Positions 1 to 64,000 of a stretch of 64,000 nucleotides of DNA are shown here, in pieces. The position numbers and the translations under genes were made by a program. The stretch's first letter is position 1, and the number at the start of each line of letters is the position of its first letter. A model generated the notes under the pieces. It saw nothing but the letters and a program-made list of their open reading frames with translations, did not search any database and was not told the DNA's origin. The stretch covers positions 744,001-808,000 of the forward strand of contig NW_027270965.1 in NCBI RefSeq assembly GCF_040938485.1, in the 5' to 3' direction. Source of the DNA: Diadema antillarum. Lineage: Eukaryota.

Positions 1-495
1 TATCTGCACTAACACGACTGACACACTTGTAACACTGAACCTAATTCTTTACACTACCCCACTCCTGCCTGACATGCACCACCGCACACAAACCTTCCCC
101 CAATATCACATGATCACTCACATCCCGCCACAAGACAGCCACAAGACATCCAGGCAACGCAAACGTCTGCTTAGCAGGTAATTATATTATTTAGTTTATT
201 TATGATATATGTTTGATAATTTTTATTGTATGATATGTTTGTATGCTATATATACTCACTATACACTCATTTACAGTTATACATTGTTGAATGTGTTGCA
301 AAGTGCCAAAAAATATTGCCAAGTATGTCATGTAACTATTAACTCATGCTCAACTTATATTTAATATATTGTGTTTATGACTTCAGATTTGTTATGCTCA
401 AAAACATATATTTCGTTTCACAAACAGACATTAAAGCTGAGGAAGACCACGGTCGAAAGCTTCACAACTCTGCCGGTTTCATGCGACATCTTCTG

Positions 496-679
496 NNNNN
501 NNNNNNNNNNNNNNNNNNNNNNNNNNNNNNNNNNNNNNNNNNNNNNNNNNNNNNNNNNNNNNNNNNNNNNNNNNNNNNNNNNNNNNNNNNNNNNNNNNNN
601 NNNNNNNNNNNNNNNNNNNNNNNNNNNNNNNNNNNNNNNNNNNNNNNNNNNNNNNNNNNNNNNNNNNNNNNNNNNNNNA
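496..679. other. Assembly gap (run of N)
   Basis: Continuous N run; ORFs spanning it are artefacts. Confidence 0.99.
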
Positions 680-699
680 CTTATCCAGTTACTCAAACT

Positions 700-1560
700 C
701 TGTACACTTTCAGACTTTTGCACCATGCTGCACCATTCTGCATTTTATGTATGCTGACGATACTCAAATTGACATAATCCTACAACCAAATGCCCCAAGT
801 CGAACCACTCTGCAAACTCAGTAGTTGTGTTGATGATATTTAATAGGCAATGGTCTCGCAACAGTTATTCAAACTTGAATTGTGTCAAATCAAAATGTTA
901 ATACATATTATCGGTTCAGGCGAGGTAGTTCTCTCACAGAATTTTCTCTAAAAGATAGTACTATCCCAATCTCTCCGTCCGTCAGAGATCCCCGAGATAT
1001 TGTAGATAAGCAGTTGAACTGTCAATAACACATTAAGAATTCATGTCGTTTCGCTACTTGGGGTATGATTTGTAAAATTGGTAAAATCCGCAAGTTATTG
1101 GATCAGTCTTCCACTGAACGTCTAATTCACGCATTTGTTTCTTCTCATCTTGATTACTGCAATTCCCTTCTCGTTGGTCTCTCTGCTTCGAGTATTGCAC
1201 CACTTCAAAGAATTCAAAATGCAGCTGCTAGGCTTGTGACCCTTACCAAAAGTTCCGACAACATTACTCTAGTTTTCCAATCCCTCCACTGGTTCCGCTT
1301 TACATCAACGTTTCACCTTTAAACTCCTTATTATTGTTTACAAGATATGCAATAATCTTGCCCCATCTTATCTTACAGATTTGATTTCCTTCCGCATCTC
1401 CACTTCAACCCGTTCTCTCCGTTCTTCCTCCACTCTCCAATGTTATCATATAGTCCCCGCAACTGTACCCATTATGGTGATAGGGCTTTTTTCTGTTATT
1501 TCACCCATCTCTTTGGAATAAAATCCCTCTCTATATTCGTAATGTTGAAAGTGTTGATAA
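700..1560 (+). mobile_element. Degenerate L2-clade LINE, RT C-terminal region
   Basis: YADDTQI at 750-770. ORF 1065-1322 reads LIHAFVSSHLDYCNSLLVGL...LQRIQNAAARLV...LHW, typical of the L2 ORF2 C-terminus. Frameshifted and followed by a (GTT)n tract. Confidence 0.85.
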
Positions 1561-1810
1561 GTTTAAACCTTTGTCATGATTGTTATAAACAAATCTGTTT
1601 ACTATATCATAATTTTGTTAATGTTGTTGTTGTTGTTGTTGTTATATTATATGAACATAATGCTGTTACCTCAATATTTCTTTTCCCGGATTAATGCGCT
1701 TAGAAACATCAAGCGCTATATAAGTGTTATTCATAATCATTACCATAATCATTTTGTTTCCTAGCTCGGAATCTCCTTAATGAGTGGTGACTGGATTATC
1801 TTTGATTGTG

Positions 1811-1992
1811 CAGTGTACTCCCGTTAAAACGAACAGGGTTGTAATTTCGGTGAAAACGAAGTAAAAATGCAGGATGGGAAATTTCCATTCTTTGTTCTTT
1901 ATTGCTTATTTGTTCGGTTATAACGAAATTTTGAAACAAATGATTAAGAAAACTGCCGGTACCGAGGAATTCGTTATAACGGGAGTCCACTG
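1811..1992. mobile_element. MITE with Tc1/mariner-pogo-like TIRs, short copy
   Basis: Ends CAGTGTACTCCCGTTAAAACGAA ... TTCGTTATAACGGGAGTCCACTG; same TIR family as 36752-37294. Confidence 0.75.
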
Positions 1993-2691
1993 TATTATAT
2001 TACGTGTGAGGCTATTATCCTCATCACTTATGTGCTTCCGATAATGGTCTCCTGCATTTCTATTACTCTTAGATTTGTTTGATATTTGTTTTGAAAAGCA
2101 TGTAGGTGAACTCTTATTTTCATTTAGTGCGTAGAAGACACATGCTCGTAATTATTTTGTATCATTTTAGAAAAGGATTCATATATCGCATATAAGTATA
2201 TTCCCGTTAATTTTTTAATTACAAAGACGGAAGATTTTCATTAAGATCCTACATCAGCACCACAATGTCGTTATTGGAAAAACAGATTCAGTCATCAAGA
2301 CACAATGTAATTCCTATAAATCTTCTAAATCTGCAGTCGAAAAGAGTAAAGTTGCAAAATTTTAAAAAATTAAAAATCTGATATTTTAAATGTCTCCTGT
2401 CAAATTCACAGTTTATGTAATTTCAGATATGAAGCAAAATCGGATGAACAGAATAGTATAAGAGAAACTCTAGCCTGGAATAGAAACATTAGGAATTTTA
2501 AAGTTTTGAATGATTGCGTTGCAACCACTCTGCACTCGACTGCATATCCTCACAATATTCTACCAATGACCTGAACATGTTGAACTCTTCATCTAGTATC
2601 GTCTTATGTCATGGAATGAAAAATGATAATAATAACACGTATTCTTGTCATCAAATCACTTGAGTTCGGAAGTAAAATTGTGAAGTTCATC

Positions 2692-3114
2692 TAAAGGGGA
2701 AAGTGATTTGATTTGCTAACGATAACTCATAACCTAAAACCGTATGTCCAAAAAAAAAAAATACAACGGGACCCTCCGTAATGATAACTTTAAAAACAGT
2801 GAATCAATCCAAATACAACTTCAGGGTACGGAACTATTATAACTCATTTCCCACATCTTACAGACAACCCCATTTGCTTCAGTGGTCAAAGAGAAATGAG
2901 GAATTTTGTAGAGCATGTCAGGAATCTCTTCCTTCCAAGTCCTGTCTATTGTGTTCACACACAAGAGCATCGAAGTACTAAACTTGAAAGAATCAGACTC
3001 ATGACATACTTTACTACAATCCACATTTCTCTGTGACCGCTTAATAAAACTGAATCGGATTTTCTGCAAAATAGAGCTAAGGTGTTACAGTTTAAGACCC
3101 TGAAGTAGCCTTTA
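2692..3114 (+). mobile_element. Non-autonomous interspersed repeat (AAGG...CCTT ends, Kolobok-like)
   Basis: A second copy lies in reverse orientation at about 12860-13625, interrupted by an insertion. Confidence 0.6.
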
Positions 3115-5121
3115 GACAATTTAATCATATTGGGTGTTTTCAATGCGAAAATCTGATTGTATCTTTTTTTTTGGGGGGGGGGGGGAATACTATCCATTGA
3201 AACAAAGAAGTCACTCATACATAAAAATCAGAGCCGTTTTTAGCATATGCTGACAGCCTTGAAAGTTTTATTATTTCATGCATGCTAAATAGAAGAGAAA
3301 TCGCAGACAGTGCACACGATCATGATGATTTCATTTTGCTCGGAAAAGAAGTATACAATAATTGAAGTAAAACCAGGATGTCGAACCCTTCGATATTTCT
3401 AGCTTTTTTATTTCTATGCTTGGAAACTGCTTTCATCATTCAATACTACTTCAATAAGTCAAAGTTTGAATAACATGGATGAAAATTATCTCATCTCGTT
3501 TGTCAGAATTTGATAGGCCTGTATTCTTGTCTATGTTACTCAAACGATTTCGCCTTAATAAAAATACATCTGTACTACAAGCGATTTTTCATATCTTATT
3601 GAAGATGTTGTTATGTTGATGAAAGCATGTACACTTTCGTCAATTTTTTCTTGAATTCTTATAGCAAATGACGTCAGAGCAAGTGCCTGGATAGCTGTCA
3701 ATCTACTGCGTCGCCAGCTTAAGAAAGTTCACCCATTCTTCTGGATAGAATTAAATGGCATATAAGATATCCCAGTAGAACCAGAAAAAAAAAACGTGTA
3801 GAGTAACAACCCTCCATAAAATCCAACATTTTTTGTTCAAGCCCATTGTCTCCATGTGGTATAGTCATCGACTGGAAACCTGCAGAAAAACAAAGGAGAA
3901 ATGTGAATATTGTTTGTAAGGTCATGATTAAAATGTACCGCAGGGGAAAAGGACCTATTTTTTTCTCTCTCTGGCAAAATACCTCTCTCATAAATATTAT
4001 CACAGCGATTTTTAAGGAACTTCTACCGACTCCACAAAAGGACACCATTATCTTACCTAGATGGCGTTATGATGAAACGATATACATCACACGATGCAAT
4101 TGAAGTAATGTACAGCAATACATAAAGCTGGCTCCTGGCAGCCTGGATGCACTCAGTCGAAACTACCACACGACGGTCGCGCATGCACGAGAGTATAAAG
4201 ATATTGCTTTATATTGACATCCCCTCCGAGTTACATTTGCCCCGCTCGTAAGTTAATGGAGAGTTTGCTTGCAAAACAGGTTAAGCACCATTTCCATCAT
4301 CAGATAGAGCAAAATAAAACCTTTCCAGTGGGAGCTCGCCTGTTACATCACAAGGACTATTCTTGATGTTATGATTTAAATATATACCATTTGCTTTGTT
4401 TGTTAGAAGCTTAAATCTAAAATAACTCAATTGAAAATGATGGGAGTTAACTCGCTTTGATATCAGACTCTTCAAATATTGCCTCGAGGGAATAATACTA
4501 TTCCAATCGGATTCATATATGCTTTGTAACAAAAAAAAAATGACGGTGCATATGCAGTACAAATCTTGCATACACTTGCAGACACAACAATTGAGTAGGG
4601 CCTATGTCATTTATGACGTAAGGTATTTGTATAACACTCACCTGTGCTCACAATGTCAAAATGGCAAGTACATATACTCTACAATGTCTTCTTTCATCCC
4701 TTCTGCATGCTATATTATTTTGATAATTTACACGACCTGTCACAGCAAGAAAATATCCACACTCCTACCTCGTTATATAAAGGGGTTTTAGTAATCCCAA
4801 CCAACTGGTTTAATTTCTTGGGCAGATTTTTGTAGATGATGGTTCTGGCAATGTTTTTTTGCGGTGAGTCGTGTAAACCTGAAGCGTTGCTTGGAATCAG
4901 TATCAGATCTTCTTTTTTCTTAAAGCTCAGGGAGAGGGTAAATAACCCTCTGCAATGCTTACAAAAATCAACATACCAAGATTTTGTAATGATGCTCTTC
5001 TTCTCTCAATAGGCAAATTATATAGACCTAAACTTTTATACCGAAATTGAGGCTAATGTGTTACAAATTCAAATAGGACGAACAATACAGTGTATTGATG
5101 GAGTTAACTTACCGAATGCTA

Positions 5122-5681
5122 TCACACACAGTCGAACTGCACTTCCAGGTACTTGTAAGTACCTACGCAAGGGTCATCGAACACGCCGTTTGTGGCAGCC
5201 ACTGAGCAGGAGTTTCGCCCTTCGCAGCTGCTCTTCACTCGAGACAATGATGAGGCTGCTCTGCAGTTTTGCGTTCGGATGCTTGAGTGAGGACAGACGC
5301 TTGCTCCTGTAGTCCTACCGTACAGGGCGTCCCCGATGATGATCGTCTGTCCAGAGGGGCAGGACAGGCTGAGAGTGGAATGCTCGCACACACGCCTCTG
5401 CGTCCATGAGGCGCAGACGTACACGACCTCCAAATACTTGAAGGTACCACGGCAGGGGTCGCCGAAGACCGTGTTGGTTGCAGCAACACTGCACGATGAC
5501 TGCCGATCGCAGGCACTCGAGACCCTAGACAGGGAACTCCCGCTGTGGCAGTTGGTGGTTTGTATCGGTCCAGTCGTACACAAGCGGTTGCTACGACGAC
5601 CGTAACTTGCACTCATGGTGTAAACCTGTTCACCAGCGGGGCAGCTGAGAGACATAGTGCGATGCTCGCACACCACTTCAT
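5122..5681 (-). CDS. Tandem SUEL/rhamnose-binding (Gal_Lectin) lectin, last coding exon with both carbohydrate-recognition domains
   Basis: Two domains, each with the Cys pattern and YGR, DPC and KYL motifs. Acceptor tttcag at 5684-5682 (phase 1); stop TGA at 5124-5122. Confidence 0.92.
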
Positions 5682-8600
5682 CTGAAATGATATGATACAA
5701 CATGAGAGAGCGGTCTTCGACATTTATAAACGTCCACTAAACGTTTTTATTAGGTCCGCTACATCGACTTCGTCTTCAATGAACGTTTTAAAAAGTTATT
5801 ATTTGATTCGCTACGCCTTCGTCATTAGTTTCTTTATCATGAATGTTCATGCATATTTGTGAATATTCAAATAAAAACGTCTAAAATTTGAGAACCAGAA
5901 AAAATAAAAAATATTGAAATCTAAAGTATAATGGATTTGAACTTTCTATGTTAAAAATTGTGCCCACGTTATTTTTAAGTTATTCACTATTTCAAATTGT
6001 GTTACGAAGAGGTATGATTAACATATAAGTGGTTTAATTTTAGTAATCATGTCTTCATGCATTTCAACATTTTTGCCGTTATATAAAAGAATTTGATGTA
6101 GATTTATCAACTGGAAATAAGATATAGTAGGTATAGGCGGAAGGAGATTAGGAACAGGTAAGGATAGGATTAGGAATAGGGTACATAAATCCCAGATTGT
6201 GCCTGCATAATCTCATAACTATAATTTTTATTTAATGCCTCGTAAAAAAACGATTAGACGTTCTTAAAAGGTTTTCTGGACGTTTTAGACGGATATGAAA
6301 GGTTCTCTAGACGCTCTGGAAATGGTCAACGGACCTTTTTAGACGTTTTATAATGTTTTTGAACTTTCTAGAATGTTTTCAGAGGTTTTCTGGACTTCCA
6401 AAGAACGTCAACAGAATGTTTTGAATAATTCTTTAAAGCTTTTTTTTTTTTGACATCTACAACGTCCAAAAGGTTTTGCAAGTCCTTAAAATTCAGAAAG
6501 GCTTTTTATGTTTTCTTAACATTTAAGAAACGTTTTTATAAAGACGTTCTTAAAACTTTTGAAACCATTTGAATACGTCAAAAACCTTCCACAAAAAGTC
6601 ATTCTGAAAATGTTTTGACAAAACGTCCAAATAATGAATTTGAAAGTTTCAAGAACGTTCAGAAAACTTACAAAATAAATGTTTGCTGGGATCTACAATA
6701 TTCAAAACACAAGCTCTCTCTTGGTCAAAAGGTGGGTGTGGATGCTTGTCACTCATCTCAAGTACTCATCTCTCTTAGGATCGTTGAGAGACCCATGGTC
6801 GCGAGGAAAATATACCTGTTAAGCCAGTATACAATATGAAGATTCATACTCCGTTTTGTTATATATACTTTTTTAAGATTGTTTAGCTTGGAGGGTGAGT
6901 AAGAAAAACTACTTTCTTATTAAAGGGGAGGGCCAAAGCAAATGAGAGCAATGTTAATGACCGGTGTTGACTTTCTGATTTCGATGGTGTTGTCTTAATA
7001 CGTGATTAGACAATCACGTCTCAGTTAATACCAATATTCAATGAGGGTTATTTGCTTTCTTTTAGTCTCTTATCATGTATTAGGCTTACCTTATGTGTTG
7101 TTGTTTTTTTCAAATATTCCTCTACACTGATTTTTATTTGTGCGTTTGGTTGTTAATGTTTGTTTGGCATGATAAATGGATAGTTTGTCTTTTTTTTTGT
7201 TCAACCGTTGGAGAGAGCCTTGTAAGGGCTATTCCATCGGTATGGGTATAGGCTTTTAAAACGTTTCTGTATCGACACCAATTAAGGTATACATTAATTA
7301 TGAATCATGGATAATTAAACGACTGTCTAATTCCCAATATAGATAGATATAAATATAGGTTTTTCCGTTGCATGGCAAACTATTCAATGTTCGCAGCTGC
7401 AGGCCCTACCCATATTTCGTCTTTTGAACATAGAATATAACATCTTACAATTTGACCCAAACCAAAATGAAATTACTCAAACATAATTTTGTGGATGTAT
7501 ATAATGAAACAATTGTCATCTCTCATATAATTTCTGTCACTGTGTTGAAGTTTCAATCTATCATTCATGCTTTTATATACTATTGGACTATAAAAAAGAG
7601 GTATGAGCTTTTGTCTCCCCTCTGGGAAGAAATCGTGAGAGAAAGTTGTGTTGTGTTTTAAAGAAAGAAAAGAGAGGGGAATGGGACCCTATACAACAAA
7701 TAATTTGCCCTAGACAATATTACTGATATAAATAAAATAGAATAAATCTTGAAAGAGTATCAAACAAGAATAGTGGATATACCATAATGAAGTCCAAACG
7801 AGAGAGCTCATAAAGTCCCCGCAAGGGAGCTCATAAAGCCAAGTCTCAACGAGGGAGCTCATAATGGAAGTCTCCGCAGTACATAGATCTCATACAAAAT
7901 GACTCTACCATGTCTAGAAAGGAGTTTAATCAATACGCAACTATTAGTTATTATTAGAGTTATATTATTCGGTACCAAAAGAGAGAAAGAGAGATACAAA
8001 ATGTGAGAGATTTTTTTTTCCTGGTATATGTGTACTAGTATATCTTTTCAGGATATTCCTCATGGAAGAAGAAAATTCGAAATCCACGGCACATATTTAT
8101 ATAGTTGAACACACGCCCCACATTAAAGTTGAAGAGTTTTCCAACTTCATAATATTCTACGAATCATATATCACTTGTCTCATATGATTGGGTCAACACA
8201 TTCATAGTCAGAAAACGGTCACATCAAGAGAAAAAGCATAATCTGAATAAAGATATCAACTTTTTTCCTTATAGTGTGGTTAAAAGAGCATAGTACATCA
8301 CACATTAGCCAATCATACATTTGATTTTAACAAACGGGCACTCAGGAATGATGGAAATTTGTTTCTATTTTTGAAAGATTGTAAACGTATATAGGGTCTA
8401 TTATTATTATAAGAATATCGGGCCTCGACACGACTTTTTTTTTCTCTCTGGCAGCAGGAGTTTCGGGCCACTAAAATCTTCGAAAATTTCAAAAGTGATA
8501 TTTTGCCGACACAGAAATGAAAATGGAAGGAAAATAAAAGAAAATCTAATAGGCATCCTTATTTATCTTAAATCTTTATTGCCCAATCGGCAAACATCAA

Positions 8601-8789
8601 ATCATACATTTTTGGGAATGTCGGCACAATGATATATGATTTTCATTTGAAGATTTCTTTCAAATAGGGTGGGGTTTTTTCTTGGTCTCTCTTCTCTGCA
8701 TTTGGTCGTGCATGAAATATGCCAAAACTCACTTTGTCCCATTCGTGTGTTTTTTTTTTCTCCCTTACTTTATTGCTGAATGGGAGCTT

Positions 8790-9115
8790 AGGCCTCGTAT
8801 TCGGTGCATTTGGCCATATTCGTCCCGATTCGGATCGTCATTCGGCTGTATAATTCGGCTGTAATCGGGGCATTCGGGTCACAATTCTGGCCACTATTCG
8901 GGTTGGCATTCGGATTTATTCGGGATGCCCAAAATTGATTCGGTTCAATTCTTGGCGATTTTGCTCTGATTCGGGACCTTTTCGGAACCTATTCGTCTCT
9001 GATTCGGGGAGCTCCCGAATGAGAGACGAATGGGTTCCGAATCCACTGAATCCATCAAATTCAGGCCATATTCGGGCAGAATTGGTCTACATTTATTCGG
9101 AAGAATTCGGCCTTA
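8790..9115. repeat. Degenerate ATTCGG-motif repeat in lectin intron
   Basis: Many ATTCGG/TTCGG copies, possibly the body of a MITE. Confidence 0.55.
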
Positions 9116-9394
9116 GTGGCTTTATACATACAGCACCGCTACATCTGCATGCATCCAAACACACACGTGTACCCGAAACTTATCACACCACACGTGTAGG
9201 GGCGTTCCCTGCTCCCATGCATTCCTAACTTCGGAAATATGAACCTCATGATCATCATAATAATGATAAAATGATAATAAAAATAATGAAACTCACGCAT
9301 AGGCATGCACATTCACACGCACAATCCTGCACGCACACTCACACACTCAAATACACACACAGAAAGTTTGATTGAAGGGGGCAGACACCAGACG

Positions 9395-9548
9395 CAGTGG
9401 CGGATCCATTAATTCCGTAAAGGGGGTGCAAACAATATTTCTGGTGCTACTTCCGGTTTAATCTCATTTTTATCTTTTTATTTCTTTTGTTTTAACAACA
9501 AATAAAGAGGGAGGCGATCCCAGTGCGCCCCCTCTGGATCCGCCATTG
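9395..9548. mobile_element. Small hAT-like MITE with apparent 5-bp TSD
   Basis: TIRs CAGTGGCGGATCC / GGATCCGCCATTG; AGACG at 9390-9394 and 9549-9553. Confidence 0.7.
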
Positions 9549-9592
9549 AGACGTACAGACAGACAGAGGAACAAAGAAACATTAGCCTCCTT

Positions 9593-9684
9593 GGTCACAC
9601 TGGTAAAAGATTGAGATCTTGATAAAAAGATCGCGATCTTAAAAATGGCGATCTTTAAGATCGCGATCTATTGCCAGCGTGACC
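9593..9684. mobile_element. Mini inverted-repeat element
   Basis: GGTCACACTGG ... CCAGCGTGACC ends with internal GATCGCGATC palindromes. Confidence 0.5.
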
Positions 9685-9732
9685 GCAGCTTGTATTGTCT
9701 CTCTCTTGGCCAAAAAGGAAACTCTCACTTAC

Positions 9733-9811
9733 ATTGCAGCTCTGCGTTGGCACACACAGTGACGGTGGCTGCCACAAAGCAGATCAAGGAAATTCTTGCC
9801 AGACCGGACAT
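9733..9811 (-). CDS. Lectin signal-peptide exon (MSGLARISLICFVAATVTVCANAELQ)
   Basis: caacATG at 9811, hydrophobic signal-like peptide, and GTAAGT donor at 9732 in phase 1, matching the phase-1 acceptor at 5682. An upstream acceptor (ttctctcttgttccag, 9834-9832) implies a non-coding exon further upstream. Confidence 0.8.
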
Positions 9812-11414
9812 GTTGAGATGACGCTTTCACTCTGGAACAAGAGAGAACATTATTTTTGAAAATGCGTGAACACTACACCAAGGTGTTGTATAAGGCACTG
9901 TGACAGTGGGTTTCAGTATATCTTTTCCCCTTTTATGTAATACTTGTCTATCAATTCAGCGTGATATAATCTTATATCGACGAAATATATTGGACAGCGT
10001 TAACATGGCCAAGGCGCCGCAATGGATGCAAGGTCCGCTTCCCAGGCGCATTACATGTACTATTTACCATTGGGAGCAGTGATTTCAAAATGTTCAAAAT
10101 ATGCACATTTGGTGCATATTATATGTACAGGTTATGGTTGTATCACAAAACATCCCATCATAAAAAGAAACGCGATTTTAAGTCACAAAACTAAGGAGAT
10201 ATTACTCATTTTCTTACTAAACAATGCTGTAGACGGTTTAGTCTACAAACAATGAGATTTTGTTATAGCCATTGTTCACATTCGGTATATTATTTAACAA
10301 GACTTAACATTGACTATACTAATTCAAATTTTTACATTGGTTGTTTCTATTCCTAACACACATTTTGGAACTGTTTTAAAGCACTGAAGCTAGATTTTTG
10401 TTTCATCTGCAAATGGTAAATAATTCCTTCAAATGACTGCGTTTAAATGGAGACACTAGTCTTGCGCCTTGCAGACCATCAACATGCAGGGTTATTGGTC
10501 AACAAGAAGACGCACATCTTGCAAAGTAGGCGCAAGTCTATAACCAAAGAATATAGAAGCGCTCGCTTCTATACGCTTTGCTACCAAATCCTATAATGGG
10601 GAGTCGGTGGTTTGATGACGAGACCTCTTTTGAAGACTTGGTGCGGATACAACGTAATACAAATATTCTTTTTATATGTAGATTGCATATAAAAAGAATA
10701 ATACTTTATGAATCTTAGAGTAATTTGAAAAATTTGTGTGATGCATTGAATATACGCGCCAGAATGATGTTAATGCACTTTGACCAGTGCTTCCATGATA
10801 TTGATGATGAAATGGTAGCCATGCTTCATGCTTAGAATGAGACCCACATGTAAATACCCGCTAAATGAATGGAGCACCACGGTGTACAAAGTCATCAAAG
10901 AAAACACTGGAAAATGATACTTAGTATTCTGCACTTACCTATCCTTAAGCAATGTGCGCACGAACACAAACGTACACAAACAAACAATAGTATAATTAAA
11001 GATGGTCGAAATGTTATCTAAGAAAGAGTAAAATGAGAGGTCGAATGTCCAACTTTTCTCGCCTTTGTGGAATTAAATTGCATTTCCTTTTCTAAATGAT
11101 GCCACCCCATGCGCAGTATTTCTATCTCTTTCTGATGCAAAAACGCCTCCAGTCGGTTGTGAAAAAACAAAAACAAAAAATGTTTAACTGACTTATATAG
11201 AAAGATAACTTCCCGATCAGAGAAAAATGCTTCCCCAAACCAAAAAATAAAAAATAAAAGCAGCATAAAACAGAGGAAGAGAGAGAGAGAAAGAAAGAAA
11301 GAAAAAAAAAGAGGCGGAGAGACAGCATGATAAAACACGAATTTATTATGACTATTCATAGTCGGGCATGAAAATTTGTCACGCCATTATAATGAAATAA
11401 GTTCTTTAACTCAC

Positions 11415-11556
11415 CAATCTTTTTCACGGGTAGCAAATTAAGGAGAAGTCTCAATCGACACTCTTGCAGCTGTACTGATGAGAACAGTGAGTACAAGTTT
11501 CACTAGCAGCCTGAATTTATAATGTTGCAAGCGGTTGCAAACTTATGGGGTTTTCC
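11415..11556 (-). promoter_or_regulatory. Putative lectin core promoter and non-coding first exon
   Basis: Minus-strand TATAAAT starting at 11521; Inr-like tcactg about 30 nt downstream; ATG-free leader to a GTGAGT donor at 11414; GGGGTTTTCC (kappaB consensus) at 11547-11556. Confidence 0.55.
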
Positions 11557-12859
11557 GACTTTTCGTTTTAGGAGTGTTTACTTCGATATAGTTGATTTCG
11601 ATATTTTCACCCCTCTCGCGCCGTTTGGAGTGACCTTTGCACAATTGCTGGCGGTTTGCTTTCATCGGAATAAAGGATCATCATGGAAACATGATTCCCT
11701 GACGCGTTGAAGTAGTTTGTTTATTTATTTGCCTGTTTAGTTAATTATTTGTTTATATGTTTGTTTGTTTATTTGTTCGTGTTTTTAACAATTATTTTCG
11801 AGTGGGGGAAAGGGAGAGAGAAGAGATTGGGGATTGAAGAAAAGGGATCGTTATAACCTTGCGAAAAACTGATGCAGGCAGCAAAGTCGTTGAAAGAATT
11901 TTGCTCCTCCCTAGAAATGTAAAATATGCAACAAAGAAAAAAGAAACAAATAATCTGAAAAAAAAAACCAAGCCTGATACTCAAACTGTATAGATCTATT
12001 TTGTGACGGCATTAGCACGGAACACGTATAGATTGATATTGAATAAATTATGTATTATTTGCTTATTGTTATTTTTTTCGAGCAGTCTACATTGGACAAG
12101 CAGCTGCTTTACTTTGAAATAAATCGCTCTTGTATTTTTCCCAAATAAATTAACAAAATGCATATTTTGTATTGTGCATTAATTCTTGTTGATGGAAATA
12201 TGAAATGAATTGAATGGAATTGAAAAAAAAAATGTTCGAAAATAAATTTTGAGTGTGCAGACGTGATTATTGTAAACAACATAAACAAAAATAGAATAGA
12301 GAAAATATTCTTGCTGTTAATTATCAAGACATTGTCCTATTAATATTGTTTGGCCTTTGTCTTTCTCCTTTGTCTTTGTATTTTTTTTTTTACCGTGAGC
12401 GTCTTGTGCCTGTGCATGTGTTTTTATTCTTAATATATATATATTTTTTTCTATTGCAAGTTTGATTTATTGAATGTGTCACATTTCTACAAGCTTGTCT
12501 TTTTACGTGGGCATCTGATTTCTTTTCCAATAACAATTATTTTGAACAATAATATACAGTAGTTTCACATGTATATGTATATCATCCATTGTTGTAATAC
12601 ATTGTACTCCTTGAACTTGTATCAATAAAAATGACCTATCGGAAATAGAATTTCATTTGAATTGAATTGAATTTAATATAATTTAATGATCTTAGGTGTT
12701 TTCAAGAATGTTGTTTAGTGGTTAAAAATCATGCTTGCAAGATGGCAATGATAAGAGGGCTGAAAGTGGAAAACCTACAGTATGTCCCCCCCCCCCCAAA
12801 AAAAAAAAATACAATCAGATGTTCGCACTGATAACACCCAATATGATTAAACTGTTTAA

Positions 12860-13625
12860 GTGATACTTAAGAGTCTTAAAACATAACATCGTAGCTCTAT
12901 TGTGCAGAAAACCCCATTCATTTCGGTAAAGCTGTCACAGAGAAATGTGGATAGCTGTAAAGCATGTCATGAGTGTATCTTCCAAGTTTCGCACTTCGAT
13001 GCTCTTGTGTGTTAAAGGGGGTGGCTAGTAACTGATCAATGGGAATCAGTGGGAATGCTGGGGGATGATTGTTTCAATTCTTGTGGATTCATTTAAGAGT
13101 ACATTATATATCGATTGTTGTGTGAAAATTATTTGCTTCAGAGTGGTCTCATATTCAAGTAATGTGCAGTGTAATGCCCCGTCACTGTACAGGCATGCTA
13201 ACCTGGAAACATTAAACTGCACATTACTTGAATATGAGACCATTCTGAATCAAATAATTTTAACACAACAATAGCTATATAATGTACTCTTAAATGAATC
13301 CCACAATGATTGGAACAATAATCCCCCAGCATTCCAACTGATTCCCACTGATCAGTTACTAGTCATCCCCTTTAATATAATAGACAGGACTTGGAGGGAA
13401 GAGATTTCTGACATCCTCTACAAAACTCCTCATTTCTCTTTGACGACTGAAGCAAATTAAATTGAGTTTTCTATAAGATGTTGCCAATGAAAGATACTTT
13501 CATACCCTGAATTTGTATTTAGATTGATTCACTATTTTTAAAGATATCATTGCGGAGGGTCCCGTTGTATCTTTCTTTTTTGGGGGGGGGGGGGGGGTGG
13601 GGGACATACGGTTTAGTCGGCAGAT
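12860..13625 (-). mobile_element. Second copy of the 2692-3114 family, interrupted
   Basis: 12860-13011 and 13376-13625 are reverse complements of about 2960-3100 and 2735-2950. Confidence 0.7.
13016..13371. mobile_element. 356-bp fold-back MITE with TTAA TSD (Kolobok-like termini)
   Basis: TTAA at 13012-13015 and 13372-13375; ends AGGGGGTGGCTAGTAACTGATCA / TGATCAGTTACTAGTCATCCCCT; the whole element is an imperfect palindrome. Confidence 0.8.
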
Positions 13626-13769
13626 CAGTGCCAACCCTGATACGGTTAGCCTGGCATATGATGCTTTAGTTGACAAAGGTCTAGCATCGTTGTTATTATG
13701 ATTATTATTGGGTCTATCATTGTCATTTTTTACGTCATAACTGTTATCATACTGCAGCTATACTGCCCT

Positions 13770-14520
13770 AATTTGGCAAAAGGAAGCAAGTGACATCGAG
13801 TACAAATGCTACAAATGAAGAAAATAATATGTTTTTGGGTAGTCCCTTCAACATGGAAATTTGTGATGAGAAATAGTGTCGTGGAAGTCATATGGTGGTG
13901 CATTTATATATATTCCCATAGAAACTCATTATTATGAAACTTATTTCCTTTTGCCAAAGTATTTTAGATTTGTAGCAAACATGAAAAATCGGGCAAAAGG
14001 AAGCATGTGACAAACATATCATGAGTACGTTACTTGCTTCCTTTTGCCAAAGTATTATAGATTTGTAGCAAACATAAAAAATTGGCAAAAGGAAGCAAGT
14101 GACAATCACATCATCTAAGCAGGTTATGGATGTCATTTGCTTCCTTTTGTCGAAGTATTTTAGATTGTGTGCAAATATAAATAATTTGGCAAAAGGAAAC
14201 AAGTGACAATCATATCATGAGGTGGTAACTTGCTTCCTTTTGCCAAAGTATTTCAGATTTTTAGCAAACATGAAAAATCTGGCAAAAGGAAACAAGTATG
14301 ACAATCACATCATGAGAATGTTACTTGCTTCCTTTTGCCAATTTTTTTTTTCATGCAATGTTGTGCACTTGCTTCCTTTTACCACCCGAATATCGCAGAA
14401 ATGGGCCAAAATTGTAACTTTTGGATTTTTCAGTTAAATAGAGCATGCCTCATATATGCCAAATCAATAAAAACGTCAATATCCATAAAAATATCACTTG
14501 CTTCATTTTGCCAAAGTAGG
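13770..14520. repeat. Array of TTGCTTCCTTTTGCCAAA motifs in alternating orientation
   Basis: Motif recurs on both strands roughly every 50-130 bp. Confidence 0.65.
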
Positions 14521-15148
14521 GCAGTATGCTCCATATTATTCATGACCATCGTTGTTATCATCATACCGTACTATACTCACACAAGGTCAAAGGGAACCCA
14601 GCAGAATATAGAATCGATACAATACACTTTTTTTTCCGAAGAGCACACATGATATTCCACTTCATCACAGGTAAAAATTAGGACGATCAGGACGTGGGAC
14701 CCGTTACTACCTAGTTTCTTGAGATCCTATACGACACTCTCCCCTTGATGGGCATACTTCAGGATAGAATGATTGGCGTGTCAAGGTCACTCAGACCTGG
14801 CCAGACAAAGAATGGGTCATTTAAAACATCTTGTCTGGGATTAGAGCTCTTAATATAAAATAGAATAGAGCCAAACAAAAAACAAAACAAAACAAAACAG
14901 TGTCGGCTGACCGAGTACTTGACAAGACTCCTCACGCGACATATAGTGCAAGTTCGTTGCTCTTTTGTATCAAGGCCGGTGTTTGTTTGTTTGTTTGTTT
15001 AATTGCAATTTAACATCATGGCAGAAATGAATTATATTTCTGGCGAGCAGACTGGCTGGGTGAAAGTTTTTTTTTTTTGTTTTTTTTAATGAACTTACAC
15101 GAGAAGATTATGATAATCTTGAGTTTGAAATAATTTTTCAACTAACAA

Positions 15149-15349
15149 CTCTCTAAAAAAAATTGAGTGAAAATATTCACTCTTAAAAGAGTGAATAAAA
15201 AAAGAGTGAATTTCAAGTGAAATTGGAGTGAATTTTGAGTGAAAATGAGCATTTTCACTCAAAATTCCCTCCAATTTCACTCGAAATTCACTCTTTTTTG
15301 TATTCACTCTTTTTAGAGTGAAAATTTTCACTCGATTTTTTTTTAGAGA
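15149..15349. mobile_element. Palindromic MITE rich in GAGTGAA/TTCACTC (EnSpm-like ends)
   Basis: CTCTCTAAAAAAA ... TTTTTTTAGAGAG termini with internal inverted motifs. Confidence 0.55.
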
Positions 15350-15839
15350 GAACGAAGTCTTGTTTCAAGAATGCACAACCGCATGGAAATTGATATTGAG
15401 ATGAATTGTTGTTAGTACCATCATTTCACAATTTTCCCATCAGTAGAAAATGATAAAACTTGGGGGATTTTGTCAATACTCCAGCATCAACACCCTTCCC
15501 AATTCTCAAAGTTTCTAAGGAATAATAAATATATTGCTTCAAAAGGTACAGCTTTTTTCTTTTCATTTTGAATATAGTGAAGGTATATGTGTGTTGATCC
15601 GTCAGTGTGTCAGTGGGAGAGTGCATATTACTTGGTGTGTGCAACTATATTATGCTCTTATCCAATTAACATTTTATTTACTAGATTGTATTAAATTCTA
15701 CTAAAATACTTCACTTCGCGAAAGATGTGTAAAAAAACTTTCCAACACCATAGGCTCTATACTGGCGTTTTTCACTTTCAGACCAATTCTGTTGAAGACT
15801 CTCATACAATTCCCTTGACAAGATGCTGTTGATCTGGTT

Positions 15840-15945
15840 GTAATTGCTGTTCTTGCTGCTGCTGCTGCTGCTATTGTTTTTATTGTTGTTCTTGTTGCTG
15901 TTCTTGTTGTTGTTGCTGCTGCTGCTGTTGTTGTTGTTGTTGTTT
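15840..15945. repeat. (CTG/TTG)n trinucleotide microsatellite
   Basis: Seen directly. Confidence 0.9.
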
Positions 15946-17831
15946 AAGCCGCTCACTTATAATTGCCTTGTATGGAGGTGATCCCACTAATCAGGGCGCC
16001 GCAGTATACCCCCATTCAAAATGAGTCTGCGCTGGTTCCTGTAAGCAATATGACGTAAATGTAGACTACACTAAACCCTTCGCTCTGTAGTAAGGAGATT
16101 AAACATCGGACTTTGAGGAAGTCACTCTGACAAAACTTTTGGCTCGCAAAATGTAACTCATCTCATATTGACAATTAACTGATAATGCTCAATCCATAGG
16201 AATGGTGAAATTTAGTAACGATTTTTGTATCAAGTCTATCTGTTTATGTTCGAAAATTGTTGTGGATGAAGAATATCCTGCCTTAAGTCACATTTTGCTT
16301 TCCCGCAATCCTATATAATCTTTAATTCTTAAATTCTTTATTCTTGATTTATTCAATATTGATTAAGTTGATTGATAGGGTTTGACTAGGGATAATGTGA
16401 TCATGAGGTTGATGAGAAGGTATGGATTTTTTTGTGTAGATTATGATAGTTATCTTCTTCTTTTTTTGAAAGCATGTAGGCAAAACACAAAATTGTGATT
16501 ACGATAATGACTGGATTTGAGGTGGAGGTTGTACCGAAGGTTTTGAATTAGTGTTGCTGATAATGTTTATTTGTTTTAAGATTAATAAAATATGTTGAAA
16601 AGTTGGAGGAGATTGAATTTGATCAGAGTAAGAGTATTTGTTTATATCATATTTCATTATCCGGTGAATACAGATGAATAATTTGCAGGATTTTGTATAT
16701 TGTGCCCCCAAGACACGGAAATAAATCACCCATATTATTTTTTTTCTGTATTAATAGTTAAAGATAAAGATATAAAGATATATATTGATAGCTTGATTGT
16801 TTGAAAACTGATGTTATGTCTCTATTATGTCTTATATGTCATTTGAATGCTGTTAATGCAATTGTATGTTGTATATTTTTTGTTTTGTAAAAATCATGGG
16901 AACAAAACAAGCATCCAGGATATCAACAATACCAGACTGAAATGAAATGAATGAAATCAAATCAAATTTCAGTCTTTTACTCCGCCATACTCCCTCCCCC
17001 ACCTCACTGCTTCCATCTCGCTTTCTCTCTCTCCCTCTCCCTCTCTCTCTCCCTCTCTCATGCACACACACATACATACACAATATGCATGATATGACGC
17101 ACAACACACAATACATGCCGGTATATATACCTTGTATGGGTATAGTCAACGCTTTAAAACCATCATAAAAAAAAAAAAAAAAAAATCTGTGGGATATTTC
17201 GTATCACCACACGAATCCCATACAACAAACCACTCACAGGTGAGACGCGAAGTTAGCAGTCGCTATTTATAGTCAAAACTTGAGAGATTTATTCTTTTTT
17301 TTTTTGAAAAGGTATTGCATTAAAAGTCATGCACGGTACATTTTTAGTGCATCTACTCGGCGATATATACATGGATTTTAAAGAAAAACAAGATCGTTTC
17401 ACTTTAAAAACAAAATGTATTAATATGCCAAATAATTTCACATTATTTCTTATCTAAGGTTATACAAATTGATTTTTGATATACACATTTTTTTCTCTAT
17501 GTGTAAATAAGTTTTATACTTCAGCGTAAATATGTTTCATCATAATTATTACTGTGTAAATAAGTTTCAAACTGGATTAAGTGTAACTATGTGTGATAGT
17601 GTAAAAGTGTTTTTAAAAAATCTACATAAAAGTGTAAATATGTTTCATGTTAATATGTTGAAATTGCGTTCTCCAATACCCTAAAGGGGTGACAGAGAAT
17701 AAATTACTACAGTACTGTCATTACTGTCAAATACGCGCAGCGTGAACTCCCAAGTTCATTGACCCTATCCAAAAAAAAAAAAAAGTCTTCAAAATTCACA
17801 ACGATTCCGGGATCACTACAAAATTTGAATC

Positions 17832-18778
17832 CATGGGTGTATGCAAGGGGGGGTCGGAAGGGTCGTACGACCCCCCCCCCCCCCCCCCCCCCAAATTTTC
17901 AAAAGGTCCACTTTTTGTAAAAGACATTTTTGTTTTTCAAGGGCTTTTTACCCTATCTATATACAACAGGAAAAAAAAGTGACCAGGTGGTATTCCAGCA
18001 AATTGTCAAAAACCTCGTAAATTCCGTAACTTAGTTTTAATCTGCCATACCTTATATCTAAGGCTTAGGCCTAAGCCGCACTGCCATGTTTACCGATTTT
18101 CCTGTCTCCCATCAGCAACTCATCGAATTGGTTGACTAGACTACACACTTACAGCTGGCCTACTATTACACGCACCTTACCCTATGACAACCGCCGCGTC
18201 CTGACAGCCGGGCGGCACAGCAACGCGCGGTTGCTTGCGCTCACCTGCTCCTTACTTGCTTCTAGTTATAGGACACTGCAATTCAAAGAGGTTCTAGAAT
18301 CCTTTCTTGCTACAGAGGCAAAGTTAGGCAGGATTGACTATCTCTGAAAATATTGTCAACTCTGGAATACTAGTATTGAATGGTCCGCAAAACTTTTTAC
18401 TATATACTCAAGAAGGTGTAGCTAGTCAGCAACTTTTTAAAGGCCTAAATGCAGTTGTCAACTTACCGATTCACAAACTTGTAAGTGACCAACACAGGTT
18501 TTATCACCAATTTTAACATAAATGGGGTTTTTAAGTATGCCTAAAAAGTCACTTTTGTATGCACCAAATGGCCCCATTTTAAGATATAGAATTCAAAAAC
18601 TCCCTACCGTGGGAGGGGGGACACCCCCCTCCCACACCCTCCCCCCGCTCGGCCGCTCCGCTCCCTCGGCCTAGGTCGCATCGCTCCCTCGGCCTAGGTC
18701 GCATCGCTCCCTCGCGAAGATAAAGGTCCAAAAATCGTGATTACGACCCCCCCAGAAAAAATCCTGGATACACCCCTG
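17832..18778. mobile_element. hAT-like non-autonomous element with apparent 5-bp TSD
   Basis: TIRs CATGGGTGTATGCAAG / CCTGGATACACCCCTG (13/16 match); GAATC at 17827-17831 and 18779-18783. Confidence 0.7.
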
Positions 18779-19525
18779 GAATCATCTGTCCTTGTGATTG
18801 TGTCATTATCAAGTTTGCCTGCAAATTTCATTTATATGCTTTAACTACTTTTTGAGTTATCAAAAACAGATTTGAACCAATGCCGATGATCGCTTCACCT
18901 TGTGGGAGGTACGTCTAAGGAAGCAGACCTCCGCCGAGCCGCTCGTTTACAGTGAATTCCACGTCAATAATCTTGTTCTCCACGCAAATGCATTTGCGTG
19001 GAGAGCAAGATTGGCGTGGAACGACACATTATGATCTCATGAGATCATAATGTGTCGCTCCATAATGCTGAAGTCGCCCAATTCTGTTACGTCATCAGCT
19101 TCCATCTACGCGGCGCGCTTCATCGCCCTTACAGAAGCTAGAGCACGCATGTTAGTGGGTATAATGCAAACCTAAAAAATGCGCAGCGTAAGCTTTTACA
19201 TTTATTGGCTCTTTCCTGCCAAAATATCGAAAAACCTTCATAAACTTCGGATCTCTACCAAAGATCATAATAATGTTTATTGTGCCATTCTCAACCTTTT
19301 CTGTACATCCAAATCCGTTAACAACTTTTGGGGGTATTTTGCACCTAGACAGAGAAACAAATAAACGAACAAAAGTCGATGAAATCAAAATGAAACGAAC
19401 AAAACAACAACAACAACAACAACACCCTACCAAAAACACCTGCCACAAAACACAACAAAACACTTAGTTTGTAGGCAATACCCGCGCTTGTAATTGGTAG
19501 CTCAGGCACCACTTGACAGGGCTGA

Positions 19526-19845
19526 GGGGGCCCGTTGCATAAAAATTACAGTTATGGTGACTTTGCCATCCAGTGAGGCCCGTTGCATAAAAGTTACAAT
19601 TATGGTAACTTTGCATCCGATAGTAACTACCATGGCAACAATAATCAACAGCCAATCACAATCAAGAATTCCATGGAAGTTACCATTGGATGGCAAAGTT
19701 ACCATAATAGCAACTTTTATGCAACGGACCCCAGTGGTAACTTCCATGAAATTCTTGATTTTTATTGGCTGTTGAGTATTGTTACCATGGTAGTTACCAT
19801 TGGATGGTAAAGTTACCATAATTGTAATTTTTATGCATCGGGCCC
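19526..19845. mobile_element. PIF/Harbinger-like palindromic MITE
   Basis: GGGGCCCGTTGCATAAAA ... TTTTATGCATCGGGCCCC termini, duplicated left end, internal GTTACCATGG palindromes. Coordinates approximate. Confidence 0.65.
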
Positions 19846-19931
19846 CTCAGGAACGCATTGCCAAGGAAGGCAACAATACTTTACCAGTAAATAACTTCAT
19901 CATTCATCGTACGCAGAGCGGGTTGCCCTCT

Positions 19932-20069
19932 GGGGACCGTTTCATGAAACTTTTTGTCAGTGATTTACACCGACAACTGTTTAAAGCTACTGAAATCCTT
20001 GCGTCTGATTGGCTGATAACAAATTTGTCGGTGAAAACCTCCGACGAACTCGTTGATGAAACGCCACCC
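19932..20069. mobile_element. Short MITE with central GATTGGCTGA, abutting the TAF13 start region
   Basis: GGGGACCGTTTCATGAA ... TTGATGAAACGCCACCC imperfect TIRs; no clean TSD seen. Confidence 0.55.
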
Positions 20070-20130
20070 TGATCGTACAATTGTACCACCCTCAACGTTC
20101 GTGGCAAAAACTTCTACACATACCGTAGAA

Positions 20131-20169
20131 ATGGCAGAATACTCCGGATCTGCAGCCACAGCAACGGAG
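20131..20169 (+). CDS. TAF13: TAF13 coding exon 1 (MAEYSGSAATATE), predicted
   Basis: gaaATGG start context and GAG|gtaaat phase-0 donor, matching the phase-0 acceptor at 28585; exon 2 has no in-frame ATG nearby. Confidence 0.6.
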
Positions 20170-20396
20170 GTAAATGTGTCTCTTGACAGTTAAAGATCAC
20201 TGTTTATACTTATTGCTTAATGTACAATTGCAAGCTAACTGAAATGTTATGGGATTATCGATGTACCACAGTAACGTTCACATGCAAACAGTCTTGAGGC
20301 CTAACAAGTATTGTAGTAGGTAAGCAACACTGTAGTCCCATAAGTTGTCTTTGATGTGGCATTTGCCTTGAGAGTTAAAACTCTGCCTGTATAATG

Positions 20397-21600
20397 AGGT
20401 GCGGGCACCTCGTCAGGGGCCCGAATACCGTCACCCCACTTAAAATTGTTTTGAGCGCACTAAACAAAAATGTATGCCCGGGACTGTGTCCTGTACGCTT
20501 GAAACTTGGCAGGGCTACCACTATCGAGCAAATTGTGGTGAAAACCGAACAGTTTTTCGCGAAAATCTGAAATTTTCATACTCATAGGGCTATAGGAATA
20601 CGTCACTACGTGTTATAAGTCACCTGCACGCATCTTTTACGTGTATGTCTATGGGAACATCACTGTCACCCGCACACGTCTTTTACGTGCTAAGTCTATG
20701 GGAGAGCGGGTGACGAGTTGCAGGCCCCTTCCTTAACTTTTTCGCATCGTTCGCGTTCGACGACGATAGCTTCAAATTTTCAATATCAATCAGTGAACTT
20801 GTGATTCCATTGGAATTTTCAGCATTTTTCCTGTATGTGAGTTGGATTTCAAAGAATTTCAGTGGCGAAATGTGATTCAAATATGGGCAAACATTAACTA
20901 TGACGAGGTGCGGGTCACTCAAGTATACTACATGTAACTCTGTCGCGGGGCGCTGTAACATGGTACGTATTGGGGACGCTGCTGCGGTTATGCCTGTACC
21001 TGCTGTGGCTGTGCTGTGGGTGTCTGGTTGTTACGCGTTAGACCTCTATAAGTTAGTGAGGTGCCCGCACCTCGCCAGGGGCCCGAATACCACCACCCTG
21101 CACACTTAGAACAAAAAAAAAAATATGTCCGGGACTGTGTTCAGTAAAGTTTAAATTCATCCCTGAAATATAAACATATAGACCTAACGTTAGTTTAAAT
21201 GATAGAAGTTAGAACTTGGCAGCGTTACCACAAACAAGCAAACTATGATGAGAAACGAGCAGTTTTTTGCGAAAATTTGAAATCTAAATATTACATCTAG
21301 AAATATGTGTAGATCTGTAATAATAAATATCATCAGGCACGGTCACCTGCACGCATCTGTTATGCGCTTGTCTATGGGAGCATCCATCACAGTCACCCCC
21401 ACCACACGTCTATTAGTATTACATGCTTTGTCTATTTCTGTATGGGAGTGCAGATGCATGAGATGGCAGCTGCAGGCCCCTTCCTTAATTTAGCTCACAA
21501 TTATTCTATTCAGCATCGTTCATGTTGAAGGATGGTAGCTGCAAATTTCTGGTATCGTTAGAAGTTAGAATTAAAATATGTTGTGTCTTTTTGAGGTTTG
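20397..21600. repeat. Diverged tandem duplication of a ~660-bp unit
   Basis: GAGGTGC(G/C)(G/C)GCACCTCG(T/C)CAGGGGCCCGAATAC at about 20397 and 21058, with collinear downstream blocks. Confidence 0.6.
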
Positions 21601-22668
21601 TACAGTATATACCAAAATAAACTTTGCGTTAAATTTACGTGTAACGCAAGCGCCGATCGGTACTGCGTTAATCTTTCTGCGTTACAAAATTAACGATCAC
21701 CGTGCGTGAATGATCGTTACAGATCGTTACAGATCGTTACTGTGCGTTACAGATCGTTACTGTGCGTTAATTTTTAGATCTTGCGTTAGCGGACTTGTCA
21801 TGTGGACTGGCAAGAAATCTCGGAAATTGCGAGACTCGGAGATGCCTCGGTTAAGTAACTGTCGTTCGTAATATTTACTACGGACAATTTCCTGCCGGCG
21901 GAAGGCATTTAAATAGCGATATCAAATACCGAAAAGATTTTGTAGTTGAGCAGAACTCCCCTGGCCCTGGCAATGTCGTATTGTCATGGTCGTCAAATTT
22001 GTCCTCATGGGCGCAGTCAATGGAATCGGGCAAGCAAAAATTTCGAAGCCACATTTTTCCCCACAGCCAACATATTCCATCGAACATTGAACCCATGAAA
22101 TCACGCATACGCAAGCCTAAAACTAACGCCGACTGTCTAACGTTAGCGATGTCACGATTTCAACAACGGTCAGACACTTACTCAATTCAGGAAGGTGCAA
22201 AAGTCCATTTATATTCCAATACACAACGTGTGTCTCGCCGAATAACTGGTGGTAGTGTGTGGTGACAACGCCGAGTATTTCGGCAGTAAAAGTAGCTGCA
22301 GCAGAAGAAAATGTCTACCACTTTCTGCTCGCATTATTACACTGCCAGCAGGTGAGTCAAGTGGTGACTTGATAGGCACGCTTCACATGAAAGTTTACCC
22401 AGAAACATGAAAAATCCCACGATGCCAAGGTGCCAGAGTGGGGAATGGGGAGGGGTGGAGAGAGAGAGATACCAATCAACAGAAGAAACCGCGCGTACTG
22501 GCGCATTCTCGGAGGTCATGAACAGTCTGGGGTCTTGGAGATGAACAGAGAAGGAATGTTTAATTAAAGATAGCTCAAGTCGAAGACCCAGGATTACAAA
22601 CGTTGATTCTTTTTTTTTTTCTCCTTTCATTTATCATGCCTTCACGTTTAGAAATGGTTGCACTCCTT

Positions 22669-22700
<32 letters not shown>

Positions 22701-23829
22701 TGCGATTTTTAAAACGTCAAACTTACCATGAAAGTGTTACTACGTGTAATACAATAGTTAATACTATACCTATTGCTTTAATCATACAATGTATCTGTAT
22801 AACACAACATTAGTTGACTACCAATGACAATAAAAGATACTTGTATTTGTTTTGTGCGGAGATTTTTTTGTCTTTATCCTGACTAGTTCCTATGAAATTT
22901 CTAATGTTTTTACGGCAGCATCAACAGCCTAAAATAAATTACTGAGAGATTTATAGATTATGAAATTTTTGGCAACCATCCATTTGAACGTCAGGCATGA
23001 AAAGCTCCTGATATTCAGCAAAAACAACTCAACAGATCAGAGACAAAGTTCCTTCAAATTTTTGAGAAGTAGCACGCAGATTTGCTGGGCGTGGCGAGGG
23101 TCCATGCTTTGAGATCGTCACAATCGTGTTGTCACCAGGGAGGTGGAGTGTCTCTCTTCCACCTCCCTGTTGTCACGGAGTATCGGGAAGTTCTCACAAA
23201 CTCCAGGATCACCCCTCCCTGCCAACTCCATGTTGCTCCCAGGGAGGCGGGAAGAGTCTCTTCCCACCTCCCTGTTGCTCCCCAACGTGCATTGTGAATG
23301 CGTGGCGTTTCTTGTCACCGTCAGTACCCGAGGCTGCTTTGTATTTGTCTTGGAATATTGATTCTTCTTGTCATAACATGAGTGTAGTAATCGTTTTGCA
23401 TGGCTATGTAAAAAATTGTGATACAACGTGTACTCAACTCGTCTTTGTGATTTTTTTTTCTTCAGTCCAAAAGGAAGACAAAATAGTATCATGACGTTTG
23501 CAATTGTTCGAAAGGTCTGCTTTTGATAACTCACAGACTACTCAGTAATCACCCTTGTTTTCCCGCTCCCAGGCCCTCCAATTTTATTGAGCAATCCACA
23601 CGCGCGCGCAAATTCCTTTGCCATGTGGTTTTGCCAGCCAGCTGTCGGAATGTGCTTTGAAGTTACATTTCAGCCTGGCCTGGCTGGCATGAATGGGTGT
23701 CGAGTTTCAATCAATACCTACCGTTGTTTTATTCTTGTATTTGAACATGTCGTTTCACCTGACAACACACGGAGATCGGGAAGGTGTAGGGCCAGGGAAG
23801 AGGTTTTTGTTGTGTGTTGCAACCTAATC

Positions 23830-23991
23830 CGGGCAATTAACCCCAGAGGGTAATACCCCCCCCCCCCCCCCCTCCCCCGCTAAATACTGGTTAATGGTAA
23901 GGTTAGAGTAAAGATTAGGGTTAGGTTTAGGGTGAGGAGTTTGGGTTATGGTTAGGATTAGGGCCAGGGGAAGGGTCCGGGGTAATTGCCC
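23830..23991. mobile_element. Small MITE containing degenerate TTAGGG-like repeats
   Basis: GGGCAATTAACCCC ... GGGGTAATTGCCC ends around GGTTAG/TTAGGG motifs. Confidence 0.6.
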
Positions 23992-24989
23992 AGGAAGAAA
24001 AGAGGGACGCGCTTTTGTTCTTGGTCAAATCGATTTCCTAGGTGATGCTGTGGAGCTAGAAAGGAACAAAAAAAGCAATTATGATGTCTGGCGTACTTCC
24101 GGGACGTCTTATTTTTCTTGCACTCTGAAATTTCCTAATGTTTGGCGTTATCAATGTCGTTAATTGTTATATAGTTACCCTCTTTCGCATTATAAACTTA
24201 AAGTCCATAGAACATTCATACGCATTAAGATCACACTCGAAAAGCTATACTGGTGTATAGTTTGAACACAGCAAAATGAAATAACGAATATCCCGCAGAT
24301 TTACCAAAATTATGCGTCATGTGGGTCCATTCATTTTCTTTTCTTTTTTTTTTCATTTGTCTTCTTGTCGATGTGGGGGGTATAGATTCAAGATATACTT
24401 TTCCTTTTCCCCTTTCGGCCCGGTGCGATTACTCCTGGTGCTGACATTCTTTCTGCTCGTCTTCCGATTATACTGTTGTTGTAAATACATGTAAATGCGC
24501 ATGGAGCCCCAGCTGTATCGCAAAAAAAAAAAAAAAAAAAAAAAAAAGTCTATCTAAAGTTGACCTTCAAGTACATGTACTTAAGTAAAATCTGAATCAA
24601 TTAGCCATGGTACGGGTTTGCGGTTTCAATCCCCTCGAAGCCCGATATTTGCCTTTAAGCAAGACACTTTATCCACAAAAGGCCAGGGCTCCACACTAAC
24701 TTTTATTTCGGTGGCCCGATCGTGCCACCAAAATGATTGATTTTTATTCTTTGGTGGCCCGAAAAGAAAAACAAACAAGCAAAACTATTGGTCCTACTAA
24801 ACATAGAAAAATAAATATCAAGTATTACTGAAGTGATACAGGTACCCACGTCTAAAATAAGGAGAAAATTTAATCATCTTATACCGTTATTCTGAGTTCT
24901 AAGATTTCGCAAATAGGCTTATAGATTATTATAAAAGTTGATGCCTATTAAATTGGTCAAAATTTACGTTTGAAATGAGAAAGTGGGAG

Positions 24990-26715
24990 CATTTGCAGAC
25001 ATTGTAAACATCTGACATTTGTTTTAGCATCGTAAAGAGCCAAAAAAATTACCGTTATTTATTTCTGGTGGAAATTCAAGCAATCATTCAACATTTACAA
25101 GTATTTTAACACCTTCCGGAATGTAAAACCAAGCAACCGACATTCATTCTATCATCTTACGGACCTGAATATCATCCTTATTCATTTCCGAACGTGAAAG
25201 CAAACATCCGCTCTTTATTTTATCATCTAACTGAGCCGATTGATACCGTTTATAATTTCCAAATGTACAAGCAACAATCTGTTACTTATTTTAGCATCGT
25301 ACGGAGCAGAATATTACCGTTATTCATCTCCAAATTCAAAAGCAAACACCCGACATTTACTTTATGATCGAAGGAGCCGAATGTTACTCGTACTGCTGTC
25401 CACTTCCAAAAGTGAAATGAATCATCTGACATATTTCAGCATCGTACGGAGCCGAATGTTATACTGTTTTTCACATTCAAACGTCATCCGACATTACATT
25501 TACCATCAAACGCAACTGAATGTTATTGTTATTCATTTCGAAATGTTAAATTTATAGCAAATGTCTGATATTTATTTTAGCATCTTAATTATGGAGCAGA
25601 ATGTTACTGCTTGTCACTTCCGAACGTTCAAGCAATCATCTGACATTTATTTTGGCATCTTCCGAAGCCGAATGTTATTGAGCACTATTTACTTTCGAAC
25701 GTAAAAGCGAACATTCGGCATTTCATCGTCGTACGGAGCTGAATATCACTGTTATTCATTTCCGAACGTCAAAGGGATCATTCGACATATATTTTAGTAT
25801 CTTCCGGAGCTGAATGTTATTGCCATTTACTTTTGAACGTAAAAGCGAAGATCCAGCAATTATTTCATCATCGTACCGAGTTGAATACTATTGTTATTCA
25901 TTTCCGAACGCCAAAGCAAACATTCAACATTTATTTTAGCATCTTCCGGAGCTGATTGTTATTGCTATTTACTTTCGAACATAAAAGTAAACATCAGACA
26001 TTTATTTATCATCGGACGGAGTTGAATACTATTGTTATTCATTTCCGAACGTCAAAGCAAACATTAACTTCACCATCAAACGCATTTAAATGTTACTGTT
26101 ATTCATTTCGAAATTTAAAAGCAAACATCCGACAGTTACTTAGCATCGTATGGAGCAAAATATTACTGTTATTCACTTCCGAACGTAAAAACAATCATCT
26201 GACATTTATTTCAGCATCTTCTGGAGCCGAATGTTATTGCTATTCACTTTCGAAAGTAAATGCAAACATCCAACATTTATCTCGTCGTTGTACGAAGTTT
26301 ATTATCATTGTTATTCATTTCCGAACGCCAAAGGGATAATTCGACATTTACTTTAGCATATTCCAGAGCTAAATATTATTATTATTTACTTTCGAACGTA
26401 AAAGTAAACTTCCGGCATTTATTTTATCATCGTATACGGAGTTGAAATTCATTATCATTTATATCCGACCGTCAAAGCAAACATTCGACATTTATTTCAG
26501 CATCTTCCGGAGCCGTATTTTATCCCTATTCATTTCCGAACGCAAAATCAAATATCTGACATTAATTTCAGCACCGTACGGAGCTGAATCTTACCATTAT
26601 TCATTTCCAAAAGTATGAGCAAACATCCGACATTTATTTTTGTATAATACGGAGTCGAATATTACCGTTATTCATTTCCAAAATTAAGAGCAAACATCTG
26701 ACATTTAATCTAGCA
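24990..26715 (+). repeat. Diverged ~71-bp satellite with ~142-bp dimer periodicity
   Basis: GTTATTCATTTCCGAACG recurs at 25751, 25893 and 26034 with alternate monomers between; one more unit follows the insertion at about 27747-27810. Confidence 0.85.
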
Positions 26716-26721
26716 GCTTTA

Positions 26722-27746
26722 CAGGCCTCGAAATAGGATTTTGGAGGGGCAAGGCCATTTAGAAAAGGGCACTTTTTCCAAGAGGCCAGGGCACTTAAGT
26801 CAGTCAGAGGGGCACCAAGGCCACATTGGAAAGGGCATGTTTGGTGTTTATGAAAAAAGAAAGAAGAAAAACAAACCGAGAAAAACACACACACACACAC
26901 ACACACACACAAAGTGCAACACACAACAAAAACCTCTTCCCTACAGCTGTAACACATTCCCGATCTCCGCGTTTCTATCAGGTGAAACAATATTTTTTAA
27001 AACAGGAATAAAACAACAGTAGGTATTGATTGAAACTCGACACCCTTTCAGGCCAGCCAGGCCAGGCTGCCATGAAACTTCAAAGCACATTCCGACAGCT
27101 GGCTGGCAAAACCACAAGGCAAAGGAATTTGCGTGCGCGTGTAGATTGCTATGATTAGTCTGTGACAGACAGTTCATGACCTCCAAGAATGCGCCAGTAC
27201 GCGCGGTTTCTTCTGTTGATTGGTCTCTCTCTCTCTCTCTCTCCACCCCTGCCCTCCCCATTCCCCAGTCTGGCACCCCTTGGCATCGTGGGATTTTTCT
27301 TTTTTCTTGGTGAACTTGGAGTTCACTCTACTCTATCTGAATATGCGCTGCTATGCCTAGCTAGTACAGTACATACTCGCGGCCGCTGCGCTGCGGAGGC
27401 AGTCGGGACGGTAAAAGCCGGTCGGGCGTACATGTACGTACACGTCGTCTCGTATCTCGGAAAGATACTTTGAGTTTGAATCAGATACATCGGGACGCGA
27501 GTGAACTGAAGGTATGATATTTGAGATCAGGAAAGTTGTTCAAGCTTATTAAAGAGACTTTGAGAAAGGGCATATCATACGTCATAAATAATAACTTTCA
27601 TTCTAAAAGGGCACCACGGTCCCAAGAAAAAGGGCACATTTTTTTTTTTGGCCGTAACTTTGATTAAAAAACAAAAGGCATTGCGGCCAACGAGAGGGGC
27701 ACCGACGGCCATGGCCGTCGGTGGCCGTCGGTTAATTCGAGGCCTG
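26722..27746. mobile_element. hAT-like non-autonomous element inserted in the satellite
   Basis: TIRs CAGGCCTCGAA / TTCGAGGCCTG; subterminal GGGCA repeats; imperfect flanking duplication AGCTTTA/AGCTTAC. Confidence 0.7.
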
Positions 27747-28585
27747 AGCTTACGAAGCCGATAGTTACCGCTGTTCATTTTCAAAACTGAAGGCAAACAT
27801 CCGGCTTTTTTTGGTGGCCCGGCGTGCGTTTTTGGTGACGCCGGTCGCAAATAAACCATTCGCGAAATCGTGATTCGATTCGCGAAAAGACTCCGCTAAA
27901 TCGCTACACTCGGCAGGGGCTACGTCGTCCTTTCATCAGGTCTCGTTACAAAACCAAAATCTCGTGCGAGTTCTTGCGTTACCTATCGTTAATTTTAACG
28001 AAACATCGTTAATTTGCGTGAGGGATCGTTACTCATCGTTACTCATCGTTACTCATCGTTACTACAAACGTTAATTTTCCCGATCGTTACTTTGCGTTAC
28101 TAACGATTCAGGTGAAACCGCTTGCGTTAATGAAACGTTAATGTTGATTAACGCAAAGTTTCTTTTGGTATATATTGTAAGTACAATAGATCCCCAAAAT
28201 CTATTTTGAATGGAAAATTGTAACAAAAAAAAAGGAGGGGGGTGGGATGAATGAGATGAGAAAGTAGCTGTGAGCCTGTGCTACGTGACATAACATTACG
28301 TAACATTGATGCGATGTTGTGGAGGGATTCTACCTGGATACAAAAGCTCCAGATTTTGATTTACAAGTGTTGGTAGCTTTGGCACCATTTCAGAGGTGCC
28401 CATATGCTTTATATTTTTTCAGTACTATGATGTATATGTGTACATATGCATCTAGACAGTTCCTGTTTTGTCAATTCATTGTTCAGTGTAGTATTGGTGG
28501 TATTAAGTTATGAATTTTAAGTTTACTCACACTATGGTACCTTATCTATTTCGTGACGTCATCATTATGTCTCCCATGGAAACAG

Positions 28586-28685
28586 GATTCTGAAGAACCA
28601 CAAGACTTTGACCCCTCGGAGGCGGATCAGGATGTACATGTGACTGAGAGTACTGACAAGAAGAAAAGGCTCTTCACCAAAGAGT
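28586..28685 (+). CDS. TAF13: TAF13 exon 2 (DSEEPQ...KKKRLFTKE)
   Basis: cag|GAT acceptor; KKRLFTKE matches the TAF13 KRKRLFSKE motif; T|gtgagt phase-1 donor. Confidence 0.88.
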
Positions 28686-29232
28686 GTGAGTCAGATATCT
28701 GATGTGTTTCTTCTTTGGCAGAATGCATTCATATTTAGGAATTGTGAGATGACCTGTGATCAAAATACTCTCATTTAAATCAATTATTTCTTGAAACTGA
28801 ATGGAAACCCACTCTAAGTATCAATCACAATGAGTTCTCCATAAATGTATCTCTTCTTCCGCCCCCCATAGAAAAACAAACCGAAACAAAACAGCAATGT
28901 GCAAATTAACATTTCAGCTAGGTGTGAAGTACAGTTTAGAAATTTTCACTTAAAACAATCAAACTCAAAGGCAAATAACATGCGATTGAAATGCAAACAA
29001 TGTGGCAATGTCTCAGCTTTTAGTAGTTAGTTGGCGTTCAATTAATTTTCCCACAGATGTGGCTTTAATGATAGTCACACACCCTTATCTGGATGAAACA
29101 ATGCAATAATCTTGTTGATACATTGTGAAATATTAGGGATGAAAAGAATCAGTAAATCTTTTTTTTTCTTTTTTCTTTTTCATGGAGAGTTCCAGGACAC
29201 CCTTGTGGAGCTATGAACAAAGTAACCTTAAA

Positions 29233-30894
29233 GGGATTGTATAGTTTTGGTTGAGACCTAATTTCAGGTTTCTAACATTTTTGTCCCTGCCGAACGAGTT
29301 CGAGCAGGGGACTATGAAACGGGCTCCGTACGTGTGTGTGTCTGTGCGTCCGTCCGTGCGTCCGTCCGTGCGTCCGTCCGTGTGTGCGTCCGTGTGATCA
29401 AAATGTTCAATTTGCTACTTCTCTGTCATTTATGAGCCAATTTTGATTCTGTTTGCTTTATATGATAGCACTACATGGGAGCTTTAAAACTTCTACACAG
29501 AATTTCAGTTGTGACCTTTGACCTTGACCTTTGACCTATATTGTACATTTTGCAACAAAATGCTACTCCTTCGCCATTTCTAACCCGATTTCGATTCCGT
29601 TTGCTTTATGTGATGGCACTAGGTGAGGGCTTCAAAACTTCTACACAGAATTTTGACCTTTGACTTCTTTGACCTTTGACCTTGATTTTTGACCTATATT
29701 GTACATTTTGCTACAAAATGCTACTCCTTCGCCATTTCTAACCCGATTTCGATTCTGTTTGCTTTATATGATGGCACTAGTTGAGGGCTTCAAAACTTCT
29801 ACACAGAATTTCGACCTTAGACTTCTTTGACCTTTGACCTTGATTTTTGACCTATATTGTACATTTTGCTACAAAATGCTACTCCTTCGCCATTTCTAAC
29901 CCGATTTCGATTCCGTTTGCTTTATGTGATAGCACTAGGTGAGGGCTTCAAAACTTTTTCACAGAATTTTTACCTTTGTCTTCTTCGACCTTTGACCTTG
30001 ATTTTTGACCTATATTGTACATTTTGCTACAAAATGCTACTCCTTCGCCATTTCTAACCCGATTTCGATTCCGTTTGCTTTATATGATGGCACTAGTTGA
30101 GGGCTTCAAAACTTCTACACAGAATTTTGACCTTAGACTTCTTTGACCTTTGACCTTGATTTTTGACCTATATTGTACATTTTGCTACAAAATGCTACTC
30201 CTTCGCCATTTCTAACCCGATTTCGATTCCGTTTGCTTTATGTGATAGCACTAGGTGAGGGCTTCAAAACTTTTTCACAGAATTTTTACCTTTGTCTTCT
30301 TCGACCTTTGACCTTGATTTTTGACCTATATTGTACATTGGCTACAAAATGCTACTCCTTCGCCATTTCTAACCCAATTTCGATTCCATTTGCTTTATGT
30401 GATGGCACTAGGTGAGGGCTTCAAAACTTCTACACAGAATTTTGACCTTTGACTTCTTTGACCTTTGACCTTGATTTTTTACCTATATTGCACATTTTGC
30501 TACAAAATGCTACTTCCGGCGGGGACATATATTACGCACCGCGTAATTTCTACTTTTCCTTGTTTGGTGAGAAAATGAGAAACCTCTTATGAAATATGAC
30601 AGAGCATTTAATTCCACGAGGAACTCAACATTTATTTGATGAAAATTGGTTTTGAAATGGCTGAGATATCCAAAACAGAGCGATTCTAATAAAGTGTGGG
30701 ACCCATCTTTATTACGATCGCTTTGTTTTACTTTATTTTTGGATGTTTCAGTCATTCCAAACCCGATTTTCATCAAATCAAGTTTGAATTCCTCTTAAAA
30801 TGGTATGCTCTGTACTATTTCATAAGTGTTTTCTTGGTATCTCACAAAAAGTTAGAAGCCTAATTCTCATCTCCACCAACACTGTACCATCCCT
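29233..30894. mobile_element. Kolobok-like non-autonomous element with TTAA TSD, host of a HINE
   Basis: TTAA at 29229-29232 and 30895-30898; imperfect 25-bp TIRs AGGGATTGTATAGTTTTGGTTGAGA / TCTCCACCAACACTGTACCATCCCT. Confidence 0.75.
29280..30552 (+). mobile_element. Helentron-associated (HINE/pearl-like) element with 158-bp tandem array
   Basis: 5' subTIR TGTCCCTGCCG with nearby inverted copy, (GTCC)-type microsatellite, about 6-7 units of 158 bp (29711, 29869, 30027...), 3' CGGCGGGGACA, hairpin ATTACGC-ACC-GCGTAAT, T-rich flanks. Confidence 0.8.
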
Positions 30895-30971
30895 TTAAGG
30901 ATGCAGCAATCAGCATCTATATGAAAAAGACTATTTTACATTAAATGTCTCTTTCTTCCTTCCCTTGACAG

Positions 30972-31069
30972 TAAGGTGTATGATGTATGGCTTCGGAGAC
31001 GACCAGAATCCATATGCTGAAACAGTTGACTTACTGGAGGATCTGGTGCTGGAGTTTATCACTGAAATG
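30972..31069 (+). CDS. TAF13: TAF13 exon 3 (LRCMMYGFGDDQNPYAETVDLLEDLVLEFITEM)
   Basis: Near-identical to the TAF13 histone-fold segment; canonical splice sites with consistent phases. Confidence 0.97.
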
Positions 31070-31282
31070 GTAAGTGCAGAAAAAACAGCTTCTTGGTAAT
31101 TAATTCGAATAGTTGGAAGGAGAGAGAATCTACTGTGCTAATGTTGTTATTGTCTAGAATGACAAAAGAAAAATAAGACTGTTTGATAGACTGCATGTAC
31201 TTTATATTAACAGGTTTGACAGTAAGCTGGTTTATAGCTGTAACTCTCTCCTGAATATCTCCGTTTCCCTCCTTCTCCACAG

Positions 31283-31447
31283 ACCTTGAAGGCAACGGAG
31301 GTTGGCAGACAGGGCAGGGTTCAAGTTGAGGATATCATCTTCCTGATCAGGAAGGACCCCCGAAAGTACTCCCGCATCAAGCAGCTCCTCCTCATGAATG
31401 AGGAGTTGAAGAAGGCAAGGAAAGCCTTTGACGAAGCCAACTACTAG
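31283..31447 (+). CDS. TAF13: TAF13 last coding exon (TLKATEVGRQGRVQVEDIIFLIRKDPRK...KAFDEANY*)
   Basis: Polypyrimidine acceptor; matches the TAF13 C-terminus; TAG at 31445-31447. Confidence 0.97.
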   Translation, partial: TLKATEVGRQGRVQVEDIIFLIRKDPRKYSRIKQLLLMNEELKKARKAFDEANY

Positions 31448-31921
31448 CCCCCCAGGAGTGGGAGCAGGAGCCCTCTCTTGACTGGTAGGCAGGGTTCCTT
31501 GACCGGTGGGGACATTTGGCAGGAACCTGTGATTCTGACGACAAAGAGGAGTGGAGAGACAACAAACGGACATAATCCCTGTTTGGACCTTTTTCCAAAT
31601 GATAAACTCACTATTCACTCTCAAGTTTGCAACACGTGTTAAGTTTTGTGGAATTCTGAAATAAGTTTTGGATGTTCATTTTATGTGAAAGAGCTTCAAG
31701 TTATTCTGGTCTTCATGAGCAAGGACTCTGAAATTGCTGCACTGGTCGCTATCATTGTACAAGGTTGATGGAAGTTTTGGAGCACAATTTAATTTGTGTG
31801 TTTGGAGAGGAAAGAAAACAGTTTACTGAAGGGTAGAGCACTCATCTGACTCAAGGAGTTGGGGCTCAACTGAAAGTGCTGCATTGGTGATTGTTAACCT
31901 TTCGACCTCCAAACGATCACC

Positions 31922-32311
31922 ATGGGAGTTGGGAGGAAAGGAAAAACCCTCAGTGAAGGGCACCAGAGAATGAACTATCTGTACCAGGCCGCACACTGCG
32001 TGCTGACACAGAACCCCGAGAACTCGCAACTGGCGCGGTTCTACATTGAAACCATGAGGAGGGTGTCCGCCAAACTCGTCATGCGCCTGCAGCCAGACAT
32101 CAAGCGTACCGTGTGCAAAAAGTGCAGCGCCCTCCTAGTACCAGGTGTCACGGCCACGGTGAGGGTCAGAGGTCGCAGGCAGAGGCATGTGGTCGTACGC
32201 TGCCTGGATTGTGGAACGATCAAGCGGTTCAATTCCAATGACAAGCATGTGTTATGGGTAGAGAAACCCGAGGCTGCTGTCCAAGAAGGGAAACAAAGCA
32301 CTTCGTCATAG
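31922..32311 (+). CDS. RPP21: Ribonuclease P protein subunit p21 (Rpr2/Rpp21/Snm1 family), intronless, 129 aa
   Basis: RMNYLYQAAH, IKRTVCKKC and VVVRCLDC (two CxxC zinc pairs); strong start context accATGG; in-frame stop shortly upstream. Confidence 0.93.
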   Translation: MGVGRKGKTLSEGHQRMNYLYQAAHCVLTQNPENSQLARFYIETMRRVSAKLVMRLQPDIKRTVCKKCSALLVPGVTATVRVRGRRQRHVVVRCLDCGTIKRFNSNDKHVLWVEKPEAAVQEGKQSTSS

Positions 32312-32323
32312 TGTTTACCCTTA

Positions 32324-32756
32324 GGCTGCGTTCACATAGAAGTATACTATTCGGGTATTCGGGCTCGTTTTTCGAGGGCACGCGAATAGCTTGAATCGAA
32401 CAATAGGATTTCCTCACACCGGTTCACATAAGAGGGCACTATTCGAAAGTACCGAATACCTGCGAAAAGTATAGCAATGTGGGAATCGAGCTTGTTCGAT
32501 TTTCTTGCAGCGTATACCGTCTCTCGTTTATGAAATAATGACAATTTTGGTCTGAATTTGCCCGTTAGCAAAAATAAGCATGTAGACTGACATTCTGATG
32601 CAGTTTAGAAATTGTTAATAAGATTTGCTGCGATGTAGGAGGAAGAAATCCTCACTACATGGGATGGTGAGTTGACGGTGCGGGTGATGGTGTATTTGGT
32701 GCTCGAATAGCAAATAGCGAATAGCGAATACCGAATACATCTATGTGAACGCAGCC
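32324..32756. mobile_element. PIF/Harbinger MITE
   Basis: TIR GGCTGCGTTCACATAGA; TTA TSD at 32321-32323 and 32757-32759. Confidence 0.88.
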
Positions 32757-35700
32757 TTAGAGCATTGTTTTTAGGTGCTGTATAATTTTCTAGGAAACAT
32801 TTGTAGGAATTTGAATGTACTACAGTTGTAGTTTATATCTAGAGTTGTTTTCAGAGAGCAATACAATTTGATTCCAAGTTGTAGTTTATGTCAAGTATTT
32901 TGCCATCATTGCCTCGTTTTTGTTTTGTACATCACTGTGTTAATTTTTTTGTTCCAAAAGGTGCTAAATCCACAAAATCCAAAGAAATTTTCACTCTCTA
33001 GAAATCAGTGTAGACACATAGATTTTTCTGAGGCGCATTTTCTTTATTCCATCTTGGGACAAAAAGATATTGCATGAAAATACTTAAAAGCAAGTGAAAT
33101 TAAAATCCACGAGTGTTTTTTTTTCCCCTCACACTACCATCAAAGTGGATTTAGCACCTTTGGGAAAAGAACTCTTCAATTGAATACCATAGTTTTATAC
33201 AGAGCCAATGTTGGCAGTACTTGATCATTTGGATTGTGCCAGACTAGTACCAGTGTGTATAAATATCGGATAAACCCGATGTACTGTCTTTGCAGGAAGG
33301 TGGTCCCTGGTCTTAGGAGCCAACGCTTGTGATTTTTCAACTTTTGACATCTGTAGGATCTCTATCCATTTCTATTCATTTGTCAGAGACAGTTTGTTGT
33401 GGTTTTTTGTTTTGTTTTGTGTTTTTCTCTTGAGGTGACTGTCCAATCAGCTAGTAATAATTGTCCCTTACGTGAAATGACCAGGGAATTACACGCATGT
33501 GCTTATCTACTTGTTACATCAATTTATCATACCCTAACTAGGACGGGCTATTATATTAGGTAGATAATAGAGCCGGGGGGGGGGGGGGGGCTATCGCAAC
33601 GAAAATTGGCAGACACACTGCCTATGATGTAATCTAAAGTACCACGAAGTTAGATTTTAAAAAAATTATCATTTATGCTAAATTATGCTAATTTGTGCAT
33701 CATGATGCATGAAATCAGACAATTTGGTATAAATCACTAAATAAAGCTTAAAATGGGCACATTTTTTGTGTAAATATTCTTTTTAGTGTCTTGAGCAAAT
33801 ATAAGGACAAAAAATTGTGCCATCAGAAAAAAATTCTTAAGTATTTTATTGTTTTTTGAATTTCTCATGTATTTCTTTGTTTTTCGACTTTGTGTTTTCC
33901 ATTGTTTTTTCGGTGAAACTTGTCTGCGACATTGTTCCAAACAAGAAAATATGTTATTAATTGATTTCAATCAATAAAACCCCAAAATAATCATGCTTTT
34001 ATGAAATTTGCATGTAAGCACAGTTTGCATTGAAATTGTACACAAATTCACGTTTAAGAGCAATTTTTGATCTGATATGCACGTACATATTTATGCGCAA
34101 CTTCTGAACCGCGCGCCCGGGCATCGCAAATTTTGTGTCAAAAGATGCGGGAGACTTGAAAGAAAAAAGTCATGAAACGTCGCGGCGATAGCTTTTCGCG
34201 TTAGCGATATATCGCGCGGAACCTGGGGGGGGGCCTTGGAGCCCCCCCCCCCCCCCCCCCCCCCCCGGTTTCTCTGTTACACAGTGGAACAGTCAGGTTG
34301 GATATATAACAAGAAACCTAATATAATGAGGCAATCCTGCCGAGCTCATTTCTTTTAGATTCTTGGGTTTTATCCCTGATATACATGTAACAGTATACCC
34401 AAAGGATGAAAAAAAATGTAATTGGTCCTAAACTGGATGTTGTCATAACGTTCCAGTGTACACTGTATCACATTATCAGTTGTAAGTGTATATTTATAGG
34501 CAAGAGTCTCTTCTGACTGACAATTCAATGTAATGGCATTTCTTGAAGTCATATGACTACGCAAAAGCGTGTGCAGTTTCCCACCAAAATTGGAAAGGTA
34601 CTAAGTGAATTATTTTGCTGTTACTTCTGCAATGAACCGCCACTACTGTACATAATAAACTCTGCATGGAGTAAATACCATGGAAGCGTAGCCATAAATG
34701 ATCATTCTTAAAGGAAAGTTATGCAATTACATTGTTTCATATGCTTTTGCAAGAAAGTGATACAACCTTGTATTGGTTACAACCATAATTTCTACAATGT
34801 GAATTAGGCATGGTGATAATGTTATTGCCTCACAATTTTTTTGTTGTTGTCATCATTGTGCACATAAAAGAAAGTGTACATACAAGTATCATGTTTAACT
34901 TTGTAGTAAGATCTTTGCATCAACATTTATAAGCCATTGTAAATCATACATTTAACATAATATGATGGAAAGAGTACATATGTAATCTTTTCTTTTGTAT
35001 GTCATCTTAAAAAGGGGAATGTAGCAATTATTTGTCTGCAGGTTAATGGAAGACATGTGGTTCAATGACACCATCACATCATTTTATTTGCATATTTGCA
35101 ATGTATGTAATATCAACAGTATCAGTTTAGTGAAAATGCATGGAACTTCCAATTTCTTCTTAAACCGCTTTGTCTTTCGTGTCGAATTTCAATGAATGCC
35201 AAGCTTTCTGTTCAGTTGTACTCTACAAAACTGTAGTAACTCATCGAAATTTCTATGTGTTCAACCATTTAAAATGTTTGACGCTTTTGTGCTTTTTCGA
35301 ACCATTTCATGGGATGCTGTTACAATGACAACAGATTGTCATTGTCACTGTCTTTAATGCACCTTAACTGGCTTGTGTCTCAAGCAAAGTTGCCATTAGT
35401 CATAATCATTTTGTACGCACTTGACATTTTGTCAAGGAATATGAGTTTTTAAGGGTTTGAAATTGTATGTATGTACGTATGTATGTGCATACATACTGGG
35501 TTCAAATTGGGCCCATGATATGATATTGCAGCGAAGGTCACTTGGCGTCAAATGTGTAATGTTGTCAATGGGTGTCACAGCATTGTCGCCCGCTCTGCAC
35601 TTTCTTGATGTCGTTCAAATAAAAACGGTGTGATGTTATTTTCTGGTTATTTCTCCTTTTGAACATTGTGTCCGTTTTATGTGTAGAGTGCTTAAAGGAA

Positions 35701-35907
35701 AGTTTAAGAGTTGATATCCATAAGAGTACCATTCATCTGTTAACCTATTGCATACTGGAAATGGGTAAGCCCTGTACAAATTCTATGGAGATCTCAGAGT
35801 CTTGTAGGGAACAAGTTAAACCAACCAACATTTTGGTGCAGGGTGAATTTTGGGGAGTGATTGAGAACCCTGTGTGGTGTTTCTGAATGACTTGGTGGGT
35901 TACAAAT

Positions 35908-36625
35908 TACTGTAAAGTGGAAATTTTCGCAGTGTAGAAATTTTTGTGCATTTCGCGCAACCATAAACTCGCACAAAAATAAAAGCACGCAAATAATTTT
36001 GCATGCCTAATGTCCCAGTAGCTTATGTCCTGATTCTGCAGAATTAAAAACAGGCTAAATTCATCTTACCTGGCTGAGTGCAAAAATAACTTGCACAAAA
36101 ATATCCACTTTAATAGTACATCCATTCATTATGTTCTTGTCTTGACCTTAAATATGACCTGCATCAATGACATTATATGAAGTTTAGAGGGTACACACCG
36201 AGTAATGTCTGCAATTGAAGATCAATCAAACACATATTGGCAATGATATGATATTACAAGTTCACACATCATTATTTGTTCTGTAGCATGTACATAATAA
36301 TAATAATTGTCCCATGAAGTAAATTTCCAATTGTACTTGCAATCATTGGGAATGTTTTTCAATACAACCCCTGCATTGCGCCCCCCCCAAAAAAAAAAAT
36401 ACATATACATGTACTGTGAAAGTGGATATTTTTGTGTGACTAATTTTTCGCGCACGGCCGGTTAAGAATAGTTTTGCATGTTTGTAATTCTGTGGAATCA
36501 AGACATCAACTACTGGAACATACAGCAAGCAAAGATATTTGCATGTTTTTATTTTCGCGATAGTTTCTCCTTGAGTGAAATGCGCAAAAGTTTCAACACA
36601 GCAAAAATTTCCACTTCTACAGTAT
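35908..36625. mobile_element. Two related ~210-bp TA-flanked MITEs (about 35908-36119 and 36411-36625)
   Basis: TACTGT(A/G)AAGTGGA(A/T)ATTTT ... AAAAT(A/T)TCCACTT(T/C)(A)ACAGTA-type ends. Confidence 0.6.
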
Positions 36626-36751
36626 TCCATCGTCAATAAGAAAGAAAAAAAAAAAGCATTTTGTTCTCTTTTTTTTTTGCTCAGGGCAAATGGAAGGTGA
36701 GCGCACACACTACAAACAAAGAGTTGCTAATTTGTGCTTGATTGATCACTA

Positions 36752-37294
36752 CAGTGCACTCCCGTTACAACGAACATGGTTATATTTCATTATAACGAAG
36801 TAAAACTTCTGGTCCCAAGATTATCGCCATTAAAGTCTATGGTACAAAATTCACTTATAACAAACACGGTTATAGCGAAATTTTCGTTATAACGAAGTCT
36901 TTTCCGAGCACCACTGACAAAGAAAAACAAAAGAAATATGCTCCGTTATAACGAAATGCGAATCTCTTTCGAAAATAAGTAGCAGAACAAGGTATTTACA
37001 GCGTTTCTGCATGGGCGAACTCGTCACATCACTGTGTGTTCGCTTGGTGTGTCACGCACAGTTTCCAAGGGGAACTTCCGTTATTGTAATACAATAATCT
37101 GAAATTGATTAACTATTTGTTTCATTGTTCACATAGCTTTCCAGTGTATGACGAGTATTCAACAAACAGAATATCATATATGCGTGGCTTCCTTGTTTTT
37201 GTTATATATTGCATTTGTTCGATTATAACGAAATTTCGTTATAATGAAAGAAAACTGCCGGTCCCGAGCATTTCGTTATAACGGGAGTGCACTG
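36752..37294. mobile_element. Tc1/mariner-pogo-like MITE
   Basis: TIR CAGTGCACTCCCGTTA(C/T)AACGAA; TA at both flanks. Confidence 0.85.
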
Positions 37295-37444
37295 TACTTC
37301 ATCAGTTTTCATCAGAATTTGCACATCTGAATTACTTCCTCTCATTTCTCGGCTTCTACTCATACAAACTAATCTTCAACGTTGACTTCCCCAGCATGTG
37401 TTTTGCCGAATCAGGGACACAAAAACAAAACAATATGTGTGCAA

Positions 37445-38060
37445 GGAATGCATGATACATCAAGCATATCAGATTTTGATTGCAGTAGTGACTGCACTAC
37501 AGACAGGGAGATGTAATGCATGATACATCAGCCATATCAGATTTTGATTGCAGTAGTGACTGTACTACAGACAGGGAGATGTTTGTAAGGCGTGCATGAT
37601 ACATCGACCATGTAAGATTTTGATTGCAGCAGTGACTGCATGTACTACAGACAGGGAGATGTATTTAAAGGAATGCATGATACATCAATCATCTCAGATT
37701 TTGATTGCAGTATATATAGTGACTGTACTACAGACAGGGAGATGTATTTAAGGAATGCATGATACATCAACGATATCAGATTTTGATTGCAGTAGTGACT
37801 GTACTACAGACAGGGAGATGTTTGTAAGGCGTGCATGATACATCGACCATGTAAGATTTTGATTGCAGTAGTGACTGTACTACAGACAGGGAGATGTATT
37901 TAAGGAATGCATGATACATCAACCATATCAGATTTTGATTGCAGTAGTGACTGTACTACAGACAGGGAGATGTATTTAAGGAATGCATGATACATCAACC
38001 ATATCAGATTTTGATTGCAGCAGTGACTGCATGTACAACGTACTACAGACAGGGAGATGA
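37445..38060. repeat. ~76-bp minisatellite, about 8 copies
   Basis: GAATGCATGATACATC...CAGACAGGGAGATG unit at, for example, 37905 and 37981. Confidence 0.92.
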
Positions 38061-39386
38061 AGATGACAGGCACACTGTGGTGGATAAAGATAAAGGCTGC
38101 TTTTATTGATATACACAGAATAAACAGGGCTTTATACAACATGTACACTGTACAATAATCGTCTGTTCTCTTGTTTAATTGGCCTCTTTTATTCAGAAAG
38201 CACATTTTCTGAATTGTTACTTTTGTATGCCACTGCCTTTTTAGTACTGATGTACCAAGAGATAAGCTAAGATTGCAAAGGAAAAATAACCAAAAGAAAA
38301 ATTATAAGGTAATATCTGTGGCAAATATTCTGTTAATTTTTCAGCTGATGTGTTGGCCCACAATGAATATTTCCACACTGGAAGTGTGACAGGTACTCAT
38401 CTGTATTTAGTTTGTATTTTGGCAGTGCATTTATAATACTGATACAGTACATATGAGAATTCTTGTAGTTAGAAGGTCCTAACTGGCCACATTGTTACCT
38501 AATCTTCTTGGTCAAAATAACTGACTTGCCACAAATTTATGGGAAAAGATTAATACAGTAATACGTGTATGTAATTTGACCAAAATTGGCATGGTTGAAT
38601 TTTTGTTTTGTTTTTTCCTCAGTTTACAGCCTAATTAGCAAATTCAGGCCGCCCGGTTATACATGTACCAAAGTCGTTGCGACTGGCACTTTTCTTTCGT
38701 TGTAAAAAAAAAATTCTGTCATATCCAAAGAAATAAAGTGTATAAATATGGTTATACAAATAATTTAGGGACCTGAAGTTTTCGCTTTATTGTAACAAAT
38801 TTTTGTTATAACAGTATTTGTTATAACAGGAGTGCACTGAAGCCATTTTTCACCTGTGTTTATCTTGCACTATTCATACTAAAATAATAAAAGCCAATAT
38901 AAACATGTAAAAAATAAGGTGTATGGCATTTATGTACAAGTTACATGTCACATGAAGTTGGAGTGCACTGGACGGTAATTATGCTGTGGTGGAAGCAAAC
39001 CTGACAGCAAAGAATACAGTATGGTGATACAAAGCTGAATCTGACTCTGAATCTGACGATATGGATTTAAATCCTTCAGGCAAAGGTCTTGAATCAACTT
39101 ATTACTTTTAAACACACTGACACTGAAGACTGCGCATAAATTTACCAGAATGGGAAAATACAGCATTCTCGTCCAAGTCCTATCCAACAGGACATGAAAA
39201 AATATTTTTACTTTCCTGAATTGTAATTTAAACAATAAATAGAACATAAAAAACATGTTTATATCCATCAAGGATAAACTTTTTCTTCAACTTAGCAAAT
39301 GTTTTGACTTGTACGAGGTGGACTTGCAATCTTGACAAGCTGCAACTGATGTAACAAAGGTGAAGTTATGTCATCCTAGATAACTA

Positions 39387-39901
39387 CTGTATACGCTATA
39401 TATTTCGTGGGGGTTTTATTTTCGCGAATTTCGCGAGTCGGGAGCTATTCGCGAAATTAACAACACGCGAAAATATTACCTTCCAAAATGAATTCCTTGC
39501 CTTGATGATACGAACATTTCAGTACTAGAATACCATGTCACGGCTTACCGAACAGACCATACTGGCTAAGCTTGTTTATGCACGTCCACGTCTACTATAC
39601 AAATACTGTAGAGAGCCAATCCATTATCGCAAGGGGACCACTCGTCAGAAATCTAGCGCGATGGACTTAACCGCTTCAAAAATGTTGAATTCTAACTTAC
39701 TAGTTCGCAGAGTTTGGCAAGTCTTTTTCATGCAGTGTATAACTAGTATCATTCTTATATGCTAGTAAGTTGAAAATTCACACTTTCTTTACCACTTCAT
39801 ATTTTCTCTGGTCCCCCAATCGCGAATTTAACCACTCGCGAAAATGTGTGACAGCAGCAATTCGCGAAAATTTATGTACGCGAAAATTATAGCGTATACA
39901 G
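39387..39901. mobile_element. ~500-bp TA-TSD MITE, copy 1
   Basis: TIR CTGTATACGCTATA with TTCGCG repeats; near-identical copy at 45981-46479. Confidence 0.85.
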
Positions 39902-40430
39902 TATACAGTGATACCTCACTTGCTACACACAAGCTGGGGGTAAAGCTGTGTGGTTTCTCCACAGACCTGCAGGCATGGTTTCTACACGGGATAACCATCA
40001 GCAACAGCTCGCACAGAAATGAATACTGCATATCTTTGGTGTGCTCTTGGTACAGCATGGTTAGATTTGTGTAAAGAAGATGTGGGTTCTTCTCAGTACC
40101 CCACCGGTACCCTGAGGGTTAGTAGTGTGAACAACGTCACTGCCTCAGAATTGTACTGAGGAAAGAGAATAGGAAAATGATGGAGCAAATATTAGATGCT
40201 TCACTGGGGTTAGCACATGCATTTCTTCTTGCATCTGTGACTTCATATCTCACTAAATATATCTCAAGACGCAACAATCTTCAGTGCAAGCAAACTGTAC
40301 TATCCACAGCCTTCCTCCTATCACATCCTCCAGCTTCTGACGTCTTCTTGTATCCGTAGCCAACTCTTGGATGCAGGCGATACCCACTTTGGGATTGTGA
40401 TGGCCATGCCAGCCTGAGGCAATGCACACT

Positions 40431-40488
40431 TTAATCCATGCCAGGGAAAGACACAGCACTCAGGGTGTTGATGCTTTTCCAAATGGCT
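40431..40488 (-). CDS. C6orf118-like, predicted last coding exon (AIWKSINTLSAVSFPGMD*)
   Basis: gacag acceptor in phase 2, matching the upstream donor; TAA at 40433-40431. Confidence 0.6.
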
Positions 40489-41002
40489 CTGTCATGCACA
40501 GGAGAACATAGAGAGAAAGAAATCTTATACATTCTCCATAGACTTGCCGGGTATACCCGGTATCAGACATTCTAAAAACAAATTTCATTGCTAGTCGAAG
40601 TCCCTTTTATGGTGTTTAGATATCGGACATTTGATTAACGGAACTGGCTCAATTCTGCTTAAATTGGCTGGTTATTGAAGTCAGTCTAATTACTCGACAG
40701 AGATAAGTTGACATATTAACTAATTATAAATCAACAACATAGAGCAGTGGGCACCAAGGTTCATTTACAACAAACAAGGCTACTCTTGAATTCAGATCTT
40801 GTGATAGGTGGAGAGTGCACCACAGATAAGTATTGTGTGAGAATTCACAAATGACTTCTAACTCTACACAGTCATGTACTGCATTTTAAAAATTACTGAG
40901 ACATGTGTCATGCACATATGTGAAGAACATACCCATATGGACGAATTGCCAACTTCATACACATGGAAGAGAGTAGTTTAAAGAAATTGTCCCCAGTCTT
41001 AC

Positions 41003-41064
41003 CTGATGTCGGTCTCTGGTGCATCATATTTCTCCAGAAGCTTGTCGACGTCTGCTTCTAAGCC
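41003..41064 (-). CDS. C6orf118-like exon (GLEADVDKLLEKYDAPETDI)
   Basis: Phase-0 acceptor, gtaag phase-2 donor; 62 nt. Confidence 0.7.
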
Positions 41065-41392
41065 CTGTTCAACAACGCACAAAACAAACATACACAATGA
41101 TAATGATGATGTATGGTACCATGATTACCCCTTAAAATAGCAATGGACTGTTAATTCATGTTCTACACATTCCTGCATAATAGGGTGTTAGTTTGATTGA
41201 CTTGACACAGCTGTTGCACAGATCTTTTTTTTTTCTTTTTCCACTGAGCAGTGCCTAGGGGGATTCATTTTTGTGCTAATAAGCACATATCAGAAGATTA
41301 TAACATCAAGTTTGTTTGAAAGTCTGAATCCTCTCACACATTGCCTGATGCAACTCATGAGAATTCAAAGTGCACGACAACATGATGGTCAT

Positions 41393-41969
41393 TCAAATTT
41401 ATGAAGTTCTTCCGTCGAGATGTTTTCATTGCAACTGATTGACAAATTGCCCTACATCGACGTAAATAAGCACTGAATTGATCAGTGTTTTAGTAGTAGC
41501 CATGATAAAAAATCATGGGCGTACATACTCGAGCAGGATTCGAACCCACGACCTCCTGATCACCGGACAGGCGTCATCTCCACTAGACCACCGAGCTTTC
41601 GCCCGACAGCAAGTGTTGGTTCTAATCCTTATAGCATGCAGCGGGTACTGCTTTGTTATTCAAATTTATGAAGTTCTTCCGTCGAGATGTTTTCATTGCA
41701 ACTGATTGACAAATTGCCCTACAACTTCATAAATTTGAATAACAAAGCAGTACCCGCTGCATGCTATAAGGATTAGAACCAACACTTGCTGTCGGGCGAA
41801 AGCTCGGTGGTCTAGTGGAGATGACGCCTGTCCGGTGATCAGGAGGTCGTAGGTTCGAATCCTGCTCGAGTATGTACGCCCATGATTTTTTATCATGGCT
41901 ACTACTAAAACACTGATCAATTCAGTGCTTATTTACGTCGATGTAGGGCAATTTGTCAATCAGTTGCAA
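41393..41969. mobile_element. TSD-flanked fold-back insertion made of a 267-bp unit with a tRNA-like cassette
   Basis: CATGATGGTCAT at 41381-41392 and 41970-41981; 246-bp inverted arms with one mismatch; direct repeat with period 267. Confidence 0.85.
41801..41872 (+). ncRNA. tRNA-like Pol III cassette (pseudo-tRNA or SINE head); mirror copy on the minus strand in the left arm
   Basis: A box TGGTCTAGTGG at 41808-41818, B box GGTTCGAATCC at 41852-41862; foldable cloverleaf with non-canonical anticodon loop CCGGTGA; T6 terminator at 41886-41891. Confidence 0.7.
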
Positions 41970-42926
41970 CATGATGGTCATCTACAGTCACCACAAAGTT
42001 TTGCAAGTTTGGTGAGCAGAGCCTATGAGTACAACACTGGCACAAATCTCAACTCTGCAGTGTACAAATAGCTGGTGTCCAAAAATAGTGTACATCTCCT
42101 TGCTTTGATATAAGAGCCATCAAACTTCAGTTGAGACACATTCACTTGCTGCTTTGATCACTTTTAACAATGGCAATTTTTTTTTTTTTTTTGCCCCAAA
42201 TCGACTACCTCAGAATTATCCTTATCATTGTCTCCCCTTCCCCTCTTTTTTTTCTTCTTTTTTTTTTTTTTTTTTTGGGGGGGGGGGGGGGGGTACAACA
42301 GTATCAGCAACATAACTTGGCCAGTCAAGCCACAGCTATGTGAACTGGAACATAAAGGATTCATCCTTTATGAAAGCACCTAAAGGTTTCTTACAACCTC
42401 AACTTCTACTCACTGGATGAGGCAGTGAACTTTATATTTTTGCATTATTTTCCAGTAATTTTGAGTCCATACTGAGAGTGTCATTTGAGGAGATTAACTT
42501 ACAAAGTAGGATGACATACGGATAATACTGCTAACTAGCCAAGGAAAGAAACAGATTTTCACACACCATATCACTCACAAGAAAAAAAAAACAAAAACAA
42601 CACACACATGTATGGGTAGCCATGTTGCTTTTAAGTTCAATGATTTACAAAAGGGGTTGCAGTTTTTAGAATGAAGGATTTTTTTTTTTTTTTGAAAGTG
42701 TAGACAAAGAAGTAATTTTCTTTTTCTTTTGTTGTTCTTCTTCATGAATAAGATCATATTTTTGATCTGCATTATCATGAACACGCTGAGAAAAAGAAAA
42801 GAAATAGACTGGGATTTGTAATTCAGGATGCGGTTGGTTATACGGGGCTGAAGGGTTAAAAAGACCTTCTAGTCCACAAATGGAGGAACTGGAGGGCTGT
42901 CTGCCTACTGGTCTACTGATACCCAC

Positions 42927-43239
42927 CTGTATGGTCTTCTCCAGGTATTCGTTAGTAGAGAGCAGTTTCAGGACCTCTGCCTCCGTGTCCCTCAAGCAGC
43001 CCTCCATGTGCTCACAGATGGACTTTGGTACATGGTGGGCGTGGAGCTCCTCTGTCAGCTCCTCGATGGTCCGCTGCAGGTCCAGGATCTTGTTGTGCAG
43101 TTCCAGGACCTGATCGCCATGGCCCAGAACCAGCTCTTCCTCCTTGGCCTTGCGCTGTGTCGGGACCGGGTCAGGAATCTCCACCTGGGGAGGGAGAGCA
43201 GCCACTGCTACCTGCTCCTTGCGTAGCCGCTCTCTCAAC
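42927..43239 (-). CDS. C6orf118-like coiled-coil exon
   Basis: cttaaag phase-2 acceptor, gtgggt phase-0 donor; open heptad-rich frame. Confidence 0.8.
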
Positions 43240-43419
43240 CTTTAAGAGGCAAGAGGATGAAGGACAGATTCAAGGCTAAACCTTTTCTGTGCAGGAGCCT
43301 TTTGACAGTATGTACACCACTATGTGGTTTTTTCTGTGCCAATTGACACCCAAAGCACTTAAAGGGTTATAGAAAGCCACCATTACTTCTTGTATCAAAC
43401 AAAAGGTACTCTCTTTAAT

Positions 43420-44300
43420 TGTATCCCCTGAACAGAGTTCGGACGATACTATGGATTTGACCTTGTTGCGCCGTGTCCGCTGCATCCGCCGCAGAGATTT
43501 TCTTATGAGCACTCTACTGGCTGCAGTTCTTCTTCGATCATCTTCAAATTTGGCATGAAGGTGTATTATGGTGAGACGAAGAAGCCTATTGCTTTTGGTG
43601 ATGGTGCCCTCACTTGTTTCGTCTTTATACATGAAAAGGTAAATGTAACAGGGTCTGCTTGTGTGTGCGACGCTGGCCTTGTTTCTTGACCGATTTTTTT
43701 CAAATTTGGTATGTAATTGTATCATAGTCAAATCTATACACCTATACCTATTGATAATGCTGCCCTCATATCACTGTTCCACCTTTTACAGGGTCAAAGG
43801 TCACCCATATCATGTCAAAATTTGCAAAAATACATGCTTATTTAGGCAATAACTTGATTGTTACTGGATTTTACTCAGACTTGCTAAAGAGGTGTATGGG
43901 TGGTCATTCTACATGAAGGACACAACAGTTGGTGGTGACGGTGTCCTCAGTGTTCCGACTTGGAGGCCTGTCATGTTTCTTGTATATGCTGTATAAGCCA
44001 CATTTCTTGTCGGATTTTATTAAAACTTGCTATGGAGGTTTATGGGGAGTTATTCTAGGTAACAAAAGTTTTCATTGTCAGCGCTCTCATTGTTCAAACT
44101 TTTATACAAGTAGGATGACATGTCATATTCCTTGTATGTGCTACATGTATATATACAAGCCTCATGTGTCGTCAGATTTTATTGTATCCTGCGACAGTTG
44201 CCATATTATACAACATTCTGGCCTAAAAAGTAATCCAGATGAGGAATGAGAGACGGGTTCAGGGGATACATGTGCTCCATTGCGAGTGCTCTAGTTTGAG
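43420..44300 (+). mobile_element. Second HINE-like element
   Basis: 5' GTATCCCCTGAA and 3' TTCAGGGGATAC subTIR pair, a short terminal hairpin and a CTAG-TTT end. Confidence 0.6.
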
Positions 44301-44902
44301 ATGGTTCAGTCTACAGAAGAACATGTATACAAATTATCACATGCACGCACACTCTATCATGGTATACAACGTAAAACATGCCATAGTACATGTGCATGTT
44401 CACATTTCTACACAATCATGCATCCAATGACATATTTACATCCACTGCATTCTTTGCAAACACTTTGAACTGCTGAATCATGCTTTACAGTTTTAAAGAA
44501 TGCCAAAGGATTTTTTTTTTTAACCTGGTTATGGCTTACTACAGGTTTAAAGCAATTGAGTATAAAATTATTATTAGATGGACGGCAGATAGCATAAGAA
44601 TGACAAAATGAATTGCCAATTGTGAAGGAATAAATCAAGTGATTGAATATAATGTATGTATGTGATTTACAAAAAAAAAAAAAAAAATAGAAAGTCATGG
44701 TTTATACCCGATGAATGCAATAAAAGATGAAGTTCAAATCTGCTACGTACAGGAATCAATACTGATATAAGAAATGAAACAGAAAGTGAACTTATATTCT
44801 ACTCCTATAGGGGTTTCTAAAACATAGAAATATGAATTTGAACCAATGTGGACAAAGTGTGTTCCACATCTTCACTTCCGAAACAAAATAACGAAGGTTC
44901 AC

Positions 44903-45090
44903 CTGTCATTTTCTTCGAGGACGTTCTTGGTGTCTTGCTCCATTCTCTTGACCACGTCTTGACCAATGGCCAGCTCACCCGGCAGCACCACGCCACTTGC
45001 GGTCAGCCCCCTGACCTGCTGGCTCAGCACTTCACTCTGTCTGTGTGGCTGGGAGTCCAGCAGTGACCCCATGTACAGGTCAAACTCATT
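44903..45090 (-). CDS. C6orf118-like exon (NEFDLYMGSLLDSQP...)
   Basis: Resembles the EYELYMAILLESQP segment recalled for C6orf118; phases 0 and 2 are consistent. Confidence 0.82.
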
Positions 45091-45594
45091 CTTTGCAGAG
45101 GAATGGGGATGAGACAAGAAAATAATTCTTTCGCTCGACACAAAGATAAAATATTCATTAAGAGGTATTTACAGGATAAATGTTGTTGATCGAACCACTA
45201 TTGTTACTGCTGGTCTTTAGGATCAATAAATTTTCTCAGGGAAAGAGACTGTCAAGAAAACTGAATGCTGATACTCCTGGTATTGATAATAAGAAAATGA
45301 AAAGTAAACAGCAAACTAATGTCACAATGCTAAGTAATTAACTCAGTTTAGAGCAAATTGTGTTTCCTGCGTCTTCATGGCATCATTGTATTTATGGCAC
45401 TTCTTCTACTACCTGCCGTATTGCAGAATAGCAATCTACAGAAGGTATACACTCTGAGCATCTTCATTGTGTATATTCTACACAAAACGACATTAATCTT
45501 GTTTATGTTTTGTTATGCTTGGGTTGTGTTATGTACAATACAACTCACTGACTTCAGAGGCATAAAAGAGAATTCCAACACATGCGGAACTTAC

Positions 45595-45726
45595 CTTGAT
45601 CTTTTTAAGAATAGTTGAGAAGGTCGGCGTCTCTTCGATGAGCTCGTCCCAAATGTCACTGTAGATCTGTAACCTGTGGAAGTTTGGTGCACTGAATCTG
45701 GTCTCCACACTCAGGTCTTGTAGTTT
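45595..45726 (-). CDS. C6orf118-like exon (KLQDLS...RLQIYSDIWDELIEETPTFSTILKKIK)
   Basis: TSNAXIP1_N-like segment; canonical sites, phases 0 and 0. Confidence 0.82.
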
Positions 45727-45980
45727 CTGTTGCAAAATCAGAAAGATTTTCAAGCATTTTCAAGCTACAAGCTTCAGTATAGCACTGTCAATCCAATGAT
45801 TCTTTTCTTTCACCAACATACATGAGAAATCATTATTAATTCATTTTCCATCTCCCACAATTATACAATTTGTTTACAGAAGATAGTTGATGTGCATATA
45901 TCACCATTACAAAATACAATCATACAGCAAGCAGCCACAAATAGCCTAGACCATATGATTACCATCTCATAGGGCAAATA

Positions 45981-46479
45981 CTGTATACGCTATATTTCGC
46001 GGGGGTTTTATTTTCGCGAATTTCGCGAGTCGGGAGCTATTCGCGAAATTAACAACACGCGAAAATATTACCTTCCAAAATGAATCCCTTGCCTTGATGA
46101 TACCAACATTTCAGTACTAGAATACCATGTCACGGCTTACCGAACAGACCATACTGGCTAAGCTTGTTTACGCACGTCCACGTCTACTTACGAATACTGA
46201 AGAGAGCCAATCCATTATCGCAAGGGGACCACTCGTCAGAAATCTAGCGCGATGGACTTTACCACTTCAAAATTGTTGAATTCTAACTTACTAGTTCGCA
46301 GAGTTTGGCAAGTCTTTTTCATGCAGTGTCATTCTTATGCTAGTAAGTTGAAAGTTCACACTTTCTTTGCCACTTCATATTTTCTCTGGTCCCCCAATCG
46401 CGAATTTAACCACTCGCGAAAATGTGTGACATCGGTAATTCGCGAAAATTTATGTACGCGAAAATTATAGCGTATACAG
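45981..46479. mobile_element. ~500-bp TA-TSD MITE, copy 2
   Basis: Same orientation and sequence family as 39387-39901. Confidence 0.85.
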
Positions 46480-47120
46480 TATATTGACAATAATTTCACA
46501 ATGTGTGAAAAATACACAATCTTACAAGTGCAACACACTCATGTCCCTGTTACAGCATTTTAATTGCTTTGTGTTAGTTGCACTTGCCTAATTCTGCTTC
46601 AGTTTTGTTGGAACAATTGGTCTATAAACAGAGTTCATAGTACTACAGAAGGCTGAAAATTCAATCATTACACTTTCAGTTGCTACACGACATGTAAACT
46701 CACAGAAATGTGTTGATGGTTTTTACAAAACATAACAATGATATAACCTTTCATTCATCATCATCACACTCTTAAAGTTTGATGAATTACATATTCATGC
46801 AGTTTTGAGGGTCATGAGAAGAACAATTGATAATTCTGAATCAACTTTAAATTCAATTTCCACAGGATTTTCTCTAAATCAGTGACACGCTTTTCAGAAG
46901 TAATCTCTGCACTGAATATGATAAGGTATGGATGACTCTATAGCATGAACAGGAAAAAAAAATCAGAGAAAAAAAAAACAAATTACGAAGACAAGTGATC
47001 CAATCACAACGTGTATCTCCATCTGTCTAATCAAGGAAGGAAAAAAAATCAGAAGTTTGCTCAACTCTTTTTCACCGACATCTCTGCTTTTGACACAACA
47101 TCCCCTGGTGGTGATCTCAC

Positions 47121-47660
47121 CTCATAGAGCTTTCGTTCTAAATGCTCCACGGCTTTCCGTCCAGTGAGCACTCCCTTCTCGTACATCTCGTCCCTCCGGA
47201 GCACGTGCCTCTGAAAGTCCAGGAATCGATTGAACTGATCCCGCTTGGTGATGCCCGCCAGGTGGCTCTGAACAAAGAGCTGCTTGTTTAAGTCTCCGCT
47301 GATGGAGCTCCTGTCCACCCGACCCTCAAATGGAGGAAGCCGGTGCGGGGGCGACTGCGTCCGTGCCAATCCCCGTGTCGTCTTCTGACGGGACACGGGA
47401 AGCATGAGTTCTGGCAGCGATAGCTCCTCCACGAGCACGCCGTCGTCTATGTACGATTTCGGAGAGTCCAGCCTTGAGGTGGTCTTTGGGGAAACATTCC
47501 TCGGAGGGAAAGGTGCACCCACCCGGTTCTGGCTGCTCCCGAGGCCAGCGGCCTTCCTTCCATGTGGGTCTGGCCCCAGTTCAGGGGTGGGGTGGGGCAT
47601 GCTGCCTGCTGTTCCTGTGCTGAAGTGATACAGGGCCTGAACCATTTCCTCTTCCTTTTT
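47121..47660 (-). CDS. C6orf118-like exon (KKEEEMVQALYHF...HLAGITKRDQFNRFLDFQ...LERKLYE)
   Basis: Strong polypyrimidine tract with tag acceptor at 47663-47661; gtgag donor; 540-nt open frame. Confidence 0.85.
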
Positions 47661-48474
47661 CTATTCAAATAATAAAATAAAAAAAACACAGACAGAAGAA
47701 GTGCAGAGATAATTGCATTGAAAAAGGAAAATAAATCCACCAAGGAACAAGGAATAAAAACAAGTATGTTATGTATGCTCGTCCAAGAGATAAAGGTAAT
47801 GTAGTCATTTTGTATATTCAGTATTCATCAAGACTTTAAGTCACTATACTGAAGTATTTTGAAAACCAGACGGGGCACAACTGCTACATTGTTACTCTTC
47901 TTTCATCAAGTCTCAGGTGACCCATCTGGTTGCCTGCATATATTTAAATGTTCTTTTTGAGATACAAATGCTTACTGCTTAAATCATGAATGCATACAGT
48001 GCTATCTCAATACCTCCTGCAAATTTCCATGACCACTGTTTTGTAGCTAAAATGCTTCAGAATTGCAAAACTGCACCAGTATTCTTTTGATATAAAAGAA
48101 TAGAGCAAGATTAAAATGGAAATATCAGTGATATAATATAATCGTCATACTCCAAGTGCCATGTCAGACAAAGCCTCTCTAATAATAAAATCTGAAATAC
48201 GCTGAATGCATAGTCAATAGCTGACTGAGGGCGTGCAATAAACATCTAAAGTACTGAACAAGCTTTGCTCTGCACAGAAATACATGTACATGTATGCAAA
48301 CTTCAGTAACTTTGGCACCTGAAAAAACAAAAAATCCTCTAAGCAGTCTCAAGACAGCCAAGTGTGATTATTTTAATGACAAGAACTTGGATGGCACATA
48401 ATGAAAGGCTCTGAGCAATCTTTATCACCATTCAAGAGTAAGAATTGATGTTCTCTTATAGAATGCTTTCTTAC

Positions 48475-48726
48475 ATGAGGTTGTCTTGGTGATGGAATCT
48501 TGGTGGGCTCATGCATGAGAGGAACTTCCTTCCCTGAGCTCTCCCACGGTTTGTGGGTGGCCAACTCAGGAGGTTTCATAAGCCGATTGTGGTTCAAGTG
48601 CCCCTTGGTGCGGAGGAGAATGTCGTGTTTGTGCTCCTCCGAAAGCCCGTTGATGATACTCCGCAGAGGCCTCGAAGACAAGCCCCGGGGGATGGGCACC
48701 TCCCCCTGGGCTCTCTCTTCCGCCAT
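48475..48726 (-). CDS. C6orf118-like first coding exon (MAEER...EEHKHDILLRTKGHLNHNRLMKPPE)
   Basis: Resembles the C6orf118 N-terminal [24 protein letters not shown] (recalled, not searched). gtaaga phase-0 donor; exon acceptor at 48865-48863. The frame is open upstream, so an N-terminal extension is not excluded. Confidence 0.78.
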
Positions 48727-48927
48727 GGGTTCAGGGAATGTTGCAGTGGACACTAAACCATTGGTAGTGATTCCTAATATCTCTGCCTTTTGATTAATGA
48801 ATAATGGCTGAGAAGTCTGTCTCCTGCTTCTTTCTACTACCCAAGAATGAGCATCACAATTCCTGCAAGGAAGATAACAGTAAGTTAATGGAATAGTTAT
48901 AATGCATACATACATGAAATTCAAGTA

Positions 48928-49334
48928 CAGTTGAACCTCTATTATCCGGCCTCCCTTTATCCGGATCTCTCTATTATACGGACGCAATCTCGCCGTGATT
49001 TTTTTTAAATAATTACGGGAGGAAAGGGGGATTCTCAACTCCATGAGAACTCCTACACAAACACACATGAATTACATATTACTTCCGACATGATTAACAT
49101 ACATTACATCAAATTTCCCTCCAAATTGCTTACCTTCCGACATTTTAACATCCCCAAACATCCCCAAGTGTAACAATGAAAAGGTTGCAGTACTATGGTA
49201 CTACAATGGGCTACATCAGTACATGTGTATGTATATATGTACATGTATAAAGCATTGAGTTTCCCGTATCCGGCCAAATCCCTTATCCGGATGAGCCCCG
49301 GTCCCGACTTGTCCGGATACGAGAGGTTCAACTG
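48928..49334. mobile_element. Tigger/pogo-like MITE
   Basis: TIR CAGTTGAACCTCT with ATCCGG repeats; TA TSD. Confidence 0.82.
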
Positions 49335-50209
49335 TACTGAATCACAATACTGCATCAATCTCAGCAGTGCCCGCATCAAATTTTGCTCCCACAAAAAAAA
49401 AAGTTCAACATTCATCACTAATGAAATTTCTGCATCAAAAAGTCTCAATATGAAACTGCTGAAAAAAAAATCAACAGTATCTTTGATTGGCTGCCGGGCA
49501 TAGCCCATGTGATACACATCCTTGCCTGTCATTGCACTGCCAAGTTGATCGCCGACTGCGGCTAGACACGGAGCGAATGTTTTGCCTCACACCGTACTCT
49601 GGCTTCCCGCTATGATCAGCTGGGAGCCAACGCCTATTAAACTGTAGTCGTTCTATGCACTGTGTACGATGCCCAATACTATCTCAGGGCAGCAATTCAT
49701 CTGCAGGAATGTATTGATCGCTTTTGGCCACACTGTCAGCCAAAATGGTTCCTTGTGTGACTCAGGGCTGAAGACTGCTCGTCAAGCAGAAAAAGGTTTG
49801 AAGATTTTTTTGAATATTAGTCTCTAAAAAGAGGGGATATGCTCAGCGTAACTCCATGCAACATAAAATCAAAGTCAGATGAAAGATGTTCTATAGAATC
49901 CCTCATCAAAAATTTCACAATGCCTGAAAAGAACCAGGAAATCAACTTTCATCAACCCAATTTTCCAAAGCCACAGACCCTTTAAACACGAGGTCCAGGT
50001 CCCTAAATATTGTATTATTAATGTTGTTTATTTTCTTACTTCTTTCATACATGCATATGCAGAATTAAACATTAGACCTGGCTACTTTACTGTGTCCTGG
50101 GTCTGGCCTGAGCCTAAACCCAGGCACTCCTTCACACAGTTAAATATACTATTGGGCTGGACTCAGTTGGGCTGGACGCAGTTAGCCTGAACCTGGCGGT
50201 GAGTCGGCT

Positions 50210-50392
50210 CATCGCTCAGTCGGTAGCGCGTCTGCCTTACGATCCCAAGGACCCAGGTTTGAACCCGAGTCTCAACTGAGCAATGTTGTGTGTAAACATA
50301 CCGTCCCCTGGCCCACTAGCAAGATGCCAAACACTCTGTCCCTTGGATAGGGCATAAAAAAAAAAATGGAGGTCCCGTGTACAGTGTATTGT
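50210..50392 (+). mobile_element. tRNA-derived SINE, 5' part
   Basis: A-box-like CGCTCAGTCGG, B-box-like GGTTTGAACCC, and core CCTTGGATAGGGCATAAA..GGAGGTCCCGTGT. Confidence 0.75.
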
Positions 50393-51541
50393 CAGTCTCA
50401 TTAAGCCAGATGGAACTACCACAGAAACAGATGCGGAGAAAGCTCAGGTATTGCAAGACTTTTTCATAAGTGTTTTCACCCATGAAGACATGCAGAAAAT
50501 GCCGGAACCTCTAGAAATTAACTATGAATCAGCACTGACAAACTTTGACATCTCACCAACAGATGTTTTTGAGCTGCTAAAGAAACTGAAGCCAAACAAG
50601 TCTCAAGGACCAGATGGACTACATCCACGTTTACTGCAGAAGTTAGCAGGCGTCCTTGATGTACCACTTGCGCTCCTGTTCAAGATGAGTCTAGAAAAGG
50701 GTGAATTGCCTCTTGATTGGAAGTCAGCTAGAAATGTTACCCCAATCTTCAAAAAGGGGAACAAACAGGAGAGCAAGAACTATAGACCAGTGAGCCTAAC
50801 ATGCGTTGTATGCAAGATTTTTGAGTGCATGGTGAGAAAACAAATAATGGAACATCTGTTAACAAATGAGATGCTGTCTGTACATCAACATGGATTTATT
50901 GCTGGTCGTTCCTGCACCACTTAGTTGTTGGAAGTACTTAATGACTGGACACATGTACTGGAAGATGGAGGTAATATTGATGCCATTTATATGGACTTTA
51001 TGAAAGCATTTGACTCTGTACCGCATCTCCGACTACTGCAGAAAGTTGAATCCTTTGGTATCCATGAACAGGCCCTGCGGTGGATCAGAGCATTCCTAGT
51101 TGGAAGAAGACAACGAGTAGTAGTAAATGGTCAGCAGTCGGAATGGTCATCAGTACACAGTGGGATTCCACAGGGAAGCGTACTCGGGCCACTGTTGTTC
51201 CTGATGTATATTAATGACCTTCCCAATACTATTGAGTCTGGAATCAAGCTTTTTGCAGACGACACTAAACTTTATGCTCGAAGTGACACCTTGGAAGATT
51301 CTCAGAAATTGCAACTTGATTTGAATAAGATGCAGAAATAGGCAGAGGAATGGCAGCTTAGATTCCATCCCGACAAGTGCACGGTGTTGAAGATAGGCAG
51401 GTCACCCTCAAGTCATGAATATTGCATGAAAAGTGGCAGTGAAACAGTAACCCTGAAAGAATCGGAAGTGGAAAGAGACCTCGGAGTGCTTGTAGATTCT
51501 AAGCTCTCCTTCAAAGATCACATCTCCCAGGCTGTGTCCAA
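50393..51541 (+). mobile_element. CR1-clade LINE, 5'-truncated ORF2 (RT), part 1
   Basis: NYRPVSLT, QHGF, DFMKAFDSV, GIPQGSVLGPLLF and FADD motifs; premature TAG at 50922-50924 and 51339-51341. Confidence 0.95.
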
Positions 51542-54500
51542 CAACGGCGTAGCCAGGATTTCATCTTAGGGGGGGCGGTTAGTCTGCGAGGGAGCGAAGC
51601 GACCGAGCCCGAGCGAGCGGAGCGAGCGAGGGGGGGATGGTGTGGGAGGGGGGTGTCCCCCCTCCCACGGTAAGAACTTTTTGCATTTTGATGTTGTAAA
51701 TGGTGCAATTTGATGCATGTTTTTGCGCGTTTTATCGACATGAAACAGTCCCACTTGTTTAAGGTAGCAGTTTATTTTGATGTCGATTATTATTGAACAA
51801 TTTGCCTGTAAAATTGTATAATTTAAATACACTTCTTGTATCAATTCTTTTCACTGAATCATGAACGCGGCTGAACCCGAGCGAGCGGAGCGAGCGAGGG
51901 GGAGGGGAGGGTGTGGGAGGGGGGTGTCCCCCCTCCCACGGTGAGAACTTTTTGCATTTTGATGTTGCAAATAGTGCAATTTGATGCTTGTTTTTGCGCG
52001 TTTTATCGACGTGAAACAGTCCCACTTGTTTAAGGTAGCAGTATATTTTAGTGTAGATTATTATTGACCAATTTGCCTATAAAATGGTATCATTTAAATA
52101 CGCTTCTAGTATCAATTCTTTTCACTGAATATCATGAACGCGACTGAACGCGAGCGAACGGAGCGAGCGAAGGGGGAGGGGAGGGTGTGGGAGGGGGTGT
52201 CCCCCCTCCCACGGTAAGAACTTTTTGCATTTTGATGTTGTAAATGGTTCAATTTGATGCATGTTTTTGCATGTTTTAACGAGTTGAAACAGTCCCACTT
52301 GTTTAAGGTTGCAGTATATCTTGATGTAGATTATCATTGAACAATTTGCCTGTAATATGGCATGATTTAAATACACTTCTTGTATTAATTTTTTCATGAA
52401 TATCATGAACGCGACTGAACCCGAGCGAGCGGAGCGAGCGAGGGGGAGGGGAGGGTGTAGGAGGGGGGTGTCCCCCCTCCCACGGTAAGAACTTTTTGCA
52501 TTTTGATGTTGTAAATGGTGCAATTTGATGCATGTTTTTGCGCGTTTTATCGACGTGAAACAGTCCCACTTGTTTAAGGTAGCAGTTTATTTTGATGTCG
52601 ATCATTATTGAACAATTTGCCTGTAAAATTGTATAATTTAAATACACTTCTTGTATCAATTCTTTTCACTGAATCATGAACGCGGCTGAACCCGAGCTAG
52701 CGGAGCGAGCGAGGGGGAGGGGAGGGTGTGGGAGGGGGGTGTCCCCCCTCCCACGGTGAGAACTTTTTGCATTTTGATGTTGCAAATAGTGCAATTTGAT
52801 GCTTGTTTTTGCGCGTTTTATCGACGTGAAACAGTCCCACTTGTTTAAGGTAGCAGTATATTTTAGTGTAGATTATTATTGACCAATTTGCCTATAAAAT
52901 GGTATCATTTAAATACACTTCTAGTATCAATTCTTTTCACTGAATATCATGAACGCGACTGAACGCGAGCGAACGGAGCGAACGAAGGGGGAGGGGAGGG
53001 TGTGGGAGGGGGGTGTCCCCCCTCCCACGGTGAGAACTTTTTGCATTTTGATGTTGCAAATAGTGCAATTTGATGCTTGTTTTTGCGCGTTTTATCGACG
53101 TGAAACAGTCCCACTTGTTTAAGGTAGCAGTATATTTTAGTGTAGATTATTATTGAACAATTTGCCTATAAAATGGTATCATTCAAATACACTTCTAGTA
53201 TCAATTCTTTTCACTGAATATCATGAACGCGACTGAACGCGAGCGAACGGAGCGAACGAAGGGGGAGGGGAGGGTGTGGGAGGGGGGTGTCCCCCCTCCC
53301 ACGGTAAGAACTTTTTGCATTTTGATGTTGTAAATGGTTCAATTTGATGCATGTTTTTGCATGTTTTAACGAGTTGAAACAGTCCCACTTGTTTAAGGTT
53401 GCCGTATATCTTGATGTAGATTATCATTGAACAATTTGCCTGTAATATGGCATGATTTAGATACACTTCTTGTATTAATTTTTTCACTGAATATCATGAA
53501 CGCGACTGAACCCGAGCGAACGGAGCGAGCGCGGGGGAGGGTGTGGGAGGGGGGTGTCCCCCTTCCCACGGTAAGAACTTTTTGCATTTTGATGTTGCAA
53601 ATGGTGCAGTTTGATGCATGTTTTTGCGCGTTTTATCGACGTGAAACAGTCCCACTTGTTTAAGGTAGCAGTATATTTTGGTGTAGATTATTATTGAACA
53701 ATTTGCCTATAAAATGGTATTCTTTAAATACACTTCTAGTATTAATTCTTTTCACTGAATATCATGAACGCGACTGAACCCGAGCGAGCGGAGCGAGCGA
53801 AGGGGGAGGGGAGGGTGTGGGAGGGGGTGTCCCCCCTCCCACGGTAAGAACTTTTTGCATTTTGATGTTGCAAATGGTGCAATTTGATGCATGTTTTTGC
53901 GTGTTTTAACGAGTTGAAACAGTCCCACTTGTTTAAGGTTGCAGTATATCTTGATGTAGATTATCATTGAACAATTAGCCTGTAATATGGAATGATTTAA
54001 ATACACTTCTTGTATTAATTTTTTTCTCTGAATATCATGAACGCGACTGAACCCGAACGAGCGGAGCGAGCGAGGGGGGAGGGGAAGGTGTGGGAGAACT
54101 TTTTGCATTTTGATGTTGCAAATGGTGCAATTTGATGCATGTTTTTGCGTGTTTTAACGAGTTGAAACAGTCCCACTTGTTGAAGGTTGCAGTATATTTT
54201 AGTGTAGATTATTATTGAACAATATGCCTATAAAATGGTATCATTTAAATAATCTTCTTGTATTAATTCTTACACTGAATATCATGAACGCTGTCTGTTC
54301 AGCAATCAAACAGAAAAAACATGCACACGAGGGTGTAGATGATAGGGGCATATCCCCTCCCACACGAACGTGACTTTGCGTTTTCAGACCTGAAATTCAG
54401 CGATCTGGTGCAAATTTTTGGTGCAATACTTTGTCATCGAAGTGTTAAAATCACGGAATTTAGCTCTTATTCCGAATGTGCACCATCTGTGTGTATGTAT

Positions 54501-55235
54501 AAAGTCTAGTGAGGTAGAGCTTAGGGGAAGGGGGATTTCCCCTCCCGCTCGCGGAGCTTTTGCGTTTTTAGAATTGAAATAAAGCGATCTGGGTATAGCC
54601 ACAGTCTACTTCTATGCATGGCGGAAGGGGGGGGGGGGGTGGAGGGGCGGGCGAGCAGGGAGAAGGCGTGGGCGAGTGTTATCTCCACCCTTCCCTTCCG
54701 ATGGAGCTTTTGCCTTTTTGAGGTTGAAATTGAGATATCTCGTATACGCATATTTGATGGAATCAACATTTGGGAAATCACAAAAAAAAAAAACCAACTG
54801 ATGGGGAGGGGGAGGGGGGACTGAGGGAGGAAAGGGTCGATTAAAAGGGGAAACTCCCCTTATACATGAGGGAACCTTAAGTTTTCGGAATATAAGTGAT
54901 AAGTCTTGTGCACTCAGAATTATTCATAATTTTTGTGCAAATCTAAAAAGTGTACTAAGCTAGGGAAAGAGGCACAGAGGGGGAGGGTTTGGGAGGGGGT
55001 TTCCCCCTCCCAAGCACGAGAGATTTTGCATATTTTGAATTGAAATTCAACGATCTGGTGCACAATTTGAGTGAAATATTCAAAAAAATATCTTATTTGA
55101 TGAAAGGTTGCAAAGGAGACCCGCTTCATGTGCATGCATACAGTATACACGCATTTTTTTTCCGCCTCCCAAATCCCCGGTCCAAATCTTAGGGGGGGCG
55201 ACCGCCCCCATCGCCCCCCCCTGGCTACGCCAGTG
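51542..55235. mobile_element. 3.7-kb hAT-like non-autonomous element with 8-bp TSD
   Basis: GTGTCCAA at 51534-51541 and 55236-55243; TIRs CAACGGCGTAGCCAGG / CCTGGCTACGCCAGTG. Removing it restores the CR1 frame QAVSKSNKLLG. Confidence 0.92.
51600..54290. repeat. ~272-bp tandem array, about 10 copies, inside the hAT element
   Basis: CATGAACGC recurs near 51860, 52133, 52405, 52676, 52948, 53222, 53494, 53763, 54036 and 54283. Confidence 0.95.
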
Positions 55236-55951
55236 GTGTCCAAGTCCAACAAACTACTAGGGGTAATACGAAGAGCTTTCACAAACATTGATGAGGACAC
55301 CTTCAAACTTCTGTACAGAGGACTTGTGAGGCCCGTCTTAGAGTATGGACAAGCAGCATGGTCACCGTACAGGATTGGTGAACAGAGGAGACTTGAAAAT
55401 GTCCAGCGTAGGGCCACAAAGATGGTACCAAGCTTGAAGGACATACCCTACAAAAGCCGGCTAAGACGCCTCAAATTACCAACGCTTATCCATCGCAGAA
55501 GGAGAGGTGATATGATTGATGTCTACAAATATGTCCATGGCTTATATAACACTGACACTGACACTGACCTGCTACATCTCAATAATGAAGACAGAACACG
55601 TGGTCACACTCTGAAGCTGAAGAAGACATTCGCTCACCTTGATGTTAGAAAGTTCTTCTTCTCAAATAGAGTGGTGGAATCATGGAATAAGCTACCAGAA
55701 GATGTAGTCAGTGCCCCATCTGTGAACTCCTTCAAAAACAGACTAGACAACTACTGGAAAGAATTGCCATCTGTTTATGACCCTGAAGGATACTAACAGA
55801 TGTCCTGAATCCTCCCTCTCCACACACACACCTTGCCATAGAACCACTCGTAATTGAAAGATTGATTCAAATGACTACCAATCGATCGATGAACAGGCCC
55901 GGACCTACTAGCATCGATGGATTAAAGTAAAGTAAAGTAAGTAAAGTAAGT
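55236..55951 (+). mobile_element. CR1 LINE part 2: ORF2 C-terminus, 3' UTR and (AAGTA)n tail
   Basis: LVRPVLEYG, LENVQRRATKMV, HRRRRGDMI, FFSNRVVESWNKLP; ORF stop at 55796; AGTAA tail at about 55924-55951. Confidence 0.95.
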
Positions 55952-56192
55952 ATGTTGCATACAAGAGAGTCACAGCTCATGCACGTAAAAGATCCCACTT
56001 CATTCATTCATTGCAAAAAGCAGGGTGTTTAACCCGGTGAAGTGGTCAGTCCCATCTCACATCCAACTGGACCCCATGGAAGACCAGCTTAGCATAGAAC
56101 TCTAGCTGAATATATAGAGTCTATATCATGGGCTATCCAGGGCCAGGTCCAGCCATCTTCTCAAATGGAAATAAACAAACAAACAAACAAAC
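55952..56192 (+). mobile_element. tRNA-derived SINE, 3' part with (AAAC)n tail
   Basis: GCACGTAAAAGATCCC body motif and simple-repeat tail; inferred continuation of 50210-50392. Confidence 0.65.
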
Positions 56193-56399
56193 ACTATCTA
56201 ATTTGTTAGTTTGTACTTAACCAGCTAACTCAGCTCAGCTCAGGCAAAAAATAACCATAACCGCGGATAGGCCTACCAACGTTCACCTCCGTCAGAATAA
56301 ATTATTTTAGTAGTTATACTAGAGTAAAATATCCCGTTTGCGGCAGTTTAAGCATTGTTAAGGGTTTTTCCAACTTGTAAACAAATCAGGCAAATTATT

Positions 56400-57900
56400 T
56401 TCAACCATTTCATATATCATAGACAAGATTATTCATTAACGCAATTGTTTTCATGAAAGAAATTTACCATTGACCAACGCAGTTTTCATGATTTACCATG
56501 GCAAAACCCGGCACAATTTCCGCCGATAAGGGCGATATGCGACGTAGTATTTCTGCTTGCGGCACGATGTACAATCCCTATGCAATACGCGCGTGCTCCG
56601 CGATCTTTAGCTGAACGCCTTCACATGTCTCGCGAACATTGCGTAAGCGCCAATTCCCATTGCGAAAGCACGTGAAAATAGCGTGCGCACATGCATTGGC
56701 CGCAAACAAGATCGCAATTCTGGCGGTGTTGTTGATGTCTTTCTCGTGTTTTTCTCATTTTTTTTCGATGGTAACATCCACTTTCCGAAAAAAATGGCGG
56801 CCCACATTGGCTCGCGAAAATTCTATTTTACGTGAGGATATGTTTTCAAAATCCATGAACATCGAGAAAACGACAAAAAATCCAGTTTCTTGGACCATTG
56901 TTTCTTAACTGTTATGTTAAGAAGTACCGAAAATTTCATTTTGGATGCGATATGTTGTCATTTAGGTGAGAAAATTTCACTTTCATCAGAAATCGTGCCC
57001 ATTTTATCGGTTGGTTTTTGTTGATTGCTAGTGTGTTAGTATATGTGTAGTGTGCATGTAACAGTGCAATGCTGTGTTTAGCTGTATATTACCGTTGTAT
57101 GTTGTACCTGCCGCGAACGGCTGCACGGCCGCTTACTGACGCAGTTACTCTATAGCACTTGACTTGTAAGTTTACTGTAGCACTGGCTTCTGAACAAAAA
57201 TAACCTCTAACGTTAACGTTAGCAAAGTAAATAGAGTCTATATCTATATCATTTAGATATATGGCATCTAGATTCTAGATCTAGATAATTTAGATTCTAG
57301 ACTGAGTGAAGAGAGTATTGAAACTCTCTCTATCATGGCAGACACCACAACACTACACTATAGAATAAGTCTAGACAGCAAATATAAACACGTGTGGGAC
57401 TAATAGAAAACCCCTTGGTCTTTCCTCAGTTGTTTTGTCTCAAGTTAGCACACACACACCGGTTTCGAAATTGATAAAGAGTTTCCTAACCACAAAGAAA
57501 ATTGGATGTATCATTTAGGGTAGATTTTTCACGAAATATAACCTCACTACTTACCAAATCAGACGATCACTGAAAGATTGCTAAGTAAATACGCGATACG
57601 TGCAGAGTTTAGTGTTTACAGGGCATAGAGGGTAGTAGCGAAGTTGCCATGCAAGTAATCGTAATGCATCAACAGCTGGCGCTCTTTCACGCAAGTTTGA
57701 CAAAAACTGGCGCATAGTTATTCTATATGTGCATGTGGCTTCGCATGAATTTTGCACGCGAACGAACGCGAACGGTAACGTGTATTGCTCCGAACGAAGA
57801 TAGTGTCATGGTGTGGAGCTTTATCTCTGCTAAGCAAGGCTTGTAAAACAGTACAAAAAACATCATCAAGAATCTAAATTGATACCGGAGGAACGCTGTG
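56400..57900. promoter_or_regulatory. CpG-enriched region between divergent C6orf118-like and CSTF2 genes
   Basis: Higher CpG density, YY1-like AAAATGGCGG and ATTGG near 56792-56810; gene orientations diverge from here. Confidence 0.45.
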
Positions 57901-57902
57901 AA

Positions 57903-57939
57903 ATGTCTGCTGCTGATAGATCAGTCCGGTCTGTCTTCG
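57903..57939 (+). CDS. CSTF2: CSTF2 coding exon 1 (MSAADRSVRSVF)
   Basis: Matches the conserved DRSLRSVF; G|gtgagc phase-1 donor fits the acceptor at 62289. Confidence 0.85.
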
Positions 57940-58506
57940 GTGAGCTCAAAGAAAGGGCTGGTCGCCTGGTTGCTGTGTTTAATTTACACTGTACTTCTAA
58001 ATTGAAATGATTTCGTTGTCACTGACACAAGTTTGATGAGGAACCATGCAGTACGCAAATTAAATAAGCGTGCCATTGTCATGGAGTTCATGTATGGAGC
58101 CACTGAAATCATATTCATAAAATAAATGTTAACGTTACAGGGCCTTATAATATACCTACAGCCTGTAGTTAAACTTACCTGGTTGTGGGCATTATACAGA
58201 ACTTATTTGCCCCTCTGCTGCTCCAACATCTGGATGCCGTGACTATTAAAAACTTTTGTTTTCTGTGCTGTGCGGTCTAATGAGAACATGGGCATAAAAA
58301 TTGTTGTTCGGGGTTGTGTTTGTCCTTTTTTGACTTCCATGCTTTCTCCAAGTTGGATTTGAAAGAGTTGAGTAATGTGCTGTTTACTACATAATCCGGG
58401 AGATTATTCCATTCCGTGATAATGCACTGTAAGAAGACATTTGATCGCTTTTGGAGTTTTGCATCAGTTCTTCCTCACCTTGTATACTTAAATCATACAT
58501 TGTCTT

Positions 58507-59010
58507 ATGCTGTCTTATGCTGAAAGATTAGAGAAATTGAAACTGCCTACTCTTGCCTACAGAAGACTCAGAGGTGACATAATCCAAGTCTTCAAAATCA
58601 TGAATGGCTTCGCTGACACCAACAGTTCTAAGCTCCTCAAGACAAAGGAAGAGAAAGTTTCCCTTCGGGGCCATAATTCAAAGATCCAGAAACAGCATGC
58701 ACGTCTGAACATCAGGAAAAATAATTTTACTCACAGGGTAGTAACTCATTGGAACATGCTGCCAATTTCAGCCGTAGAAGCAACTACAGTCAACAGATTC
58801 AAGTCAGAAATAGATGCCTTCCTATCCAAGAAGTACAATAAGTTCTCATACTCAGACGAATAATTACATGGATTAGTAGCATTCATTACTGCAATATAGA
58901 CGAAGCATCAGGTTGACATACAGTGGAAACTTGTTGAAAGTGGGAGGGCATTACAAGACTTCTGTCTTTCCAGAAGCCCGACAAGACAGGTGAATACAGG
59001 TGAATACATG
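58507..59010 (+). mobile_element. CR1 LINE 3' fragment, nested
   Basis: YAERLEKLKLPTLAYRRLRGDII, NNFTHRVVTHWNMLP; short GGTGAATACA repeat tail. Confidence 0.9.
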
Positions 59011-59554
59011 TATGTCCTCTAGCCTGTTGTCAGTTCTCAAGTTCAACTTAGTCTAATGTCTTCCAGCCCATTCATAATCTTGAACGTTTGAATAAGATCT
59101 GCTCTGTGTCTGCAGTAACTCAATGAAGGTGATTTCAGTTCTGCTAGTCTCTCCGGATATGTGAGATTCCTGAGTTTATTGTAGATATTGACTTGGTTGC
59201 TCGTCTTTGGACTTTCTCTATCTTCTGTGTATCCCTTTTCAAGCAAGGGTGCCATATATGATCTGGGAGCAGTACTCAAGTGATGGGCGTACTACAGATT
59301 TGTAGAGTTGAGTGAATGATCGTTGATCTAGTGAAGAAAATAATCGTTTGATGATTCCCATCTTATGATTTGAACTTGCTGTGCTGTTGTCTACATGAGT
59401 TGAGAATTTCAGCTAGTTGTCAAACCTGACACCTAAATCCTTCTCAGTGGTAGAAGATGAGATGAAGGGACCTTGAGATGTAAGACTGTCATGTCGAAGC
59501 ATAGGTTATTCCTCCCATAATGAACCACATTGCATTAGTCTGTATTGAAAGGTA

Positions 59555-60708
59555 CTAGGTGTTTCAAAAAACATTTCCCACATTTGATTCTTAATAATTC
59601 AAAAAATATGTATCAGATAACACTGTCATTGATATGAGTGATAGCTGAATAGTGTGCAATTTGGTTGAAGGTGGTTTAGATATGAAAGCATAAATCAATT
59701 TCATGAAATCCATGATTAATTTCACAGTTAGGTTCCAGACTTTGCTCTATTTTCAACCCTCTGTACAAAATTTCACTTTACACAGGGGTCAATGGGTGTG
59801 TATGGGAGTGTGTGGTTCACACCCTGACAATGGTCCTGAACAATGGCCAGGGTTTGAATGCTTCATTATTTATTCATGAGAAATTCCACTATCACAACTA
59901 GTCTTTATTCAGCCTCTGGCAGTATCTGTGTAAAGTCAAACGCCTGTCGATACTGTCGTTGAGTCGCGAAATTACAATGAATACCTTCTGTTCTATCGTA
60001 AACGTGGTGACAGGAAGCAAAGAAAATCAATTAGAGTATATATACACTTGTGTATATGGAGCCTTAAATAAATCTACTGTGAAACAAATCGCCCCAATGA
60101 TAAATGCTGCTGAACTCTTTACCAAAAATGATCTCTTTTTATCGAAAAAGCGAAAAATTTGTCAGACTATCTAATTACTAGACAGTTGTATTAAAATGAG
60201 GAACTGAAGATCATTTATGCTTATTTATATCCCAAATTTAGTAATATGTGAAGCAAAGTTTGAAAATGAGTGCCAGCTCGAATGAAATGCGGTGTTTGCA
60301 ACCACTTTACCGTGCATGAATTCAGACTAGCAGCGCCCAGGGCAATCCACATGAATTATTGATTAAGCATTCATGTGCCAGGGAGCGCGAGACTGACGTC
60401 TAGTCAACAGCTGGTTCAGGCATGTCCATTGTTCAGGGCCATTGTCAGCACACACTCACATACACATCATTGGTTCCTGTGAGAAGTTCAATTTTTGTAC
60501 AGAGGGTTAAAATTTGACCAAAATCTGAAACCTTACTTCAAAATCAATCTTAGATTTAATGTAACTGTTTTATGCTTTCACGTCCAAATTACCTTCAACC
60601 AAATTGTACACTATCCAGCTATTACTCATATCAATGACAGTTTCATTGGATGAATAGTTTTTGAACTATTAATGATCAAAAGTGGGAAATGTTTTTTGAA
60701 ACACCTAG
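59555..60708. mobile_element. 1.15-kb Tc1/mariner-like MITE with long inverted arms
   Basis: TIR CTAGGTGTTTCAAAAAACATTTCCCA; TA at 59553-59554 and 60709-60710. Confidence 0.85.
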
Positions 60709-62289
60709 TAGCTTCCATGTGTCTGCCCATTTGTTCAGGTTTTCAAGATCTCTTTGCAGGGCTGTGTGGTCACTGCTGTTGTTTACTACAGAGTAGAGTT
60801 TGGTGTCGTCGGCAAAGAGTTCAATGAGTAGATTCACCTACTTTTTAGACGTAGGTCCAAGCATGCCAAGTAAGCATTGGTATTAAAGGCAGGATTGGAT
60901 AGTGTACACTTGGTGTGCATTCACGTCCATACTATGTAATACACAAATGGAGATCAGTGGAATACAAATGTACAATATTTTGTATGTCCTCTCCAGTTTA
61001 TGTCGTCCATCAAAGGCACAGCGTACTTTGAGTAATACTCTGGAACCAACTGTCGATGGTTTACTGATTGTGTGGACATTTTACCTCTTTCTGCCTCTGT
61101 CGAGATTGTTCAACATGCATCTTTGTAGATAGAAAGATCTGTCTGTCCGGAAGAGTCTTTTATTTTATTTTATTTTTTACGTTATTGCTCTCTTGATGTT
61201 ATAGCTCTCCTCCAGAGACAGACGGAAGGTTGTACTATACATCGCTGTAGGGAAGCTCTAAAATCACTGTCTCTATGATAATTGGGTGAGGTACAGTGTA
61301 CCTCACCCTTCTCGATTGCATCTAATTCACAGCCCTAGATTGGCAAATTTAAACCTGTATAGCAAAATCTACATTTCAAGAAAACATTGCACTCACCAGA
61401 TTAATGAATTATCCAACATTTTGGTAGAATTTTCGTGACAAAAAGATGCAACTACATGTATCAGCCCGTCGGTACAGTTGCAACAGCTCTTCAACATATG
61501 AATCTGTTAGCCAATCACATGCAAGGTAGATTTACGTGTTTTATTAAAACACGTACCTCGCATGTGATTGGCTAACGGACTAAAAATGACGACTTACAGC
61601 TAGTGAACTGCAATGTTGAGATATGGATGTAATACAAATTTCTGCGATCTAACCTAGTTCCTATGAGTATTTCGGTTGCACAATGGGAGAAAGTTACCCC
61701 AAATAACGCTGCATAATGTGTCATGTCATGTTAAACTTGTTTAAATGTAAAAAAGCTGTATGAAATTGGATATATCGTAGTGGTTGATCTGTGCGCGACT
61801 GCTGGCAGAGCATCCCTACAAGAGCCAGTGTGATAGCCTGCGGTCTGTATACACTGTACATGTACAAGTTGTAGGTATTAGGAGGGGATCTGTGAAGCCA
61901 GAAGCAGTCTGGAAAATACCCCCAATGACCAGATACAGACTGATCTTTCGTTCAAGCTTCTTTGTCTTTCTTGTGCACATTTTCATCCCATGAAAATTTA
62001 CCGGGTAGGCATTTTTTAGGGAGGAGTTGGTTGGTCCATGTACATAGGCCTATACTTCAATTCTTGTAATGCAGGCCAGAAGTGTCTTGTCTTGAGTATC
62101 CCAGTGGTTCAATTGACTCCTTGATGTTTGCACTGGCCATGCACATGTGATGTCTTTTCATCGCAGTGAAAGAAACAATACAAAACAAGAACTGCAACAG
62201 TTTATGAAATTTTATGTCATCTTTGAATAATACCTAATAGAAGAAAAAAAAAACTGTTTCTCTAATCATCCTTCTTTTATATACTGCAG

Positions 62290-62538
62290 TGGGGAATATT
62301 CCCTATGAGATTACAGAGGAAAAGCTGAAGGACATCTTCTCAGAGGTGGGCCCCGTGATTAGCTTCCGTCTGGTGTACGACCGCGACTCGGGTAAGCCGA
62401 AGGGCTATGGCTTCTGTGAGTACCAGGACCAGGAGACGGCCCTCTCGGCCATGCGCAACCTGAACGGGTACGAGCTGAGCGGGAGATCCCTGCGAGTGGA
62501 CAACGCCACCAGCGAGAAGAACAGGGAGGAACTGAAGA
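62290..62538 (+). CDS. CSTF2: CSTF2 exon 2 (RRM); gene continues beyond the window
   Basis: [59 protein letters not shown]; canonical splice sites. Confidence 0.96.
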
Positions 62539-64000
62539 GTGAGTGTGTCGTAGGTTGTGGACAGATGATTGAGAGAGAAAATCAGGTGACCTGATACAGT
62601 AGGAGTATCAGGTGATCCGAGAGCAGTATCAGGTGTCAAGGGTGCAAGACTGCTATCAAAACTCCCAAATTGATGGCTTGGTTTATGTAATACAAATGTA
62701 TGATCCTAACTCATCAGTTATGATCATGACAGGTCAAGCATTTATTGGTCATTACTCTTTCTCTGTAATCTATCATTGGCATTTATACGCTGTACTCTGA
62801 AAAATCCATTTTGCAAAATTGTACATTGTGTATTGCAGCTTGTTACCCACTTGTTACTTGTAGACCAAGACAACAACAAAATGAATAAATACATGTAAGT
62901 AATAATAATAATAATAAGTTTATTGTCTTAACATTTTAAAAAAAGGAAGATAAGGTTGTTTTGTTTTTTTTTTCTATTTCCAAAATAACAGTTTTGCCCT
63001 GAAGACGACAAACCCTAACCAAGTCGTTTTTAAAGGACAGTACTGTACGAATTGTATGTACATCGTAGACAGTGCATGTGCGAGTTTCAGCAGCTAAAAA
63101 TAGCAAAAATCAAACAACATGATGTCTTTTTATCATTTTTAAAGAAAAGTATATTTCTTTTATACAACAGCAAAGAACAATGCAGGTGAGGGCTAGAAAC
63201 TTCTTTTTTTTATTATTATTACTTGGCCTTACCATGTCCTTTATGTCACAATTTTTTTTAAATAGTGCGTCATGATTTGTCTCAATGTCTATGCTTGCAC
63301 AAGTGGAAATTGAAGACTTTTCCAAAGTGTATTTGGTATGATTCACATTTGCGGCCTGATGCCTTTGTTTACAGTTTTAAGCCAGAGAATATAATGTAGG
63401 ATAATGTTCAAAACAGGACTTCACTGTCAAACTGTCGCAACACAAGAGTTGAGAACCATCTAGATAAATGCACTTCCATTTATAGAGGCTTGTTGAATTT
63501 TTGACCAACGTGTTCTCTCCCATTTCTCGCTACAGCCGCTCTGCAGCAAAGCCAGCCACCACCTGAAGTAAGTAATCGTTCTTGAAAAGCAAGGGGTTGC
63601 AGATTCCTTTGAATTGATATGTACCCTACAAATCATATTGCAAATGGGCTACTCCAGTTTTTGCAAGTGCTACAACTTTAAACAAGTCCCCTGTTTGGGT
63701 GTCGGTTTTGGCGTCAGAACAAGCTGTATCCTTCCCAGGGTGGTCCAGTACCCACAATCATCCTACCATTTTTATTTTGTGACTTGGAAACGTTAGTCTT
63801 GATATTGTAAACTAATATCAAGCACACATCAAAAGTACAAAGTGTTTCGGAGCTGGTATTGAGGACCCCACTCAAGGACCTGTGAAGGTATTGGGTTTTA
63901 GGTACTCTGTAGTGCTTGCCTAACCATACTTTTCAAGATTTAAATGCAGTGAATGAGCTGGAGATAATCCAAAGACAGATATCTTTCTTGGAAAAGAGAA

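Follow-up and report, generated by a model that had tools for sequence, protein, structure and literature searches.

Intronless RPP21 behind TAF13 in sea urchins: a putative retrogene that probably shares its neighbour's transcript

The question raised by this locus is whether TAF13 and RPP21, two genes that we take to be essential, are expressed from one transcript in sea urchins. The DNA in which it was noticed (the window, i.e. the whole 64,000-nt stretch analysed here) comes from contig JBFRCO010000077.1 of assembly GCA_040938485.1, which is Diadema antillarum OU_Dant_1.0 (PMC13511894). An initial annotation had placed an RPP21 ORF inside the apparent 3' UTR of TAF13. Among the protein subunits of RNase P, RPP21 alone is not shared with RNase MRP (PMC12819141). 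From the comparison of urchins with other echinoderms, together with one RNA-derived contig, we concluded that the two genes probably share a transcript in urchins.

The TAF13 and RPP21 genes of the window

The features of the locus are listed in Table 1. The four TAF13 coding exons rebuild the 133-aa RefSeq Diadema TAF13, and the Pfam family PF02269 was found on both of the last two; the last one is 100% identical to residues 80-133 of the RefSeq protein. The end of the gene at 31447 was correctly called (stop TAG at 31445-31447). The exon which it closes had been labelled exon 3 and has to be renumbered, since four coding exons were counted and it is the fourth. Around the TAF13 start, the CpG observed/expected ratio reaches ~1.0-1.36 in the best 300-nt segments. 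An inverted CCAAT box (GATTGGCT, 20006-20015), found by eye ~120 nt upstream of the start codon, lies within the only CpG-rich part of the gene, and this region is plausibly the TAF13 core promoter. Intron 2 contains a 158-bp tandem repeat (6.4 copies, 93% identity, 29512-30514), with a short CGTC-rich microsatellite just upstream of it (29325-29394).

Table 1. Features of the TAF13-RPP21 locus, in window coordinates (window coordinate = L008 coordinate + 10130)
Feature	Coordinates	Strand	Basis and remarks
TAF13 coding exon 1 (MAEYSGSAATATE)	20131..20169	+	GT donor at 20170; L008 gene call begins here
TAF13 coding exon 2	28586..28685	+	AG acceptor 28584-28585, GT donor 28686
TAF13 coding exon 3, histone-fold part	30972..31070	+	Pfam PF02269, E 7.6e-12; aligns with L002 94-188
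TAF13 coding exon 4 (last)	31283..31447	+	Pfam PF02269 (TFIID-18kDa), E 7e-16
Spacer, 474 nt	31448..31921	+	No AATAAA/ATTAAA; CpG-depleted; 5 ATGs
Fast-changing part of the spacer	31768..31887	+	D. antillarum versus D. setosum: 19% substitutions, 36 gap columns
RPP21 (Rpr2) intronless ORF, 129 aa	31922..32311	+	Pfam, 6ahr_K and conserved cysteines
Small element with terminal inverted repeats (TIR)	32320..32760	.	26-nt terminal inverted repeats, 92% complementary; ~440 bp
TSNAXIP1, 3' part, convergent neighbour	40431..41447	-	Pfam PF15739; L008 30301-31317

The complete intronless RPP21 ORF reported on the same strand as TAF13 was recovered with the same limits. It matches the Pfam Rpr2 profile PF04032 over its entire length (positions 1-90 of 90) with a score of 91.4 bits for a cut-off of 29.3 (E 4e-26), and residues 12-125 match human RPP21 as present in the solved RNase P holoenzyme (6ahr_K, E 2e-34); archaeal Rpp21 and yeast Rpr2 match it likewise. 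The zinc-ribbon cysteines C65, C68, C94 and C97 do not vary among 12 aligned deuterostome sequences. The proteins of D. antillarum and D. setosum are 98.4% identical, and dN/dS is 0.04 between these two species and 0.04-0.16 overall across lineages. RPP21 is a single ORF in six urchin-type sequences, and a proteome search which returned 73 homologues gave one RPP21 per urchin. To the question whether this is the only copy, the Diadema, Lytechinus and Strongylocentrotus proteomes thus give a positive answer, no other RPP21 being found in them. With such dN/dS values and a sole RPP21 per urchin proteome, the intronless ORF is, as far as sequences can tell, the working RPP21 gene of urchins.

The small TIR element, which begins 9 nt beyond the RPP21 stop, is best described as a MITE-like insertion into the RPP21 3' flank, and a recent one because it is missing at the orthologous site of D. 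setosum.

Gene order and origin of the urchin RPP21

Whether the linkage is conserved in relatives had been left as a check by the initial annotation. The order TAF13, intronless RPP21, TSNAXIP1 (minus strand) was found in D. antillarum, D. setosum and Lytechinus pictus, and it is therefore conserved; the TSNAXIP1 neighbour is also present in L003, L009 and L007, the latter being the sea-cucumber locus. In L. variegatus and Strongylocentrotus purpuratus the RefSeq protein accessions of TAF13 and RPP21 are consecutive, an indirect sign which implies the same adjacency. RefSeq annotates the two as separate genes.

Two environmental contigs carry the same pair. In the first, from JGI, the opening codons read ...ANY-stop and are followed by RPP21 at a distance of 452 nt; in the second, from ENA, a TAF13 exon precedes an intronless, single-ORF RPP21 by 1.9 kb. 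More generally, an environmental RPP21 clade (L004, L010-L012 and a contig of ERZ26222911, from JGI, TARA and other ENA metagenomes) comprises three intronless sequences 61-66% identical to Diadema, and at least two of its members are linked to TAF13. In the RPP21 tree, which is poorly resolved (150 columns), the environmental sequences P0003, P0005 and P0006 group as a clade of their own; this clade may correspond to an unsampled urchin group. A scan of metagenomes and metatranscriptomes with the RPP21 of this group returned only the JGI contig and distant non-echinoderm relatives.

The situation is different outside the urchins. In the sea cucumber Holothuria leucospilota TAF13 adjoins TSNAXIP1, and tblastn gives no RPP21 in between. 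A 64-aa gene call without Pfam match lies between the two genes (L007 19695-19926); it occupies the urchin position of RPP21, yet has no similarity to RPP21. In the brittle star Amphiura filiformis, no RPP21 was found within 10 kb downstream of TAF13. The RPP21 gene of the crinoid Anneissia japonica has four coding exons spread over 4.2 kb and is located elsewhere in the genome, head to head with a UbiA-family gene. In Patiria miniata, the TAF13 and RPP21 proteins come from contigs that differ in length, which weakly suggests that the genes lie apart; for the RPP21 locus of this genus, a gene record with that exact product was not found. As TAF13 and TSNAXIP1 already form a synteny block, being adjacent in the sea cucumber, conserved linkage is by itself no argument for co-transcription.

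These comparisons support the retrocopy origin which the initial annotation had suggested: the urchin ORF is intronless, versus four coding exons in the crinoid, and it is at a new location. All introns are gone at once, and RPP21 lies between TAF13 and TSNAXIP1 in urchins only, the pair being adjacent without RPP21 in Holothuria. No A-rich tract was noticed after the ORF on reading the sequence. Published dates place the split between Diadema and the camarodont urchins more than 200 million years ago. The insertion, found on both sides of this split, is at least that old, and over such a divergence poly(A) or target-site duplication scars are not expected to survive. Introns lost together, the move into a conserved gene pair, the single copy and purifying selection all argue that the urchin RPP21 is a retrogene which replaced its parent; we infer that the parent gene is truly gone.

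A shared transcript and its alternatives

The RNA evidence comes from Logan contig L002 (SRR6173504_57229, 2039 nt), which originates from another urchin; its TAF13 and RPP21 are respectively 90% and 79% identical to those of Lytechinus. Aligned with the genomes of Diadema and Lytechinus, L002 matches three separate TAF13 exons and lacks the introns; after TAF13 it runs unbroken through a 345-nt spacer, the RPP21 ORF and ~1 kb beyond. Since its TAF13 exons are spliced, L002 is RNA-derived, which means that RNA covers the way from TAF13 into RPP21 without a gap. The earlier proposal of one mRNA for both genes is upheld in part: L002 does join spliced TAF13 to RPP21, but it is a short-read de Bruijn contig, and overlapping transcripts or rare read-through would assemble identically. 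Two repeats were seen in it, an 89-nt tandem duplication in the spacer (498-678, 2 copies, 95%) and, in the distal part (1833-1869), degenerate CCCTAA-like repeats of telomere type. For Diadema, the search gave no RNA contig, and the exact RPP21 protein is on record in the genome assembly alone.

The only further echinoderm Logan contig retrieved with TAF13, L006, represents a polyadenylated TAF13 mRNA of a sea cucumber, and its 3' UTR of 1.07 kb contains no second ORF. An insertion 300-470 nt behind the stop is thus within the length of the TAF13 3' UTR of an insertion-free relative. This mRNA ends after a non-canonical hexamer.

The account that we favour, with a confidence somewhat above even, is that an RPP21 retrocopy inserted in the TAF13 3' UTR or directly behind it, rode on the TAF13 transcription unit, replaced its parent and is still at least partly co-transcribed. 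A processed copy would have inserted between TAF13 and TSNAXIP1 in the urchin ancestor, 300-470 nt behind the TAF13 stop, inside the 3' UTR or just past it. Promoterless, it would have relied on the housekeeping promoter of TAF13, whose RNA then included it as its distal part; expressed in this way, the copy could have taken over, the multi-exon parent being lost afterwards. At least part of the RPP21 RNA would today be a two-ORF TAF13-RPP21 transcript. The link between Pol II initiation and tRNA processing which had been read into the gene pair found no support and is speculation; the borrowing of a housekeeping promoter by a promoterless retrogene is a simpler explanation.

A stronger form of the proposal concerns translation. 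By analogy with what is assumed for human RPP14-HTD2, the two-ORF RNA may be a single mature mRNA and, through reinitiation or internal entry, the main source of RPP21 protein. That urchins translate RPP21 from the second cistron of the TAF13 mRNA, and have done so obligatorily since an orphan retrogene replaced the parent at the base of their lineage, more than 200 million years ago according to published dates, is a tentative idea towards which we remain rather sceptical. Translation of a second ORF behind a first one of 133 codons is normally inefficient, and this, together with the 1-9 upstream ATGs present in each spacer, counts against translation from a shared mRNA.

The alternative which survives best, and which we nevertheless consider less likely, is that of two independent genes in tandem: RPP21 would have its own promoter in the last 50-200 nt of the spacer, the TAF13 mRNA would use a non-canonical signal within the spacer or overlap the RPP21 start, and L002 would reflect the merging of overlapping transcripts or minor read-through. 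The separate RefSeq models agree with it, and count to that extent against the favoured account; the unbroken coverage of L002, from spliced TAF13 into RPP21, speaks against it. The 1.9 kb spacer tolerated by one relative is another point for independent genes and against the favoured account.

The spacer itself bears on both sides. The 474-nt spacer of D. antillarum had been described as devoid of AATAAA and ATTAAA, and a hexamer scan gave the same result; weak variants are present (AACAAA at 31561, GATAAA at 31601, AATAAG at 31660 and AAGAAA at 31812). Spacer length ranges from 299 to 474 nt (474 in D. antillarum, 450 in D. setosum, 299 in L. pictus and 345 in L002). Not one canonical hexamer was found in four independent spacers, for ~3.0 expected from the local rate (Poisson P ~0.05, and 0.07 from shuffles). 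This absence from every spacer examined argues against tandem genes, but the sea-cucumber TAF13 mRNA, with its non-canonical hexamer, makes it weaker evidence than it seems: TAF13 could likewise end in the spacer at a variant such as GATAAA or AATAAG, which is a point in favour of independent genes.

A similar balance holds for promoter features. The lack of a CpG-rich, promoter-like stretch, noted initially for D. antillarum, is real, with a CpG observed/expected ratio of 0.31 versus 0.73 for the whole window. The ratio is 0.16-0.35 in three of the four spacer lineages, compared with ~0.8-1.3 at the TAF13 5' end, and such depletion, which looks like that of a methylated gene body, is unfavourable to a promoter located there. 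The exception is L. pictus, with a ratio of 0.81; its spacer also contains a TATAAA 101 nt before the RPP21 ATG (a TATAAA is present in the L002 spacer too), and these two features favour a private promoter and count against the favoured account. Phylogenetic footprinting revealed no alignable spacer motif between lineages, the sequence not being conserved outside the genus; the lineages have no promoter-like motif in common, which goes against tandem genes, and no sequence of the spacers can be singled out as promoter or translation element. An Rfam scan of 30500-34000 gave nothing near any gathering score, so that the spacer holds no IRES or small RNA of a known family.

For footprinting within the genus, D. 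antillarum and D. setosum are too similar (~95% identity everywhere). The fast-changing part of their spacer (Table 1) varies more than any other part of the locus, the neighbouring introns and the rest of the spacer having only 4-6% substitutions; one 35-nt and one 8-nt indel were seen in it. It covers the interval 35-154 nt ahead of the ATG, the expected site of the core promoter of an independent RPP21 gene, and is in this respect an argument against such a gene. Over the final 34 nt up to the ATG the two species show no substitutions, which is an argument for it.

The position of the upstream ATGs fits either account. Depending on the lineage, the spacers contain 1-9 of them, the last one 47-217 nt before the RPP21 start (154 nt in D. 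antillarum). The ATG-free stretch amounts to 128-217 nt in the Diadema species and L004, and to 47-53 nt in L. pictus and L002. It resembles the short leader that a tandem gene would have, but the distance of the last upstream ATG would suit a bicistron equally well. The RPP21 start context is, as stated at the outset, a strong one (caccATGG). The RPP21 ATG falls in the TAF13 frame (474 = 3 x 158), and the in-frame stop noted before it is one of several: five more stops follow the TAF13 TAG, the last of them 27 nt before the ATG. A TAF13-RPP21 read-through fusion is excluded by these stops between the ORFs.

Far less probable is a third possibility, in which RPP21 shares the TAF13 promoter but a monocistronic RPP21 mRNA arises by alternative splicing of a 5' TAF13 exon to a spacer acceptor. 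Retrogenes commonly use host promoters through splicing, and an AG is available at 31875-31876, 46 nt before the ATG. This AG, however, is not preceded by a pyrimidine tract, and the initial observation that no acceptor directly precedes RPP21 was confirmed, AG being absent from the 45 nt before the ATG. Moreover, the TAF13 ATG is already in coding exon 1, which would leave the TAF13 start upstream of RPP21; the spacer is unspliced in the one RNA contig, L002; and the TAF13 isoforms of L. pictus have the N-terminus as their sole difference.

A dead or untranslated retrocopy in the TAF13 3' UTR, with the real RPP21 elsewhere, would fit an intronless ORF in a UTR-like position, but it is close to refuted: no lineage has a broken ORF, the dN/dS values (0.04-0.16) rule out a pseudogene, the residues of the catalytic-complex fold are conserved, urchin lineages separated for more than 200 million years have retained the ORF, and the Diadema, Lytechinus and Strongylocentrotus proteomes show no other RPP21.

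Known systems and significance

The nearest parallel is found in human, where HsHTD2 is encoded in the 3' UTR of the RPP14 mRNA and is presumed to be translated by reinitiation or leaky scanning (PMC4705651); the precedent invoked initially, an RNase P subunit on a shared mRNA, is thereby borne out. In both cases an RNase P subunit and an unrelated housekeeping protein are on one mRNA (putatively so in urchins), and the second ORF, located in the 3' UTR, follows a first one of ~125-133 codons. They differ in that the RNase P subunit is the first ORF in human and the second in urchins, that the subunit is RPP14 and not RPP21, and that partner and lineage are others; furthermore, the human case was shown experimentally and the urchin one is proposed from sequence.

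The locus also resembles retrogenes that use a host promoter, or that have become orphans: an intronless copy moved into or beside an expressed host, the parent was lost and purifying selection applies. Most of the host-dependent retrogenes described lie in introns, produce fusion or spliced chimeric transcripts, or have gained a promoter of their own. The urchin RPP21 is unusual among them by its 3'-UTR position, its possible two-ORF mRNA and its retention across a whole animal class.

Two other types of arrangement are more remote. In human TRIM39-RPP21, read-through and splicing join exons from two multi-exon genes; there too RPP21 is co-transcribed with its upstream neighbour (putatively in urchins), but the urchin ORFs are separate, with stops in between, and RPP21 is intronless. 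In the spliced-leader operons of nematodes, tunicates and others, tandem genes on the same strand likewise derive from one primary transcript, whereas the urchin RPP21 has no acceptor upstream and the spacer is kept in the L002 RNA. Trans-splicing is not known from echinoderms. A spliced-leader operon was rejected in view of the missing AG in the 45 nt before the ATG, the spacer lengths of 299-474 nt and the retention of the spacer in L002.

A literature search returned no paper naming both TAF13 and RPP21, nor a description of a two-ORF arrangement with a retrogene in a 3' UTR. The TAF13-RPP21 arrangement thus seems undescribed, yet it fits two known classes, the host-dependent retrogenes and the bicistronic genes of animals.

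Should the genes prove independent, the locus would be a clean and ordinary case of gene relocation by retroposition. If RPP21 is translated as a second cistron, it would be the second, independent instance of an RNase P subunit on a bicistronic mRNA, after vertebrate RPP14-HTD2; a two-ORF mRNA that is real and translated would also make urchin embryos, which can be injected, an easy system for studying the translation of a full-length downstream ORF, and would provide a dated example of a promoterless retrogene replacing an essential parent. The RefSeq models of TAF13 and RPP21 in five urchin species may need a shared transcript. On the favoured account, the sole detectable RPP21 of urchins is a retrocopy that has relied, at least historically, on the transcription unit of another gene.

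Follow-up and report, generated by a model that had tools for sequence, protein, structure and literature searches.

How did a short sequence with a tRNA-like gene come to be inserted as two inverted arms, and which enzyme copied it? Positions 41378-41981 of the window, that is, of the 64,000-nucleotide stretch of Diadema antillarum DNA analysed here, raise this question. A first-pass annotation had read the locus as a fold-back retro-insertion, mobilised by a Penelope-like element (PLE) or copied from a circular or tandem template.

By itself, the window locus is an ordinary recent transposon insertion and nothing beyond that. Its copies elsewhere in the genome belong to one repeat family. 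We think it very likely that this family is a young non-coding, non-autonomous element, whose 267-bp unit carries a tRNA-like module and is copied by the reverse transcriptase/GIY-YIG endonuclease of a resident PLE.

Anatomy of the insertion

The insertion is flanked by an exact 15-nt direct repeat, CAACATGATGGTCAT. The left copy lies at 41378-41392 and the right copy at 41967-41981, in line with the target duplication of 12-15 bp annotated before. Between the two copies lies a repeated unit that we number along the strand of the tRNA-like gene, with 41723 as position 1 and 41969 as position 247; positions 248-267 are the reverse complement of 41409-41428. The final AT of the left duplication copy can equally be assigned to unit positions 18-17.

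The insertion consists of two arms. The first (41393-41722, minus strand) contains about 1.25 units in antisense, the number given by the annotation. Phase mapping of locus L001 and a direct repeat at spacing 267 (41388-41467 versus 41655-41734, found by repeat search) agree on this. Its outer, left end is at unit position ~18, and after one full unit its centre end is at position 221. The second arm (41723-41969, plus strand) contains unit positions 1-247 in sense and stops at start site A, ...CAGTTGCAA, where its last CAA is shared with the target duplication. The arms meet head to head at 41722/41723, where position 221 of the antisense arm abuts position 1 of the sense arm. The stretches that can pair, 41429-41675 and 41723-41969, measure 247 nt with 47 nt between them and differ at one position (G/A in the T-stem). 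The single mismatch had been recognised earlier, but an arm length of 246 nt and a loop of 49 nt had been given.

Only the first arm bears a "tail" (41393-41428, minus strand). It is made of unit positions 248-267 plus 1-18 and covers the 36-38 nt between two reverse-transcription start sites, A and B. The window insertion has no poly(A) or simple-repeat tail, as had been observed. The earlier description of the unit as "permuted" has to be dropped: the unit is not permuted; like PLE insertions, this one stops at start sites of reverse transcription inside the unit.

Contigs from DNA data sets have loose ends that accumulate at 41428/41429 and at 41969-41971, and these loose ends are AT-rich. 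In one run (X3), 41 contigs break at window position 41423 (unit position 253), 5 nt inside the tail. This suggests a third, minor reverse-transcription start site or an end specific to a subfamily.

Both arms carry the tRNA-like module. ARAGORN calls it Thr(GGT), and Rfam (RF00005; gathering score 29; scanned stretch 41000-42400) recognises it as a tRNA: it lies at 41800-41874 on the plus strand (42.8 bits) and, in the other arm, at 41524-41598 on the minus strand (39.6 bits). Besides tRNA, the Rfam scan of 41000-42400 yields just weak miRNA-hairpin matches. The B box, GGTTCGAATCC, is perfect, as annotated; the A box, which had also been called perfect, matches at 10 of 11 positions. The tRNA-like module lies centrally in the unit, at positions 78-152, and not at its 5' end.

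A T6 run (41886-41891, plus strand) starts 12 nt past the end of the module, close to the ~13 nt first noted, and sits in the loop of a small hairpin. Its mirror copy is at 41507-41512 on the minus strand. Judged by its letters, the run looks like a Pol III terminator. It is polymorphic in length between units (T6 or T7).

Each start site has a hairpin next to it. The hairpin module at 41935-41969 (plus strand) is directly 5' of site A and recurs in all permuted folds, and a second small hairpin at unit positions 4-17 precedes site B. The two sites finish in similar motifs, TTGCAAT and TTTGAAT, and the duplication follows directly. As for the tRNA-like module, its role is most likely that of an inherited Pol III promoter or of an RNase P/Z processing signal.

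A repeat family with two fixed ends

All genome-wide counts and loci were taken from the 1.75-Gb assembly. The unit is found at very many loci, with 98-99% identity and often in tandem arrays with a period of 267-270; the largest arm comprises at least 38 units (contig C2). The 267-bp family is a young, abundant, non-coding repeat family. Since the unit is present thousands of times in the genome with identical termini, chance can be excluded as an explanation.

The number of copies depends on the part of the unit that is counted. Exact patterns occur 7,156 times for the 20-mer just before site A, 3,132 times for the tail marker and 3,288 times for a marker at the 3' side of the tRNA. Separate pattern counts of A and B ends are approximate, since some GCAATA matches are internal variants and B ends at unit positions 11-17 are missed. 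Comparing 7,156 copies of the 3' module with 3,288 tRNA markers, copies become thinner toward the 5' side, which is expected for 5'-truncated reverse transcripts.

The family is also conspicuous outside the assembly. Contig depth, summed over the unit, is about four orders of magnitude higher than in the flanks in two DNA data sets, and a near-identical tandem contig is present under a third organism code. The unit is further found in "echinoderm metagenome" RNA-Seq contigs (Logan), although the library was size-fractionated and may contain DNA, which makes an RNA origin doubtful. In one genomic region (G000:C21:2352824-2413077), an identical site-A end (GCAACA) appears five times on one strand, at intervals of 10-25 kb. 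The series resembles a segmental tandem duplication in which one insertion was carried along.

Phase mapping covered 19 distinct loci, the first sample being biased to long, two-armed arrays. At these loci, long insertions are two arrays placed head to head, with their 5' ends meeting and their 3' ends pointing outward. The centre junction falls at an arbitrary phase that differs for each insertion, sometimes with a few filler bases. The outer ends, by contrast, are confined to unit positions 247-249 (site A) or 11-22 (site B), 38 nt apart. The family thus comes as tandem arrays or 5'-truncated pieces with variable 5' ends, and not as ordinary head-to-tail SINEs with fixed 5' ends.

The two ends of an insertion are not interchangeable. 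In all eight two-armed insertions read end to end, a small sample biased to long arrays (L001, L005, L009, L010, L011, L023, L024 and L027), one of the arms stops at A and its partner at B, and the tail is present at one end only. The array on contig C2 agrees with this pairing, its right end having been read and its left end taken from coordinates. Loci judged by coordinates also agree (C1, C2:2991317, C5, C6, C78 and C677). Three further two-armed loci, known by coordinates alone, have no full tail marker at either end and are ambiguous.

Two-armed insertions are the minority. By coordinates, about 8 of the 42 loci on contigs C1-C4 are two-armed, and roughly four in five look single-armed. 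At eight other loci the target duplications measure 8-12 bp and are different each time, giving 8-15 bp overall, in flanks that are on average ~69% AT. Single arms have duplications as well: the arm at L021 runs from unit position 130 to 248 and is flanked by its own. A 39-nt, 5'-truncated copy (L061, 7190-7275; G000:C1071), with unit positions 209-247, lies within a LINE-like reverse-transcriptase ORF, in the region of its YRPIT motif, and has a duplication of ~15 bp with one mismatch.

The arms of one insertion are closely related to each other. Units differ at 0.62 positions within an arm and at 0.68 positions between the arms of one insertion, as opposed to 3.85 positions between insertions. 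This points to a single event and a single template variant for both arms of an insertion. We also looked for scars of template jumps, but within-array differences cluster nowhere in the unit except at the T6/T7 run.

These data bear on three rival explanations. The first is an ordinary tRNA-derived SINE moved by a LINE, in which the inverted arm results from twin priming as in the 5' inversions of L1. A SINE would account for the tRNA-like module and its A and B boxes, for the varying length of the target duplications and for the 5' truncation of copies. Even the proportion of two-armed loci on C1-C4, about one in five, is near the known L1 inversion frequency. However, the second arm does not stop at a random internal site but at a fixed one, 38 nt downstream of where the first arm ends, and the arrays reach at least 38 units in one arm. 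In addition, the tRNA part is internal, there is neither a poly(A) nor a microsatellite tail, and there is no LINE-type end; for these reasons the 267-bp element is not a classical SINE. We consider a LINE-driven origin quite improbable.

Alternatively, the insertions could be foldback-type DNA transposons or MITEs, moved by a transposase and bounded by long inverted termini made of tandem repeats. The arms are indeed perfect long inverted repeats of tandem units, their copy number varies from arm to arm, and duplications flank the insertions. Yet the duplications have no fixed length (8 to 15 bp), the termini are offset by 38 nt instead of being inverted copies of each other, and the centre junction is arbitrary. 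About four in five loci are single-armed, and 5'-truncated pieces have duplications of their own (L021 and L061), neither of which fits a foldback element. The gradient of marker counts toward the 3' end is typical of reverse transcription. A transposase is therefore very improbable as the cause.

Finally, the inversion might not be an insertion product at all. It could be an assembly artefact, or a simple tandem insertion could have formed a palindrome by local DNA rearrangement. Inverted and tandem structures of the PLE type are known to trouble assemblies (PMC8557442). For the window, no spanning reads were obtained for 41722/41723, and among short Logan contigs we identified none that bridges this centre junction or the empty site. 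Nevertheless, the same architecture recurs at more than ten independent loci with different centre junctions and different duplications. Both copies of the duplication are intact, and the arms end at the canonical A and B sites, the same termini at which contigs of independent DNA data sets break. An artefact or rearrangement is scarcely credible.

Resident Penelope-like elements and a proposed copying mechanism

A PLE insertion is described as a partial tandem beside an inverted copy that is truncated at its 5' end, and its tail of 30-40 bp often occurs on just one side (Craig et al. 2021, PMC8557442). A PLE protein in purified form is reported to nick and extend the two DNA strands, to favour AT-rich DNA and to begin reverse transcription at two internal sites next to each other (Frangieh et al. 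2024, PMC11167929). The 30-40-bp stretch between these two start sites is the genomic "tail" that is unique to PLEs (PMC11167929).

The 267-bp family has the same properties: its units form partial or multiple tandems, a 5'-truncated copy lies inverted beside them, target duplications vary, targets are AT-rich and reverse transcription starts at two internal sites. Its 38-nt tail is like the one-end tail of 30-40 bp in PLEs. Unlike PLEs, the 267-bp unit has no ORF and is non-coding, lacks a hammerhead core and contains a tRNA-like module. Moreover, it has no detectable sequence similarity to the PLE copies sampled from the same genome.

PLEs are resident in this genome, with at least 146 GIY-YIG (PF01541) matches in open frames of up to 1,031 aa. 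One of these loci serves as a control. At L050 (689-3145; G000:C197:45776-49042), two GIY-YIG-encoding PLE fragments with arms of 1,195 nt are placed head to head in a (TA)n tract. One arm ends ...TTTTCACACT, while the other is extended by a 61-nt tail to ...TTCTCACACTC. Both ends finish in the motif TCACACT, so that the start sites share a short motif, as they do in the 267-bp unit. A canonical minimal hammerhead lies ~90 nt upstream. In other copies of the same PLE family, the ends are (TA)n or (CT)n microsatellites.

A genuine PLE of the same genome thus shows the geometry of the 267-bp family. This identity of geometry is a further point against a SINE moved by a LINE. Together with the two fixed 3' ends 38 nt apart and the head-to-head arms, it supports the Penelope-mobilised origin that the first-pass annotation had proposed.

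We infer that a resident PLE supplied the enzyme, and the insertions could then arise as follows. The PLE enzyme would make staggered nicks in AT-rich DNA, which later become the duplication of 8-15 bp. Reverse transcription would start inside the RNA and not at its 3' end, at unit position ~248 or ~18. In about one event in five, both DNA strands would be extended, one from site A and the other from site B. The two cDNAs, copied from the same RNA variant, would then be joined head to head at an arbitrary point, leaving inverted arms and a one-sided tail. Where the template spans several units, tandem arrays would result.

Arms of several units require a template that is itself multi-unit or circular. 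Because every unit has a T6 run, Pol III is an improbable source of a multi-unit template RNA.

Could the tRNA-like module have taken the place of a hammerhead? In this case host RNase P/Z would cut multi-unit transcripts into unit-length RNAs, which would be circularised, or joined by template jumping, and copied by the PLE. The element would then be a ribozyme-free "retrozyme", in effect a Penelope-dependent SINE. The hint at such a replacement is a short motif, CGAAAGCTCGG(T/C)GG, that equals the 3' half and cleavage site of the resident PLE hammerhead. We regard the replacement as unlikely.

The motif spans the 5' end of the tRNA-like module and corresponds to the half of the hammerhead of the resident PLE family with GAAA, helix III and the cleavage site. 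Window positions 41795-41810 (unit positions 73-88), L050 3016-3030 and L056 756-769 share 13-14 nt of it. From the letters, the match could be due to chance (blast E 0.5), or it could be the remnant of a pseudo-LTR hammerhead that was partly replaced by the tRNA-like module.

A canonical hammerhead core is absent from the unit, in contrast to canonical PLE pseudo-LTRs and animal retrozymes. A motif search for the CUGANGA core found none on either strand of the circularly permuted unit or unit dimer, which bears out the annotation that no hammerhead core is present and that this is not a standard retrozyme. Without a hammerhead core, the 267-bp element is by definition not a retrozyme. Rfam, too, reports no hammerhead in 41000-42400, but the same scan of L050 misses the genuine minimal hammerhead there. 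Hence, the Rfam negative is uninformative and the motif search alone counts. In L050 600-3200, the long, perfect central palindrome draws strong but spurious miRNA-precursor matches from Rfam; they reach 137 bits and yet stay below the gathering score.

A PLE partner with related ends was sought in 30 PLE loci (3.2 kb around every GIY-YIG domain, ~96 kb in total, with the 5' regions of the ORFs mostly outside). In these loci, blastn found only a 14-mer (E 0.5) in common with the unit, and a regular-expression search found no paired TTGCAAT...TTGAAT ends. A 39-nt match (L046/L061) was considered as a partner and rejected, as it is the 5'-truncated family copy inside the LINE reverse-transcriptase gene.

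Comparison with known systems

If a PLE indeed copies the 267-bp unit, then short, tRNA-like repeats that lack a hammerhead can ride the PLE machinery, and annotators would mislabel them as SINEs, MITEs or satellites. Being young and abundant, the family also provides a clean natural record of PLE integration, a process that is unsolved. The two-armed insertions read end to end have one start site per DNA strand and one template variant, which is a testable constraint on this process. The strict A/B asymmetry is the most useful by-product of our analysis, because in vitro the PLE protein has no strand preference between its two start sites (PMC11167929).

Each ingredient of the 267-bp element is known already. 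In the literature searched, we found no element that joins a tRNA-like module to full PLE geometry without a hammerhead, and no description of tRNA-like, hammerhead-less PLE passengers. Three known systems come close.

Animal non-LTR retrozymes are a class in which, by definition, every repeat has a type I hammerhead, and they are regarded as non-autonomous passengers of PLEs (Cervera & de la Pena 2020, PMC7229834; Li et al. 2026 preprint, doi 10.64898/2026.07.22.740005). Like the 267-bp family, they are small (170-400 bp), non-coding and AT-rich, occur as tandem arrays and dispersed monomers, and have target duplications of more than 4 bp. The 267-bp unit differs from them in having no CUGANGA core on either strand.

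Non-autonomous derivatives of Chlamys/Naiad-type PLEs, such as MRC1 of Chlamydomonas (PMC8557442), resemble the 267-bp family in being non-autonomous and free of a hammerhead. Their pseudo-LTRs and multicopy head-to-tail insertions (PMC8557442) are a further likeness. They have 3'-end similarity to an autonomous family, of which the sampled PLE loci gave none for the 267-bp unit, and they lack a tRNA-like module.

The SINE-like elements Sm-alpha and Sj-alpha of Schistosoma (Ferbeyre et al. 1998; see PMC2770079) are the third system. Sm-alpha carries an active hammerhead and the 267-bp unit none, and the hosts belong to different phyla. Like the 267-bp family, these elements have a high copy number with both tandem (satellite) and dispersed copies, and their unit of ~300 bp, like ours, is called a tRNA pseudogene by tRNA finders.
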